The notes below the pieces were generated by a model. It had not been told where the DNA came from. It did no database searches and saw only the letters and a program-made list of their open reading frames with translations. From Candidatus Bathyarchaeota archaeon (GTDB taxonomy: Archaea; Thermoproteota; Bathyarchaeia; Bathyarchaeales; Bathycorpusculaceae), in assembly GCA_963815095.1 (NCBI GenBank), contig CAWFFH010000003.1, positions 1-64,000 of the forward strand: a stretch of DNA of 64,000 nucleotides, in the 5' to 3' direction. The position numbers and the translations under genes are program-made. Each line of letters begins with the position of its first letter. Position 1 is the stretch's first letter. This document shows, piece after piece, positions 1 to 64,000 of the stretch.

Positions 1-353
1 GGTCTTCCAAAAAGTGGGTCCCATAGTATAAGCATTCCGCACCAATATCGCAACCTCATCGAGCGAGAACAAGACAACCTTAGCCCTTGCAATGTACAGT
101 GTATTGGTTTAACCCGAAATTTTTCTAGGAAATTTTCGGATGCGCCTATACAAACGAGCCAAGCGGTTCCCGCATTTAACATTTCTGCCTAAGTGGATTT
201 TCAATGAACGGATTTTAGATCTTTTTGACATGTGCGCTCGATTATCGGGGGTGTCGGTCATTTGCCATTCTAAGGTGTCAAGATCGTTCTTAAGCCTTCA
301 AGCTCCCCATTCCGTTGGGCAAGGCGATAAAACATTGATGGTTAGATCGAACA

Positions 354-704
354 TTATTTTTGAGGTTGAAACAACGGTCGCGGGTCGAACAACACTCTGA
401 TTGAGCTTATTTTACCATTTTGCATTTGATACAATCCGCATGCGAACACAACCACCTGTCGCGCGCTGAAGTTTATATCATAGATAATGCAAACGTCGTT
501 TCTTTCAGAAAACACCTTCTTGGGTCGTATTTTAAGCGGAGAGGCTCAAGTCCTTTGAAATAAGCATCAGCGCCCTCAAGGGGCGATCCATCAGGCGCGT
601 AGAAAGACACATTATCCGTCACGTAACTTCTGGCGGTTATGTAGTCTTGCTCTTGTATAGCCTTCAGAAATGATAAAACTGATTTCTTTTGTATTTGGAT
701 CCAT
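354..704 (-). pseudogene. SnoaL/NTF2-like protein, frameshifted
   Basis: Manual translation across two 1-nt shifts gives MDPNTKE..VLSFLKAIQEQDYITARSYVTDNVSF...DVCIIYD...NGKISSIRVLFDPRPLF*, a typical SnoaL-like pattern. Not in the ORF track. Confidence 0.6.
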
Positions 705-764
705 AAAAATCATGTAATTGTGAATAATTTGGAAGTATATAACTCGCGCGTTTTTTCTTTGGAT

Positions 765-930
765 TTATTCTGCCTTTCTGATTGTTGCCACGCGTTTATT
801 CACAAAGGTTTCCATGCGCCATTCCAGCGTTTCGCATGGCTGGAGTTGGAGGCATTCAGCTATTCCTTCCGGTATTGTTGCTCTCAGGCTCTTTGATTTT
901 GGGCGGGCTATCGATTTTTTTTGATTGCAT
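765..930 (-). pseudogene. AbrB/MazE/SpoVT-family DNA-binding protein, frameshift in A-run
   Basis: Reads MQSKK/SIARPKSKSLRATIPEGIAECLQLQPCETLEWRME, matching the SLRxTIP..IAE.L.L...LEW swapped-hairpin motif. Shift falls in the A8 run near 915-922. Confidence 0.6.
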
Positions 931-1113
931 TTGGCACGCTATAGGAGTCCAAATAGAGTTCCCTGAAGATGACGAATTTGTGTGAAAGGTGGCAAAAAAC
1001 TGCTTAAGAAGTCAGCCAACTAATCGAAAGAGGATTTGAATATATCTGTTCAATTGACAATGCAAAAATGTTCAGAAACGGAAATAATCCCGTAAAAGCA
1101 TAAGGTTCGGAAA

Positions 1114-1143
1114 TGGAGCTGGGGATGGGATTTGAACCGCATG
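1114..1143 (-). repeat. Degenerate att site (tRNA 3'-end/T-arm copy)
   Basis: gagctggggaTGGGATTTGAACCgcatg aligns with tRNA-Leu gtgcagagggTGGGATTTGAACCcacg (10857-10883) in the same orientation, with a 13-bp exact core. Confidence 0.65.
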
Positions 1144-1215
1144 GATTTTCTTTCCCGAAAGAAACTCCAGTTAAAGAAAGGGCTTTACTTTGGTTGTCTT
1201 GGTTTTCCATTTTTA

Positions 1216-1737
1216 TCAAAACTCCAACTCAGGAGCTTGAGTGATTATATGCTGACAATTGGCGTGAAGTGGAACAGTCGGAAATTCCTTAGCTTTTAAC
1301 CCATAGTTCTTGTATATGTTGTCCTGTATATTTTTGATTGAGTGGTTTTTTCCAGCTATCAATCTTAAGCAATCGTCATTATGTTCTAAATCGGTATGTG
1401 GAACAAAGCATTCTTTTTCACCAATAGAAAGAAGATAGTCACCGTATCCAAGCGTGAAGATTTTATTGATTTCTGTTCTTAACGCTCTTAACTGCCAATT
1501 TTTTGTTTGCTTATATGTTTCAGGTGGAATCACTACTTGACTGCAAAGAATGTTTGCATTGTTTAGGTCTATTTGATTATTGAAGAAATCACGCAAGATT
1601 CCTCTAAATTTCTCTAAGCAGTCAGGTGTTAAACAGCTAACAAAACTAAACTCTTCCCTAACTAACCTCTTCAATATATAATGCAGGTTTTGCTCGTCTA
1701 TTATTGACGGAATATCATTGAAACTTTTTTGGTTCAC
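1216..1737 (-). CDS. Phage Mu gpF-like (head morphogenesis family) protein, putative
   Basis: RALRTEINKIFTLG resembles the ARTE motif; C-terminal DCLRLIAG...VPLHANCQH resembles C..L.G...PPxHPNCRC. Confidence 0.45.
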   Translation of the reverse strand: MNQKSFNDIPSIIDEQNLHYILKRLVREEFSFVSCLTPDCLEKFRGILRDFFNNQIDLNNANILCSQVVIPPETYKQTKNWQLRALRTEINKIFTLGYGDYLLSIGEKECFVPHTDLEHNDDCLRLIAGKNHSIKNIQDNIYKNYGLKAKEFPTVPLHANCQHIITQAPELEF

Positions 1738-1895
1738 CTAATTTACCTCATATTATAGGCGTTTTTTGGCTTTTTAAGGCTAATCTTCGAAGCTTTTCGA
1801 CCAAAAAAGCTGATTTTAGGCTCGATTTTTTAATCGTTTACATATAGAGACTTTTTCTTGCTTATTTTTTCAGAATTTATTATTTATCGTTAGCT

Positions 1896-1927
1896 ACCTT
1901 TTCCTTTAGGTAGGTGTACACCCACCT
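1896..1927 (+). repeat. Bipartite site copy 1
   Basis: ACCTTTTCC-TTTAGGT-AGGTGTACACCCACCT; 1907-1928 is also a near-perfect 22-bp palindrome. Confidence 0.8.
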
Positions 1928-2070
1928 ATAACTAATAATTGTAACCAGAGTTTAGAGAAATAAGAAAAAGTAAAATAATTTTAAATATACTAAATAAAGA
2001 ATCTTAGTTAACAGATTGTGAGACAAAGAATTGTTTTTTATGAGACTTTTTTAGTTTAGGAGAATCTCAG

Positions 2071-2102
2071 AGGGGTGGGGTAGTCTAGGCTTAGGAAAAG
2101 GT
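2071..2102 (-). repeat. Bipartite site copy 2 (degenerate right arm)
   Basis: ACCTTTTCC-TAAGCCT-AGACTACCCCACCCCT, starting immediately after the TAG of 2103..2909. Confidence 0.6.
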
Positions 2103-2909
2103 CTATTTATTCAAGTTAGCGGTTTTTCGATGCCTAAGAATTACAGCGGCAGAGAGTATTGCAATCATCAAAGGCAAAATAGCTAACCAAGAAAACTCTG
2201 GAATGGAAGGAGTTGGCGTTGGTGAAGGAGTATTAGTTGGTGATTGTGTGGGATTTGGTGAACTTGTGGCAGAAGTTTCTCCTATGGTTATTGTTTGTGT
2301 GCTACTCCAATCGCTTGATTGACCAGTGAATTCATAGGAAGACCCCATTGCCATTGAAACTCCTTGCCCTGTAATATACCCAATTTGTGCCTGAACTTGA
2401 AACTCCACTGGGTAGCCATTAGGAATTCCCGCAGAGAACGACTTCAAAGCAATCGGCAGGATAGTTTCCCCAGACTTTGAAGCGGAGAAATTTGGAAAAT
2501 AATCGCCCATATTACCCAACCCTCCAAATGTACGTGTGCTGTGTCCCTCTTCAAAGGGGTAATAGTTCCATTGGTCTCCAAAAACGCCTTTGAACCTAAA
2601 ATTATAGTAAAGATTGATAACGTTCCCCACTGAATCATTGTAAGTGGTGAAGGGTTGACTCTTAATGGTGAATACAAGGCTTCTGTCATCCACATGGTAA
2701 CCATTATGCGTTATGACTTGCTGTCCAGTGTATTGGTCTTTTTCATAAGTGGGCGGTACATCATATGAATTATCGATATACTTCATAGTAAATTCTGGTA
2801 CAGATGGTTTAGGTATTGATTGAGCAAATGCAGATTCAACCATTATTAGGCTTGACACTGCCAAGATTACAACAAGAAGCAAAGAGAATGCCTTGCGTGT
2901 ACTGCCCAT
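2103..2909 (-). CDS. Secreted/surface protein with PEF-CTERM-like anchor
   Basis: Signal peptide from MGSTRKAFSLLLVV, SIPKPSVPEFT motif, Pro/Thr/Ser linker, IPEFS + TM helix + basic tail. Start shortened from the ORF track because a zinc-ribbon ORF occupies 2950-3069. Confidence 0.8.
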   Translation of the reverse strand: MGSTRKAFSLLLVVILAVSSLIMVESAFAQSIPKPSVPEFTMKYIDNSYDVPPTYEKDQYTGQQVITHNGYHVDDRSLVFTIKSQPFTTYNDSVGNVINLYYNFRFKGVFGDQWNYYPFEEGHSTRTFGGLGNMGDYFPNFSASKSGETILPIALKSFSAGIPNGYPVEFQVQAQIGYITGQGVSMAMGSSYEFTGQSSDWSSTQTITIGETSATSSPNPTQSPTNTPSPTPTPSIPEFSWLAILPLMIAILSAAVILRHRKTANLNK

Positions 2910-2949
2910 GTTCACTATTAAGAAATAGTAGGAGATAAAAGGCTTATTC

Positions 2950-3069
2950 TCATATGCTTGTTTTGGAACGGATTGTTCCACATGGGCAAACTAAGAAAGC
3001 TGTATCATTGAATATTTCAACAGCGTAGGAAGTTTCTCCGCATTTAGGGCATTTGTCTATGTTTTGCAT
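2950..3069 (-). CDS. Small zinc-ribbon protein (39 aa)
   Basis: MQNIDKCPKCGETSYAVEIFNDTAFLVCPCGTIRSKTSI*, CxxC...CxC, in operon order with upstream element genes. Confidence 0.6.
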   Translation of the reverse strand: MQNIDKCPKCGETSYAVEIFNDTAFLVCPCGTIRSKTSI

Positions 3070-3181
3070 TTTAACTTCTCAAAGACTCAGTTTTAACCGT
3101 TCAACCTCTTCTTTAAGAGAAGAAATTTCACGTTCCATATGGGAAATTTTGGAAAGAAGATTAGGGGATTTTTCCATATGC

Positions 3182-3700
3182 TTACACCAATCTATTTTGC
3201 AGAGAATAATCCCAACTTCCGATGCATTTTCCACTTTTAAATAGCTGAATAAGTTCCTGTTTAGTTAGTTCTTGCGCCTTCCCTTTATCAATTTTAAGGT
3301 AATCCCAATCGGCACTATTGAAAAAGCTATTCGGAAGAGGTGCTTCCATCGTTGTTCCATTATCTAAGTTTCTTAAATACACCGTAACCCAATTAGATTT
3401 TATATTGTCTCGTCTTGGAACATCAAAACTTTTGGTTACTAGTTTAATAAAAGTGTGTTTTCCTTGTTCGGTATTTAATATAGTGTATGTTAACGGAAGA
3501 CTATAGTTTATTACTTGAACGGGGTTTTCAAAGTCAGTTGATTGGATTTCACGTTTCACGTGAATATATACTGTAATCTGCTTCTCGAAATTCCACGCAC
3601 CTAAAGATAGCCGTTCAAATGTTTCTTGGTGACCCTTCATAGTGCTTCTTTCTATGAAATATTCCTCTGTTTCTTCATCATATTTTATTTGTTCACTCAT
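3182..3700 (-). CDS. Hypothetical protein (element)
   Basis: 172-aa ORF, start overlaps the stop of the upstream ORF. Confidence 0.7.
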   Translation of the reverse strand: MSEQIKYDEETEEYFIERSTMKGHQETFERLSLGAWNFEKQITVYIHVKREIQSTDFENPVQVINYSLPLTYTILNTEQGKHTFIKLVTKSFDVPRRDNIKSNWVTVYLRNLDNGTTMEAPLPNSFFNSADWDYLKIDKGKAQELTKQELIQLFKSGKCIGSWDYSLQNRLV

Positions 3701-4242
3701 TAATTTTCAACCTTCTTGAAACTTTTTGGTCGATTTGCTTTTACTACGCTGTTTCCACATCTTTCATATTTGCACATATTACCTTGAAATTCAAAAGTGC
3801 CGCCTTGTTTGAGAGCCTTAGTAACTAATTTTCCATATAGTTCATTGGCAAGTTTGTAATCTACAGCTTGAGGGTTTTCTGCAATTTTTTTAATATAATT
3901 CATAGCTTCCTCTTGTGAAGGAAATTTGGGGTTCATATCCAAAATTGCGCTATCAGCGAAATCAACATTTTTCAAAGTCCAAATTTCTTTAGGCTTTGGT
4001 GCTTCAAGTGGTGGGTTTTCGCCATTCCTATTATATTCGGGAATCTTTTGCCCTATATGGTTGGTTGAACTTTCAAATTTCTCTTTTTCAGACTTTAGTA
4101 ACGCCTTGATTGTCTCTTGCTGTTCGCCTATTTTTTGGTCTCTTTCACTCAGGATTTTCCTCATTTCCTCTAGCTCAGGACTTTTATCCAGAACGATTTT
4201 GAGGGTTGCATTTTTATTTGGGGTTTGTTCGGGATTAGACAT
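3700..4242 (-). CDS. Hypothetical coiled-coil protein (element)
   Basis: 180-aa ORF with an N-terminal coiled-coil stretch, operonic. Confidence 0.7.
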   Translation of the reverse strand: MSNPEQTPNKNATLKIVLDKSPELEEMRKILSERDQKIGEQQETIKALLKSEKEKFESSTNHIGQKIPEYNRNGENPPLEAPKPKEIWTLKNVDFADSAILDMNPKFPSQEEAMNYIKKIAENPQAVDYKLANELYGKLVTKALKQGGTFEFQGNMCKYERCGNSVVKANRPKSFKKVEN

Positions 4243-4248
4243 TTTTAT

Positions 4249-4428
4249 TTATTCCTTTTCCAGCCTAGTTTTTTTGGTTGGCATTACAAATTTATCGGCT
4301 AACTCGTCACAAACCTTATCAAGTGTCGCAAAATCACGGGGTGTATCATCAACAGTATTTACTATGTTACCAGAGTTTTTAGGGGTCTTAAGTTGTATAT
4401 CTTTCAATGTTTCTCTATTTTTTGACAT
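4249..4428 (-). CDS. Small hypothetical protein (59 aa)
   Basis: MSKNRETLKDIQLKTP...TRLEKE*, fills the gap between co-oriented ORFs, GAGG upstream. Confidence 0.55.
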   Translation of the reverse strand: MSKNRETLKDIQLKTPKNSGNIVNTVDDTPRDFATLDKVCDELADKFVMPTKKTRLEKE

Positions 4429-4440
4429 GTTAAAAAACCT

Positions 4441-4695
4441 CTAACTTAGCTTGCCCTGAGCTAATATTGGAGAACCATATACCTGAATTATTATGGTATC
4501 ACCATTTGGATAAACACTGAAAGAAGCATTATCGCCTTTGGTAGCTAAAATTTCGCTTAGGGGAACTGCAATCTGCTCCATGGCAAAACGGCATGAAGGC
4601 AAATAGCATTTTTGCTTAATGACTTGGAGAGCAAAATTCAATCTATCAGAACTATAAAGATGGTTCTGTTCACTTCTCATATATTTTTTCTTCAT
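4441..4695 (-). CDS. Hypothetical protein (element)
   Basis: 84-aa ORF with AGGTG upstream; first gene of a minus-strand operon. Confidence 0.6.
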   Translation of the reverse strand: MKKKYMRSEQNHLYSSDRLNFALQVIKQKCYLPSCRFAMEQIAVPLSEILATKGDNASFSVYPNGDTIIIQVYGSPILAQGKLS

Positions 4696-4835
4696 ATTTA
4701 ATACACCTTATCTGGCATTTTTCACCACTTTCTATATATTTAAATATTTTTGTCAAACTTAACAGTGAAATCAAAAATTGTAACATAATATTCTACAAAA
4801 TAAGTTAAATATATGGGTAGTGGAGAAGAAAGTTA

Positions 4836-4869
4836 AGGTGTGGTGGGGTCACCTATCGCTGGAAAAGGT
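4836..4869 (-). repeat. Bipartite site copy 3
   Basis: ACCTTTTCC-AGCGAT-AGGTGACCCCACCACACCT, 9 nt after the stop of 4879..5133. Confidence 0.7.
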
Positions 4870-4878
4870 GGTTAAGCC

Positions 4879-5133
4879 TTATCCAACAATGGGGTTTGTT
4901 TGTTCGTCATCGTCATCTTGGTCTTCTTCTAGTATTTGTGCTCTAAGTATTCTGCAATCGCCTACGCTTTGTCCACAGTACAGTAGAGCACTCACTAACA
5001 GGTCATTTTCTATAGCTGTCATGAGGGTACTCTCAGCGTCTGAAGCATAGTTATAGTCTTCGCCATCAATTAGAACCAGCTTTTCGTCTGTGTCTAGTCT
5101 AAATACTGTTCCGATTATTCGTTGATAAATCAT
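4879..5133 (-). CDS. Acidic hypothetical protein
   Basis: 84-aa ORF directly downstream of the ATPase, AGGTG upstream. Confidence 0.65.
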   Translation of the reverse strand: MIYQRIIGTVFRLDTDEKLVLIDGEDYNYASDAESTLMTAIENDLLVSALLYCGQSVGDCRILRAQILEEDQDDDDEQTNPIVG

Positions 5134-5145
5134 ACGTTAACACCT

Positions 5146-6678
5146 TTATTCCGAGAGAATGTTTCCATTGCTGGAAAAGGGATTAGTATTGACCTTTTCC
5201 GTCAGTTGGGTGGATAGTGCCAGTCCTGACTGTTTGGTTTCTTTGTGGGTTATTGGATAGTATTTGATTATCACGCCTTCCTTTTCTTCCTTGAGCAATC
5301 CAGCACAGACGAAATTCTTGAGCATTTCACGTAGCCGTTTATCAGAGCAATGGCGTTTCTTGGCGTAGTAGTATACGTTATGAATTTCAGCTATTCTCAA
5401 ACCCATTACTTCTTTGCATTCTGGTTCAATCATTTTCCAGACCGCATATTCTTCAGGTGTCAAGCCTAGTTCATTGCACTTGAGTATGGGTTCGTAGATT
5501 TGTTTGGCAACCTCAATGTCATTAGCATTCACAAAGATGCATGTGCCATCGCTAGTTCTTTCCCTAAATTTGAAATTCAGTAATGCCCAAGCTTCAGCCA
5601 AACCATAAAGCCTTGTGAAATCTCTGTTTGCCTTTGGACCAAGATTCTCGGTTTGTTTTAGGAACCAATCAACTAAGCTCTTTGAGTCTTCTTCTTTAAA
5701 TTGGAATTTCGTAATTCCTGATTTTTGGACTTCGTAAACACGGTCTCTGAGGGCTACTCTTGTAAGTTCTGTTTCATGCCATTTGGGATAGTCAGGGTCG
5801 GTGATTTTGCGTGCCTTCATCTTGATGCCTTCTTGAATCTTTTCTGCGTCATCGTTTGGACTTACCAAAAAGTTTCGACTTGATTCTTGTTCGTCAAGGC
5901 TGAAATTGGTAGATGCGATTAATGCTGTTAGGTAACCTTGGATAAGTACAGTTTTAGTTTTATTCATGCCTTTGTTGTTCTTGTCGGTTATCCAATATTT
6001 TGATACTTTCTCATCATGACTCAGGACGCTTCGTAGGCTTTCAAGTAGTTTAAAGTCTGGTGTATCAAGGAAGACTACAATCTTGTTGGAGAAATCTAGC
6101 AAATATGCACTGTGTCGCATGAGGTCGTACCATTCATCAAATGCTTCCTTGGAGTCTCCTTTTTGGGGAGCTTGGGTTAGGTCTATGGGTTTGAGGTTTC
6201 GTTCATCCACTAGTACAGCATTCGCTTGATGGATGAAGCTTCTAGGGCTTGCTGAACTAATAATTATGATTTTCTCAGGATGTTGAGGGTCAGTGACAAA
6301 CCATAGGCTCTCTTTTATGTTGAGTGTTTTTCCTACACTTGAAGGTCCAGTGAGTATAACGTTTTGTTGTTCTTCTTCTGTCGATGCTAGCAGGTTGACA
6401 AGAAATAGAATTACTTTAACATCATCATCTTTGTAAACCGTTTTGGATAGGACTTTAATCAGGTCGGGATAGGCTAACTCTTTATTCCGTATGCGTTGTA
6501 TGAGGTTTTTCTCTTCTTGGCTTTTTGCGTCTCCTTCTGTTTTCATAGCATTATTTCCCTTTTCGGGAAGTGCTAAATCTTCAATTGGTTGTTGAGGGAG
6601 TGCTTCGGAAGAAACTGAAACAATTGCTTCAGCGATTAACTCCCTATCTTTTGGTTGTTGGTTTAAAGGTTCTGACAT
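5146..6678 (-). CDS. MCM-like AAA+ ATPase/helicase with C-terminal winged helix (putative replication protein)
   Basis: Walker A GPSSVGKT, Walker B-like IVVFLD, ESSR (Arg-finger-like), PKANRDF (sensor-II-like), C-terminal wHTH-like segment. Confidence 0.7.
   Translation of the reverse strand: MSEPLNQQPKDRELIAEAIVSVSSEALPQQPIEDLALPEKGNNAMKTEGDAKSQEEKNLIQRIRNKELAYPDLIKVLSKTVYKDDDVKVILFLVNLLASTEEEQQNVILTGPSSVGKTLNIKESLWFVTDPQHPEKIIIISSASPRSFIHQANAVLVDERNLKPIDLTQAPQKGDSKEAFDEWYDLMRHSAYLLDFSNKIVVFLDTPDFKLLESLRSVLSHDEKVSKYWITDKNNKGMNKTKTVLIQGYLTALIASTNFSLDEQESSRNFLVSPNDDAEKIQEGIKMKARKITDPDYPKWHETELTRVALRDRVYEVQKSGITKFQFKEEDSKSLVDWFLKQTENLGPKANRDFTRLYGLAEAWALLNFKFRERTSDGTCIFVNANDIEVAKQIYEPILKCNELGLTPEEYAVWKMIEPECKEVMGLRIAEIHNVYYYAKKRHCSDKRLREMLKNFVCAGLLKEEKEGVIIKYYPITHKETKQSGLALSTQLTEKVNTNPFSSNGNILSE
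5192..5221 (+). repeat. Bipartite site copy 4 (inside ATPase C-terminal tail)
   Basis: ACCTTTTCC-GTCAGTT-GGGTGGATAGTGCC, closest to the copy at 9024. Confidence 0.6.
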
Positions 6679-6756
6679 ATTTTATCGAAATAATATATAT
6701 GCAACCAAGCATATGTGGTCTATAGAATAGACTAAGACTAAAAAATAGGTTTAACC

Positions 6757-7596
6757 ATGCGGAAAAGCAGATTAGTGCAAGTATCACCAACGGATGAAAT
6801 ATGTCGCAATGATATTCTGGTGCTATTATATGCTAAACAATTGAGATTTGGCGAAATTTTGTCACATTTGGTTGAGGACTATTTTATTCGTGCTCAAGGT
6901 AAAGCAGAAGATGACGGCAAACAGAAACCAAGTAAACCAGAGAGATTCTATGCCAAACAGACCGTTAATGTAAACCTGAAACATCTTAGGGACGAAAAAA
7001 AATTTATTGATTATACCAAAAAGTCTGCAAAATATGGAAGTACTAGACCCCCATATGGCTTAACAACAAAAGGTATGCAAGAAGCAAAAAAACAGGTTCT
7101 AATAAATGGTTTAAGGCTTCTATCGCCTTCAGTCTTGAACGACTATATTCTTCATACAAAAATTAGAGTTGTTGGGAAATGGTTTAGGGAACAAGAATCA
7201 GGATATGATATGAAGAGTATGGATGAAGTAATACCGATTGATTTTGAATTTAGAGGTATTAGGCATAACGAAAAGGCTAAAAAACTCATACAATCAATTG
7301 AGCAAGAACTTTTAGAAATCGGTTATTCAACCGATGAGATATACAAACTATGGTTTTTGCAGCAAGGAGAAGGAATATTCGGGGTCTTGGAATGCTTTGG
7401 TTCTAAAGACTTTTTTGCGGAGTTGCCGTTTAAATTTAAGAACCAAGAAATTGATGAATGGAAAAAAGAGTACCTGAATAAACACATTCAAGAGGCTTTT
7501 GAGAACTATGACTATGGAATGCTTCCTCATATTCTTAGAGAAGACAACGATGACCATGTGAGAGAGTTTAATGAAAAACATAGTAGAAGAAAGTAA
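6757..7596 (+). CDS. Winged-helix DNA-binding protein, divergent from the ATPase
   Basis: ILVLL..LRFGEI..QTVNVNLKHL..FI...YGLTTKG is a wHTH pattern; 78-bp divergent intergenic region. Confidence 0.6.
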   Translation: MRKSRLVQVSPTDEICRNDILVLLYAKQLRFGEILSHLVEDYFIRAQGKAEDDGKQKPSKPERFYAKQTVNVNLKHLRDEKKFIDYTKKSAKYGSTRPPYGLTTKGMQEAKKQVLINGLRLLSPSVLNDYILHTKIRVVGKWFREQESGYDMKSMDEVIPIDFEFRGIRHNEKAKKLIQSIEQELLEIGYSTDEIYKLWFLQQGEGIFGVLECFGSKDFFAELPFKFKNQEIDEWKKEYLNKHIQEAFENYDYGMLPHILREDNDDHVREFNEKHSRRK

Positions 7597-7597
7597 T

Positions 7598-7627
7598 ACC
7601 TTTTTCCGTGACAGGATGTACCCACCT
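7598..7627 (+). repeat. Bipartite site copy 5
   Basis: ACCTTTTTC-CGTGACA-GGATGTACCCACCT, 1 nt after the TAA of 6757..7596. Confidence 0.75.
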
Positions 7628-7721
7628 TCTTTTTGTCAAGAAACGTTGACTAAACAAGTGCCACTTAGTCAAGAAACCTATACAAAAAACCTTTAACCGT
7701 TATAGTTTAATAACAGATGGT

Positions 7722-8633
7722 ATGAGAAAAGGGGCTATTGCTTCAATTATTCTTATAATTGCCTTACTACCCTTACTGACAGTCGCTAATCTTCAAATGG
7801 CAAGTGGAAATCCAACCTACATATGGGATTACCCTGTGAATGGTGGAGTGGTAGCTCCAGACAACCAGACAAAACCACCAACAATTCAATTCTATAGTGA
7901 AAACAACTCAAAGAGTCACACTAACTACCTTTCAATACCAAGTACCATAAGCGTTGGCGATTCAAGCACCACCCAATTCAGAATACTTGAAGAAATATAC
8001 TATCAAACGGATTGGCTATCAAGTAATACTACTATTTACAAGTTTATTGTATCAATTTACAATAGCTCAAATTATAAACCACCTAACCCCACAATAACTC
8101 AATTATCAGCGACAATTAACCTAACCGATGTCCCTGAAGGACCTCACAAAATAACCCTTTATGCCAACGAAACTGGCTATTATAGAAGCCCAAAATATAT
8201 CTCAAGTGTTAATTACACTTTCAATCTTGACTATGGTTTTAGTATTATAGGTGCATCAACACTGAATTTCACTGTAGACACGATTGCTCCTGTTATCTCA
8301 TCAATTTCAATCGAAAACAAAACTTACTATTCGGCTGATCTTCCCCTAAGTTTTATGGTAGACGATAAAACCTCTCAACTTCAATATAGCATAGATAATC
8401 AAAGCAATGTCACTTTAACTTCAAACACTACAATAGTAGGCTTGACAGATGGTAGCCATACGGTCACTGTTTATGCCATTGACAGTTTTGGTAATGTTGG
8501 TATTCAAGCAGTTACTTTTACAGTCACACCCTTTCCAATCGCAATAGCAGTTGCTTCTGCCATTGTATTGGTGGTCGGAATTAGTATTGTTTTATTTCTT
8601 ATCAAAAGGCATCGAAGTCAAAAACCAGCTTAG
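7722..8633 (+). CDS. Secreted Ig-like-domain surface protein with C-terminal TM anchor
   Basis: Signal peptide, two Ig-like repeats (LPEG.H.ITLYA / LTDGSHTVTVYA.D..GN), VDT.AP linker, TM + basic tail. Confidence 0.8.
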   Translation: MRKGAIASIILIIALLPLLTVANLQMASGNPTYIWDYPVNGGVVAPDNQTKPPTIQFYSENNSKSHTNYLSIPSTISVGDSSTTQFRILEEIYYQTDWLSSNTTIYKFIVSIYNSSNYKPPNPTITQLSATINLTDVPEGPHKITLYANETGYYRSPKYISSVNYTFNLDYGFSIIGASTLNFTVDTIAPVISSISIENKTYYSADLPLSFMVDDKTSQLQYSIDNQSNVTLTSNTTIVGLTDGSHTVTVYAIDSFGNVGIQAVTFTVTPFPIAIAVASAIVLVVGISIVLFLIKRHRSQKPA

Positions 8634-8745
8634 ACTAAGATAACTCCCCTTATGGAACGGCTAAGTGTTTTGCATCAAAGCTGGTTGTTGCACTACTTTT
8701 GATTTTCAAACTTAGGCATCGAAAGATTTCTAATTTGAATGAATG

Positions 8746-8776
8746 ACCTTTTCCCACGGTTGGGTGTACCTACCCT
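8746..8776 (+). repeat. Bipartite site copy 6
   Basis: ACCTTTTCC-CACGGTT-GGGTGTACCTACCCT. Confidence 0.8.
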
Positions 8777-9023
8777 CCTTAACATCCATAAATCATCGAC
8801 CAACATTTTAGCCATGGGCTGCCCGAAATTTTTCGAAGTGGTGCTTGACTAGGCAGGGGATTATAATTGCTAATTGACGGGAGTTAGCTTGCAGAATACC
8901 CAAAAACATCTACACAAGTCTAAACTGGTAAATGAATTTGATAAAAATATTTGCAAACATCCATACCAAACCCAACCCAAAACCCCAACCACGCCAACGA
9001 TGATGTGTTGAGAGTATTGTTTG

Positions 9024-9055
9024 ACCTTTTCACGGGCTTGGGTGTATAGTCCCCT
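9024..9055 (+). repeat. Bipartite site copy 7
   Basis: ACCTTTTCA-CGGGCTT-GGGTGTATAGTCCCCT. Confidence 0.75.
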
Positions 9056-9148
9056 TGTCACGGTTAGGATATTGATTCATTGATAACTCGGTAGTAACTT
9101 TTCTAAACTTATTAATAATTAGAAATCTCTATTCTTGAATGATTTAAG

Positions 9149-9670
9149 ATGGCAGACATAACCGATATCTTGGTAGGTCTATTTTCGGGTTTAGTTTCTG
9201 GTGTTTTTATAACTTTGCTTACTGGATGGATTCAAAATAGAAGCGCACAAAAAAACTTAAAAGTTCAGATGGAACAACAAGAAAGGAATCTAAAAATACA
9301 ATTGCTCCATGAAGACAAAAACAAAGCCTTAAGCGAATTATACCAAATTATTTTTCAAGAATATAAAAACTATAATGACTTTCAATGGGCTATTAGAGAT
9401 TTTTTCAATAGTCATTTAGGAAGTTATATTCCTGAAAAAGTTGCTAAAGATATCCTAAGTGAAATAAAACGCATAAACGAAAGAGCTGATACAAATGCGC
9501 CTCCAATAAATGATGAAGAATTAGAGCATGATGAGGAACAATGGGAAGATTACTTCAAAAGTTTACCCTATGATGATGAAATAAGGATAGAACATGACGT
9601 TAAGAACATGACGTACACATTTAAGTTAAGAATTAAGGATATAATCAGAGATAATTTGAATGAACTTTAA
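9149..9670 (+). CDS. Membrane-anchored hypothetical cargo protein
   Basis: 173 aa, N-terminal TM helix then coiled-coil/helical domain, very AT-rich. Confidence 0.75.
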   Translation: MADITDILVGLFSGLVSGVFITLLTGWIQNRSAQKNLKVQMEQQERNLKIQLLHEDKNKALSELYQIIFQEYKNYNDFQWAIRDFFNSHLGSYIPEKVAKDILSEIKRINERADTNAPPINDEELEHDEEQWEDYFKSLPYDDEIRIEHDVKNMTYTFKLRIKDIIRDNLNEL

Positions 9671-9705
9671 TTTCGTTATACCTATTCCTTTTTTCACTTA
9701 AGAAT

Positions 9706-9736
9706 AGGGTGTATACCCTCTCTCATAGGAAAAGGT
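9706..9736 (-). repeat. Bipartite site copy 8
   Basis: ACCTTTTCC-TATGAGA-GAGGGTATACACCCT, 6 nt after the stop at 9743. Confidence 0.75.
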
Positions 9737-9742
9737 AGTTAG

Positions 9743-9991
9743 TTATTCTTGGTCTTCATCTAAGTCTTCAGGGAATAACGGGTCATCGAATAGAACTAAA
9801 CCGTCACCGTTGGAGTCATCCATTATATTCTCTCTGATTTGTTTGTCTTCTTTTGGTTCTTGGCTGTTTTTCTTGGAATTAAAAAACATGGCTTTAAATG
9901 CTCTATAAGTGAGCGTCACGCCAACAAACACAATCAATAGCAAAATGCAGACAGCGAAAAAATCAAAAATGAAAGATAAAAAATCAATCAT
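9743..9991 (-). CDS. Small membrane protein with acidic tail
   Basis: Likely start MIDFLSF just after the integrase stop; one TM helix, acidic C-terminus. Confidence 0.6.
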   Translation of the reverse strand: MIDFLSFIFDFFAVCILLLIVFVGVTLTYRAFKAMFFNSKKNSQEPKEDKQIRENIMDDSNGDGLVLFDDPLFPEDLDEDQE

Positions 9992-9995
9992 CCAA

Positions 9996-10852
9996 TCACT
10001 TCCTCTTTTTGAATAGTTTAACGCCATCCATTTCGGTTACATATTCAAATCTAGGTTCGATAAGTGCGGTTGCTTCATCAAGATTATGGGCTACTTTACA
10101 TGTATATTCTTCTTTAGCGAAAGGCACAAGATGAGTATACACTAAAGTATTTTCTATACGCTTATGACCAAGAAACCACTTAACATGCAATATATCTTTG
10201 GTTCGCTGGTATTCCATAGTTGCCTTCCAATGGCGAAAAGACCTGAAAGCTAATCATAAGTAAACGTGGATTACCCAATTTCTTGCTAAGTTTCTTACGC
10301 ATTCCATAGTAGCTTCTGCTCCAATCATTAAAATCAGATGCCCCGAACACTCTATCATTATTATGTGGAAGAGAAAGCAATCGTGCTAACAGATGATTAC
10401 TAGGAGGTAAAGTTCTAGGCATTGTGGTTCTTGGTTGGTGTAATAGATACAGAATTATTTTCTACGTTGATATCTATCCAGCGTAATTTCCATGCTTCAC
10501 CTGAATCTGCTCCTGTCTCTTTTAATAACTCAAGAAATATTGAGAGTTTAGGGTAGGCTTTTGATATCAAATTATCTAACTCATATTCATGGGCTACAAA
10601 TATTGGTTTATCTTCACGGGTGAAATGTGGCTTATCCCATGATAGCTTATGAAATTGAATATAATAATCATAAGCATTAGCTAACAGTTCTTTTCTTGCT
10701 TCACTAACTGGATAACTACAGATAAAGATTCTTGATTTGTTCGGGTTTATCTAAATTTCCAAGTTTACCTAAAACCTGCAACCTCATCAAATAACTATCT
10801 GCTGTAACCTCACGGATATGACCCAAAAGAAATTGGTGCAGTAGGTGTACAT
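9996..10852 (-). pseudogene. Tyrosine recombinase/integrase, frameshifted
   Basis: Joined fragments read SYLMRL..LDKPEQIK / RKELLANAYDYY..WDKPHF..PIFVA..ELDNLI..FLELLKETGADSGEAWKLRWIDI..PTKNHN / RTLP.. / SFRHWKATMEYQRTKDILHVKWFLGHKRIENTLVYTHL. At least three 1-nt shifts. Confidence 0.9.
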
Positions 10853-10857
10853 CAAAG

Positions 10858-10942
10858 TGCAGAGGGTGGGATTTGAACCCACGAACCTCTGGAGGATAGG
10901 CTCCTGAAGCCTACGCCTTTGACCATGCTCGGCGACCTCTGC
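10858..10942 (-). tRNA. tRNA-Leu(CAG)
   Basis: GCAGAGG acceptor, D-arm GCCGAGCATGGTCAAAGGC, anticodon stem TAGGC-TT CAG GA-GCCTA, variable arm, GGTTCAAATCC T-loop. Confidence 0.97.
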
Positions 10943-11047
10943 ACAAAGTGGCTTCTCGTTAGTCAAATTGCCTTTAATGATAAATACATTACCACGGTTG
11001 GGGGTTTAGACTCAATTGCCCAAAGATTAAAAATAGTGTGAAAAAAA

Positions 11048-11462
11048 CTATGTCTCAGCAGTTGTCTGTTGGGCTATTAGTTGTTTTACCTTCTGCTCAA
11101 TTTCATCTCGGATTTCTCTTACTTTTTCTATAGGTTTGCCTTTTGGGTCTTCAAGATTTCCATCCGATTGTAGGTTTGAAGAATGGCCCATAGCATATAC
11201 CGTGGTCATTGCAACCCATTGTAACAATCAAGTCTGCGTCTATAGCCATATTTGCTGTTATCAGTTTTGGCTGGTTCATTGATAAGCCGATACCCTTTTC
11301 CTTCAAAACCTCAACCACCATAGGGTTCACGTGTTCAGCAGGTTTGTTGCCAGCACTAGAAGCGATTAATGTATCGGCGCCATATTTTTTTCCGAACGCT
11401 TCAGCCATTTGGCTTCTGCCAGCTTTTTCGACACAGACAAACAAAATCTTCTTCACGATCAA
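11048..11462 (-). CDS. arsC: Arsenate reductase/LMW phosphatase (C-terminal frameshift)
   Basis: LFVCVEKAGRSQMAE P-loop, SAG, ADLIVTMGC; the C-terminal LEDPKGKPIEKVREIRDEI is in another frame. Confidence 0.85.
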
Positions 11463-11468
11463 TCTTCT

Positions 11469-11756
11469 CTAGTCTAATGCGGCTTCTTGAAGTTTTTCAA
11501 TAGTCTTTCGGGTTTCCTCTTCCGAAGGATGGGAAATGGCGCCAGCGGGGCAGATATCTTCACAACCTCTGCAGAAAACTACGCACTTGTTTGGGTTTAC
11601 TATGGTTCTTTTTTTTCCATCTTTCTCTTCCAAGTTGTAAGCGGTCATGTGACAGAAGTCGACGCATTTTCCGCAAGATATACATTTTTCATAGTCGATT
11701 TTTGGGTTCCAGGGAATTTTGTTTCGGGGAATTCCTTCGTATGTTTCTTCAGACAT
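11469..11756 (-). CDS. 4Fe-4S dicluster ferredoxin-like protein
   Basis: CISCGKCVDFC and CVVFCRGCEDICP motifs. Confidence 0.9.
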   Translation of the reverse strand: MSEETYEGIPRNKIPWNPKIDYEKCISCGKCVDFCHMTAYNLEEKDGKKRTIVNPNKCVVFCRGCEDICPAGAISHPSEEETRKTIEKLQEAALD

Positions 11757-11765
11757 TCAATTCAC

Positions 11766-12134
11766 CTATTTTTGTGTTGTCCAAAACGGGTAAATTTCCA
11801 AGTTTTCAGACAGGCTTTTCAGATAAGCCTTAACCTCAATTTCGTCTAAGTTGGGGATGCCGTTTTTGTCTTTGTGAAGGGGGATTTTTGTTTCTCTTAG
11901 TGCATCGCCTTTTGGGAAGTCGTTGAAGATGTAGTAGCGTTTGTCGTGGAGCATTATTATTTTGATGGTGGAGAATTCTTTGTTTTTTGAGAAGCCGTTT
12001 TGTTCAAGGATGAAAACTATTGAGGCGTTCTTCTTTTCAGTAACTATGTGTTTAAAATCTTGCCAGCTTCGGATTTGTATGTGTCCTTCAGTCAATGTTG
12101 TCACTTGGTGGTTTTGAGTATGTTTAATTAACAA
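11766..12134 (-). CDS. Hypothetical protein
   Basis: 122-aa ORF co-oriented with the ferredoxin and arsC; the true start is probably slightly downstream. Confidence 0.65.
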   Translation of the reverse strand: MLIKHTQNHQVTTLTEGHIQIRSWQDFKHIVTEKKNASIVFILEQNGFSKNKEFSTIKIIMLHDKRYYIFNDFPKGDALRETKIPLHKDKNGIPNLDEIEVKAYLKSLSENLEIYPFWTTQK

Positions 12135-12182
12135 GCTATTAATGTAAATATTTAAATATTGTTATATATTCTATTTGAAATC

Positions 12183-12278
12183 ATGAACCCACCAACAGCG
12201 CAATAACAAAGATTCAAAGCACAAGTCTTTCATGCACTCTCAGACCCCGACCGACTTGAAATCCTTGAATTTCTACAT
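12183..12278 (+). pseudogene. Truncated ArsR-family regulator remnant
   Basis: MNPPTAQ*QRFKAQVFHALSDPDRLEILEFLH is the ArsR N-terminal signature with an internal stop, then truncated; divergent from the ars-like operon. Confidence 0.7.
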
Positions 12279-12908
12279 GTCCACTCATCGAGATTCCATT
12301 TATGCTAACGTTAGTTTCGTTGGCGCAAAGGCGTAAAAAACACGCAATACATTATCCTGAGAAAGGATCGAACAAATGGCTCTAAAAATTAATCCCTCCT
12401 TTTGTTGCAAATGGTACACTTTTTTTCGCTTTTGTACCATAGATGTCGCTAAATTTATAATTAAGCTAATTCTATCTTGTTTGTGTAGGTCAGGGAGCAA
12501 GCTTTAGATGCAATGCATTGAGGCACAGAAGCGTGCTAATTGAAACAGCGAAAAATTAGTACGCGTTCAAGACTTTGCCTCTATGGGCTGAACATGCATA
12601 GTGTTGTGGCATCTGAGCTGTGAAGCAGCAGGTTCCAAACGGCGCAAGAATCTGCAGCGGTTAAGACACCACTTAGGTGGGCCGTATACAACAATAAGGC
12701 TCAGACTTGACCTACTACAAATTGAGTGGAAGAAAAATTAAAACGGAAAAACCGTAAAACTCCACTTTTTTAAATGTATTTAATTCCCTGATTTTATATT
12801 TTTCTTCGAGCAGTGGGCACCATATTTTTGTTCTTTGAGCCTTTGGAGCAAGGAAAGTGAAGGCTGAACTTCTGTTAAGCCTTTACATAAAGGGCTAAAA
12901 AAAGAGAA

Positions 12909-13880
12909 CTATAGTCCAACAACATAAATTCGCAGAGCCAAAACTGGAACAACCACAACCAACCCAAACAAAACAGCCGTTACAGTCATCACTCGCAAAG
13001 CCTTCGTAATATGTTCCGCAGAGATTCCATGATCATCGCCCAACATGTAGTAGCCCTGTTTTTCTAGTTGTATATTTAGTGCTCCCGCCATGGCAGAGAT
13101 GGTGAAGCCTGCATTGGGACTTGCGGTTTTGTGTTTGTCACGCTGCAGAATACGCCACGATTCCCGCCAATCTTCGCGCAACACAAAAGATGCAGCCACC
13201 ATCAAGTAAGCTGTTAAACGTGCTGGAATATAGTTTGCTATAGTATCCAATTTGGCTGAGAACCAGCCGATATTTCGGTTTTCAACGTTCTTGTAGCCAA
13301 CCATGGAATCCAAAGTGTTTACAACACGATAAGCAAACGCTCCTGGAACTCCAAATAATGCAAAAAAGAAGAACGGGGCGGTTATCCCATCAGTAGTGCT
13401 TTCCGCAATGGATTCGACCGCTCCAGAAATAATCTGACGCTCATTGAGGCTGTTTGGGTCACGCCTAACAATGTAAGGCAACCATTTTCGTGCCCCAGCT
13501 AAATCGTTCTGTTTTAGGGCTTTTGCAATGGGTTTGGTATATTGTCCCATGCCTCTGATAGCGAAGGTGGCTTTGAACAAGATGGCACCCACGATGATGT
13601 AGAGTATTTCGCCATATGGTAACGTTCTGAGCCAGAAAAGGAGCAGAAAAACTGGAAGCGCAACAACCAACATAATGGTTATCGCCATTAAGATACCATT
13701 TACTTTCTCAACTTTTGGATTAGGGTTTTTTGATTTGCGTTTGAGGTACGAAATCATTTTGCCTATACCTATTGTTGGATGAATCCTGTCCGGATACTCC
13801 CCCAAAACCATGTCAATCAAGAAAGCTAACGCAAAAATCAGAACAGAATCAACGAGCAATGAGAGGTCAAGCGAAAACAT
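12909..13880 (-). CDS. cbiB: Adenosylcobinamide-phosphate synthase
   Basis: HP..IG, IVRRD, AVESIAESTTDG, YRVVNTLDSMVGY, SPNAG motifs. Confidence 0.95.
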   Translation of the reverse strand: MFSLDLSLLVDSVLIFALAFLIDMVLGEYPDRIHPTIGIGKMISYLKRKSKNPNPKVEKVNGILMAITIMLVVALPVFLLLFWLRTLPYGEILYIIVGAILFKATFAIRGMGQYTKPIAKALKQNDLAGARKWLPYIVRRDPNSLNERQIISGAVESIAESTTDGITAPFFFFALFGVPGAFAYRVVNTLDSMVGYKNVENRNIGWFSAKLDTIANYIPARLTAYLMVAASFVLREDWRESWRILQRDKHKTASPNAGFTISAMAGALNIQLEKQGYYMLGDDHGISAEHITKALRVMTVTAVLFGLVVVVPVLALRIYVVGL

Positions 13881-13890
13881 AGGTCACTAC

Positions 13891-15018
13891 TCAAACTGCC
13901 TTTACTATCCGCTTGAATGCGTCAATCAACCGCACATTCTCCGCATGAGTTTTGACAGCAACGCGAATGTAGTATTCGTCTATTCCCTTGAATGAGGTGC
14001 AATCGCGAATCAGAATTCCCTGCTTAAGCATTTTGTTTTTTATTTCTGCAGCGGTTAAGCCTGACTTGTGGATGTTGATGAAGAAAAAGTTGGCATCTGG
14101 TGCAGAAAACTTAAACGAGCCAAATTTCCCTAACTCGGCTTGGAGCCATGCTTTTTCTGTTTTGATGAGTTCACGCGTCAAACTAAGATGGGCTTCATCT
14201 TTCAAGGCAGCCACTGCAGCAGCCTGCGCTAAACAGTTAACGTTCCAAGGAATCTTGGCACAAGAGAGCACGTTGATGATTTCTTCGTTGGCTATGCCAT
14301 AACCAACCCGCAAACCTGTCAAACCAAAAATCTTGGTAAAAGACCTCAAAATGAACAGGTTAGGATACTTGTTGATTTTGCCGATCATAGTGAGGGCTTT
14401 TTCGTCGTTTACAAACTCCAAGAAGTCCTCGTCGAGGAAAACAACAGGATCGTGTTCCAAAGCTACCTCGATTATGTCTGTTAATGTTTCTTTTGGTATG
14501 AGCATGCTGGTTGGGTTGTTTGGGTTACATAAGAAAACAAGTTTCGCCCCAACCATTTCACGTTTAAACACTTCCGGGTCAATCGCAAAGTTTCTTCCTA
14601 ATTTTGCGAATTTGGGTGTTTCCCCCGTTTTAATAACAGCACTTTCATATTCACCAAAGGTTGGCGCTGGCATAAGTGCCTTTTCACCTTTTTTGAGAAA
14701 AACTTCCGCAAAAAGATACATGAGTTCAGTGGAGCCATTTCCGACAACAACGTTGCTCTTGGTGATTCCAAAATGACTTGCAATAACCTGTCGAAGTTCA
14801 TTTGAATTTGAATCTGGATAAAAACTAATTTGGCTGAAGGCTTTTTTTAACGTCAAGCGCTTCTTTTGATGGACCCAGTGGGTTTACGCTTGAGCTGAAA
14901 TCCAAAATGTCCTGGGCAAAAGCCCACTTTCCTCTGCGGCACCTAAAACCTCTGCGCCGTGAACGCATGGCTTAAGATTTTTAACGTTATCTCGAATTAG
15001 GCTCTCAATGGGCTTCAT
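13891..15018 (-). CDS. cobD: L-threonine-O-3-phosphate decarboxylase (PLP); N-terminus frameshifted
   Basis: CNPNNPT, DEDF, RSFTKIFGLTGLRVGY, ILIRDC. N-terminal MKPIESLIRDNV..CVHGA and ILDFSSSVNPLGPS lie in other frames upstream of 14856; adjacent to cbiB. Confidence 0.85.
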
Positions 15019-15088
15019 TATGTTTTTTCCTTCAGCTAAGCCACTAAATTCCATGGTTTCTTTTTAACGTAAATCATATAAATGTTTG

Positions 15089-15106
15089 GTTGGATGTTCC
15101 ATCCAA
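15089..15106. promoter_or_regulatory. Candidate operator upstream of cobD-cbiB
   Basis: GTTGGATGTTCCATCCAA dyad next to a TATA-like element; nearly identical to the site upstream of btuF. Confidence 0.55.
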
Positions 15107-15176
15107 ACCAACTTATCAGCAAAAGGGTTTTTGAATAAGCAAAACAATGCTATAGGTAGTTCGCAAGGACATTTTT

Positions 15177-15359
15177 ATGAGCGACAAATTAGACAAACAC
15201 AAAATCGAAGAACTAAGACAAATGGTTAAAGACAAAGACCCAAAGCAACCTGTAGAGGAACTCCTGACAATATTTTGCGAGCGCCATGGACTTTCCTCTG
15301 GAACATGCAGATATTACTACAATGTTTTGGTTGAAAATGGCGATATTAAAGAAAAATAG
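15177..15359 (+). CDS. Small hypothetical protein
   Basis: 60-aa ORF with a plausible helical/HTH-like sequence. Confidence 0.65.
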   Translation: MSDKLDKHKIEELRQMVKDKDPKQPVEELLTIFCERHGLSSGTCRYYYNVLVENGDIKEK

Positions 15360-15401
15360 CTTTAAAGTTTTAAGCCCTCAATTACTCTGCAAGGGCTCAC
15401 A

Positions 15402-16199
15402 TTGAATGAACTTGTCTTCATAGGTTTAGGATTAAATGACGAGAAAGGCATCACCGTCAAGGGTTTAGAAGAAACCAAAACGGCAGACGCCGTTTTCATG
15501 GAAAACTACACAAGCCTCATGCCAGACTTCAGCCTGCAAAGGTTTAGGACGTTATGTGGAAAAAAAATCCAAATAGTTTCCAGACGTGACCTTGAAGAAG
15601 AAAACGGAACCCAAATCCTCCATGCAGCGAAAGTCGGAAAAGCTGTGTTTCTTGTTCCCGGCGACCCCTTCATAGCAACAACCCATATTTCTTTGCGGAT
15701 TGACGCTGAAAAACAGGGGATTAAAACCCGCATAATCCACGGCATATCTATTATGTCAGCAATCGTGAGCCTCTCAGGTTTACATAATTACAAGTTTGGA
15801 AAAACAGTCACAGTACCATTTCCCGAGAATTTTTCGGAAACACCCTACAACGTTATCGCCCAAAATAAGAAGTTGGGATTGCATACGCTTTGCCTTTTAG
15901 ATTTGAAGGCTAAAGAAAACCTCTTTTTAAGCATAAACCAAGCCATCAAGATGCTACGGAAAGTTGAAGAAAAAAAGAGACAAAATGTAATTACGACTGA
16001 AACAATTGCGGTCGGAATTGCAAGAGCAGGAGGTAACAGCCCAACCCTTAAAGCCGACTTCTTAAAAGACTTAGCAAGTTTTGATTTTGGTGAGCCACCC
16101 TACAGCCTGATTTTTCCAGGAGACTTGCATTTTATGGAGGTTGATTCTTTGATTGCTTTTGCGGGTGCGCCGTCGGAGTTTCGGAGGCTTGCAAAATAA
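15402..16199 (+). CDS. dph5: Diphthine synthase
   Basis: IGLGL, ENYTS, GDPFIATTH, GLHNYKFGKTVTVPF, GLHTLCLLD. Confidence 0.96.
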   Translation: MNELVFIGLGLNDEKGITVKGLEETKTADAVFMENYTSLMPDFSLQRFRTLCGKKIQIVSRRDLEEENGTQILHAAKVGKAVFLVPGDPFIATTHISLRIDAEKQGIKTRIIHGISIMSAIVSLSGLHNYKFGKTVTVPFPENFSETPYNVIAQNKKLGLHTLCLLDLKAKENLFLSINQAIKMLRKVEEKKRQNVITTETIAVGIARAGGNSPTLKADFLKDLASFDFGEPPYSLIFPGDLHFMEVDSLIAFAGAPSEFRRLAK

Positions 16200-16231
16200 G
16201 CTTAGAAACACTCACTTCCAAATACATTTCC

Positions 16232-16480
16232 ATGGCTGAAAAAGTCTTCAGCGAACTCAAAAAAACTCAAACATCCGTCAGCTTGACTGAGGAGATGGTA
16301 GCTTTTGTTTTGAGTTACGCGAATGATTACTTGGAGGATGCAAAGTATTATAAGGCTCAGGGCAACCTTGAAACCAGCTTAACCTCAGTAGCTTACTGTG
16401 AAGGGCTACTTGACGCTTTAAGATTATTGGGTGCTGTGAACTTCGAATGGTCAACAAACCCGGAAAAAAAATTGTTTTAG
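16232..16480 (+). CDS. DUF357 family protein
   Basis: YLEDAKYY...SVAYCEGLLDALRLLG, typical dph5 neighbour. Confidence 0.85.
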   Translation: MAEKVFSELKKTQTSVSLTEEMVAFVLSYANDYLEDAKYYKAQGNLETSLTSVAYCEGLLDALRLLGAVNFEWSTNPEKKLF

Positions 16481-16905
16481 CCTCAGGCGTTTTTGACCTG
16501 CTGCATTTGGGTCATGTGCGATTTCTGGAGGATGCAAAGAAAGCAGGAGGCAAGAATGCTAAACTTGTGGTTGTTATCGCCAGAGACAGCACCGTAGAGA
16601 AAACTAAAGGTAGAAATACCATAATGTCTGAAGACCAGCGCTGCGCATTGGTGGAGTCATTGAAAGTTGTTGATGAAGCAGTCTTAGGCTACGAAAACTT
16701 CGCGATCGGCGAGATTATTGAAAAAATTAAGCCAGACATAATCGCCTTGGGATATGACCAATCAGAAATGGAAAACGAAGTCAAAGAATACATTGCTTTA
16801 CATAAATTACCCGTTGAAGTTGTCAAGATTAGCAAGTTTGGGGAGAATGCTTTAGATAGTTCGTCCAAGATTAAGCAGAAAATAATCGATAAACTCTCCA
16901 GGTAA
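16447..16905 (+). CDS. ribL: FAD synthetase (cytidylyltransferase family)
   Basis: GVFDLLHLGH, VIARD, PDIIALGYDQ, SSSKIK. Confidence 0.88.
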   Translation: MVNKPGKKIVLASGVFDLLHLGHVRFLEDAKKAGGKNAKLVVVIARDSTVEKTKGRNTIMSEDQRCALVESLKVVDEAVLGYENFAIGEIIEKIKPDIIALGYDQSEMENEVKEYIALHKLPVEVVKISKFGENALDSSSKIKQKIIDKLSR

Positions 16906-16918
16906 CGGTTGTACGCTT

Positions 16919-17527
16919 ATGGGGTGCGAGAAGTATAAGCCAACGTTCATTCTTATCGGGGTAATGGTTGCTATCTACATTTACAGTGCGATCGTCGGCG
17001 GAGACGCATTAATCACAGGCAACAACGTCATCTATCAATGGGGACAAGTAAATTATTCTGTTTTTAACGGAGCATATTATCAACTTTTCACTTCAATGTT
17101 CATCCATGCCTCAATAGTTCACCTCGTCGGCAACATGCTCTTCCTTTTCATATTCGGTTTGCGTGGAGAAGAAATGTTTTCGTTAACTGAATACCTCGGA
17201 ATCTTCATCGCAGGCGGTTTTGTCGGCAACGTTCTCACTTTAGCTTTTGGACCCAACTTTATTTCTGTGGGTGCCTCAGGAGCAATTTTTGCCCTGTTCG
17301 GTGCATGCGTAATTTACAGTAGGCGTTCAGTGCGACAATCAATTCTGGGAGCGTTAGTTTACGCATTCTTTCTATTTTTCATTAATACAGGCGCAGGCGT
17401 CAACATTTTGGCTCATTTAGGCGGGTTAGGTTTCGGTTTAATTGTAGGCTATTTAATTGCTACAAGACGCAAACCCGACCATGTTGAAAAAGCGAGAAAT
17501 CCATATTCAGTTGCGATGCCGTTTTAG
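16919..17527 (+). CDS. Rhomboid intramembrane serine protease
   Basis: FTSMFIH..HL.GNM, GASGAIF, AHLGG. Confidence 0.93.
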   Translation: MGCEKYKPTFILIGVMVAIYIYSAIVGGDALITGNNVIYQWGQVNYSVFNGAYYQLFTSMFIHASIVHLVGNMLFLFIFGLRGEEMFSLTEYLGIFIAGGFVGNVLTLAFGPNFISVGASGAIFALFGACVIYSRRSVRQSILGALVYAFFLFFINTGAGVNILAHLGGLGFGLIVGYLIATRRKPDHVEKARNPYSVAMPF

Positions 17528-18216
17528 TTGCTCTGAGTGTAGACTTCAACTTTGACTTTGTTGCCGTCTTTTAGGCTTAGTGATTTTCTTAGACAAACGG
17601 GCGCAATTATTTCTAAAACTGAAGCATCATAGTGACTACGGAGAGCCGTGACTAACGCGCCCTTAACTGTCCCTCCAATGATTACTGGATAACATTTTAC
17701 CAGGCCAAAGGTCCGGTCTTCATTCTTGAAGCCTTTAACTTCAATCGCTGGGTACGCATCCAGTTCCATGCGGGTTTTAACGTCATAGTCCGAATTCAAT
17801 TTGAGATTGAGTGTACCTGGATAAGGTTCAAAACCCATTTTCTCAACAATTTCTTTCCGATACTCCTCTTTTGTGATGTAGTAAGCTCCTTCGCCTAAAC
17901 CCGTAAAAACAGTCCCTTCTAACGTCACCGAAGGGGGATAAGATTTCTCCATCAAAACCTTAAGACCCGAATACAATTTCTGAAGCTCTTTTGTGCCTTG
18001 CTCTTCAATTTTGATTAAGCTTCCGTCAGGAGTAATGTTGCGTTGTATCCAGCTTTTGCGTTCAAGCTCGATTAGGTATCTTGAGGCTGTTTGCTGGGAA
18101 ATTCCGAGTTTCTTTGCTAAGTATTCAGTGGATATTTTGGCGATTCGCCTGTATGCACCCATCTCTGCGAGTTTTAGGAGCATGTAGAGGTGCTGCCACT
18201 TCTGCTTCTCAGTCAA
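17524..18216 (-). CDS. ribK: CTP-dependent riboflavin kinase with N-terminal HTH (RbkR type)
   Basis: HTH LGISQQTASRYL, GLGEGAYY, PYPGTLN, LEIIAP..LR. Confidence 0.93.
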   Translation of the reverse strand: MTEKQKWQHLYMLLKLAEMGAYRRIAKISTEYLAKKLGISQQTASRYLIELERKSWIQRNITPDGSLIKIEEQGTKELQKLYSGLKVLMEKSYPPSVTLEGTVFTGLGEGAYYITKEEYRKEIVEKMGFEPYPGTLNLKLNSDYDVKTRMELDAYPAIEVKGFKNEDRTFGLVKCYPVIIGGTVKGALVTALRSHYDASVLEIIAPVCLRKSLSLKDGNKVKVEVYTQSN

Positions 18217-18442
18217 CGCAAATCTCCAGTGGATTAGAAAATAAAAGGTTGAATATTTAAGCGGCTCGAAACCCGAACACTAAATCAATTCATTTTTTAT
18301 TTTCTCTGGTGGTTTAATTTGAATCAGATGAATCTTTTTTTTCATAGTGCAAAAAGCTCAGATATAAACAAATTCAGCATGAGAAATGACAGCAAGAAGC
18401 TGTCCTTGTCCCAAAATTTAGCAAATGCTTAAGATTATGTAG

Positions 18443-19559
18443 GTGAAATTTGTGTTTATGAAAGAGTTAGATAAGGTCTCTTCTGTTTTGATTCTATTTG
18501 CTTTAATCCTCTCTTTTTCATCGGCACATGCACTCTACGTCGTTGGAGAAAACACGACGACACCCATAAAGGCCACAATAACGGTTGGAAATTCTCCTGA
18601 GGGTATGGCTTATGATTCGGGAACGGGCGAATTTTTCGTTGCATGTTGATGATTCTAGTTCGTCTTGGCAATATCAGACAGCAGCAATGCAATAGTTGCA
18701 AACATAACTGTGGAAAATTCTGCTATGCCCTTTGGAGTGGTCTATGATTCAGGTAAAGGCGAAATCTTTGTTGCGAATACTAATTCAGGCACGGTTTCAG
18801 TTATATCGGATAGTAACTACACGGTGATTGCTAACATAAACGTAGGAGTTAATCCTGTAGGCTTAGCTTACGATGCGGGCAAGGGCGAAATCTTTGTTGC
18901 AAATAATAATTCCAGTAATGTTTCAGTAATATCAGACACCTCAAACACCGTAGTAGATACCATAGCCGTGGGCGGCTCTCCTGTAGGCTTAGCATATGAT
19001 TCTGGAATGCGAGAGATTTTTGTTGCAAATTCTAACGACAATACAGTCTCAGTAATATCAGACAGCACAAATGCGATAGTTGCAACAATTGACGTCGGAT
19101 ATCTGCCTTATGGAGTAGTTTATGATTCGGATAAGGGTGAAGTTTTTGTAGCTAATTTATTCTCTGAGTCTGTCTCAGTCATATCAGACGTTAACAATAC
19201 TGTTGTGGCAACCGTTAATGTGCAAAACCTTCCCTATGGCTTAGCATATGATTCCGGTGTTGGAGAGATTTTCGTGGGCAATAACGACGCCAACATAGTG
19301 TCCATTATTTCAGATAGTACTAATAAGGTGATTTCCACTGTAGATGGGGTAGGCAGCCCCTCGGGCGTAGCTTACGATTCTGTCAAAGGTGAAATATTCA
19401 TAGCTAATGAGGACAGCTTTGAGGTCTTCGTAGTATCTGATGGCTCACCCAGCTGTACCAGAGTTCAGTATGGAAGCACTCATTTTGTTAGCCGCCTTGG
19501 TGGCTGCAATCGCTTGCTCAGTTGCGTTGGCCTTAAAAAAAACTGAAAAAATAGATTAG
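18443..19559 (+). CDS. YVTN/YncE-type beta-propeller surface protein, frameshifted
   Basis: About seven ~42-aa repeats (P.G.AYDSGKGEIFVAN..S.TVSVISD); signal peptide in 18443..18649; C-terminal PAVPEFS + TM in another frame. Confidence 0.85.
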
Positions 19560-19571
19560 GAACTTGCAGAT

Positions 19572-20341
19572 ATGAAGGCAAGAAGAAAAAAAGTAAAAGC
19601 CACGGTACCATCAGCAATTAATGTTTTTGATGAAATGGGTATTTACTGGGCAGAGATAGCGGACAAAAACCAAACAGAACAGCAGATTAATTTTCTAAAA
19701 ACCCAGCTTAAGTCTGATGGCTACATTTTGGACCTTGCTTGCGGAACGGGCAGAATTCAATTCCCCTAAGCGAAGCTGGATACCGGCTTGGTGGGTTTTG
19801 ATGTTTCAACTAAACTGCTCCGAATAGCCAAACACCGGCATAAAAAGGTTGATGTAGTCAGGGGCGATATGCGGTTTTTGCCTTTCAAACCCCAAACGTT
19901 CAAAGCCGCCATTAGCATGGATACAAGTTTTGGGTACTTGCCGTCTGAGGCAAATGATATTTCAAGTTTATTTGAAGTGCAAAGGGTGCTGGTTCAATCG
20001 GGATTTTTATTCTTGATGTCTTCAACCGAGAAGAATTAACCCTAAAATACCAAGGAAAAAACAATTTTTCCAAGTGGAAAGAATACCCTAGCTTTTTCTT
20101 AAAACAAAAAAGAACAATAAGCAACAATGGTGATTGGCTCTGTGATTCGTGGACTATTAGGGATAAAGGAGATGAGCAAGTTAGTTTTTTTGAACACTCA
20201 GTGCGTTTGTATAAGCTGGATGGGCTGAAGAGTTTGCTGTATAAATCAGGTTTTGCAATTAAGGAAGCCTATGGCGGTTATGAAGGGGAAAAATTTAGTT
20301 CTAATTCGCCACGTCTCATCTTATTGGCTAGGAAAAAATGA
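19572..20341 (+). pseudogene. Class I SAM-dependent methyltransferase, frameshifted
   Basis: ILDLACGTGR, VGFDVS, RGDMRFLPF, TSFGY and a C-terminal YGGYEG..FS.NSPRLIL spread over three frames. Confidence 0.8.
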
Positions 20342-20437
20342 ACATCATGTTATTGTATTTCAAGAATGGATTTTTTGTATTTGCGCATAAAAGTTATAAG
20401 CGCCTATAGGAAAGTGTGAACAATACAGTGACATAGT

Positions 20438-21427
20438 ATGAACACTTGGAAACTTCGTTTTTCAATGGTTGTAACGTTAGCTGCCATCTTTGGTTTAACC
20501 ACATTAGTTTTCTCAGCTGTATTACTTTACGTCGGATACTTTGACTTAATAAGCGTCGGAATACTCGTCGTAATCCTCAACGTTGCGCAATGGCTCCTGT
20601 CACCCTACCTCGTTGGCTGGATTTACAAGGTTAAAGAAATGCCAGCGAACGAAAACCCGCAGGTCCACCAGATGATCGCGGAACTTAGCATGAAAAGCGG
20701 CATCTCCAAACCAAAACTCATGCTCTCACAAATTCCATTACCCAACGCATTCGCTTATGGATCCCCACTAACTGGCAGTAGAGTTGCCGTAACTCAGGGT
20801 CTTTTAACACACCTAGACGAAGGAGAGGTTGAAGCCGTCTTGGGACATGAACTAGGACACTTAAAACACCGAGACGTACAGGTCATGATGGTGGTTTCAT
20901 TCTTGCCTGCATTATTCTATTATATTGGGTACTCAATGATGCTATCAGGTGTCTTCGGCGGCGGAGGAGACCGAAAAAACAGCGGCGGAAACAACGCAAT
21001 ATTTGGCATTGCATTCATGGCTTTCTCCTGGGTCCTAACCCTCTTCACCCTTTATCTAAGCCGCTTAAGGGAATACTACGCGGACAGACACAGCGCCGCA
21101 ATCGTTGAAAACGGTGCAACAAAACTCTCTACAGGCTTAGTAACAATCGTACAAGAAAGTAAGAATCCAACCAAACAACAAAAAGACCAACAGAAAAGCC
21201 ATAGTTCCTACAAAGCCCTCTTCATTGCAGACCCGGAACGTGCAACAGCAGACGCGGCAGACCTGAACGCAAACCGAATAACAAACAAAGAAGACCTGCT
21301 AAGGGAAACTCTGGCAAAACAACCTTCATCAGTTGACAAATTTGCCGAAGTTTTCTCCACCCATCCAAACATAATCAAACGATTACGTGCATTGAAGGAA
21401 ATCAACGAAAACCCACGCAACTACTAA
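20438..21427 (+). CDS. htpX: Zinc metalloprotease HtpX
   Basis: PNAFAYG, HELGH, SRLREYYAD, STHP. Confidence 0.95.
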   Translation: MNTWKLRFSMVVTLAAIFGLTTLVFSAVLLYVGYFDLISVGILVVILNVAQWLLSPYLVGWIYKVKEMPANENPQVHQMIAELSMKSGISKPKLMLSQIPLPNAFAYGSPLTGSRVAVTQGLLTHLDEGEVEAVLGHELGHLKHRDVQVMMVVSFLPALFYYIGYSMMLSGVFGGGGDRKNSGGNNAIFGIAFMAFSWVLTLFTLYLSRLREYYADRHSAAIVENGATKLSTGLVTIVQESKNPTKQQKDQQKSHSSYKALFIADPERATADAADLNANRITNKEDLLRETLAKQPSSVDKFAEVFSTHPNIIKRLRALKEINENPRNY

Positions 21428-22056
21428 AACATAATACCCTCGCGTCTATTATTCAAAAATGGGTTCATCCTTTTTTCTTCGCGAATCATTGAGATTTCAC
21501 CATGCCCAGGATAAACCAGCAAGCTATCGGGCAAACGCACAAGTTTCTTTAGAGAAACCCGCATATCGCTCATTGAGCCGCCTGGAAAGTCGGTTCTTCC
21601 TATGCTACCCGCAAACAATGTGTCGCCCGTGAAAACAAGTTTTTCTCCTACAAGACATATGCTCCCTGGTGTGTGTCCTGGCGTATGCACAACGTTGAGG
21701 GTTTCATTGCCAAATTGGACTAAGCTACCGTCCTCCAAGAGAACGTTCGCTGGTAACTTGCTTGTTCCTACAGCTTCGATGTAGTGTTCATCAAGTGAGT
21801 GGATGCAAATAGGAACGTTGAGTTTTTGTTGGAAAATTGTGTTTCCTTTGATGTGGTCGTCGTGTCCATGAGTGTTGACAATAAATTTTACTTTTAATTT
21901 GCCTTTAGTTATTTGGTCGAATATTGGTTTGGCTTCGCTTGCAAATTCCAGTCCGGGGTCAATTAGGATTGCTTCTTTTGTTTCTTTAGAAATAGCCAGG
22001 TAACAGTTGGTTGATAACATGCCCACGGCGAAGGTTTCAATAAGCATACAAATCAA
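21424..22056 (-). CDS. MBL-fold hydrolase (glyoxalase II-like)
   Basis: THGHDDH, HTPGHTPG, FTGDTLF, PGHG. Confidence 0.93.
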   Translation of the reverse strand: MICMLIETFAVGMLSTNCYLAISKETKEAILIDPGLEFASEAKPIFDQITKGKLKVKFIVNTHGHDDHIKGNTIFQQKLNVPICIHSLDEHYIEAVGTSKLPANVLLEDGSLVQFGNETLNVVHTPGHTPGSICLVGEKLVFTGDTLFAGSIGRTDFPGGSMSDMRVSLKKLVRLPDSLLVYPGHGEISMIREEKRMNPFLNNRREGIMF

Positions 22057-22169
22057 GATGCAAATAAGCTATAGATAAAATAAAGGATTTGCTTTGGACA
22101 TATCAAATTGGGCAGTATAACCTTTAGTGTTTGAAATAAATGAAAAATTTTTTTTAATAGCTAAAGAAA

Positions 22170-22421
22170 TTAAACATCCGAGATTTGCTGGAGACCTGTA
22201 AGCTTTATAGTGCTTCCGCATTTACCGCAGCTGATGACTAATTCATCAAGTTCGTCGTTGACGACTTTAGTGTCTAAGATTTGGTAGTTGTCTTCCGATT
22301 CGTCATCAGGTGATATCGACAATCCGCATTTTGGGCATTTGAACGAGCCGTCACTTTCAACACTAGCCAAGTCTATTTTGAATGCCGAAGCTTTTTTGTT
22401 TTCCAGCTTTTTCATCATCAT
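22170..22421 (-). CDS. Small zinc-ribbon protein
   Basis: CPKCG...CGKCG. Confidence 0.75.
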   Translation of the reverse strand: MMMKKLENKKASAFKIDLASVESDGSFKCPKCGLSISPDDESEDNYQILDTKVVNDELDELVISCGKCGSTIKLTGLQQISDV

Positions 22422-22564
22422 GTATTTTCACTCTTCTTTTCTTTAAATTTTCATTGAACGTTTTTATTAATTAACGATTATGAATTTCTATTCCATATGT
22501 GGAATCCATTTAAAAGGTTGACGCAAAAAAAGGGAAAAATTACTGATTTATTCACCATTTTTTC

Positions 22565-24472
22565 TCAGGCATCTGCTTCTTTTTCAAAATTTTCGGGTGA
22601 AATATAGTCGCCGTACTTCTCTTTTGCTTGGAGCAAACGTTCGCGCTGCATGTAGAGGATTCCGAACATTTCTAGAGGTGTATCTGTGACGTTTTCTTGG
22701 TAGAAACGTGAGACCCGCTCGATTTTTGCCAAGTTTTCTGGAACACGTATGGTGAATTGTTTGATGTAGTCTTCTTTGACGTAGTTTTTGCTGAGCACTT
22801 GTTTGAAGAGCTTGCGTAGATCTTCATATTTTGGTATGTATCCCGTTGGTGTTTTTAGAGCGCCGACTTCGTTGTGGACGCGAAGTTCCATCCATTTTAT
22901 CCAGACATGTTTGTCTTGTGGGCTGTTTAGGTATTTGTCGTTGCCGACTTCTTTTAAGAAGTAGTTGACCCCGAATACTATGGGTTGTTTTTTGAGTTTG
23001 CGTCCGAAATCCAAGTTGTTGTGAACGTTTTTGCCCATTGGAATCGAGATGAAGTCTTGGATGCTCATCATGTTGATTTCTGGGACGCCTTCTTTGCCGA
23101 TGGTTGCGAATGTGGTTTCTGTTTCTAGTGAAGCGCCGTATGCGACTATGCCGTGGTCCCAGCTGAAGCTTTGCTGCACAGGTACGTAAGCTTTAGTGTC
23201 ACGTCCACCATACATTATGCCGCCCAATTCGACACCGTTAGGATTGTCTAGTTCAGGGTCAACGTTTTCCATTGCTTTGAGGGCTACTGCGTATCGTGCG
23301 TTTTTGTTGGCGGCTGGAACATCGTTACCAGCTTCGTCTTTTTTGCCTTCATACCATGTTCCAGTGTAGTTACAGCCTTCTTTGGGGAGTTCTTGTCCCA
23401 TCCCAAGCCAGTATGGTTTGCCATCCTTCACTAGAATGTTGGAGAACACTATTTCTCCCGGAGCCGTTAGTACTTTCCAAATCAAGGCATCATCTTTTGG
23501 TTTGACATCCTGTATTATACCGAAGATGCCGGATTCAACGTTCACAGCACGAGCCGCAGAGTCTATGTCTCGAATGTAGGCGATGTCGTCGCCAAGTATG
23601 GATTCGCCTGGAAGCATCGCTGTTGACGTTTTGCCGCATGCGCTGGGGAAAGCGCCTGCAAAGTAGGTTTTACGTCCGCCTGGACCGAAAACGCCCATAA
23701 GCAACATGTGTTCAGCTAACCAGCCTTCGCTGCTAGCTTTGCGGATTGCTAAACGGAAAGCAAGTTTCTTGAATCCCACGGAGTTTCCGGCATACTGGGT
23801 GTTGACGCTATAGATTGTGTTATCCATGTGGTCGATGTAAATTCGTTTTTTGTTGTAATCTACACTGACCATGTCGCTGTTAAGTTTTCCAGCGGAATGC
23901 AACACGCGGAGGAAATCGCTTTTTGTTCCTGCCTTCACGAATTGTTCGTATCCAGATCGGTAAAGTAGTGATTCAGAATGGGCGACGTACCAGGAATCAG
24001 TGCATTGTAAACCCAAAATCGTAAAAACCGAGTCAGCGGGTCCAAGAGCAATAAATCTGACGATCATGGTTTTGTCAACCATGGAACCTCGGAGTAACCC
24101 CATAACTTCTAGGAGTCCTTCTTGGCGGTCCATCTGATTGAGGGCTTTGCTGAGTGTGACGCCCTTGGGTACTAGGTATTTGGTAGCTTGGCGGTCTCGA
24201 CCTTGGTCTTGTTCGCCATCAAAATGTACAGTGTGCCCGGGTATTGTGAGTATTGCTTGTTCTTCGCCGGTAGCGATTGATTGCTTACGCACGTAAGCTA
24301 TGTCTTCGGCTGAGTCGCTGCAGATAAAGATTTTTTCAGGGTGACATAAGTCGCTTTCTTTAGCTATAAACTCGTGAACGTTTGGGTTGTCGATAGCACT
24401 TAGTTTTTTGAAGTCTGCGACGCTTAGTTTGGGTTGTAATGCTTCAAGGTATGGATTCATTGTGTTTATCAA
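22565..24472 (-). CDS. pckG: Phosphoenolpyruvate carboxykinase (GTP)
   Basis: YAGNSVGFKK, GWLAEHM, AFPSACGKTSTAM, GDDIAY. Confidence 0.96.
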   Translation of the reverse strand: MINTMNPYLEALQPKLSVADFKKLSAIDNPNVHEFIAKESDLCHPEKIFICSDSAEDIAYVRKQSIATGEEQAILTIPGHTVHFDGEQDQGRDRQATKYLVPKGVTLSKALNQMDRQEGLLEVMGLLRGSMVDKTMIVRFIALGPADSVFTILGLQCTDSWYVAHSESLLYRSGYEQFVKAGTKSDFLRVLHSAGKLNSDMVSVDYNKKRIYIDHMDNTIYSVNTQYAGNSVGFKKLAFRLAIRKASSEGWLAEHMLLMGVFGPGGRKTYFAGAFPSACGKTSTAMLPGESILGDDIAYIRDIDSAARAVNVESGIFGIIQDVKPKDDALIWKVLTAPGEIVFSNILVKDGKPYWLGMGQELPKEGCNYTGTWYEGKKDEAGNDVPAANKNARYAVALKAMENVDPELDNPNGVELGGIMYGGRDTKAYVPVQQSFSWDHGIVAYGASLETETTFATIGKEGVPEINMMSIQDFISIPMGKNVHNNLDFGRKLKKQPIVFGVNYFLKEVGNDKYLNSPQDKHVWIKWMELRVHNEVGALKTPTGYIPKYEDLRKLFKQVLSKNYVKEDYIKQFTIRVPENLAKIERVSRFYQENVTDTPLEMFGILYMQRERLLQAKEKYGDYISPENFEKEADA

Positions 24473-24476
24473 TCTC

Positions 24477-25441
24477 TTAGAGTTCGTTTACTGTTCCAGG
24501 TATACGTGGGAATGGTTGACATTCAGCGATATGTTTGACGCCTGCAAGCCAGCCGACTAAACGTTCCATGCCTATGCCTCCGCCAGCGGTGGGTTTGAGT
24601 CTGCCTTCCTTGGCCATTTTCAGCACTAGGGCGTAGTTTTCTTTTTTGACTTGGTCGCGTTCAATCTTCTTTAGGATTTTAGTGTATTCATATTCGCGTT
24701 TTGCACCTGAGAGGACTTCGCCGAATTGAGGCAGGAACAAATCGTAGTTGTCCCATTTGCCTGTCTTGAAGTCTTCAAAGTCATAGAATTCTCTTGGAAT
24801 GTTGGTTACCCAGACAGGTTCTTTCGTTTCTTGAGATATGCCTGCTTCCCAGTCTGCACCGTATTTGGCTTCAAGGTCTACGCGGTCGTAGATTTTGAAG
24901 GGAGTCTTGGGTGCTTTGAGGGTATCGCAGCGGCACAGAGTAGTTAATTCACCTTTCATATCTTTCTTTAAGTCTTTGACAAGGGTGCCTATGGCTTCTT
25001 CAACCAAAGCGAAAACGTCTTGTGAGGATGCACCTTGAGCTTCAAAATCTAATTGGGTAAACTCGTAAATGTGCTTGCCAGTTTTTGCACGCTCCGCTTT
25101 CTCAATACGTATGTTGGGTGAGAGTATGAATAGTCTAGGGTAAGCGGTTGAGGCGGCGACGAGTTTGTGGATTATCATGCTGGCGGTGGTTCGGACTGGT
25201 TTGCCGTATATGTCGACTTCGATTCGTTTCTCGATGGATGCGCCTGGATCGGCGACAGAGGGTCAGTACTTTGGCTTAACGCTACGGGTAGAAGCCATTG
25301 GAATCCTTTGTTAACAAAAGTTGTTGAGAGACTTTTTAGGGTATAAGTCATGACTTTGCCTATACAGGCTTTTCTTTCTATTTCCGTTGCAGTTAGCTGG
25401 TCTAACGGTTTGGGCATTTCGATTAATTCTTGTTTTGGCAA
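24477..25441 (-). CDS. asnA: Archaeal asparagine synthetase A (AsnRS-like), split by frameshifts
   Basis: WLLPV..STDPL, MIIHK, SPNIRIE, HIYEFTQLDFE, REFYD, EVLSG..RE, GGGIGMERL, FPRIPG across ORFs 25175..25441 and 24477..25178. Confidence 0.88.
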
Positions 25442-25565
25442 TTTAGATCACTTGGAGTTGTTTTGGTGTACATTGTGCAGGGAAGGTAATAAATTTTCTA
25501 CAATAAAACATGATTAATTTACAATAAATACAACTTTTTATAGTTGGAACCTGTAATATTTACAT

Positions 25566-26075
25566 ATGAGCATTAAACTAGACGAAAAAGACCTCGCAAT
25601 CCTAACTCTCATCCAAGATAACAGCAAACTAACAGCCAACCAAATAGCCAAAAAAATTAACATTCCAATCACCACTGTCTTCGCCAAAACCAAACGCATG
25701 GAAGAAATGGGCATAATAAAACAGTATCGAGCTATCCTCTCAGCTGAAAAACTTAACCTCGGCACCGCCGCTTTCATCTTAGCAGCTGTGTCCTACAGTG
25801 CAAAAAACGATGACCAAACCCCAATATCCCAAAGGCAGGTTGCAGAAGAGATTTCCCGCTTCCCTGAGGTGCAAGAAGTGCATATAATTACTGGTGATTG
25901 GGATTTGCTTGTAAAGTTGCGTGCAGAGAACGTGGAAGCCATCGGCAAGTTTGTGGTTGATAAGTTGCGGTTGATTAAAGGCTTAGACAAGACCTTGACA
26001 TGCATGGTGTTTGAAACGGTAAAAGAATCAACGAGCCTGCCTCAAACATTCAGAAAAACCCTTCTGAAGCCATAG
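25566..26075 (+). CDS. Lrp/AsnC-family regulator
   Basis: LDEKDLAIL HTH, ITGDWDLLVK; divergent from asnA. Confidence 0.93.
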   Translation: MSIKLDEKDLAILTLIQDNSKLTANQIAKKINIPITTVFAKTKRMEEMGIIKQYRAILSAEKLNLGTAAFILAAVSYSAKNDDQTPISQRQVAEEISRFPEVQEVHIITGDWDLLVKLRAENVEAIGKFVVDKLRLIKGLDKTLTCMVFETVKESTSLPQTFRKTLLKP

Positions 26076-26534
26076 TTAGGCTGAGCTTGAATAATACAGC
26101 AAAGGCAATGCCAATAGAACGGTGTTTTTTCCTTTAGCAGTCAGAGCATATTCTACCCTTAGGGGGGGACCATCAGTAACGTTTCTGGTTATGTATCCAT
26201 GTTTCTGCAGCATCTTAAGTTTGTCAGAGAGCGTACGAGAATTGACGGTTAAGATTTTCTTAATGCTTCCAAAACCGATGGCGTCTTTAATAAGCAATGT
26301 ATAGAGAATTTCCAAGCTCCATTTCTGGAACAGAAAGTTGAAACTTTCCTCGAGACTTTCGAGTTCATCCTTGAGTTCTGTTGGCGTAATTTTTTGTTTT
26401 TCTATGATTTCATTGAAGGTTACTTCTACGCCTTTTAACACTTGATTCATTCTGGCTTCAACGAGCTTGCGGAATTCCGCGCTCAAAGTTAGTGGGGCAC
26501 TCATGCACTCTACACTCGGTGTGGTTTTGCTCAC
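26076..26534 (-). CDS. HxlR-family wHTH regulator
   Basis: KWSLEIL, RTLSDKLK.L, PLRVEYALTAKG. Confidence 0.88.
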   Translation of the reverse strand: MSKTTPSVECMSAPLTLSAEFRKLVEARMNQVLKGVEVTFNEIIEKQKITPTELKDELESLEESFNFLFQKWSLEILYTLLIKDAIGFGSIKKILTVNSRTLSDKLKMLQKHGYITRNVTDGPPLRVEYALTAKGKNTVLLALPLLYYSSSA

Positions 26535-26604
26535 TTCATAATTTATTAAGCTTTACATATACAACAAGGTATACAAAGTAAAGTTAACTGGAGGAAACAA
26601 TCAC

Positions 26605-27966
26605 TTGGAAAAATATGACGCAATAGTTGTTGGCGCAGGAACAGCAGGCTGCCTTGCAGCAAAAACCATCGCTGAAAAAGGCTTAAAAGTCTGTATCGTT
26701 GAAAAGAAAAAACGCGAAGAAATCGGCGAAAAAATCTGCGGCGACGCCCTAGGTGAACACCACCTAAAGTTCCTCGGATTAGAAAAACCAACAGGCGGCG
26801 AACTCGAAAGTAAAATTGATGGCATAAAAATTTACTCCCCAGACGAAAACACCGTCTTCACTATCGCAGATAAAGACTTTATTGGCTTCCTTCTTAACAG
26901 ACGTCTTTTTGGTCAGTGGCTTCTTAACAAAGCCATAGACAAAGGCGCCCTTTTACAGGACAACATGAACTTCCGTGCCCCGATAATTGAAAAAGGCGCA
27001 GTCGTAGGTCTTACAGCAAAGAATATGAAAACGGGCAAAGTCACAGAGATGCGCAGCAAAGTTGTAGTTGACGCAAGCGGCTATTTTGGTATGGTACGCA
27101 AACAATTACCTCCAGAAATGGGAATCGACCGCGACATAGCAAACGAAGACGTTGAAGCATGCTACAGAGAAATCCGCCAACTCAAACAAGAAAACGAAAA
27201 CACAAACTTCTGCGAAATCTACCTAAACCAAAAAGCATCCCCAGGCGGTTACATATGGATTTTCCCCAAAGGCGGCGCACGCGTAAACGTCGGCTTAGGC
27301 ATCTGCATGCGCAAAAACTACCCCAATCCCAAAGAACAACTCTATAACACAGCCTTCAAAAAACCAATCTTTGATGGCTCCTTAGTTTTGACTGGTGGCT
27401 CATGGTTTGACCCTGTCCGCAGACCTTTAGACAACATGGTTTCAAACGGAGTTATGTTGGTCGGCGACGCTGCCTCGCTAGTTAACCCGATTCATGGCGG
27501 CGGCATAGGACCCTCAATGCTAAGCGGCTACTTTGCGGGGCAACAAATCGTTGAAGCACTAAACAAAGGTGAACCAACAAAAGAAGCACTCTGGGGCTAC
27601 AACAAGAAATACATCGACACCTACGGCAAGAAACAGGGTACGCTTGACATCTTCAAAATGTTCCTCTTATCATGCAGTGATGAAGACCTCAACTATGGCA
27701 TGAATGAGAAACTCATGACCGAAGACGACGTACTTAAAGCAGGCATGGGCGACGACTTCCACCTAAACATCACCGAAACAGCAAAACGCGTCTTTAGAGG
27801 CCTCCGCCGAGTTGGGTTCCTCAACAGATTGCGCTTGACGGTTACAATGATGAAGGGTCTGAGAGCACACTACAATACCTACCCAGCCTCGCCTGAAGGG
27901 TTTGAGCCATGGCGCCTCCAAACCATAAAATTGATTGAGGACGCAAGAAAAAAACTCGTAGATTAG
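26605..27966 (+). CDS. Geranylgeranyl reductase family flavoprotein
   Basis: GAGTAG, KICGD, PGGYIWIFPK, VGDAA..VNPIHGGGI. Confidence 0.92.
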   Translation: MEKYDAIVVGAGTAGCLAAKTIAEKGLKVCIVEKKKREEIGEKICGDALGEHHLKFLGLEKPTGGELESKIDGIKIYSPDENTVFTIADKDFIGFLLNRRLFGQWLLNKAIDKGALLQDNMNFRAPIIEKGAVVGLTAKNMKTGKVTEMRSKVVVDASGYFGMVRKQLPPEMGIDRDIANEDVEACYREIRQLKQENENTNFCEIYLNQKASPGGYIWIFPKGGARVNVGLGICMRKNYPNPKEQLYNTAFKKPIFDGSLVLTGGSWFDPVRRPLDNMVSNGVMLVGDAASLVNPIHGGGIGPSMLSGYFAGQQIVEALNKGEPTKEALWGYNKKYIDTYGKKQGTLDIFKMFLLSCSDEDLNYGMNEKLMTEDDVLKAGMGDDFHLNITETAKRVFRGLRRVGFLNRLRLTVTMMKGLRAHYNTYPASPEGFEPWRLQTIKLIEDARKKLVD

Positions 27967-28062
27967 CCCTTAGCTAATCTTTTCTTTTGCTTTTTTTATC
28001 TTTTAGTTTTTATAAACGCTTAAATTCCAAGTACACGTGTGTGGATACTTACTGGTGAAAAG

Positions 28063-28410
28063 ATGGTTTACTGTTCTAACTGCGGAACAAAAATAGAAGA
28101 TGGAGCATATTTCTGTTATAAATGCGGAACAAAAACTCAAGTAGGAAAAAATGCAAAAGCTATGTATCCTTCTGATGAGTTACGGGACGCGTTTTACCAA
28201 GTTGGACTTGAACTCGAAAAAGCCTTCACCGTGGCGGCAAGAGAAACGCAATCAGCATTTAAGAAAGTTAGCGAGAACATGCAGCAAAAAAACGCCACCT
28301 CAAGTACCCAAGAAAATGTTGTATGTACTAGCTGCGGAACAAAGAATAGTTCTGGCGCGGTTTTCTGCCATAACTGCGGAGAAAAAGTAGCATCTGCTGG
28401 AAGCACCTAA
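28063..28410 (+). CDS. Double zinc-ribbon protein
   Basis: MVYCSNCG..FCYKCG and CTSCG..FCHNCG; GGTGA before the ATG at 28063. Confidence 0.85.
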   Translation: MVYCSNCGTKIEDGAYFCYKCGTKTQVGKNAKAMYPSDELRDAFYQVGLELEKAFTVAARETQSAFKKVSENMQQKNATSSTQENVVCTSCGTKNSSGAVFCHNCGEKVASAGST

Positions 28411-28413
28411 AAA

Positions 28414-28887
28414 ATGAGCACAGGCAAGACGCTTATTGCGTATGAAAGTAAGCTTGGAGCTACCGCGGATTCAGCGAGAAAAATAGCAGAAACCCTTCGC
28501 TCAAAGTTTCAATTAGAGGTTGATTTAGTTGACCTCAAAGTGCAGAAAACCGTTGATCTTTCGTTGTACCAAAACGTCATTGTCGGCGGCGGTGTGAGAG
28601 GCGGAAGAGTTTACAGTAAAACATTAAAGTTTCTTGAGAACGATTTAAGCGGCAAAAATGTCGCCTTTTTTGTTTCCTCTACTTGGGCTGGTACTCCTGG
28701 AAGCTATGATAACGCAAAAGCCAAATTTGTAGAAAAAACATTAACTAAATACCCCAAAATAAACGCCGTCAGCACAGAAGCCTTCGGCGGGCGCATAAGA
28801 TATTTTAGAAAAACCATGGTAGATAACACAGATTTGGTCAAGGTTGAGGTTTGGGCAGAAGAACTTGGAAAGAAATTCACCCAATAA
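28414..28887 (+). CDS. Flavodoxin-domain protein (HemG-like)
   Basis: LIAYESKLGAT, VIVGGG, AFGG. Confidence 0.85.
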   Translation: MSTGKTLIAYESKLGATADSARKIAETLRSKFQLEVDLVDLKVQKTVDLSLYQNVIVGGGVRGGRVYSKTLKFLENDLSGKNVAFFVSSTWAGTPGSYDNAKAKFVEKTLTKYPKINAVSTEAFGGRIRYFRKTMVDNTDLVKVEVWAEELGKKFTQ

Positions 28888-29089
28888 GTCAAAGGGCACT
28901 AAGGCAGGTGCTTTGCTTTGCCCTACATGCTGCATTGAATATGTTGAAGTTGAGTTTGACTTGGAAATCGACGGTGTAATACTGCATGATGTAAAGGCGC
29001 TCCGGTGTCCCGGATGCGAAGAAGAACTGTTCACGCCAGAACAATATGAAAAAATCAAAAAGAGAATTTGCGATTCAACAGAGATGTAA
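28844..29089 (+). CDS. YgiT/MqsA-type zinc-finger protein
   Basis: CPTC...DVKALRCPGCEEELFT; start uncertain. Confidence 0.7.
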   Translation: MRFGQKNLERNSPNKSKGTKAGALLCPTCCIEYVEVEFDLEIDGVILHDVKALRCPGCEEELFTPEQYEKIKKRICDSTEM

Positions 29090-29509
29090 CATATGTCTAT
29101 TTTAAAAGCCAACTCAAATTTGTAAATGTTTTTTGACTAAAAAAAATCCTTCTAAAGCTCAAATCGACAACTTTATGGAGAAGTTGCTGCTAATGCTGCT
29201 GCAATAATAGAATTTTGCAAATCGATTGTTGCATCTTTCAAAACTAAACACAAATACACCGTTTTTTCACTGAAAGTTTTTCGGTTGAGCCGACAGAAGC
29301 CAGAGAAGTTGTTGTTGTTGCAACTGCGTTCCGCACAATGGGTGCAACAACAACCCATCTTTGGATTGGACAAAGTTCTAACCCAGTGATAAAGCCTCGA
29401 TCCCTATTCTTATTTTCGCGCTTATTCAATTCACCGTTAATTGCTTGGCTACAATTATTATCGAAGGCTTAAATATTTTCAGGGTCCACTCAAACAGAGA
29501 GGAGTAACA

Positions 29510-29980
29510 ATGTCTTTTCAAGAAAAAATTGTTCTAAACCCCATAGGCTACGTTAAAACCAGCGCTAAAGGCGATGAAGTTAAAGACAAATCTTTATTGT
29601 CACACATTGTTCTCCGTGACGATTTAGTTGACGGTTTAAGTGGCATCACCGATTATTCTCATTTGTTTGTGTTATTTTACTTGAACCAAATAACTAGTGT
29701 ACAGCGAAAAACATTGAGAGTTCATCCAAGAGGCAGACAAGACATGCCTTTAGTAGGCGTTTTTGTGGCCAGAACCATGTTACGTCCCAACCCCATTGGA
29801 TTGACTTTAGTTGAACTGGTTAAAGTGGAAGGAAACATTATTACGGTCAAGGGTTTAGATGCATACGATGGAACCCCAGTCTTAGACATAAAGACTTATG
29901 ATTTCTGGGACATGGCGAAAAACGCGAAGGTTCCTGAATGGTGGATAAAGCTTAACGAGGAAAAACAAGTTAAACTATAG
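29510..29980 (+). CDS. tsaA: tRNA (N6-threonylcarbamoyladenosine-N6)-methyltransferase TrmO
   Basis: PIGYV, VHPRG, RPNPIGLTLVEL, GLDAYDGTPVLDIK; GAGGAG before the ATG at 29510. Confidence 0.9.
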   Translation: MSFQEKIVLNPIGYVKTSAKGDEVKDKSLLSHIVLRDDLVDGLSGITDYSHLFVLFYLNQITSVQRKTLRVHPRGRQDMPLVGVFVARTMLRPNPIGLTLVELVKVEGNIITVKGLDAYDGTPVLDIKTYDFWDMAKNAKVPEWWIKLNEEKQVKL

Positions 29981-30475
29981 TAGTTCCCCAATCCCGTATT
30001 TGGCATCCAGGGCTTTTAGGAGCGCTTTTCGGAGTTCTTCCCCCTTCAATTCCTCTTCCTTTGAGGTTCCAAACGCTCTAGCTAAGTCTTCATCTTTACA
30101 GACTTCTTTTAGCCACTTCTCAAAATCACCTCGATATAGATGAAACTCAAGCGAATCAGGAATCACCTGCTTAATTAACCTGTAAAATTCATCAAGCGAC
30201 TTTGCTGAGAACCCCAGCGGCTTATCTACATCAACATAAAAGTTAAACCCCCACTCCGTGGAGACAGGCAGATATGCTTTTACGATATTTTTGCCTTTTT
30301 CAGTTAAACCAAATCCGGCGCCGACCTTGCGCAAAAATCCTTCTTTGGCAAGTTCCTGTACTTCCGTTATGGCTTGGTTTGGTGTTAGGTCGACGGCTTG
30401 TGCGAACATGTTTAGGTCCATGCGGATGGTTGCTTCGTTCATGGTTTTTAGAATTTTGATTTGTTCTTCTTTCAA
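29975..30475 (-). CDS. wHTH + DUF5752-like protein
   Basis: N-terminal wHTH; FNFY..A.SLDEF..SLEFHLYRGDFEKWL. Confidence 0.75.
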   Translation of the reverse strand: MKEEQIKILKTMNEATIRMDLNMFAQAVDLTPNQAITEVQELAKEGFLRKVGAGFGLTEKGKNIVKAYLPVSTEWGFNFYVDVDKPLGFSAKSLDEFYRLIKQVIPDSLEFHLYRGDFEKWLKEVCKDEDLARAFGTSKEEELKGEELRKALLKALDAKYGIGELL

Positions 30476-30597
30476 GAAACTTCGCCTCGTTATATGTATG
30501 ATATAAGGGAAATGGGAAATTTAAATGTGTTAATGCGCTTTGCTGTTAAATGGCAAGTTTTTATTTCTCTAAATCCACCAGTTATCTGGGATACTTC

Positions 30598-30918
30598 ATG
30601 AATACCGAATACATCATAGTTTTTGTTACAACAGCAAATAAGGCGGAAGCAGAAAAAATCTCTCAAGCACTTCTTACTGAACGCCTAATTGCCTGCGCCA
30701 ACATCGTAAACCCAGTTACTTCTTTCTTTTTTTGGTCAAGTAAGATTGATCGGGCGGAGGAGTGTTTGGTGGTTATGAAGTCTCGGCGGGATTTGTTTTT
30801 AGAGTTGGCGGAGCGGTTGAAGGGTTTGCATAGTTATGAGGTTCCTGAGGTTTTGGCGCTTCCAATTGTTGAAGGTTCCGAGAAGTATTTGGCTTGGATG
30901 GGTGAAGTCCTCAAGTAA
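30598..30918 (+). CDS. cutA: Divalent-cation tolerance protein CutA
   Basis: LIACANI, HSYEVPEVLALPI. Confidence 0.93.
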   Translation: MNTEYIIVFVTTANKAEAEKISQALLTERLIACANIVNPVTSFFFWSSKIDRAEECLVVMKSRRDLFLELAERLKGLHSYEVPEVLALPIVEGSEKYLAWMGEVLK

Positions 30919-30920
30919 CT

Positions 30921-30936
30921 TGTACATTTTTGTACT
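30921..30936. promoter_or_regulatory. TRP-box pair (TrpY-type operator)
   Basis: TGTACA-TTTT-TGTACT just upstream of a TATA-like element and trpE. Confidence 0.65.
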
Positions 30937-30963
30937 GGTAAGCCTTAAATAAAGCATTACAGT

Positions 30964-32403
30964 ATGCTTCTGAACTATAGGAAGTATAATAAATGGGGAA
31001 TCGCCTTTGGCTCAGCGCCAACACAAACTAAACCGCTAAACTATGTTAAATTCAACTACACAAACCAACCCCTAGAAATATTCTCAAAACTCCACCAAAA
31101 ATACAAAACCGCCTATCTACTAGAATCAATTGAAGGACCACAAAAACTCGCGCAATTCTCATTTTTAGGGTTTGACCCAAAAATCAACATAACCGCAAAA
31201 AACGGCGCAGTCACCATAACAAACCTCCAAACTAACCAAACTCTCAACAAACAAACCAATGACCCCTTCAAACTCATCGCAGAGCAACTCCAACCATATG
31301 CAAACCACATGGTGGACTTTCGTTTTATCGGCGGAGCCTTAGGCTACATATCCTATGACGCAATAAGATACATCGAAAAACTCCCCAGCCAAAAACCAGA
31401 TGACCTCCATTTCCCTGATATAGAGATGGGGATTTTTGAAGATGGAATTGTTTTCAACCACACAATCAATCAAGCCTACTATTATTTCAGAAGCGAAAAC
31501 CGACTAGCAGAAATTACTGAGCTCCTCAAAGAGCCAGCTCCTACAGAGGAAAAGTTCACATATACCCAACCTACAATTAACATTTCAAAAGAAAATTTTG
31601 AAAAAGCAGTAGAAAAAGCCAAACAATACATAACTGCTGGAGACATATTCCAAGTTGTCTTATCTAAACGCTTCCAATTCCAATACACTGGCAGCCTTCT
31701 AAACTTCTACAGAAGCCTACGCCAAATCAACCCCTCACCCTACATGTTCTACTACAAATCCGATAAACGACAAATCGTCGGCGCTAGCCCAGAAATGCTA
31801 GTTCGCGTGGACAACCGAAAAATCCTAACTTTCCCTATTGCAGGTACGACACCTATGACGGCAGATCAAAAAGAAAACGTGCGCCTTGGCAATGAACTAC
31901 TAAAAGACCAAAAGGAATGTGCCGAGCACGTAATGCTGGTTGATTTAGCAAGAAATGACGTGGGCAAAATCAGCAAATACGGAAGCGTAACGGTTCCAGA
32001 ATTTATGCAGGTTCATCAGTTTAGCCATGTCCAGCACATCGTATCCCAGGTGAGCGGCGAATTAAGAGATGGCTTAGAAAGCTTTGATGCACTAAAAGCG
32101 GTTTTTCCGGCAGGCACAGTTTCAGGTGCACCCAAAGTTCGCGCCATGGAAATAATCGAAGAACTTGAGCCATCACGCCGTGGACCGTATGCAGGGGCGG
32201 TGGGTTACTTCAGCTGCAACGGCAACTCGGATTTTGCAATAACCATACGCACCCTGTTCTCTGAGGGCGACCAAGCATACATTCAGGCGGGCGCGGGCAT
32301 CGTTGCCGATTCGATACCTGAAAAAGAGTGGTTTGAAACCGACCATAAAGCCAAGGCGCTGATTAAAGCCCTTGAGCACGCCGCAGGAGGCAAACAGCCA
32401 TGA
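30964..32403 (+). CDS. trpE: Anthranilate synthase component I
   Basis: LLES, GDIFQVVLS, NPSPYM, PIAGT, EHVMLVDLARND, PAGTVSGAPK. Confidence 0.96.
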   Translation: MLLNYRKYNKWGIAFGSAPTQTKPLNYVKFNYTNQPLEIFSKLHQKYKTAYLLESIEGPQKLAQFSFLGFDPKINITAKNGAVTITNLQTNQTLNKQTNDPFKLIAEQLQPYANHMVDFRFIGGALGYISYDAIRYIEKLPSQKPDDLHFPDIEMGIFEDGIVFNHTINQAYYYFRSENRLAEITELLKEPAPTEEKFTYTQPTINISKENFEKAVEKAKQYITAGDIFQVVLSKRFQFQYTGSLLNFYRSLRQINPSPYMFYYKSDKRQIVGASPEMLVRVDNRKILTFPIAGTTPMTADQKENVRLGNELLKDQKECAEHVMLVDLARNDVGKISKYGSVTVPEFMQVHQFSHVQHIVSQVSGELRDGLESFDALKAVFPAGTVSGAPKVRAMEIIEELEPSRRGPYAGAVGYFSCNGNSDFAITIRTLFSEGDQAYIQAGAGIVADSIPEKEWFETDHKAKALIKALEHAAGGKQP

Positions 32404-32984
32404 AAGTCATAGTCATAGATAATTATGACTCGTTTGTTTACAACCTTGTCCAATACATAGGTGAGCTTGGGGCAGAAGTAATCGTTTACAGAAACGACCA
32501 AACCAGCCTCGAAGAGATAATCAATCAGAAACCTGATCGAATCGTGATTTCGCCGGGTCCAGGCACACCTGAAGATGAAAGATACTTCGGCGTCTGCACA
32601 GCAATACTTCGAAACCTAAGCCCAAAAATCCCAACGTTGGGCGTCTGTCTTGGTCACCAAGGAATAATCCATGTATTCGGCGGAAAAGTCATCCACGCCA
32701 AAAAACTCATGCATGGAAAAACCTGCACGATAAAACACAATCAAAAAGGCATCCTCAAAGGTGTACGTAACCCTTTCAACGCAACAAGATACCACTCGCT
32801 TGCTGGCGAACGAAAATCCATTCCAGATTGCCTTGAAATTACCGCTGAATCAGTTGAGGATGGAGAAATCATGGGCATACGCCACAAGCAGTACCCGATT
32901 TACGGGGTCCAATTTCATCCAGAATCCATCCTTTGCGAAGATGGCAAACTAATCATTAAGAACTTCTTGGAGGACAAACAATGA
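32400..32984 (+). CDS. trpG: Anthranilate synthase component II
   Basis: IDNYDSF, SPGPG, GVCLGHQ, QFHPES. Confidence 0.96.
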   Translation: MKVIVIDNYDSFVYNLVQYIGELGAEVIVYRNDQTSLEEIINQKPDRIVISPGPGTPEDERYFGVCTAILRNLSPKIPTLGVCLGHQGIIHVFGGKVIHAKKLMHGKTCTIKHNQKGILKGVRNPFNATRYHSLAGERKSIPDCLEITAESVEDGEIMGIRHKQYPIYGVQFHPESILCEDGKLIIKNFLEDKQ

Positions 32985-34039
32985 TTCGAGAAGGCATCCA
33001 AATACTCATCGAAGGCAAAGACCTAACGTTTAAGGAATCTGGAGAAATAATGCGGGAAGTCATTTCTGGACAAGCAACAAACGCTCAAACAGCAGCTTTC
33101 CTAACAGCTCTAAGAATGAAAGGTGAAGCCGTTGATGAACTAATCGCTTTTGCTTCAGTTATGCGAGAGAATTGCTGTCAAATTCAACCCCAAGTGCAAG
33201 GGCGCTTGGTAGACACTTGCGGAACAGGCGGCGACAAAATAAAAACTTTCAACATTAGCACAGCAGCAGCATTTGTCATCGCAGGCGCTGGTGTCTCTGT
33301 AGCTAAGCATGGAAACAGGGCTGTCACCAGCAAAAGCGGAAGCGCCGATGTATTGGAAAAACTTGGCTTAAACCTCAATGTTGAAAATAAAACAATTCAA
33401 AGCATAATCGAAAAAGTCGGAATAGGCTTCATGTTTGCACCAGCATTCCATCCGGCAATGAAATATGCTGCTGAAACCCGAAGAGAAATCGGCATCCGTA
33501 CAATCTTCAACATCCTTGGGCCTTTAACGAATCCAGCATGCGCCAATGCTCAATTGCTCGGAGTTTACGACGCTAAACTAGTGGTTCCGATGGCTTATGC
33601 ATTGGAGAAGCTGGGTTGCGAGGAAGCCATGGTTGTTCATGGGCTTGATGGGTTGGACGAGATTTCAACAGTAGGCAAAACCGTTGTTGCACACTTAAAG
33701 AAGGGCAATGTGGCGAAATTGGAGTTTGTTCCAAGCAATTTTGGAGTAAAAACATCAAAAATAAGTGATTTGCAAACATCAACGATTGAGGAAAACGTTA
33801 AAATCATCTTCAAAATCCTAAAAGACAAAACTACTAGCGACGCAAAGACTGACATTGTGCTCGTTAACAGTGCCGCAGGAATCATCATTGGTGGCAAAGC
33901 AGAAAACTTTGCAGAAGCCATGGAAATCGCCAGAAAATCAATTGCGAGCGGAGCTGCATATGCTAAACTAAAAGATTTAATTAAAGCATCGAGTGGCAGT
34001 TTGAAGAGGCTTGAGGAGTTAGAAGCAAAATATGAGTGA
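32981..34039 (+). CDS. trpD: Anthranilate phosphoribosyltransferase
   Basis: DTCGTGGD, NIST, KHGNR..SGSAD. Confidence 0.97.
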   Translation: MIREGIQILIEGKDLTFKESGEIMREVISGQATNAQTAAFLTALRMKGEAVDELIAFASVMRENCCQIQPQVQGRLVDTCGTGGDKIKTFNISTAAAFVIAGAGVSVAKHGNRAVTSKSGSADVLEKLGLNLNVENKTIQSIIEKVGIGFMFAPAFHPAMKYAAETRREIGIRTIFNILGPLTNPACANAQLLGVYDAKLVVPMAYALEKLGCEEAMVVHGLDGLDEISTVGKTVVAHLKKGNVAKLEFVPSNFGVKTSKISDLQTSTIEENVKIIFKILKDKTTSDAKTDIVLVNSAAGIIIGGKAENFAEAMEIARKSIASGAAYAKLKDLIKASSGSLKRLEELEAKYE

Positions 34040-34808
34040 TTACCTTGATTTGCTGGCGCATGGAGCCCAAATAACCATTGAGAGCGAATACTATGAGAAA
34101 GCTCTTCATGCTGAGAGTTTTCAGGTTAGCTTGAAGAAGGCGATTTTGAACAGTAAAGTAAATCCGATAATAACTGAAATTAAATCTGCCTCGCCATCTG
34201 CAGGAGTCATTAGGACTAAGGTTGAACCGGCATTGATTGCTAAGTCCATGAAAAAAGGCGGAGCTACAGCCCTATCAGTTTTAACTGAACCAAAACAGTT
34301 CAACGGATCCTTAGAAGCTCTATCTCAAGCTAGAAAAGCTGTAGACCTTCCAATCTTAATGAAAGACATCATTTTGAGCCCCATACAAGTCTTTGCCGCA
34401 TCAAAACTTGGAGCCAACGCTGTTCTACTGATTCAAGCACTTTTTGACCGTGAATATTGTGAAAAAAATCTAACTGAAATGATTACTGGAGCTCACGTTT
34501 TGGGGTTGGAGGTTTTGCTTGAAACTCACACCGAAACCGAGTTTAATAATGCCGTAAAAACGGATGCTGACTTGATTGGGATAAATAACCGTAATCTTGC
34601 AACTTTAAAGGTAGACCTCAATGTAACCAAACAGATTCTTACAAAAAATAATCCAAACGGAAAAATAGTCGTAAGTGAGAGCGGAATAAACACGCCTGCA
34701 GACATTTGTTTTCTACGTGAATGTGGAACACGCGCTTTCCTGATTGGTTCAGCAATAATGTTAAATGATAACATTGAGAAAAAAGTTAAGGAGTTTGTTG
34801 AAGCATGA
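34032..34808 (+). CDS. trpC: Indole-3-glycerol-phosphate synthase
   Basis: [26 protein letters not shown]. Confidence 0.95.
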
Positions 34809-36001
34809 AACTAAGCAACTACCCTATTGACGGCAAATATGGACGGTATGGCGGGCGTTTTGTTCCCGAGGTTTTAATGGAAGCCATCAGTGAACTTGAA
34901 CAAGCTTACAATAAAGCCAGAAAAGACCCTGAATTCCAGAAACAATTGGAATACTATCTTTCTGAATTTGTGGGCAGACCAACACCGCTCTATCTCGCTG
35001 AAAACCTGACGCGGAAGCTGGATGGAGCAAAAATCTACCTCAAACGCGAAGACTTGGCCCATGGTGGAGCTCACAAAATAAACAATACCATTGGACAAGC
35101 ATTGCTTGCCAAGCGGATGGGCAAAACACGTATAATCGCAGAAACTGGAGCAGGACAACATGGTGTCGCAACTGCGATTGCCTGTGCTGCTTTAGGTTTG
35201 AAAGCTGAGGTTTATATGGGTACCGAAGACTGCGAACGCCAACGTCTCAACGTTTTTCGAATGAAACTCTTAAACGCAGAGGTGCATCCTGTGGAAACAG
35301 GCTCCAAAACCCTCAAAGACTCAATAAACGAAGCGTTCAGAGACTGGGTAACTAACCTTGAAACCACCTATTATCTGATTGGTTCAGTTGTGGGTCCGCA
35401 TCCTTACCCGATGATTGTCCGCGATTTCCAAAGCGTAATTGGCAACGAAATAAAAGAGCAATTCAAGCAAAAAGAAGGCGGATTGCCCGATGCGCTGGTG
35501 GCTTGTGTGGGCGGTGGAAGTAACGCTATTGGAACTTTTTACCCATTTGAGGACGATTCCTCAGTGAAACTTTGTGGTGTTGAGGCTGCAGGCAAAGGCA
35601 TAGAAACAGGCAAACATGCCGCATCTCTTAACGCTGGCACCGAAGGCGTCTTCCACGGAATGCTAACCTATGTACTCCAAGACAGCAACGGACAAATCCA
35701 GAACACAAGCAGCGTTTCAGCAGGCTTAGATTACCCAGGCGTCGGACCAGAACACTCGTTCCTAAAAATCTCTAAACGCGCAGAATATGCCTCTATTACA
35801 GACAAAGAAGCAGTGGCTGCCTTCCTGGAATTGTCTAAGGAAGAAGGAATTTTGCCAGCGTTGGAATCTTCACACGCCGTAGCGCACGCAATGAAACTTG
35901 CACCGAAAATGAAGAAAAACCAATCAATCGTGATTACATTGTCAGGTCGCGGAGACAAAGACGTTGAAACCATAGCTGATTACATTGGAGCCAAAATATG
36001 A
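34805..36001 (+). CDS. trpB: Tryptophan synthase beta chain (TrpB1)
   Basis: [36 protein letters not shown]. Confidence 0.98.
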
Positions 36002-36804
36002 ACAACCTAACCAAAGCATTCCAAAATGCAAAAACGCAGGGAAATGGGGCATTAATTGGCTATATTATGGCTGGAGACCCAACCCCTGAGCATACGCCCA
36101 AAATTGCAGATGCTCTCATCAAAGGCGGCGTAGACATCCTTGAGCTGGGGTTGCCTTTTTCTGACCCTATAGCTGATGGACCCACAATTCAAGCTGCAGG
36201 ATTGCGAGCTTTGAATTCCGGAACCACGCCGATGCAGGTGCTTAAAATTGCTAAACAAATCAAAAGCAAACACGACATACCAATCGTTATTATGACTTAC
36301 TATAATCCTGTATTCCGAATCGGACTCGACAAATTCTTGGGTTCAGCTAAGGACTACATGGTTGACGGTTTCATAATTCCTGACTTGCCAGTAGAAGAAG
36401 CATCAGACTACAAAAAAGCTGCCAAAGCGCAGGGCTTGGATACGATTTTTCTTGCGGCACCATCAACATCAAACGAACGTTTAACCAAAATAGCCAAGGC
36501 CTCTTCCGGCTTCCTTTATTTGGTTTCACATTATGGCGTCACGGGAACAAAAACAACTGTCGAAGACTCAACCGTCCAATTAATCAAACGTGTCCTTCCA
36601 TTCACGGCTGGAAAAATTCCCTTAGCAGTTGGGTTTGGTATCTCAAAACCTGAACATGTGGAGCGCATCATTGCATCAGGAGCAGATGCGGTAATCGTTG
36701 GCAGCGCATTCATAAACATCATCCAAAAAGACAAACCAACAATGCTAAAAAATCTCCAAACAACTGCAGAAGCACTCAAAACAGCAACAAAAATCATAAA
36801 ATAA
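35998..36804 (+). CDS. trpA: Tryptophan synthase alpha chain
   Basis: [28 protein letters not shown]. Confidence 0.97.
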
Positions 36805-36864
36805 CCAGAAACTGCTCCGCCACCACTGGGAAAGTTTTATAGTTGGATTAATCCATCTATGTGC

Positions 36865-37183
36865 GGCGGTGGATCTTAAGCGGTGGGTTAGGGGTCCATT
36901 GTACCGTAAATCCTCTACATGACGGGCTGACATCTGCGGATGAGGCGTCAAAGGCCGCTTGAACTTCCATTTCCGAACCAGTGACTATCCGTCCTTTGGG
37001 GCTGGCGGTCGATGGGTGGCTTCCGTAGGGAAGTTACTTCATCGTTCAGCAGGCGAACCTGGCTAGGCTCGGGAGAGAGCAACCTAAGTTTGGACGTTAT
37101 GCGCTCAAGGGGGTGCGGGTAAGAGTGTAGGGTTTGGAGGCTTCAGACGGATTCTGGGCGTCAAACCGCAGTGGTCCACCGCT
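36865..37183 (+). ncRNA. ffs: Archaeal SRP (7S) RNA
   Basis: 5' GGCGGTGGATC pairs with 3' GGTCCACCGCT; Alu-like 5' domain; helix 6 hairpin with GTAG loop; helix 8 CTAGGCTCGGGAGAGAGCAA; TATA at 36835-36841. Confidence 0.9.
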
Positions 37184-37206
37184 ACTTAGTTTCGTTTGTG
37201 AAAAAG

Positions 37207-39705
37207 TTAGGTTAAAGGGAGTTGAATAGTGAAGGTTGTTCCTTCGCCCAGTTGGCTTTCAAAGCTTATTTTTCCGCCCTGCGCTTCTATTAGACGCTTT
37301 ACCACCGCCAAACCAAAGCCTTGTCCTTTTGATTTTGTAGTAAATAAAGGCGTGAAAAGTCTGTTTTTTACTTCCTCAGGAATACCTTCGCCCGTATCTT
37401 CAATATTAATGAAAGCATAATCTGCCGTATATTTTGCGGTAATTTTCAGGATTCCGCCGTTTGTCATGGCTTGTACCGCATTTTGGATTAAATTTATCAG
37501 TGCCCGTTTGAGCATTGAAAAGTCAGCTATAAACGTTGGAAAACCTTTCTCAAATAACATGTTTACTTGTAGATTGCTTGGAATGGCAACGATAAGTAAG
37601 GCTTCTTCGATGGCTTTTTCGATATTTACTTTTTCTTTGTTCGGTTTTAGGGGTTTTGTGTAATCTTGCAAATCTGCAACTATCTTGTCAATATAGAACA
37701 AGTTTTCCTCGATGTTGGTCACACTTTCCATTATGTTCTTTTTTGCGTCGCAACTTGGCATAGAAGATAATTCATCTTTGGCAAGGTAAAGTTCTCCAAC
37801 GATGGCTTGCAATGGATTGCGAATATCATGCCCAACCATGCCTGCAGTTTGCCCAATAGCAACTAAACGCATGTTTTCTCTCAATTGCTTTGCTCTTTCG
37901 TTGGCAAGCTTTTCCATTTGATTAGCGTATTCTTCCAGTTGACAAGTTGCTTGTTCTCTGTCTTTGCGAAGTCTCAATATCTCGATGCCGTATGCGAAGT
38001 CGTTGGATAATTCTGTTAGGAGCTTTATTTCTTCATTGGAGAAGGGGTCTAGTTCTTGGCTGTAGATATTTAGGGCGCCAAAAGTTTTGTTATCAAATGA
38101 TGATAGCGGCAAGACAAGTGATGCTGTGTATTTTCTTTTGGTGGCTTGTTCGCGCCATGGCTCAAAATTAGGATCTGTATTCATGTTTTTGCAGGCGTAT
38201 GGTCTTCCTGTTCGAATTACAGTTCCCGTTGGTCCTCGTCCCCGTGGTTTATCTTCCCAAGTTATGTTTAAATGATCAATGTACTCTTTATCGAAACCTG
38301 CAAAGACTACTGGTCTTACAGTTTTGTTTTTGTCATGTTCTGCTTTGCCCACCCAAACAAGTGGGTAGCCACAGTCGTGGATAATTATGTTGCAGACTTC
38401 TTGGGTTAATGTGGTTTCGTCGGTTGCATGCATGAGGGCTTGGCTGCTGTTGCTGATTGCTCTTAGATGACGATTAAGTTTACTGAGGGCATCCTCTGAT
38501 TTTTTACGTTCAGTAATGTTCCTTGCAACATGTACCGAACCAATCAAGGTCCCTTTATCATCTCTTAGGGGCGACGTGCTAACTAAGAAGTCTCCTCCAA
38601 GGCGCTGTTCATGCACTTCGGCCGTATGTTCTTTCCCATCATTAACAGTTTGTGAGTGTGGACAAAAATCAGGCGGCTTATCTAAGCCGTGAACACATTG
38701 ATAACAGAATAATCCAACTGCTTTTTCAGGAGATACACCCAACTGCTGCGCCATAGCCTTGTTTGCCCGCACAATTCTAAACTGATTATCAAGAACCGCT
38801 ACAAAATCTGGAACACTATCAAAAGTGCGTTCCCAATCGTTCTTTGCCTTCCAAAGCTCTTGTTCAGCCATTTTCTGTTTCGTAATATCCTGAACCATCC
38901 CCACAGAGCGAACAATCTTACCCGATTCATTCCTGATATGCTCGCATTTTTCGTAAACTATCCGTATTTCGCCCGTATGCTTCCTTACAACCTTATGCTC
39001 AATCTCATAAGTGTCTCTTCCCTCACGCAGCGAGCCAGAATATGCTGCGTCCACAGCAGCCCTATCGTCGGGGTGTATTGCATTGAGGAATGCTTCGTAG
39101 GTTGCTCCGAACTCCTGAGGCTTCAACCCGAAGATTCGGTAAACCTCATCCGACCAATTAAGCTTATTATTTATTATGTCCAGTTCCCAACTGCCAAGAT
39201 GGGCGATTTCTTGACTTCGATTGAGGCGTTTTTCGTTTTCCTCTAATGCCTCCTGTGTCTGTTTGCGCTTTGTTATATCTTCAAATATGGCAGCAAAATA
39301 CCCTTTTTGAGGGCAATACACAGAAACGGATAACCATAAACTCAAGGGCTTAAAATAAATTTCAAATCTTTCTTCCTTGCAGGAAAAGGCAACTCGGCCA
39401 TAAATTTCGAACAATTCAGGATTAGCTTCTTTAATTCCTGGAATAGCTTCCGTAACTTTCCTTCCGAGAACTAGCTCCCTTTTCAGTCCTGTTATTCTCG
39501 TGAAGGCATCATTAATTTCTAAATAAACAAAGTCTAATGGCTTATTTTCTTCATCAAAAATCATCTTGCAGAAAGCAAACCCATCCATCATATTCGAGAA
39601 GAGGGAGCTATAGCGTTCTTCACTTGCTCTAAGTCTTTCTTCTGCACTTAAGTAATCATGGTTAAATGTTGCTTGCAGAGAAGGGCTACGGGAAAACTCG
39701 TCCAT
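37207..39705 (-). CDS. Soluble PAS-PAS-PAS-GAF histidine kinase
   Basis: Three PAS/PAC domains, GAF, H-box GHDIRNPL, NAVQA, DTGEGI, GQGFGL. Confidence 0.95.
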   Translation of the reverse strand: MDEFSRSPSLQATFNHDYLSAEERLRASEERYSSLFSNMMDGFAFCKMIFDEENKPLDFVYLEINDAFTRITGLKRELVLGRKVTEAIPGIKEANPELFEIYGRVAFSCKEERFEIYFKPLSLWLSVSVYCPQKGYFAAIFEDITKRKQTQEALEENEKRLNRSQEIAHLGSWELDIINNKLNWSDEVYRIFGLKPQEFGATYEAFLNAIHPDDRAAVDAAYSGSLREGRDTYEIEHKVVRKHTGEIRIVYEKCEHIRNESGKIVRSVGMVQDITKQKMAEQELWKAKNDWERTFDSVPDFVAVLDNQFRIVRANKAMAQQLGVSPEKAVGLFCYQCVHGLDKPPDFCPHSQTVNDGKEHTAEVHEQRLGGDFLVSTSPLRDDKGTLIGSVHVARNITERKKSEDALSKLNRHLRAISNSSQALMHATDETTLTQEVCNIIIHDCGYPLVWVGKAEHDKNKTVRPVVFAGFDKEYIDHLNITWEDKPRGRGPTGTVIRTGRPYACKNMNTDPNFEPWREQATKRKYTASLVLPLSSFDNKTFGALNIYSQELDPFSNEEIKLLTELSNDFAYGIEILRLRKDREQATCQLEEYANQMEKLANERAKQLRENMRLVAIGQTAGMVGHDIRNPLQAIVGELYLAKDELSSMPSCDAKKNIMESVTNIEENLFYIDKIVADLQDYTKPLKPNKEKVNIEKAIEEALLIVAIPSNLQVNMLFEKGFPTFIADFSMLKRALINLIQNAVQAMTNGGILKITAKYTADYAFINIEDTGEGIPEEVKNRLFTPLFTTKSKGQGFGLAVVKRLIEAQGGKISFESQLGEGTTFTIQLPLT

Positions 39706-40002
39706 TGGGTTCTAGCTCCCTAGAAATAAACATGAAGGTGAACAGAATCTAATAAAACTTGTTAAAAATCTTGAATTATCCTGAAAACTTATACTTGATA
39801 GTTAGAACAAAGCCAATTTCATTTGGCACGGGCTTGTTATTTCAAAAACAAACTTTGAATACACATGAAAAGTTAGAGAACAAAAATAGCACAATTCAGT
39901 CTGCAATGCGTCGAAAATCAATTGTTCAAACTCTGAAATCCTATATTAGATGTGTGGCTGGGTTTGCTCTAAGCCCCCTCGGAATCTTTCTATTTTAAGT
40001 AG

Positions 40003-40551
40003 TTATTTAGATTCATCTATGCCTTTTTTGTAGAGCGCCTTATCTATTACTCTTACGTCGAGGTTTTGTTTGGCTGCGGTTTTTCTGATGACGGCGAGCA
40101 GGACGAGGTAGTTTTGGGTGGTTTGCATGTTTGGGGGCACGTTGCCGAGGAGTGCTTTCCAAGTGTGTTGGTCGAGAATGCAGTATTGTTTGGGATCGAA
40201 GAATGCCAAGATGACGCTGGCTAAGATGGGGCTGATACCTTCCAGAAGAGTGAGACAGTTCATGCGGTAGCTGTCTTCGCAACCTGGAATGCTCAGTGCT
40301 TGGCTGGTTAATCGGTTAACTGTTGTTTCGTCGTTTCGAGCCACCAATGCTAAACTGCGTGCTTGCCTCTCAGCGACATCTTTGAATTTCCATTCAACAA
40401 TCGAAGCCAAATCCTTACAAGTCAAAGACTTATTTTTGCGAAATTTTGCCCCGAGTTCCCGCTCCCGCTGCGCCTGCCACCCAAAGGCTTTGTCGTATTT
40501 GCGGCTCCACATCAAGAAGTCAGCTTTGTCCACACAATCACCATGCAACAA
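40003..40551 (-). CDS. Hypothetical protein, HhH DNA-glycosylase-like fold
   Basis: IVEWK, LEGISPILASVIL, ILD, R.IDKAL pattern. Confidence 0.6.
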   Translation of the reverse strand: MLHGDCVDKADFLMWSRKYDKAFGWQAQRERELGAKFRKNKSLTCKDLASIVEWKFKDVAERQARSLALVARNDETTVNRLTSQALSIPGCEDSYRMNCLTLLEGISPILASVILAFFDPKQYCILDQHTWKALLGNVPPNMQTTQNYLVLLAVIRKTAAKQNLDVRVIDKALYKKGIDESK

Positions 40552-40616
40552 CTAATTGCGTTGCGCTTGCTTTTCAGCGTTTGCCCAAACAACAATAAAA
40601 ATTAAGAAAAGGGTGT

Positions 40617-40739
40617 TTAATTTTGGTCTACTAGGTGTGCTGTTCCGTCTGGACAGTAAACTTTCTCATCTTTGCTAACACGCCTGTACCTTTCACTACA
40701 CATATGCAGAAGGGTGCAACCGTCGCAATCTCTACTCAA
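40617..40739 (-). CDS. Cys-rich microprotein (40 aa)
   Basis: TTG start with GGAGG RBS and upstream TTATAA; MSRDCDGCTLLHMCSERYRRVSKDEKVYCPDGTAHLVDQN*. Confidence 0.7.
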   Translation of the reverse strand: MSRDCDGCTLLHMCSERYRRVSKDEKVYCPDGTAHLVDQN

Positions 40740-40823
40740 CACTTTTTTTCGCCTCCTATTAGGGCATCTTGCATCAGTGAAATCTGCTTATAAGGCTATG
40801 TAATATGGGCGTATATACGCACG

Positions 40824-40928
40824 CTAATGTTTTCTCGTGCGGGCTATGCAAGTTTTGTAGGCGATGCAGTCATGGGAGCATGGGGTGGCTGTTTTGGTTT
40901 GGCAATCCAAGATTATTGTGCTGTTCAT
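40824..40928 (-). CDS. Cys-rich microprotein (34 aa)
   Basis: AGGTGA RBS; MNSTIILDCQTKTATPCSHDCIAYKTCIARTRKH*. Confidence 0.5.
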   Translation of the reverse strand: MNSTIILDCQTKTATPCSHDCIAYKTCIARTRKH

Positions 40929-41222
40929 GTTGTTTCACCTTGTTTTGTGCTCTTGGCTAGGACTGAACGCGGGGATGGGGTACACGTGAATATGAAAGGC
41001 AAAAGAAACATGCCTGAACAGTTTTCTTCTTGTGCCGCTAAATCCATCATGCCTTATCCACATGTTTTGTTTTGCTCTGATAGGTATGTGCATATGTTGA
41101 GATTTAAAGGATTTTGAGAAATGTTCATAAATTTTATGAAAACATCTGCATCCGTTTAACTAAAACAACGCATTTACGGTAAACAAGCATGAATTAACCT
41201 AAATATTGGACAAAAAAATATC

Positions 41223-41735
41223 CTAACCGTGACTTTCGACGCGGACGATAGGTTTACCCATAATATCTCTGATGTTATCCGCTACTGTGGAAGGGTGATG
41301 GACAAGCCTCAGTCTGGTTTCCCGTTCACCCTGAGAGTTAACCTTTATCTCCCCATAACCAAAAATCCTGCCTCCCACGGACTGGTAAAATAGCAGATCT
41401 CCAAACCCAGAAGGAGTAACGACAAACGAATTTAACCGTGCGATGCCCCGCTTGACTTCTAAGCCATCCTGACGAAGGATGTAAGTGTTTGAGGCGCGAA
41501 GGAACAGTAGCTCAATTATGCTGATGAACCAAATCGCAGCAAATAGAAAAAAAGTCCATGACCAAACAGGCAACCCAATCAAGGCATCCCCAGCGACTTT
41601 AGCGTAGAATTCTAGCCATAGAAAAACAATCGCCACTACAATTACGGTGACGGTCCGGATGATGACGGCTGGGACAATCCAGGGCTTACCCGACCAGACA
41701 ACGTCGCTATGAGAAACTTTGCTGTTAGAAGTCAA
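41223..41735 (-). CDS. Membrane protein with bacterial PH domain
   Basis: Two TM helices then Y.L..GI...QS..GRIFGYG.I. Confidence 0.8.
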   Translation of the reverse strand: MTSNSKVSHSDVVWSGKPWIVPAVIIRTVTVIVVAIVFLWLEFYAKVAGDALIGLPVWSWTFFLFAAIWFISIIELLFLRASNTYILRQDGLEVKRGIARLNSFVVTPSGFGDLLFYQSVGGRIFGYGEIKVNSQGERETRLRLVHHPSTVADNIRDIMGKPIVRVESHG

Positions 41736-41791
41736 CTAAAACATAACCACTAGAAACAGAGGATAATTGATATTTAAACCTTCAAGCTAAG

Positions 41792-42106
41792 CTACATGAC
41801 TGGTCTGTGGGGGAAGAGGCTTTCGATTGAGCGAAGCAGTTGGTAGCCGAAGAGTATGGCGACAAAGTAGGTAGGCCACAGAATCACAGGCCAGTTACCA
41901 GGAGTATAGTTCCAAAGCCCAGTTGAGACTGCAAAGTACTCCATAAGCGCCAGCGAAAACATGCCGCCGAACGCGAGGAAAACCTGCTGTTTAACTTCGT
42001 GTTTTGCGCCCCATTTGCCTCTTAAAACAAATAAAATCGCCCAAGCGGCTAAGAAACCAAATAGAAGCACATACCAATCGGAATTAAAATTGAAAATAAC
42101 ATTCAT
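41792..42106 (-). CDS. Small membrane protein
   Basis: Three hydrophobic segments, E.FAVSTGLWNY motif. Confidence 0.75.
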   Translation of the reverse strand: MNVIFNFNSDWYVLLFGFLAAWAILFVLRGKWGAKHEVKQQVFLAFGGMFSLALMEYFAVSTGLWNYTPGNWPVILWPTYFVAILFGYQLLRSIESLFPHRPVM

Positions 42107-42122
42107 GTTTTATACCAAGATT

Positions 42123-42776
42123 TTAGTGTTTTATAGTTTTTCCTTTTCTTTGAGGTTTATGAGCGGACCAGCATTTGCGGCAATAGACAGGTTTGTCTGC
42201 TTTTGGTTTAAAGGGCAATTCGCATTCGGTTCCGCATTCGCTGCATACTGCGTTGAAGGCTTGTTGGGTGTGGAACTGTTTGAACATCTGGTAGTTTTTT
42301 AGGCGTGGCCAACCTGTTTTGGCGTATTGTAACATTTCGGGGTTATCTTTGAGCCAACGCATCATATGGAAGAAGCTTTTGCCTCGTTTTTCATCTCGCT
42401 CCACCAATGGTTCGTAGCCTAGGTTGCGGATTTCATCTAAGTAAGCGATTTCCACGAGTCTTTGGGTTTCACCGACCACATGGATGCGTTTGACGCGGTT
42501 TTCTCCGTAGACTTTTTGAAGCTCCTCCGCGGCAACATCGAAAATGCAGCCTTGGCAAATGTGAATTTCTTCTTCAGCTGCAAGGTTGAATTTTGAGACA
42601 AGTTTGGAGACGACACGGCTGGATTCTTGGAGGTACTCTTTTTCGCGGAAAATATCTTGGTAGAATCTAACGTCGATTAGGTCGTATTTGAATTCGCCCG
42701 TCGGTTCATGGTAGGCACCAACCACAACTCCGAACAATAAATCTCCGCTGCCAGCGTCATCAACTATAAGGGTCAA
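42123..42776 (-). CDS. RNase H-fold-like protein with C-terminal CxxC-x17-CxxC domain
   Basis: N-terminal IVDDAGSGDLLFGVVVG (compare RNase HII DEAGRG); C-terminal CSECGTECELPFKPKADKPVYCRKC. Confidence 0.7.
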   Translation of the reverse strand: MTLIVDDAGSGDLLFGVVVGAYHEPTGEFKYDLIDVRFYQDIFREKEYLQESSRVVSKLVSKFNLAAEEEIHICQGCIFDVAAEELQKVYGENRVKRIHVVGETQRLVEIAYLDEIRNLGYEPLVERDEKRGKSFFHMMRWLKDNPEMLQYAKTGWPRLKNYQMFKQFHTQQAFNAVCSECGTECELPFKPKADKPVYCRKCWSAHKPQRKGKTIKH

Positions 42777-43060
42777 TTAGCTCTATTCCCTCTCTTTCTT
42801 CCCAACCAGATACTCCATACATCTATAAAAACCGTCTTCCCAAAAAGTCAACAAAACCTGGGGAAAACAACATGTTAGGCTTTTGAACGGATTTTATCCC
42901 CAAGTTTCTTCGGATAACCTGTCTTCTATTATTGCCTTTTTAGCCGTAGATTTTGAGATTTTGGTGGATTGATGGAAACGTTTAAGTCAAACTTCGACCT
43001 TTAAATACTCGAAAAATAAGGAAACTTTTCCCGAATTTTCACATCGCATGGAGTAATTTA

Positions 43061-43270
43061 ATGTCTCAAAGAACAAATGTAACCGAAATCAAATGCAGTG
43101 ACTGCGGCAAATCCGCCACTGTTCCCTTCAAACCAACAGCAGGTAAACCTGTTTACTGTAGAGAATGCTTAGCAAAACATACCACTCACGGAAGCACCGA
43201 ACATAAAGGTTCGAATGCTGATTCTAGTAGTAGCCAAGCATGGTCCAGACGAAGAACCGACTGGAAATAA
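43061..43270 (+). CDS. CxxC-x17-CxxC domain protein
   Basis: CSDCGKSATVPFKPTAGKPVYCREC. Confidence 0.88.
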   Translation: MSQRTNVTEIKCSDCGKSATVPFKPTAGKPVYCRECLAKHTTHGSTEHKGSNADSSSSQAWSRRRTDWK

Positions 43271-43314
43271 CAAAAACAAAAGTATTATTTTTTAGTTTTT
43301 TTTAAAAAATTTTT

Positions 43315-44013
43315 TTATCTGACAGCTGCTGTTGCTAATTGTTGTTTAACACTTTCAGCAGAGCTTGGAAGTACGTTAAGAACACCGTTCTTCCCAAGCC
43401 TTAGTTGCCTCTCGCCCCTAAAAACACAAACCTGTGCATTTTTCAGCTCAATGTTGTTACCAACTGCGATTGATCCGATTTGTCCTTCCCAAAGGCAGAG
43501 TTTGGTTTTTCCAGTGTCATCTCCAACCAAAGCATTAACGACCATGACCGTGTTGCCGAATTGTGTGTGTACTTGAGCCGGTTTGGGTATTTCTATGACT
43601 TCGGCCTTTAAGTTGACACGTTTCATACCTGCCCTTAAATCATGGATTGAAGTGTAGATTGATTCGGTGTTTTGTTTAGCAATTTTTTTGCGAATCTTAT
43701 CTGTACTCATCCAACTCTCAAAAGGATTGTCTTTTCTTAAAAGGAACTCTTCACCAACACGGAACTGAGCAACAACGGCGCTATCTTTTGTTATTAGGAA
43801 AATTGTTTCGCCCTTTACTTTACCACGGTATTCAACTGTAAGATTGCCGCAAACTGCTTTTTCGTTGCTTCGTGCAGAAATTAACGCTTGGAAAACTTCG
43901 TTAGGATAAATGTTATATTTTACCGAAAGAAGCGCAAGATGCTCACCTAATGTTGATTTTTTCTGTCTCAAATTACCCCTCTCAAATATCGTCAAAGTTA
44001 AGAGAAAAAGCAA
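43315..44013 (-). CDS. OB-fold ssDNA-binding (SSB/RPA-like) protein with N-terminal extension
   Basis: I.DLRAGMKRVNL, GDDTG..LCLW, FRGERQLRLG. Confidence 0.85.
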   Translation of the reverse strand: MLFLLTLTIFERGNLRQKKSTLGEHLALLSVKYNIYPNEVFQALISARSNEKAVCGNLTVEYRGKVKGETIFLITKDSAVVAQFRVGEEFLLRKDNPFESWMSTDKIRKKIAKQNTESIYTSIHDLRAGMKRVNLKAEVIEIPKPAQVHTQFGNTVMVVNALVGDDTGKTKLCLWEGQIGSIAVGNNIELKNAQVCVFRGERQLRLGKNGVLNVLPSSAESVKQQLATAAVR

Positions 44014-44318
44014 CTACAGGGAAGCCATTTCATACTTTTTCTCAATTACCCCGAATATTTACCTAATAATACAATGTTAACTATATTAGGTTGACGATGG
44101 AAATTAGTGTTTCCCCAAATTATCGGTTTTAAATCGATTTTGAGTCACAGTTTATGCTCCAAATGGCAGAAACATTACTTAAGACAGGTGCTCAACTGTT
44201 TTTGATGGCTAATGAGAACTGTTAAAGCACTCAATTTATAAGCATCGATGATTAGATAAATTATCTGTGCAGAAGAGACTCTTTTGCACAGCCAAAGTAG
44301 TAGGAGTTGAAATATCGA

Positions 44319-44459
44319 ATGTATAATAACAAAGAGATGCACAAGGCAACTTGCGCCGACTGCGGAAAAGAATGTGAAGTTCCTTTCAAGCCAGACGGAA
44401 CAAGGCCAGTTTATTGCCGAGAGTGCTACTCAAAACGTAGACCACCACGAAGATACTAA
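44319..44459 (+). CDS. CxxC-x17-CxxC domain protein (46 aa)
   Basis: MYNNKEMHKATCADCGKECEVPFKPDGTRPVYCRECYSKRRPPRRY*; AGGAG RBS, TATA near 44235. Below the ORF-track cutoff. Confidence 0.92.
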   Translation: MYNNKEMHKATCADCGKECEVPFKPDGTRPVYCRECYSKRRPPRRY

Positions 44460-45146
44460 GCATATTGCTAAGCATCTTTACAATCTTTAACAATTTTCTT
44501 TTTATTTTTATTTATTTTAAAAAAATTGCACGCTCCATTCTCTGGAGATCATTAAATCTATAATTTAGTAGCAAAAAATCAAAAGATAAAAACTAATAAA
44601 CGAGAAAAAACTCGTATTCGTTCAAAGTGCGTTTAGGATTTTTGTTCTGATCCAGTTCGCTTCTTGTTGTCAGTGAAATTTTTCTTTCCAGACTTCTTCC
44701 TTAGAACGCAATTTAGCCTAACAGAGGATTTACATCTGCGGCAATTTTTAACTAAACCTGCTCTTAACATACACAATTCTATTTACCTTCATTTGTTTTT
44801 TGAAAAGAATCCGTTATACAGTTAGCTTATCCAAGAGGATAAAAGAAACTCTTCTCAAGCTGAATGCAGATGCCTGCATATAAAGGAATTGATGAAAAAA
44901 AAATTTTTGAAAAATATAATAGATTTCAAGCCGTTTTTTAAATAATCAGTCACTAAAAAAACCATCACCGGAAAATCTCCTAAATATATGGAAAAAAATT
45001 CCCAAAAGTTAATCATGCTAATATACCCGCTGCTTTCTTTAATGGTGTAAGGTTAGAATTCTTTAGAGGAAGAGTTAGACCACTTATTGGCTTTTTCTCA
45101 AAACTATTCTGATTATTAATAGGCGAAAGCCAACTAGGTGTAAAAA

Positions 45147-45455
45147 ATGGGTAAACGAAAAATTACAAACGAGGGCAGCCTCGACAGCATGGTCTTACCT
45201 TCCGCAAATGACGTATTAGGCATAGCTGTCAAGATGCTTGGAGCAGAAAGAATAACAGTTAAATGCCAAGATGGCAAAGAACGCATGTGCAGAGTGCGAG
45301 GCAAACTAAAAAGGCGTGTTTGGATAAGAGAAGGCGACATCGTTTTGGTTTCACCATGGGATTTCCAAGCTGATACAAGAGGAGATATTTTCTGGCGTTA
45401 CCGCAAAAACCAATCCGATTGGCTCCGAAGCCACAATTACCTCAAAATGGAGTAG
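45147..45455 (+). CDS. eif1a: Translation initiation factor aIF-1A
   Basis: MLG..R..V.C.DG..R.CR.RGKLKRRVWIREGDIVLVSPWDFQ. Confidence 0.96.
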   Translation: MGKRKITNEGSLDSMVLPSANDVLGIAVKMLGAERITVKCQDGKERMCRVRGKLKRRVWIREGDIVLVSPWDFQADTRGDIFWRYRKNQSDWLRSHNYLKME

Positions 45456-45467
45456 GAGGGCACAAAC

Positions 45468-45638
45468 ATTATTCTAAAATGCACAGATTGCGGAAATACC
45501 TTCAAACGAGACGGCCTAAAAGATGGGGAAATTGTTGCTTGTCCAATTTGCGAAGCTGACTACCAAGTATTAGTTAAAGATGGGAAAATCGAAATAATTG
45601 AATACGTCTACGAAGGTCCGGACGTAGGCGAATTATAA
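45468..45638 (+). CDS. LysW-like zinc-ribbon protein, probable ATT start
   Basis: IILKCTDCG..DGEIVACPICEADYQV...EGPDVGEL*; GGAGG 8 nt before ATT. Confidence 0.7.
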   Translation: MILKCTDCGNTFKRDGLKDGEIVACPICEADYQVLVKDGKIEIIEYVYEGPDVGEL

Positions 45639-45703
45639 GCCATTTTTTAACAAAATTTAAACTTTTTTAAAAAAAAATAATATTATTTAATAAAATAAAA
45701 TTT

Positions 45704-45997
45704 TTAGCTGGTTAGTTCAACAATTGAACCTATAGCTTGACCTGGAACTCCGCGAATGAATCTTACTCTAACCATGCCGTTTTTACCGTGTGCACCTCGA
45801 ATTTTTCCAACAAGCTTGGTTGTTCCATTCTTCCATGTAACTTTTTGCCCAATTAGCTTGCTTGCAGAACCTACTGAAGTAACATTTTCAAATTCAATTA
45901 GGCACTCGTTTGATGTTTGTTCTTTGGGTCCAGTTCTGTAATTAGTTATTCTTCCATGAACTTTTTGAGACAAAATACTCACCGTTAAGCCTTCCAT
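45704..45997 (-). CDS. rpl35ae: 50S ribosomal protein L35Ae
   Basis: G.ITNYR.G..Q, LIG.KV.W, HGKNG.VRVRF..G.PGQAIG; the real start is probably near 45973. Confidence 0.9.
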   Translation of the reverse strand: MEGLTVSILSQKVHGRITNYRTGPKEQTSNECLIEFENVTSVGSASKLIGQKVTWKNGTTKLVGKIRGAHGKNGMVRVRFIRGVPGQAIGSIVELTS

Positions 45998-46130
45998 TCT
46001 AAGGTGTGCTTGCTTTTAAAGCTGTGCTATTCAACGTTCATATACGACCCGTTTCGTTGACAGTTGATTCGTTAATCGTTAAAACTTTTATTGTATCTAA
46101 CTAATTAATGAAGCAGGAGAGGACGCTTAA

Positions 46131-46907
46131 ATGAAACAGTTTCTCATAACACCTCAAGTAGGAAAACGACTAATCGCTATAACAATAGCAAAGCACCCAG
46201 CCATAATTAAAGCAATAAAAAATGGAACCTTAGTAATCGTAGCTGGAACAACAAACGGATACGTTGCCGAAGAAATCCTAAAAACTCACAAAATAGCAAA
46301 TGACTTCTCAAGAAAGCATTTCTTCCGCGGTATAACCATGCCACCCACTAAAACAGTAACCGCAGAAGGAAGGTTAACGGACGAGAGCAAGTTTCCCGGA
46401 GATGTTATAATAACTAAAGGCATCTGGCAAAAAGGGAAAACAATTGCTGATGTCATTGACGACCTCAACGAAGGGGACGTCATCTTGAAGGGAGCAAACG
46501 CTCTGGATTTAACCCATAGACAAGCGGCTATTTTGATTGGACACCCTAAAGCTGGAACTATAGGTTTAGCATTGCCTGCTGTTGTAGGTCGCCGAGTAAG
46601 ACTCATAATTCCTGTTGGCTTAGAGAAACGTGTAAATGGCGATTTAAACGAACTTGCCGAAAAGCTTAATGCGCCAAGTGCAGGTGGGTACCGTTTGTTG
46701 CCTGTCAATGGTGAAGTGTTCACTGAATTGGATGCGTTGAGAGCTTTAACAGCGGCTAATGTAGAGCTGATCGCTGCGGGTGGCGTTTGTGGTGCAGAAG
46801 GCGCTTGTTGGATTTCTGTCACAGGGGAAGAAGAACAAGAGGAGTTTGCCGAGCAAATTATTGCGTCGGTGGCTGATGAACCACCGTTTAGCTCGGATTT
46901 TCTTTAA
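46131..46907 (+). CDS. Conserved hypothetical protein
   Basis: 258 aa, [28 protein letters not shown]; strong RBS. Confidence 0.85.
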
Positions 46908-46917
46908 TGCATTGAGT

Positions 46918-47115
46918 TTATTCTTGCCCATGCATCATCATGCCCATGCCGTGGCCCTTCCTTCTTTCACCCATATTCTTTCTCATTATGTCCGCACCCT
47001 GAGCTGCTAAATCCATCATCATATCAATGTCTTGCCTAACTAATTCCATTACGGGCTGGTTTAATTCCATTTCAAAAGTAAACTTCACTTTTCCACTCTT
47101 GTCTGCTTTTTCCAT
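46918..47115 (-). CDS. Small Met/His-rich protein
   Basis: 65 aa with AGGAGGTG RBS. Confidence 0.7.
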   Translation of the reverse strand: MEKADKSGKVKFTFEMELNQPVMELVRQDIDMMMDLAAQGADIMRKNMGERRKGHGMGMMMHGQE

Positions 47116-47280
47116 AAACGCACCTCCTAAATACCAAAATAGTCAATTAACCCTGTTTTATGGTTAACGATTGTATTCTTAAATGTAAGTGGCTGTGCTA
47201 ACACAACAACAATTTTGTTTTGCCGCAGTTTTTCGTTTTTTTGGAGGCTTGGTCGATTTTTGTCAAACTTTATATAACAG

Positions 47281-47298
47281 GTTGGATAATCCATCCAC
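47281..47298. promoter_or_regulatory. Candidate operator upstream of btuFCD
   Basis: GTTGGATAATCCATCCAC just downstream of TTTATATAA; matches the site at 15089. Confidence 0.55.
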
Positions 47299-47320
47299 AT
47301 AAAAGGGGTTTAAGGAAATT

Positions 47321-48289
47321 ATGAACAAAAAATATGGTCTCTATATCATTGCTGTGATAATAATTGTGTCTATTGTTTCAGCCGCTTTCATTTACAATGG
47401 CAGCCTTTCGAATTCAGGATCAAGCAATCAGAGTGCAATCTCTGTCATAGACGACGAAGGCTATACGACTAACTTAACTTCAGTTCCTCAAAGAATCATA
47501 TCCCTTGCTCCAAGTAACACCCAAATCGTTTTCGGCATCGGAGTAGGGAACAGAGTCGTCGGCGTAACTGACTACGACCATTACCCGTACAACTTTACTG
47601 CCTGGATAGCTGCAGGCAACATGACCAGCGTTGGAGGATTCTCGACACCTAACAAAGAAACCATCGCATCACTAAACCCAGACCTAATTCTTGCCACTCC
47701 CATAAACGACCCAGACGTTGTCACGTTGAGAAACTTGGGCTACAAAGTCTTAGTACTCAACCCTAACGATGTAAATGGCGTATTGGCAGACATCAACATG
47801 GTTGGCAAAGCAACAGACGCAACACAAAACGCTTCAACCTTAGTAAATTCATTAACAAGCCAAATCGACGCTATACAGGCAAAGATAGCCGCCGCTAACT
47901 TACCTAAACCAAAAGTGTACTATGAAGTATGGACTCCCCCAATAATGTCCGCTGGCGAAAACTCCTTCATCAATGACGTTATCTCAAAGGCTGGAGGAAT
48001 CAACATCTTCGAGAACGAAACCCAACAGTACCCAACCGTAAGCTCAGAAACAATAGTCCAAAAGAACCCAGACGTCATATTACTTCCAACTGACATGGCA
48101 AACCCAGGGGATACACCCTTCTACGGGAGCGTAAACGAAGTTAAAGCTAGACCAGGCTGGAGTTCGATTAACGCAGTACAGAACAACCGCATAATTGTTG
48201 TTAATGGTGACCTCTTTGCTGAAGCAGGACCAAGAATCGCCGACCAAATCCAAGCAGCAGTCCAAGCGTTTTACCCATCACTTTTTTAA
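47321..48289 (+). CDS. btuF: Cobalamin ABC transporter substrate-binding protein
   Basis: PQRIISLAPSNT, VGVTDY, NPDVIL, GPRI; operon with cbiZ. Confidence 0.85.
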   Translation: MNKKYGLYIIAVIIIVSIVSAAFIYNGSLSNSGSSNQSAISVIDDEGYTTNLTSVPQRIISLAPSNTQIVFGIGVGNRVVGVTDYDHYPYNFTAWIAAGNMTSVGGFSTPNKETIASLNPDLILATPINDPDVVTLRNLGYKVLVLNPNDVNGVLADINMVGKATDATQNASTLVNSLTSQIDAIQAKIAAANLPKPKVYYEVWTPPIMSAGENSFINDVISKAGGINIFENETQQYPTVSSETIVQKNPDVILLPTDMANPGDTPFYGSVNEVKARPGWSSINAVQNNRIIVVNGDLFAEAGPRIADQIQAAVQAFYPSLF

Positions 48290-48319
48290 CTCCACATAAC
48301 CTTTTTTTTGTGTTAATCT

Positions 48320-49402
48320 ATGATAACGGACAAGGTTAAAGAGAAATATTCCAATCGTTCTTCAAGATGGAAGCTAATTGTTTTACTGTTGATTGTGGCG
48401 CTTGTCGCCGCCGTGATTCTCTGCTTAAACATAGGTTTTGCACCTATCAGTTTCTCTGAAATACTTGCAATTTTAGGTAAGCAAATTCCGTTTCTAAATC
48501 ATTACATTGGATCTTCATCTGTTTCCTCCATAAACGAAGCAATCATAATTCAAATTCGTCTACCCCGTATACTTGCGGGGGCTTTAGTTGGAGCTGGCTT
48601 AGCAGCCGCGGGCGTCATGTACCAAGGCGTCTTCAGGAACCCAATGGCTGACTCCTACCTTCTTGGAGCTTCAGCAGGAGCATCTTTCGCCTATACTTTA
48701 GCAGTTATATATGCGGGTTCACTGGCACTCAACTTTTTCGGATTGGGATTTTTCCAAGTTGTTGCTTTCTTAGGCGCCGTCTTAACGGTCTTTTTGGTTT
48801 ACTTCATGTCACGTACTGGAAACAAGGTTCCAATAACGACCCTTTTGCTGTCAGGCATTGTTGTGAACATATTTATTCTGGCGCTTCAAACGGTCTTCGA
48901 GTTACGCTCGGGTAAAGCCCTAATCGGTATTGTCGCTTGGATAGCAGGCGGATTCTCAAACATCACCTGGATCAATGTTTATGTTGTTTTTCCATTTGTC
49001 TTAATAGGAATAGTAATTGCATATTTCTTTACTAAAGATCTCAACATGCTTTCCATGGGTGACGACACAGCTCAACATTTAGGCGTTAACACGGAGAGGG
49101 TGCGGCAGATTCTTCTGTTAATTAGCTCTTTGATTACAGGTGCCGTGGTATCAATCAGTGGTGTCATCGGGTTCGTCGGTCTTATCATTCCTCATATGAC
49201 GCGGTTAGTTATCGGACCTGACCATAGAATTCTTTTGCCCACATCGGCAATCGTTGGTGCTATATTCCTCATACTCTGTGATTCTCTTGCACGTGTTGCA
49301 ACAGGAGCATCAGAACTGCCAGTAGGGGTCATAACTGCTCTAGCTGGAACCCCATTCTTTATCTATCTGCTTAGGAAAAGAAAAACAAGTTACTCTCTAT
49401 AG
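48320..49402 (+). CDS. btuC: Cobalamin ABC transporter permease (FecCD family)
   Basis: IRLPRI, FRNPMAD, GFVGLIIPH, ELPVGVIT. Confidence 0.88.
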   Translation: MITDKVKEKYSNRSSRWKLIVLLLIVALVAAVILCLNIGFAPISFSEILAILGKQIPFLNHYIGSSSVSSINEAIIIQIRLPRILAGALVGAGLAAAGVMYQGVFRNPMADSYLLGASAGASFAYTLAVIYAGSLALNFFGLGFFQVVAFLGAVLTVFLVYFMSRTGNKVPITTLLLSGIVVNIFILALQTVFELRSGKALIGIVAWIAGGFSNITWINVYVVFPFVLIGIVIAYFFTKDLNMLSMGDDTAQHLGVNTERVRQILLLISSLITGAVVSISGVIGFVGLIIPHMTRLVIGPDHRILLPTSAIVGAIFLILCDSLARVATGASELPVGVITALAGTPFFIYLLRKRKTSYSL

Positions 49403-49410
49403 GATGGCTG

Positions 49411-50769
49411 ATGAACATGGTAGTACTTAGCGTGGACGGAGTCGAATGTCGCTACGGCTCAGTGAAAATATTGGAAGACGTTAACTTCACTGTCAAGGAA
49501 GGTGATTTCGTCGGGATTGTAGGACCTAACGGTTCAGGAAAAACTACCCTGCTAAAAAGCATCAGTCGAACCCTCAAACCCTACAAAGGAACCATCATCC
49601 TCGATAAATCCGACATTTACAGCCTAAAAAGCGTGGAATTAGCTAAACAAATGGCTATAGTTCCGCAAGAAAACAACATCGGGTTCAGCTTTACAGCACT
49701 AGACATCGTGTTAATGGGACGCAACCCCCATATGAAAAGATTCCAAATGGAATCAGAAAGCGACTTAACTATCGTCCGCAAAGCGATGAATCGAACCAAC
49801 ACTTGGCATCTAGCTGACCGCCCCATAAACGAGCTAAGCGGCGGAGAAAAACAACGCGTCGTCATCGCCCGCGCCCTAGCACAAGAACCCAAAGTCCTCT
49901 TGCTTGATGAACCACTAACACATCTGGACATGATTAATCAGCTTGAAATCATGGACCTTGTAAAAGAATTATGTATCAAGGAACGTTTGATTGTTTTAGA
50001 AGTTATCCACGACTTAAACCTTGCAGCACGTTATTGCAGTTCAATCCTGCTTATCAAAGAAGCAAAAATCTTTGCAGCTGGACCTGTCGAGAATGTTTTG
50101 ACGAGTGAAAACATAAAGGCTGTCTTTAACGTTGACGCAATTGTAAAGAAAAGTCTGATAACAAATTCGCTTTTCATCATTCCGCTCACCCCTCAGAAGC
50201 CATCTACTCCACGCAACTGCGCCATCCACCTTATTGCAGGGGCAGGAACAGGAACAGTTGTGATGAAAGCTTTGGTAGATGAAGGCTATGAAGTGACAGC
50301 GGGTGTCCTCAACATGCTTGACACAGATTACGAGACTGCGGAGCTTCTCAAGATTCCGACGGTCAGCGAGGCACCTTTTTCACCTATAACTGACCAGACA
50401 AAGCGATCACTCTTGGAAATGATAAAAAAATCTGCTATAATTGTGGTGACGTCAGTTCCGTTTGGTTATGGCAACCTCTCTAACTTGGAGACAGCACTTG
50501 ATGCGGTTAAACGAGGCATCAAAACATATGTGATCGATGAAGTGCCTATTGAAAGCCGAGACTTCACCGCTGGCAAGGCTACAGCCCTAATGGCGGAACT
50601 GAAGAAAGCAGGCGCCATTTTCATCAAACACCCCTCTGAATTACCCACGCTTGTTAATGCATCCCATGCAAAGATGGAGTTGCTCAAGCGTCAACCTGAG
50701 ATTCCAGGTCACATGAAAGATAAACCCAAACCAATCGCACAAACAATTGACGAAAAGGAGACCGCTTAA
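49411..50769 (+). CDS. btuD: Cobalamin ABC transporter ATPase with C-terminal extension
   Basis: GPNGSGKT, LSGGE, LLLDEP, HDLNLAARY, plus ~190 extra residues. Confidence 0.88.
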   Translation: MNMVVLSVDGVECRYGSVKILEDVNFTVKEGDFVGIVGPNGSGKTTLLKSISRTLKPYKGTIILDKSDIYSLKSVELAKQMAIVPQENNIGFSFTALDIVLMGRNPHMKRFQMESESDLTIVRKAMNRTNTWHLADRPINELSGGEKQRVVIARALAQEPKVLLLDEPLTHLDMINQLEIMDLVKELCIKERLIVLEVIHDLNLAARYCSSILLIKEAKIFAAGPVENVLTSENIKAVFNVDAIVKKSLITNSLFIIPLTPQKPSTPRNCAIHLIAGAGTGTVVMKALVDEGYEVTAGVLNMLDTDYETAELLKIPTVSEAPFSPITDQTKRSLLEMIKKSAIIVVTSVPFGYGNLSNLETALDAVKRGIKTYVIDEVPIESRDFTAGKATALMAELKKAGAIFIKHPSELPTLVNASHAKMELLKRQPEIPGHMKDKPKPIAQTIDEKETA

Positions 50770-51870
50770 TTGGCATCAAAAGAAAATAATCAACCCTTTG
50801 GCGCGGAAAAACGCGGCAACAAACTTGATCATTTCATCTGGTCTTGCACAAGAGCATACCCAGTAAAACATGCTTTTTCACTTGGCGACGGAAAACCTCT
50901 GCCCAACGAATTGACGACGTCTGAAGCAAAAGCCATGCTGAAAAAAGTGTCTGTTTTTGGGGTTGATAATATCTTCATTTCTGGCGCTGGCTGGACTGGC
51001 GAACCGCTAATGCGCAAAGACTTCATAGAACTAATACAATACGTTGCCGAATTGAAGTTGTCGCCTTACGTAAAGGTCACAGGTTGGCATTTTACAGCTA
51101 AAGTTGCGAAAGAACTCGCTGAAGCAAACTGTAAGGCAATTATTTGTTTCGCAGGGCTTCGGGAAGTAGATGCTAAATTGCGTGGAGAAGGCGCCTTCGA
51201 AGACAGTGTTAATGCAGTCAAACTATGCAAACAATATGATATCCCATTTGCCATGAGCGTAATCAATTCAAAATACGTTGCCAACCAAGTTCCCGATTTA
51301 GTTAATCTTGCGATTGATTTGGGAGCGCGAAGCTTCCATTTGGCATCGTTGATTCCACAGCCAATCGACGTGGAAAACCAGTTCAAGATTCTAGGCGCAT
51401 TAGAGCCAACCCCCCAGCAGAGAGAAGACCAACTCAACGAAATTTACGAACTCAATAAAAAAGTCCAAGAGAAAATCCTAATTGTACCCTACGAAATGTT
51501 CAACAACCGTGTACTCAAAACCAAAGAGCCTTGGCGCGAACTTAGAAGTACATGTAGCATGTGTGACAACCTCAAAAAATATGAGTGGCTTGAAATTTTA
51601 GAAGATGGAAAAGCTTACGCTTGTGCCCCACTAAACTTGCAGTTTGGTGATATACGAACCGACAGTATTCAGCAAATCATGGATCGCATGCCAAAATCCA
51701 AAGAACTCATGAAACTAGCAGATCGCAACAACCTCAAAGGCAAGTGCGGTGTTTGCGAATTCAAAATGATTTGTGGTGGCTGCCGTGCAAGAGCTTACAT
51801 CTTTAGCAAGGACACCTTAAATCAAGACCCAGCATGCGTTTACCGACCAGCCGCTTTCGGCAAAAATTAA
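50770..51870 (+). CDS. Radical SAM/SPASM-like protein lacking CxxxCxxC
   Basis: ELTT.E, GEPLMR.D, RG.GAF and SPASM CGVC..ICGGCRARAY..DPAC are present; the N-terminus reads WSCTRAYPVKHAF. Confidence 0.8.
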   Translation: MASKENNQPFGAEKRGNKLDHFIWSCTRAYPVKHAFSLGDGKPLPNELTTSEAKAMLKKVSVFGVDNIFISGAGWTGEPLMRKDFIELIQYVAELKLSPYVKVTGWHFTAKVAKELAEANCKAIICFAGLREVDAKLRGEGAFEDSVNAVKLCKQYDIPFAMSVINSKYVANQVPDLVNLAIDLGARSFHLASLIPQPIDVENQFKILGALEPTPQQREDQLNEIYELNKKVQEKILIVPYEMFNNRVLKTKEPWRELRSTCSMCDNLKKYEWLEILEDGKAYACAPLNLQFGDIRTDSIQQIMDRMPKSKELMKLADRNNLKGKCGVCEFKMICGGCRARAYIFSKDTLNQDPACVYRPAAFGKN

Positions 51871-51883
51871 GAAGAGGACGAAA

Positions 51884-52516
51884 ATGGTAAAAGCTGACAA
51901 AACCGAATCATTTGATTTCCTAAAAAAGCAAGCCCTCGAATTAGGTGCTAAAGACGCAAAAATAATTCCTGTTAAAAAAATCGTAATCGAAGATCGAGTT
52001 GTTTTCAAATGTAAACTCGGCTGCGAAAAATACGGAAAAACCCTAGCATGCCCTCCATACGCTCCTACACCTGAGGAATTCCGAAAAATAGTCAACGACT
52101 ACCATTACGCCATGTTCATGAAGTTTAAAACGCAAGTTGAGGGAGATTCGGAACTAATAAAGTATCTTTCTAAAGGTGATGACCCCTCTGTTCCTGCGGA
52201 GATGAAATTAAAAGTTGAAGAGTTCTGGTCTGGTTGGAAAATTGAGATGAAAAAAATCTTAGATGTTGTACATGACCTCGAAAAGGCGGCCGCTAAAGAA
52301 GGATATCTGCTTGCTATTGGGTTGGTCTCGGGAGCATGTAACTTGTGTGAAGAATGCAACATAGAAAAAGGCGTCTGCATCCACCCTACAATGAAACGTT
52401 ACTCAGAAGAAGGCGTCGGAGTCAACGTTAAAGCAACCGCGGGAAAAGCAGGCATCAAATTTACTTTGCCATTTAATAAGAATCCTGAAACTTTCGCTTT
52501 GCTCTTAATAGATTAG
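51884..52516 (+). CDS. DUF2284 Cys-rich metal-binding protein
   Basis: KC..GC..YG..LACPPY, GACNLCEEC, C.HP..R.S.EG.G.NV. Confidence 0.85.
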   Translation: MVKADKTESFDFLKKQALELGAKDAKIIPVKKIVIEDRVVFKCKLGCEKYGKTLACPPYAPTPEEFRKIVNDYHYAMFMKFKTQVEGDSELIKYLSKGDDPSVPAEMKLKVEEFWSGWKIEMKKILDVVHDLEKAAAKEGYLLAIGLVSGACNLCEECNIEKGVCIHPTMKRYSEEGVGVNVKATAGKAGIKFTLPFNKNPETFALLLID

Positions 52517-52583
52517 TTCATAAGTTAATGCTTATATAACCAAAAATTCACCTTCAATCAAAATTCAATTGTGAGGCTAATAG

Positions 52584-53690
52584 ATGACATTGAATACGAG
52601 AATCGAGAATATTGACGCTGAAGTCAAAGACCAAACCCTTGTCATTAGGTCAAAAAATCCACTTAGAATTCTCAGCTCTGCCCTTTTGAATGGTGGTTTG
52701 GTTGAGGCAAATGGAATAATTAATGTTCAGGTTCCTGTAGGCAGTGGGAGCGATATGAACGATATGCACTGGAGCGGTCCCGAAGTTTTCTTGAAAAAGA
52801 AAGTGCAATCACTTCAACTTCCGATCGACAAAGTACTCGGATTGATGACTGCGGCAAATATGAAGAATTTGCAGGTCCTAAATGAGAAATGTGGAGAAGC
52901 AACTCTGACAGTTTTTGTTACCGCTGGGGCAACAGTAGCGGTTACGGCAGGTGAACCGGCAGCTTCAAAGAGTACTTTACTTGAACGAATCGGCACAATC
53001 AATATCATAATACTTGTTGATGGAAACCTAACTGACGGCTGCATGGTTGAAGTTATCAAAACAGCCACCGAAGCAAAAACGGTTGCAATACGAGAGTTAG
53101 ATATTAGAAGTCGTTTTTCAGGCGACTTAGCCACTGGGACATTGACGGATAGTGTTGTAGTGGGTTGCACCAAAAAAGGGGAAACAATACGGTACGCTGG
53201 GACATTTACAATTCTTGGGGAATTAATTGGCAAATGTGTGCGTGAGGGAGTGAAGACCGCCATTTGCAAGCAAGAAAATATTGCGCCAGACAGATCACTT
53301 GTTGAAAGGTTAGCAGATAGATGTCTATCACTCGAAACTATCGTTTCGCAGATTTCTGAGGGAAAAATAACAAAAAAGACACCTCAGTATCTGCAAATTC
53401 GAAAACGACTGGAATCGACTCTGTTTGACCCAAAAATTGCAACGCTTGTTATAGCAGCTCTTAGACTCGATGAAGACTTAGCAAAAGGCTTAATCCCCAA
53501 AAAAACTCCAAACACAGTTGATCAGGCTTTGTTTGAGGAAATTGTTAAATCTGCTTCAAAATATTCCTTGAATGATTTTCCAGAATTTTACTTCAATAAA
53601 GAAAAGCCCGAAGAAGAAGCCCAGCTAGGTCCTTTTACAAAAAGTGTTTTAAAAGCTATTTTCCAAGAGGCTCAATCAAACATCCCCTGA
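52584..53690 (+). CDS. cbiZ: Adenosylcobinamide amidohydrolase with CobZ-like C-terminal segment
   Basis: LSSA..NGG, GLMTAA, VTAG, GTINII, TATEAK, ATGTLTD. Confidence 0.9.
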   Translation: MTLNTRIENIDAEVKDQTLVIRSKNPLRILSSALLNGGLVEANGIINVQVPVGSGSDMNDMHWSGPEVFLKKKVQSLQLPIDKVLGLMTAANMKNLQVLNEKCGEATLTVFVTAGATVAVTAGEPAASKSTLLERIGTINIIILVDGNLTDGCMVEVIKTATEAKTVAIRELDIRSRFSGDLATGTLTDSVVVGCTKKGETIRYAGTFTILGELIGKCVREGVKTAICKQENIAPDRSLVERLADRCLSLETIVSQISEGKITKKTPQYLQIRKRLESTLFDPKIATLVIAALRLDEDLAKGLIPKKTPNTVDQALFEEIVKSASKYSLNDFPEFYFNKEKPEEEAQLGPFTKSVLKAIFQEAQSNIP

Positions 53691-53747
53691 CTGTTTGGGG
53701 TCATCTTGCCCTTGCAGAATAGAAAAGTATTACTATTTCAATAAATA

Positions 53748-54458
53748 GTGTGCATGACTATGGATCTGTCAATAATCTTTATCCTTTTTACAAGATTAGG
53801 GTTAGGCTTAGCGCATTCCCTTGACCCTGACCATGTTGTCGCAGTATCCACCTTATTATGCAATAACAAAAGCCTACGAAAATCCATCTCTTCAGCAACT
53901 GTCTGGGGCGTTGGGCATTCAGCGGTGCTTTTTGTAATCGGATTACTTTTCCTCACCCTAAGCGTTGTAATTCCTCAATCTATGCTCAATCTATTCGATT
54001 GCGCCGCTGGATTTTTGCTAATAACTTTGGGAGCATTTGTGCTTAGACCATTAATTGCTGAAAAAATCAACGACAACCAAATTATCAATGATCACACCCA
54101 TTCGCACCCGCACTCGCATCCTCATTCACATTCACACGATCACGCCATCGAAAACCATCAAGAACATGCTTATCTGCATAAGTCAGCGATTACAGGTGCT
54201 CTGCAGGGTCTGGGAGGCAGCGCTGCCTTAATGTTGGTAACGGTGTCAACTGTGAATTCAGTTGAGGTAGGTGCAGTCTTCATTTTCATCTTCGGAGTTG
54301 GCGTCATCTTGGGTATGGTTGGTATTGCTTGCTTAGTCGGGTCTGTTTTGGCTTATACTGCAGCGAATTTGGAGAAAGGGCATAAAGTCATTAAAGTTCT
54401 AACTGGTTCAGCCAGTATCGTTTTTGGTATCGTCATTATTGTTTATGCTGTGGTTTAG
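53748..54458 (+). CDS. UreH/NiCoT-like Ni/Co permease with His-rich loop
   Basis: HSLDPDH, WGVGHS, HTHSHPHSHPHSHSHDH, GL.GSAAL. Confidence 0.85.
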   Translation: MCMTMDLSIIFILFTRLGLGLAHSLDPDHVVAVSTLLCNNKSLRKSISSATVWGVGHSAVLFVIGLLFLTLSVVIPQSMLNLFDCAAGFLLITLGAFVLRPLIAEKINDNQIINDHTHSHPHSHPHSHSHDHAIENHQEHAYLHKSAITGALQGLGGSAALMLVTVSTVNSVEVGAVFIFIFGVGVILGMVGIACLVGSVLAYTAANLEKGHKVIKVLTGSASIVFGIVIIVYAVV

Positions 54459-54505
54459 TCGTTACAAAACCAAACGTTGAATACTGTTAAACTGCCTCTG
54501 ATTTT

Positions 54506-55198
54506 CTACGATCTTCTGGTTTCGCAGTTGTTTGGTAGTTTTTTCTGTGTGAAGAGTTCTAAACCCCAAAGTTTTACGCCTCCTAACCGCGATAACGAAA
54601 CAATCAGCGAAGACGCAATAACACCCTCAATTATTCCTGTTGGAACATACCAAAAAAGCATAGAGGGAACAGTCACAAATAATCCTCCAAGAGTGCCAAC
54701 CATTGGAAAAAGACCAATTTCTATTCCTACAGCCAACGCTGTACATACATTAGAGATGAAGGAAGCAACAAACATTCCAATCGCTAACCTTTTTGTCGTA
54801 AACCCTCTTGAAAGGAACGCTTTTACGATGAAGAATGACAATGCGCCGATTACTGCCATGTTGAAGAGGTTTACGCCAAAAGTTGTTATTCCGCCATCAC
54901 CTAACGCTAAAGCCTGAATAACTAAGGTTATAGTCATACTGATTACACAAGCGAATGGTCCAAGAATCATGGAGATTGCAGTTCCGCCTAAGAAATGCCA
55001 CGTACTGCCTCCGCCCGCGACAGGAAATTCGACTAACTGAATAACGAGTAGGAGTGAACTAACAACGCCAATTAGCGGGATAATATGGCGTGGGTGATTC
55101 TTTTTTATTCCATGCCACGCCCACGCTAGAAAACTGAAAGCTACGAGGTACATGGTTATACACGCATATGGATTGAGAATTCCATCGGGGATGTGCAT
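54506..55198 (-). CDS. cbiM: ECF cobalt/nickel S-component
   Basis: N-terminal MHIPDG, H..GG, QALALGDGGITT.G.N. Confidence 0.88.
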   Translation of the reverse strand: MHIPDGILNPYACITMYLVAFSFLAWAWHGIKKNHPRHIIPLIGVVSSLLLVIQLVEFPVAGGGSTWHFLGGTAISMILGPFACVISMTITLVIQALALGDGGITTFGVNLFNMAVIGALSFFIVKAFLSRGFTTKRLAIGMFVASFISNVCTALAVGIEIGLFPMVGTLGGLFVTVPSMLFWYVPTGIIEGVIASSLIVSLSRLGGVKLWGLELFTQKKLPNNCETRRS

Positions 55199-55416
55199 TT
55201 CTTAAATAGTGTGAACTTTACGTATTTTAGTGTTACTGCCCACTCGAAAAACCTTTTGACAACATAATAAATTACCCAAAGAAACAAAAAAGGATCAAAT
55301 CAAAGGGAAACCGCAGGGTAAAATCATCCATGAGGTTAGATACCCCAAATTATTTGGGGTAGAAAATAATATTCACAAAAATTTTAAAACAAAAAAAATA
55401 AAAGAAAAGAAGAATA

Positions 55417-56175
55417 TTATTTTTTATTTCTTCTTGTGACTGCAAATGTTCCAAATGCGACAGCGACTAACATTACAACTAAAATGCCTGCAACTGCAGA
55501 TGAATACTCAGGGACTGCTGGTGTTGGTGTTGGAAGTGATACGGTGCTGCTTGTTGGAACGAACATTGCTTGTAAACCGCAGCTATTTGCTGTAACGTCT
55601 AATGCAACTGTGTCTGATGTGTAAGTGTTAGCTCCGTTTGCAGAGACAACTATCCAATAGAGGAACTGGAAGCCAGAACCAGGAACAGCTTGGAAGTTAT
55701 TTGTTGTGCCGGTAGTATAGTTGGTATAGGTTCCTGTGCTTGGATTCGTTTCTCCGCCTATAGAGGCTAAGATATCGATAGTGGCTGATCCACTGGATGT
55801 TGAAGATTCTGTAGCGTTGCTAGTTGGGATGAACATTGCCTGTATTGCACTGCTAGCAACGTCTGGAGTGTATGCCAATGGGTTATCGGTTGAAGTAGTA
55901 GCCCCCGATGCGCTGACAACTTCCCAGCACAAGAATTGGAAGCCTGAGCCAGCAGTTGCATTTAAATCAACTACTGTGCCATTTTCAAAATTGTAGCTGG
56001 TTCCTCCAGGAAGAGTTGCCCCCATCGTTGAGATTGATCCGCCTAATGAAGTGTAGATGTAAACTGAGTCCTGTGTTGCTGCTTTTACACTTGGACTTGT
56101 AGCAACTATTAATAGCGCTGATGTTAGAAAAATCAGAGCAAAAGCTTTAAAGTTTTTAGATTTTGACATTTTCAA
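55417..56175 (-). CDS. Ser/Thr-rich surface protein with two InlB-B-like repeats and PEY/PEF-CTERM anchor
   Basis: Signal peptide, duplicated GG...A..GSGFQFL.W...QAMF.PT unit, VPEYS + TM + RRNKK. Confidence 0.8.
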   Translation of the reverse strand: MKMSKSKNFKAFALIFLTSALLIVATSPSVKAATQDSVYIYTSLGGSISTMGATLPGGTSYNFENGTVVDLNATAGSGFQFLCWEVVSASGATTSTDNPLAYTPDVASSAIQAMFIPTSNATESSTSSGSATIDILASIGGETNPSTGTYTNYTTGTTNNFQAVPGSGFQFLYWIVVSANGANTYTSDTVALDVTANSCGLQAMFVPTSSTVSLPTPTPAVPEYSSAVAGILVVMLVAVAFGTFAVTRRNKK

Positions 56176-56276
56176 TTCACCAATTGCTTGTTTACCTTTT
56201 GTTATTTAATTGCCATATAAGGTTTTTCCAATATCTGAAACAATTAATAGAAAATTTAAGCAATTTAGGAGCAGGT

Positions 56277-58367
56277 TTACCTTTCTATTGATATTTTGCT
56301 GATTCCGGCTTCTTTCTCCAGAATAATCACGTGATCCGCTTTTGCTGCGAACGCTTCACTGTGAGTTACAGCGATGATTTGTTCGATGGCTTTGAATCGA
56401 CTTATCGCTTCAGCTAAACGTTCAATGCTGCCGTCTTCGCTTCCTAAGTTTTCTGTGGGTTCATCAAGCATTAGCATACTCAAGCCATGACCAGTTCTCG
56501 ATTGCATTATCAACTGCCCCAATCCCAAACGGTAAGCAAACGCCAACAAAGTTCGTTCTCCACCAGAAAGGTTACTGACCTCACGGTCCACACCTGTTTC
56601 GCTCTTCACATAGGGCGTGTAAGTCTCATCAATAACCACGTTAAGCATGGGTGTTTCGCCGCCCACCAAGCCATCAAGGACTTGCTGCACAAAATTGCGT
56701 AGAACCTTGACAAATTCGCTTCTCAATTTAGGTTGAATACTGCGGTATGCATCCCGGATAGCTCCCAAGACTTCTACTGTTTTGCGAATTTTCTCCATGC
56801 GCTCCAACTTTTCCTGCGCAAGGTTGATGCGTTCTTTGATATCGTCTAAGCGTTGGGCAAGGTCTTTTTTGCGGTTTTCCTTAGTGCGCAAATCTGATTC
56901 TACAACATAATATTGCTTAAACGCATGTTCCCTGTGTATTCTTGCTTCTTCAACGTCTGAAAGGTTGAATTTGCAGATTTCAAACTGAACCAACTCCATT
57001 TGCGAGCGTAAATCAGAATCTATCTTCTGTTTCTCTTCAAGTTCGTTTGAGATGTTTGTAAGGTTGCTTTCTTCCTCAGTTATCCTTGCTTTCAAATCGA
57101 CATTGCGAGTAACGCATGTTTGCAAATTAGAATACGCTTCAGAAGCAACAGCTTTATTTTTTTGGATATTTGCAACTTCAATTCGAAGCAGGTTGATTGT
57201 TTTTTCCCGTTCAACATTCTCCTGCTGAATCCTTTGCAACAACCCCGTTTTGTATTCGCCAGTTAATGGTTGAATACAAAGCGGACACTTACTCTCCTCA
57301 GCCAATTCGCCAGATCTTTTCTTGTCGGTTTGCATACTTCGCGCCGTGGCTTCTTGGTCCGCCTTCAAACTGCTAATTTTGTCATCAAATTCTGCCAAAC
57401 ATGAACTCAATTGTTCAATGGGCTGGTTGGTTGGTAATCCTGCTTGCTCAAGCTTGCTCAAACAAGCTTTCACTTGAGAGTTAAGCGAGGTTTGACGTTG
57501 CTTCAAGTTATCAACAATTGTTCTTTTGCCTTCTATGCGTTGGTTAAACGAAGCTAAAGTGCTTGTCATGTTGGTTATGTTTGCATTTAATTTGGCTTCT
57601 TTACGTTTGAGTTCTTCCACGGCGAGTTTTTTCTCTTCGAGCCGTTTGAGTTCTGCGTTTGCTTCATCTAGAGCTCGCTTTGCAACTACGAGTTTTTGAG
57701 TTGAATTTTCCAAATCCATCTCTAAGAGGGTGAATTCTTCGCTTGCTCGGTTATAGTCATTGCTGAGCTTTTCTAAGCCGTTAACATCTGGGTCTTTTTC
57801 ATAAACCCGTTTCTCAGTGTCATAATCTCGTTGGTATTGTGCAATGTTGCTCCATGCAATTTCATAATCAGATAAACCAAACAATTCATCCAAACGCTTT
57901 TGCCTATCCCGCGGCGCAGCATCCAACAATTCCTTGAGGTGTTCTTGCCTAAACCAGACGATTTCACGGTACAGGTCCTTATCCAAACCCGTTATTGCCT
58001 TTAGTTGTTCGGCGATTGCGTCGGTTTTCATGCTGGCAACAAGCTTCTCATCTTCATAGAGCTTTAGTTGCTCAAAGTCTTGGCTGATGCTTTTGCCCTT
58101 GCGTTTTAAGCCTCGCGTTAACTTGTAGGTGCTGCCGTTATGACTAAACTGCACTGTAACCCTGCACCAGTCAGCATCTTCCCGCATAAGATACTCGAAG
58201 CTTCTACTTCCTATAGTATCGCCAAATAAAACAAAGTCAACCGCGTACATGACGCTGGATTTGCCCCTGCCTACGCCACCAACTAAACAGTTGAACCCGC
58301 TGGTGAAGGGAACTGTGGATTTGGTGTGACTGCGGATGTTTTCAAGCTGAACTATTTCTATTTTCAT
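56277..58367 (-). CDS. rad50: DNA double-strand break repair ATPase Rad50
   Basis: NIRSH, Walker A GGVGRGKSS, coiled coil with CPLC hook, LSGGE, LDEPT. Confidence 0.92.
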   Translation of the reverse strand: MKIEIVQLENIRSHTKSTVPFTSGFNCLVGGVGRGKSSVMYAVDFVLFGDTIGSRSFEYLMREDADWCRVTVQFSHNGSTYKLTRGLKRKGKSISQDFEQLKLYEDEKLVASMKTDAIAEQLKAITGLDKDLYREIVWFRQEHLKELLDAAPRDRQKRLDELFGLSDYEIAWSNIAQYQRDYDTEKRVYEKDPDVNGLEKLSNDYNRASEEFTLLEMDLENSTQKLVVAKRALDEANAELKRLEEKKLAVEELKRKEAKLNANITNMTSTLASFNQRIEGKRTIVDNLKQRQTSLNSQVKACLSKLEQAGLPTNQPIEQLSSCLAEFDDKISSLKADQEATARSMQTDKKRSGELAEESKCPLCIQPLTGEYKTGLLQRIQQENVEREKTINLLRIEVANIQKNKAVASEAYSNLQTCVTRNVDLKARITEEESNLTNISNELEEKQKIDSDLRSQMELVQFEICKFNLSDVEEARIHREHAFKQYYVVESDLRTKENRKKDLAQRLDDIKERINLAQEKLERMEKIRKTVEVLGAIRDAYRSIQPKLRSEFVKVLRNFVQQVLDGLVGGETPMLNVVIDETYTPYVKSETGVDREVSNLSGGERTLLAFAYRLGLGQLIMQSRTGHGLSMLMLDEPTENLGSEDGSIERLAEAISRFKAIEQIIAVTHSEAFAAKADHVIILEKEAGISKISIER

Positions 58368-59566
58368 TTGGCGAGCTCCTCGATGGCTTGCTTGACTTTG
58401 TCGTCTTGTTTACGAGTTAAGGGCTCAATTAAGCTAATTGCGGCTTTGGCAATTCTGTTCGCGTCCTCTTTGCCATACCGTGCAGAAAAAATTTCCACAA
58501 AATACTCAAACCCTTTGGTTTTCAGATCCTTAAAGCCACTTTCGAAGATTGAACGCACAATTTCATCTGACACTACGGTCTCCTTGAGTAGAACAACCGG
58601 ATGAACAAGCAGGGCTTTTGGGGCTGCGCTTCGGATTTTTGCCATGTTGATTTCTGTTCGGCTGGCTTCTGTAGGTAAGGTCCCTTTGAGCACTGGAATT
58701 ATTACTGCCCCTTCAGCTTCAGCATCTTTTACTAATTGAGTAGCTAAGTCGGTTATTTTGGCCGAGGACATTCCTGAGAAGTCTTGTTCTATTATGACGA
58801 ATCTGCGTGGTGAAGTTAATTCGATTAGTTCAGGTTGGACTTGTCCTTTCTCGTCTACTTTCACATGATAGAAGCCTTTGATGTATTTGGCTTCGCCGTA
58901 ACTCACCGTTTCTGTGCATCCGCTGTAAACCAAAATACCGTCTTTAAATTTGCCAAGGTATCTTTCATGAACGTGCCCAGCCGCATAATAACAAAAACCT
59001 CCTGGCAATTCCTCAGGCAAGATTTCCGCTTCAAAAGGTCCCTTAACGCTTGGTAAATCTAATGCGCCGTGAAAAACAAATATGTTTGCAATACCGGTTT
59101 TGGGGGTTGGCTGGTTTTCCTCCATGAATTTTGGGAGAGCCTCTTGGGTTTTATGGCGATTATGGTAGGTAGGGATGCCATAAACGTAACAACAATCCTG
59201 TTTGCTCCAACATGCGCCCTGATGTCTGGGCAAGTGAATGATTAGTCCTGCACTGTCAAGAGGGTAGAGGATTGTGCTCGTTATTGTGTTTGGGGCAGAG
59301 TCGTGTGACCCATCCACCGTTAATACGGGGATTGCGGCATCTTTAAGCCGCTTAAAACTTCGAATAGTATTCTCCAACGTATGGTTGGACGGTCTTGCCT
59401 GATGAAACAGATCTCCAGCAATAATCATGAAATCAGGCTTTAACTCAATTGTCCTATCTACGAGCTCCTTAAAAGCATCATCAAAGTCTTGCCTTCTTAC
59501 TTCTAAGCCATACTGCGAATACCCCAAATGCAAGTCTGCAGCGTGAACAAAGCTAAACGGCTTCAA
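58364..59566 (-). CDS. mre11: DNA repair nuclease Mre11
   Basis: ADLHLG, AGDLF, GSHD, GHVH; overlaps rad50. Confidence 0.93.
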   Translation of the reverse strand: MKPFSFVHAADLHLGYSQYGLEVRRQDFDDAFKELVDRTIELKPDFMIIAGDLFHQARPSNHTLENTIRSFKRLKDAAIPVLTVDGSHDSAPNTITSTILYPLDSAGLIIHLPRHQGACWSKQDCCYVYGIPTYHNRHKTQEALPKFMEENQPTPKTGIANIFVFHGALDLPSVKGPFEAEILPEELPGGFCYYAAGHVHERYLGKFKDGILVYSGCTETVSYGEAKYIKGFYHVKVDEKGQVQPELIELTSPRRFVIIEQDFSGMSSAKITDLATQLVKDAEAEGAVIIPVLKGTLPTEASRTEINMAKIRSAAPKALLVHPVVLLKETVVSDEIVRSIFESGFKDLKTKGFEYFVEIFSARYGKEDANRIAKAAISLIEPLTRKQDDKVKQAIEELAK

Positions 59567-59722
59567 GCGGGCAAGTCTCCCTGATGTTTACCATTGTGCT
59601 GTGTTAGTTAGTTTGTATGTTTTAAGTGTTTTTGCATGTTCTGATATAAGGAAGTTTTTGGTTGTTGAGGGGAAAAATATAAACCACTACGTAGAGTTTA
59701 GTGGGTAAAAGGCGTCAGTTAA

Positions 59723-60529
59723 ATGAAATGCCAAGCATGCTCTCAAGAGACTTTTCTTCCTTTCCGTTGCCCTCATTGCGGAGGACAATTCTGCGATACA
59801 CACCGTTTACCTGAGAACCATGCCTGCCCAAAAATCGATACTGCCCGAGCCCAAAGACAAGATCAAGTATTAAACCCTGAAGCGTACAATTCATACAATT
59901 ATAGCTATGTTTTTGGTCAGCAACCGTTTCAGCGGCAGCATCGAATTCGTTGGAGCCACAAAGAAGTTCAACATATAGGTATTGCTGCGGCACTCGTAGT
60001 TGGCATCGGTTTTTCGATCGGTTTGTACAGTTTTAGCTGGGGCTGGCTGGTTATGGCTGTCTTCGCCACCCTTATGACAGTGTCTTTTCTGACACATGAG
60101 ATAGCTCATAAAGTTATGGCGCAGAAGGCAGGTATGTGGGCTGAATTTCGCCTCACCACATGGGGAGCCGTATTAACGCTCATTTCCGTGTTTTTGCCAT
60201 TCAAAATGATAGCTCCAGGCGCCATGATGATTGGAGGTCAAACCCCATCTCCAAAGAACTACTTAAAAATCTCAATAGCTGGCGTAATAACCAATATGAT
60301 ATTCTCTGCAACATTTCTGGCTTTAGCGTTTGGTTTACCCGTCAGCGATTATTCAGGCATGCTTTTGTTTGCGGCTTACATTAATGCATTTATGGCTCTC
60401 TTTAACTTGATTCCCTTCGGGATCTTGGACGGTTACAAAGTATTTAGTTTGAATAAAAAAGTGTGGATTGCCGCATTTATCCCAAGTGTTATCCTTACAG
60501 GGGTTATAGCTTGGATACTTTTTGTCTAA
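59723..60529 (+). CDS. AN1-type zinc finger fused to M50 (site-2) protease
   Basis: C..C..LPF.C..CGG.FC..HRLPENH.C, HEIAH, FNLIPFGILDG. Confidence 0.9.
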   Translation: MKCQACSQETFLPFRCPHCGGQFCDTHRLPENHACPKIDTARAQRQDQVLNPEAYNSYNYSYVFGQQPFQRQHRIRWSHKEVQHIGIAAALVVGIGFSIGLYSFSWGWLVMAVFATLMTVSFLTHEIAHKVMAQKAGMWAEFRLTTWGAVLTLISVFLPFKMIAPGAMMIGGQTPSPKNYLKISIAGVITNMIFSATFLALAFGLPVSDYSGMLLFAAYINAFMALFNLIPFGILDGYKVFSLNKKVWIAAFIPSVILTGVIAWILFV

Positions 60530-60684
60530 TAGACTACTCTTCTCTTTTAATTACCAAGTAATGGTTGACAATCTTTCCATGGTCTATCAAATTAAGAAGT
60601 CAACTTGGGCGCTTAGGCTAAAAGGAAATTTAAGGCGTGTGCTAAAGGTAAATAAAAGCACAAAAAATTAAAAATGTTTAAAAT

Positions 60685-60993
60685 TTAGATTAGTTCGATT
60701 GTGACGTGGACTTCTTCTGGAACCCGTATACGCATTATTCTACGCATGACGCGTTCTTCAGAGTCAATATCGATTAAACGTTTGTGGATACGCATTTCCC
60801 AACGGTCCCATGTGGCTGTGCCTTCGCCTGATGGACCCTTAAGAACTGGAACGCGTAAACGTTTTGTTGGCAGTGGTACTGGACCATTCATTTTCACGCC
60901 TGTTTTTGACGCGATGCTTTTTAGTTCTCCACATACCTCTTCTAATTTACTGTAATCAGTACTTGTAAGGCGTATTCGTGCTTTTCTGACCAT
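60685..60993 (-). CDS. rps10: 30S ribosomal protein S10
   Basis: [25 protein letters not shown]. Confidence 0.97.
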
Positions 60994-61142
60994 ACTTTGA
61001 TGTCAAATCCCGTTATGTTGCAAACCATAGACACAATAGCCAAACATAAAAACCTATCGACCAACAAAAAGAAAGGTTAAAGCCAAAACCAAACGGTGAT
61101 GCAGCCAAAACAGGGCTCTAAAATAGCACTTATCTTTTTTTA

Positions 61143-62074
61143 TCACTTGTTAGTGTACGACCGCTGTGATCTAAGAATCTGTTCTATTTGCTCGACTTCC
61201 GCTTGGCTTTCGCTGTTCAAAGGAGTCAACCGTATTTCATCAGGCGACTTAACCCCAAAACCCAGTTCAACCGCCCTTTTGATTTGATCTTGTGCAAAAA
61301 CGTCGGCTTCCCCCACTTTGCCTTTGGCGCCGTACATTTTCAGGATAGCAACGCCAACCGCATCAATTGCAACGCGGTCTTGGCCTGCAAGCAAAAGATT
61401 GGGCTCAACCACCTTGCCCTTATCAGGACCACCCGTAACGAACGCTTTTATCCCATCCATCAAGACAAAGTCGAGGTTGTAGCGGCTGTTAATTTCAGCA
61501 ATCATCTGCCGCTGAAACGGCGAACCATGCAACTCCCACATATAATCGTACATACCATCAGGAACCTTCTTGGCAACTAAACCCACCGAATTCTTGAGCG
61601 ACAAAGTGAAGTGTCCGCCGAACCGATGGGTTTTGAGGCAACAGGTTTGCACGATTTTGTCGGCATCGTGGAAAACTTTAGGCATGTAGAAACCTCTTAT
61701 CCAGTGCGTGTCGTCGCGCTCAAACTTTACCCAGCCGTCTTTGCCGACTTCATCTAAAACTACTTCTTTAAACCCAGCTCACGTGATAGGGCTAAGACAC
61801 CCATTTTTTCGAGCACTTCTGCAGTTTCACCCATACCGCTCCGTTCAGCCAACGTTACCTCTCCAGCACCTGCACCTGTTAGGGTTTCCACTAAAGCTCG
61901 AAGAGTATCAAGATGGGTCGAGGCAGGGAACGGGTCAGCACTGTTAAAATTAGCTTTAAGTGCGACCTGCTTCCCAGAAAAACCAGCTAAATCAAACTTT
62001 TTTAGCAGCGCAGGAACGCCTGTTACCCTGTCGGTTGTTTTAAGAACAAAAACTTCGCCCAAAGAACCAACCAT
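61143..62074 (-). CDS. DUF362 family protein, split by frameshift
   Basis: VALKANFNSAD..THLD..ERSG in 61760..62089; LKTHRFGGHFTLSLKN, D.VAIDA in 61143..61685. Confidence 0.85.
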
Positions 62075-62195
62075 AAAAACTCGCCACAAAAACTATAGCG
62101 ATGCTTTCTATTTAGTCTTCACTGCATCAGGCTGCCGCAACAAAACCGCAAGCTCTATATTACACAATGAAACCCTTTTCAAAAGCGAAAAGTGC

Positions 62196-62273
62196 GGGTC
62201 CGTAGCTCAGTCAGGCTAGAGCATCGGACTCTTAATCCGAGGGTCGCGGGTTCAATTCCCGTCGGACCCGCCA
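62196..62273 (+). tRNA. tRNA-Lys(CTT) with encoded CCA
   Basis: GGGTCCG/CGGACCC acceptor, TCGGA-CT CTT AA-TCCGA anticodon arm, GGTTCAATTCC T-loop. Confidence 0.97.
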
Positions 62274-62283
62274 ATGGTCTCCT

Positions 62284-63014
62284 TCATTTCCACTTTGTGA
62301 GTATTTCTTCTCTTTTGAAAGTTGATCGGCTTAAGAAGAATAATATTACATCAGCGATCAAAACAATACATGATAAAATCAGAAGGTTACTGATATTGAA
62401 AGGAAAAATTCTTCTGCTCCTGCAAATAAGACAGCAACGAACGGAATAAACATAAGGCCAACTATCTGGTTTGCACCTCGAACGTCGCTTACTCGCGATG
62501 ATGCCATCACAGCTACTTCAATGCTAAGAATAGCCGCAAGAGGCGCGAGGAGTAACAACATAACGCCAGCGTTCCAATTGGGAAAATAATAGTAGCCTAA
62601 CCCGCCATTGTACAAAAAGTAGTCCGCTGCCGCCATGAAGATTGATGCTCCAAGCCACGTAGATAGAATAGGCGGTATGAACGATGCGAAGCTTTTTCCA
62701 AGCAGAATCTCGCCATCAGTCGTCGGAGTCGCAAGCAACGGCTCCAACGTCTTTTCAACTTTTTCGCCCACTATACTGTATGCTGCAATCGTACTGGGAA
62801 GAACAGTTGCTAAAACTACAAAGATGTAAATGATTGTTTGGGCGCCTAATGATATTGTCGTGGGGATTCCATACGCTATTTGGTCTCTTAAGACAATTGA
62901 GAAAACGATTGCGATCAGAAGGGGAAGCCCAACAGTATAGAAGATGATGCTTCTCTTTCTGCTGATTACCTTGAGCTCTTTACGCGCTATCTTCCACGGC
63001 ATCCAAGTAGTCAT
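62284..63014 (-). CDS. ABC-2 type exporter permease (C-terminal frameshift)
   Basis: IARKE, SIVGEKVEKTLEPLLATP..EILLGK; last TM ..STFKREEILTKWK* in another frame. Confidence 0.88.
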
Positions 63015-63934
63015 TGCGTGTTCTCCTTCACTAATTTCAGGTAAGCGTCTTCTAGCGAGCTGCTAGTGACTGTCACTGTTTCTATGCGTCCTCCTTCTGC
63101 AACGATTGCGCTTATCATCTCAGGATTCTCCTCTTCGGGATTCTCGACATCAACCGTCAGCTGGTTGCCCTCTATGGTCATGTTCTTGACCTGTAGCTTC
63201 TTCAGCGAATCAAGAATCGCCTCATTCACCTGTCTCAACTGAATCACTGTTTTCCTTCCGTGGATAGATCGTTCGAGTTCTTGAGGAGTACCCACCGCCA
63301 TGAGCTTGGTATTCAAGATGCCAATCCTATCGCAGACCCTCTGCGCCTCATACAGGTTGTGGGTATTTAGAAAAATAGTCTTCTTCTCTTTCTTCAGTTC
63401 GAGGATGAATTCTCTTACTGTCTTTGCGGATTCCGGATCTAGATTTGCCGTCGGTTCGTCCATGAAAATTATCTCTGGGTTATGAATTAAGGCACGAGCT
63501 ATCGCGAGTTTCTGTTTCATCCCTTTCGAGAACGCCCCCGATAGAACATTTCTCTTTTCCCAAAGACCAAGCAACTTTAGGAAATATTCGATGCTCTCTT
63601 TCTTTTGAGAGTCACTCAGCCTGTACAGCGTTCCGTAGTATTCTAAATTCTCGTAGGCGGTTAGGGACTCGTAAAGACCCACATTGTCCGGGACGAGCCC
63701 GATTATCTTCCTAATCCTCAGAGCATCCTCTGGTTGGCCGATTTCATAGTTACCAATTCGAGCGGTGCCGCTTGTCTTAGATATCAGGCAACAGAGCATT
63801 CTAACAGTGGTGGTTTTTCCTGCTCCGTTAGGCCCAAGAAAACCAAAAATTTCTCCCTGATTTACTTTGAAAGTTAAATTGTCAACCGCAGTCAGCTCTC
63901 TGAACTTCCGTGTTAGGTTCTCAGTCTCAATCAT
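63011..63934 (-). CDS. ABC exporter ATP-binding protein
   Basis: GPNGAGKTT, FSKGM, DEPT, SLEDAYL. Confidence 0.95.
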   Translation of the reverse strand: MIETENLTRKFRELTAVDNLTFKVNQGEIFGFLGPNGAGKTTTVRMLCCLISKTSGTARIGNYEIGQPEDALRIRKIIGLVPDNVGLYESLTAYENLEYYGTLYRLSDSQKKESIEYFLKLLGLWEKRNVLSGAFSKGMKQKLAIARALIHNPEIIFMDEPTANLDPESAKTVREFILELKKEKKTIFLNTHNLYEAQRVCDRIGILNTKLMAVGTPQELERSIHGRKTVIQLRQVNEAILDSLKKLQVKNMTIEGNQLTVDVENPEEENPEMISAIVAEGGRIETVTVTSSSLEDAYLKLVKENTQ

Positions 63935-64000
63935 TTAAGCCGCTACCAATCAGCTTCGTTCTCAATAGATAAGCACAAGGGAACGTATATAGTAAGCCAT

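Follow-up and report, generated by a model that had tools for sequence, protein, structure and literature searches.

A strand-oriented ~30-nt motif at the edges of accessory modules in a Bathyarchaeia genus: a candidate transcription-unit boundary and exchange junction

Introduction

Bathyarchaeia are uncultured and, to our knowledge, almost nothing is known of their gene-expression signals or mobile-element biology. The 64-kb stretch analyzed here (hereafter, the window) carries an integrated, plasmid-like element of ~9.7 kb in which a short bipartite sequence recurs eight times. A first-pass annotation of this DNA proposed that the eight sites belong to a system for shuffling gene modules, with a layout resembling that of tyrosine-recombinase sites. 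This raises the question of whether the sequence is a site of recombination, a signal read during transcription, a binding site for a protein, or a repeat without function for its neighbors. As a cis element the motif is sharply delimited and open to testing, and it marks accessory-module edges in at least 48 species-level genomes. A terminator or insulator recognized by a factor would give archaeal transcription an unusual, sequence-specific stop signal and genetic tools a possible part, while a recombination junction would represent a new mode of cassette assembly in archaea. Either way, the motif would account for the mosaicism of these islands and offers a practical marker for finding them.

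Results

The motif and its eight copies in the window

The motif spans ~30 nt, with the consensus GACCTTTTCC-CACGGT-TGGGTGTACCCACCC. The exact 9-mer ACCTTTTCC starts at 1896 (+), 2102 (−), 4869 (−), 5192 (+), 8746 (+) and 9736 (−), and versions with one mismatch start at 7598 (+; ACCTTTTTC) and 9024 (+; ACCTTTTCA), which together confirm all eight sites of the first-pass annotation. All six exact 9-mers of the window fall inside 1896–9736, and the earlier impression that the backbone lacks a copy holds because the best match between 11 and 64 kb in a genome-wide profile search reaches only E = 42. The reported distances of 0, 1, 6 and 9 nt between a same-strand stop codon and the site were likewise recovered, at 2102 (−), 7598 (+), 9736 (−) and 4869 (−), respectively. 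Two other parts of the description stand only partly. The supposedly conserved right arm, RGGTGTAY, is good at 1896, 8746 and 9024 and near at 7598, 9736, 4869 and 5192, but poor at 2102 (TAGACTAC). The spacer does differ among the eight window copies, but it has the consensus CACGGT across 81 family members, with AGCGAT and ACGGGGT as recurring classes; it is semi-conserved and leaves no free overlap region.

The motif holds ~30 bits of information, concentrated in the boxes CCTTTTCC and GGGTGTA and not in pairing. Its most conserved part is the T4 tract (95–100% per column), and ACCTTTTCC and GGTGTA are conserved at 90–100% across species. Base composition runs from C/T-rich through G-rich (43%) and C-rich (43%) to T-rich (42%), and in many copies a TAG or TGA stop directly precedes ACC. 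The features of the element are as follows:

1118–1138: partial copy of the tRNA-Leu 3′ end, the other end of the ~9.7-kb element
1896–1930, +: site 1, paired convergently with site 2 across an AT-rich spacer; not at the end of any + strand gene
1931–2067: AT-rich spacer of this convergent pair (22% GC)
2068–2102, −: site 2, 0 nt after the TAG of surface-protein gene 2103–2981; right arm weak
4835–4869, −: site 3, starting 9 nt beyond the stop codon of acidic gene 4879–5133 (84 aa)
5146–6678, −: 510-aa P-loop ATPase
5147–5181, −: degenerate sense-strand copy (CCCTTTTCC AGCAAT ...) within the last ATPase codons
5192–5226, +: site 4, antisense within the 3′ coding end of the ATPase ORF
6757–7596, +: gene for a putative winged-helix protein of 279 aa, oriented away from the ATPase gene
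7598–7632, +: site 5, starting 1 nt beyond the stop codon of gene 6757–7596 and followed by TCTTTTTG
7633–7721, +: conserved promoter module with two GTCAAGAAAnnTTGAC-type boxes and the TATA-like CCTTTAAC
7722–8633, +: Ig-like membrane-anchored protein gene, in a cassette with a counterpart in another species
8711–8745, +: C-terminal coding remnant (LRHRKISNLNE, then a stop) from a paralogue of 2103–2981, abutting site 6
8746–8780, +: site 6, the best match to the family consensus
9024–9058, +: site 7, 125 nt upstream of the ATG of gene 9149–9670
9702–9736, −: site 8, starting 6 nt beyond the stop codon of gene 9743–10027 (94 aa, acidic tail)
9996–10856, −: tyrosine integrase pseudogene, with homology across three reading frames
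10857–10942, −: tRNA-Leu(CAG), the integration target

The ATPase is likely a plasmid- or virus-type replication protein, an assignment offered as a lead only. The winged-helix assignment of the 279-aa protein is putative and its support weak: a homologue matches the BlaI-type repressor family at E = 0.0011, below the cut-off. The tyrosine integrase is intact in two relatives.

Distribution in the genome and genus

The 2.69-Mb genome contains 54 exact ACCTTTTCC 9-mers (our own count from the listing) and ~25 copies of the motif by profile, 17 of which lie outside the window element. Within the genus, the motif is present in 48 of 120 species-level genomes, and it was found in none of the 16 other genera searched. 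A system specific to the element, as first envisaged, is not what we find, as the motif also punctuates chromosomal surface-protein arrays and a provirus. Some arrays are co-oriented, for example with 12 sites on one strand over 20 kb. Sites occur singly, in tandem (36 nt apart), as inverted pairs and as orphans, and the genes that flank them mostly encode membrane or secreted proteins.

Placement relative to genes

Placement was assessed for 99 unique sites and 2000 random positions, using ORFs of at least 60 aa. A same-strand ORF stop falls −3 to +20 nt upstream of 38 of the 99 sites, compared to 64 of the 2000 random positions, and an opposite-strand stop falls in this range at four sites. 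A same-strand ATG follows 61–140 nt downstream of 39 sites (140/2000 random positions), and 21 of the 99 have a gene downstream but none that ends within 25 nt upstream. In the window, sites 2, 3, 5, 6 and 8 stand at the ends of five of the seven transcription units inferred from the ORF map, with site 3 ending the unit of the ATPase and 84-aa genes; no same-strand gene precedes sites 1, 4 and 7, and the tightly packed operon at 3079–4695 has no site inside. Site 5 lies 124 nt upstream of the ATG of the Ig-like gene, the TATA-like CCTTTAAC lies ~40 nt before that ATG, and the promoter module between them is common to many surface-protein genes of the genus. Site 4 had been taken as one of two brackets around the module of ATPase and winged-helix genes; it is antisense inside the 3′ end of the ATPase gene and therefore does not bracket that gene. 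This site is conserved in six of eight related ATPase genes examined. A generic 3′-end signal, which the annotation had named among the outcomes that would refute its proposal, is ruled out, as the 9-mer follows 4 of 1382 long ORFs. Generic 3′ ends of the genome are also T-rich. A promoter was rejected as an identity for the motif because CTTTTC/TTTTCC is depleted upstream of genes.

Folding and termination signals

Sites fold slightly better than controls (mean z of −0.65 vs −0.04, p = 1.5e-5), and the antisense strand folds better than the sense strand (58 sites vs 36). Among the window sites, z is below −2 in two of eight, and one has no fold at all. RNAalifold returned no consensus structure for 81 sites, and a proposed 5-bp stem was paired in 68.1% of cells compared to 68.8% in shuffles, with no covariation. 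A scan for the bacterial-type intrinsic terminator (a G+C-rich hairpin followed by a T run) found none at the eight sites (8 found vs 8.9 in shuffles), and this candidate was rejected for them. Downstream of sites, neither a second T4+ run (35/99 vs 21–34 in control windows) nor T5+ runs are enriched.

Mosaic boundaries at the motif

The claim that the sites partition the element into modules was upheld. In a comparison of homologous elements, a check the annotation had itself suggested, related loci lose homology at the sites. Of 300 homology-block ends across ten related elements, 88 lie between −15 and +45 relative to a site start, against an expectation of 2.4%. Among site pairs with a homologous flank, the homology is confined to the upstream side in 8 and to the downstream side in 10, and covers both sides in 4. 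Boundaries lie at either edge of the motif, 0 to +3 on the 5′ side or +20 to +25 and +29 to +36 on the 3′ side, and the motif variant accompanies the upstream block in some pairs but the downstream one in others.

The Ig-like cassette, which like most cassettes has its own promoter, is 86% identical to one in another species that has unrelated flanks and the motif at both ends, with the shared stretch extending from ~+20 of one motif to +23 of the following one. A block made up of site, gene and site (591 nt) is 95% identical between two genomes, and inward-facing sites flank cargo regions. The promoterless 84-aa gene stands between two direct copies of the site, while relatives have one site there and no such gene; site 3 is homologous to the single ATPase-end site of a relative of this kind. 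The ATPase-end site scores well in two relatives lacking the gene (E = 8e-4 and 4.5e-5), whereas in three elements with the gene inserted the ATPase-end copy is degenerate (E = 2.7 in one of them, the other two giving no match at E ≤ 3) and a good site stands after the inserted gene instead.

The start-to-start spacing of sites 1 and 2 is kept at 203–208 nt in six related elements, with a GC content of 22–27% between them in the four measured, and 1931–2067 looks like an insulated or origin-like region. The position of site 8 holds a site in 11 related elements. The degenerate copy at 5147–5181 and site 4 form a head-to-head dyad at 5173–5200.

Discussion

We tentatively favor, with somewhat less than even confidence, the interpretation that the motif is an orientation-dependent transcription-unit boundary, either a terminator or an insulator, whose copies double as junctions for module exchange. 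Its users would be tRNA-integrated plasmid-like elements, the provirus and chromosomal surface-protein arrays, all accessory modules. Placed just past the final stop codon of one unit and ~60–140 nt ahead of the start of the next, the motif would provide an invariant U4 tract, then a G-rich and then a C-rich segment, at which transcription may stop. Since the sequence is near-invariant, recognition would be by a specific factor acting on RNA or DNA and not through a generic hairpin. As the same ~30 nt stands at every module edge, the copies could also serve as exchange junctions, either as short patches of homology or as places where breaks are tolerated. Modules would be gained, lost and swapped there through general recombination and not through a dedicated system, and such exchange would give rise to a cassette-like mosaic.

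Known archaeal terminators offer a partial parallel. Termination efficiency in Methanococcus is set by U4 tracts that precede transcript 3′ ends and by the binding of aCPSF1 to them (PMC8716108), and the motif likewise places an invariant U4 tract at the 3′ ends of units. Unlike the motif, the U-tract terminators described have neither strict flanking conservation nor a second box ~10 nt downstream; the motif, for its part, shows no enrichment of a second U tract and serves only ~1% of genes. The 90–100% conservation of its boxes is not explained by a plain terminator and counts against one.

That the motif is instead the dedicated recombination site of a cassette system, comparable to attC or pdif, at which the element integrase, host XerA or another enzyme would insert, excise and invert modules, we consider unlikely. 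Module boundaries do coincide with sites, and the Ig-like cassette, the 591-nt block, the 84-aa gene between direct sites, the inward-facing sites around cargo, the built-in stop before ACC and the tandem and orphan sites would all suit such a system; the strict tie to transcription direction and predicted unit ends is accounted for at least equally well by a transcriptional boundary element. The tyrosine-recombinase layout initially perceived finds no support: the arms do not form inverted repeats, the spacer is partly conserved, and boundaries lie at the motif edges with no fixed crossover. Nor did a link to a recombinase emerge, as the window integrase is frameshifted and none of the four PF00589 matches in the genome adjoins a site cluster, while IS110 copies are not associated with sites (1/4). 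The motif also extends to 48 of 120 genomes, compared to 16 of 120 with relatives of the element ATPase. We regard as rather improbable the related proposal that the motif is the junction site of an undescribed archaeal gene-cassette system, in which units of site and gene, some with a promoter of their own, move without an integron integrase. Recombination targeted to the ~30-nt site would then operate among plasmid-like elements, proviruses and surface-protein arrays, diversifying the cell surface and mobile-element cargo.

The annotation's remark that the sites are unlike attC or dif proved correct. Position directly after a cassette stop, co-oriented arrays and cassettes in unrelated contexts recall attC, but attC sites are longer than the ~30 nt of the motif, which also differs in its weak folding, the absence of covariation, the individual promoters of most cassettes and the lack of a single crossover point. 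A search for the 7-nt inverse-core and core motifs of attC within ±200 nt on both strands found no such pair at seven of the eight sites, and those near 4869 are offset from the site itself. The best genomic match to IntI (TIGR02249) scores 25 bits against a cut-off of 265. Lacking the core pair, a hairpin kept by structure and IntI, the motif was rejected as an integron attC; archaeal integrons, as one report presents them, have canonical attC folding and IntI (PMC9668308). The dyad at 5173–5200 can be read in the manner of dif/pdif, as two inverted arms around a short center (in one relative, 10/11 identical with 6 nt between). Ordinary sites, however, are not dyads, the sites flanking modules do not alternate in orientation and no crossover lies in the spacer. 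A Xer/dif-type core site, with inverted arms and a 6–8 bp overlap, was rejected because the boxes are not inverted copies and the boundaries lie off the spacer, and the dyad is not the host dif because it is missing from the rest of the chromosome.

There is a still lower probability, in our estimation, that the sites are bound as double-stranded DNA by a sequence-specific protein from the element or its host, whether as iteron- or origin-type sites for the Rep-like ATPase or as stoperator-like roadblocks for a winged-helix repressor, with the convergent pair around its AT-rich spacer as a replication origin. The concentration of information in two boxes, the dyad (GGAAAAGG-N12-CCTTTTCC), which occurs once in the genome and is seen again at the ATPase 3′ end of four relatives, with back-to-back sites there in two more, and the low GC and kept spacing of the convergent pair are consistent with binding, as is the weak BlaI-type match. 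Stoperators, the sites of the L5 repressor in Cluster A mycobacteriophages, are described as more than 20 asymmetric 13-mers that occupy short gaps between genes and point in the direction of transcription (PMC9283540), and the motif shares with that description its layout and strand rule, with many asymmetric intergenic sites near stops in an integrated element. It differs from them in being ~30 nt and bipartite and in its archaeal host. Counting against a stoperator identity, an operator at the early promoter and confinement to the element of the repressor are both lacking: the profile search places no site in the divergent ATPase/winged-helix promoter region (6679–6756), and most copies in the genome lie outside the element, the motif being shared by many loci and species. 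The 279-aa protein, moreover, is only 27–31% identical among elements with near-identical sites, an HTH protein of the islands occurs in many motif-free genomes (71/120), and regions adjoining host orc1 genes contain no motif.

REP elements are short intergenic repeats just 3′ of stop codons, with a conserved head and an imperfect palindrome, found singly, in tandem or inverted. By analogy, the motif might be a small selfish or neutral intergenic repeat of the REP or MITE kind, spreading into gene-distal positions and functionless for neighboring genes, a view that we find very improbable. The conserved head and weak palindromic tail, the single, tandem and inverted arrangements and the restriction to one genus are what such a repeat would show, but a REP/RAYT system was rejected, with copies in the tens and not the hundreds of REP/BIME families and no match to the RAYT-type Y1 transposase (PF01797) in the genome. 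The strand rule relative to genes is strict, and positions in the element architecture are fixed across elements whose proteins have diverged to 27–60% identity, which argues for purifying selection at architectural positions.

Two further observations were counted toward the transcription-unit boundary, as terminator or insulator. One is the decay of internal copies; the other is substitution of the motif, as in another genome with a 78%-identical Ig cassette that has no motif at the corresponding place and carries a 9-bp hairpin and T5 just before the same promoter module.

Copies of the motif

Eight copies of a bipartite motif of about 30 nt had been claimed in the first-pass annotation for the tRNA-Leu(CAG)-integrated, plasmid-like element of about 9.7 kb, and all eight are present:

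1896, forward strand
2102, reverse strand
4869, reverse strand
5192, forward strand
7598, forward strand
8746, forward strand
9024, forward strand
9736, reverse strand

The exact 9-mer ACCTTTTCC occurs in six of these sites, the other two, at 7598 and 9024, each being one base off; the six are the only exact copies in the 64-kb window, all inside 1896-9736, and the entire 2.69-Mb genome holds 54. When the genome was scanned with a profile made from 17 motif copies and sites were counted at E ≤ 1.5, about 25 were found, eight of them in the element and the others clustered elsewhere in the genome (C2:6750, C3:734-735 kb, both ends of C4, C5:160-162 kb, C6:94-97 kb and C8:18-20 kb). The claim that the backbone lacks a complete copy held, as the best profile match between 11 and 64 kb of the window was no better than E = 42, and the distances of 0, 1, 6 and 9 nt from stop codon to site were likewise confirmed. 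Two points of the annotation had to be revised. The spacer had been described as different in every copy, but 81 family members share the consensus GACCTTTTCC CACGGT TGGGTGTACCCACCC, with CACGGT as the spacer consensus and recurring spacer classes besides. The placement of the 5192 copy relative to the ATPase gene also needs correcting: it lies antisense within the final codons of that ORF. A partial look-alike of spacer and right arm (TTACCACGGTTGGGGGT) that lacks the left box sits at 10989-11005, outside the element and about 47 nt past the tRNA-Leu gene.

A family of tRNA-integrated elements

Comparison among relatives reveals a family of tRNA-integrated elements, about 7-11 kb long, that share one architecture.

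Common order of features in the element family (coordinates are those of the window)
1. tRNA
2. Tyrosine integrase, intact and with a PF00589 match in two relatives
3. Small acidic-tail protein, then a site
4. Variable cargo region, with a site ahead of each gene
5. Site ending the 279-aa putative winged-helix gene (6757-7596, forward strand)
6. Divergent 510-aa ATPase gene (5146-6678, reverse strand), with back-to-back sites in its 3' end
7. Further units with terminal sites
8. Convergent site pair

The window integrase (9996-10948) is a pseudogene, in which homology to a relative's intact 354-aa protein runs across three reading frames. The convergent pair has a start-to-start spacing of 203-208 nt in six elements, and its spacer has a GC content of 22-27% in the four in which this was measured. 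At 1896-2102 of the window the two sites enclose a 137-nt spacer (22% GC) whose sequence is not conserved among relatives. Such a convergent pair around an AT-rich spacer resembles an origin or an insulated region. Inside the 3' coding end of the ATPase gene, at 5173-5200, lies a head-to-head dyad, GGAAAAGG-N12-CCTTTTCC. It is unique in the 2.69-Mb genome and recurs at the same ATPase position in four related elements, while two more carry back-to-back sites there; in one relative the dyad is formed by two 11-nt inverted arms, identical at 10 of 11 positions, around 6 nt. Its role could be in resolution, in Rep binding or as an mRNA hairpin.

Neither the ATPase nor the 279-aa protein matched entries in Pfam, PHROGs, NCBIfam or PADLOC; profile searches against solved structures gave chance-level matches only, and tblastn searches of plasmid and phage collections returned no match. 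A language model alone supplies the lead that the ATPase may resemble protein clusters whose domain takes its name from a plasmid protein of Methanothermobacter. When metagenomes were searched with the ATPase for free circular forms, six loci came back, all of them on large contigs or short fragments. The AT-rich stretch between the third site and the operon starting at 4695 holds a 36-nt inverted repeat (4718-4830; 78% complementary, 41 nt apart), which may be a promoter, operator or other cis element. The cargo of one related element (L042:9397-10365) includes a DUF4062 protein (E = 1.8e-21), so element cargo is not limited to surface proteins.

Placement of sites relative to genes

Placement was assessed for 99 unique sites with 1.5-kb flanks, drawn from the window, the other clusters of the genome and the loci of relatives. 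The site started between -3 and +20 nt from a same-strand stop codon (ORFs of at least 60 aa) in 38 of the 99, as compared with 64 of 2000 random positions, and an opposite-strand stop fell in the same range at four sites. A same-strand start codon followed 61-140 nt downstream at 39 sites (140 of 2000 random positions). When the two neighbors were cross-tabulated, 23 sites had both, 17 had the close upstream stop only and 21 the downstream gene only. The adjoining proteins are often hydrophobic at their ends: hydrophobic N-termini occur in 34 of 49 proteins encoded downstream of sites (19.5% of genome ORFs), and hydrophobic C-termini in 24 of 39 encoded upstream (16.5% of genome ORFs), with recurring C-terminal tails such as ...RHRKTANLKQ and ...ETKQTPS among the latter.

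A conserved promoter module follows the motif at 18 of the 99 sites, at 7633-7721 of the window as well as in loci L034, L035, L036, L037 and L039 and in many relatives. In it, two palindromic GTCAAGAAAnnTTGAC-type boxes precede a TATA-like CCTTTTAT that lies some 40 nt ahead of the ATG, a location that matches that of generic TATA-like words in this genome. The genes behind it encode proteins that are secreted or anchored in the membrane and whose signal peptides are alike (MGRIxKT...), and the module looks like the mark of a regulon of surface-protein genes under a shared operator.

Sequence and structure of the motif

Several copies resemble hairpins to the eye, with apparent compensatory changes, yet the tests gave no support for a conserved RNA hairpin. 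RNAalifold returned no consensus structure, the share of paired cells in a 5-bp stem was 68.1%, as compared with 68.8% in shuffles, and there was no sense-strand G-U bias. The mean folding z was -0.65 at sites and -0.04 in control segments (p = 1.5e-5), a weak signal in which only 17% of sites fell below -1.5; the eight window sites span +1.77 to -2.41. A scan for a hairpin followed by a T-run detected none of the eight, a second U tract was not enriched as a component of the signal, and an Rfam search matched the tRNA alone, with no known family for the motif. The information is carried by sequence, namely the CCTTTTCC box, one spacer G and GGGTGTA, and on this basis points to recognition by a specific factor.

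Module exchange at the sites

Among ten related elements, 88 of 300 homology-block ends fall at -15 to +45 of a site start, where 2.4% would be expected. Across a 64-locus set, one of 79 blocks had both ends at sites, 27 had one end and 51 had none. In 4851 site pairs, the upstream flank alone was shared in eight, the downstream flank alone in ten and both in four, two of these four being tandem-site artefacts. In alignments, similarity begins at the 5' edge of the motif or ends just past its 3' edge. The Ig-like cassette (7618-8616) is 86% identical to that of another species, which has different neighbors and the motif at both ends, and the promoterless 84-aa gene (4879-5133, reverse strand) lies between two direct site copies, at a point where two relatives carry only one site and lack the gene. 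From the block ends, this cassette and the 84-aa gene we conclude that modules are exchanged at the sites. The Ig-like gene ends early compared with its 86%-identical homologue; in the interval that follows (8634-8745), about 70 nt past the gene end, the remnant of a C-terminal tail coding sequence (LRHRKISNLNE*) abuts the sixth site, implying a small rearrangement at the gene 3' end.

The module shuffling proposed in the annotation is partly supported: exchange occurs at the sites, but its pattern does not fit a single crossover in the spacer. Breaks fall at 0 to +3, +20 to +25 and +29 to +36, and in some pairs it is the upstream block that the motif variant accompanies, in others the downstream one; one spacer crossover does not fit such differing positions or a variant that travels either way.

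Candidate functions of the motif

Our leading interpretation, to which we give somewhat less than an even chance, is that the motif is a transcription-unit boundary element. It is based on a strict strand rule, on sites at the ends of five of the seven inferred window units with none inside a packed operon, on an invariant U4 tract, and on two natural variants. In a homologous Ig-like cassette (L048:1445-1476), an unrelated 9-bp hairpin (-11 kcal/mol) with T5 takes the motif's place directly ahead of the same promoter module, and elsewhere the addition of a gene downstream, within the same unit, goes with a decayed site. In Methanococcus, U4 tracts and aCPSF1 set termination (PMC8716108). A plain terminator, however, does not explain why the sequence is nearly invariant and the structure weak, why some sites have no upstream gene, or why the dyad and the origin-like pair exist, features that keep protein-binding and recombination readings alive. 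A dedicated recombination site, for which the exchange of modules speaks, is nevertheless unlikely: the two boxes are not inverted copies of each other, contrary to the tyrosine-recombinase arm layout suggested earlier, and none of four tyrosine-recombinase matches in the genome lies by the site clusters. That the motif is bound in replication or by a repressor, as the dyad and origin-like pair might suggest, appears improbable to us. The closest layout is that of mycobacteriophage stoperators (PMC9283540), from which the motif departs by its size, by the absence of a promoter copy and by its spread beyond one element. A selfish repeat we regard as very improbable.

Several more specific candidates were rejected. 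A promoter was excluded, since generic promoters in this genome consist of TTAAAT/TTTATA some 42 nt ahead of the ATG and the regions upstream of genes are depleted of CTTTTC/TTTTCC; a generic 3' signal or terminator fails since the 9-mer follows just four of 1382 long ORFs and generic gene ends are simply T-rich. Host origin boxes (no motif beside either of two orc1 genes), REP/RAYT (no Y1 transposase in the genome) and an integron (no integron integrase, IntI) were dismissed as well, and the sites are unlike attC, as the annotation had held, with attC core motifs absent at seven of eight. An IS110 target was discarded, one of four IS110 copies being near a site. That copy (L037:1454-2500, on C4 of this genome) is a transposase gene 93 nt upstream of a site and one of four near-identical copies, the other three lying away from sites. 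Co-distribution with the island HTH protein is uninformative, because the protein occurs in 71 of 120 genomes, motif-free ones included.

Distribution across genomes

With at most one mismatch, the pattern was found in 10 of 41 relatives, all of the same genus, and in none of 16 genomes from other genera; a wider draw of 120 genomes from the genus found it in 48, and a reversed-pattern control gave scattered single matches only. Close homologues of the ATPase, often broken, occur in six of the 120, so the motif reaches far beyond this element. Elsewhere in its own genome it is found in a provirus with terminase, in a 2.6-kb insert after tRNA-Leu(GAG) and in surface-protein gene arrays, and one relative has 12 sites within 20 kb, all on the same strand. 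The available portions of the literature on Bathyarchaeia mobile elements, Bathyarchaeia termination or intergenic motifs, archaeal terminators and archaeal integrons describe no such motif.

The insert (L040:8323-11040; C3:734-737 kb) carries two sites directly 3' of tRNA-Leu(GAG), the first motif beginning 21 nt past the tRNA gene. No att repeat of at least 10 nt was found there; in relatives without the insert, the flanks nearly abut in one and are 50-800 nt apart in several others.

When one genome of each prokaryote species was scanned for exact matches, 21 stretches were returned, 20 of them from records whose titles name Bathyarchaeota, Bathyarchaeia or uncultured archaeon and one from a record titled Chloroflexia; viral contigs gave no exact match. 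A contig titled Chloroflexia bacterium MAG (L030) has two sites with typical surface-protein tails and a 591-nt site-gene-site block that is 95% identical to one in a genome of this genus; its presence under that title could reflect mis-binning or transfer.
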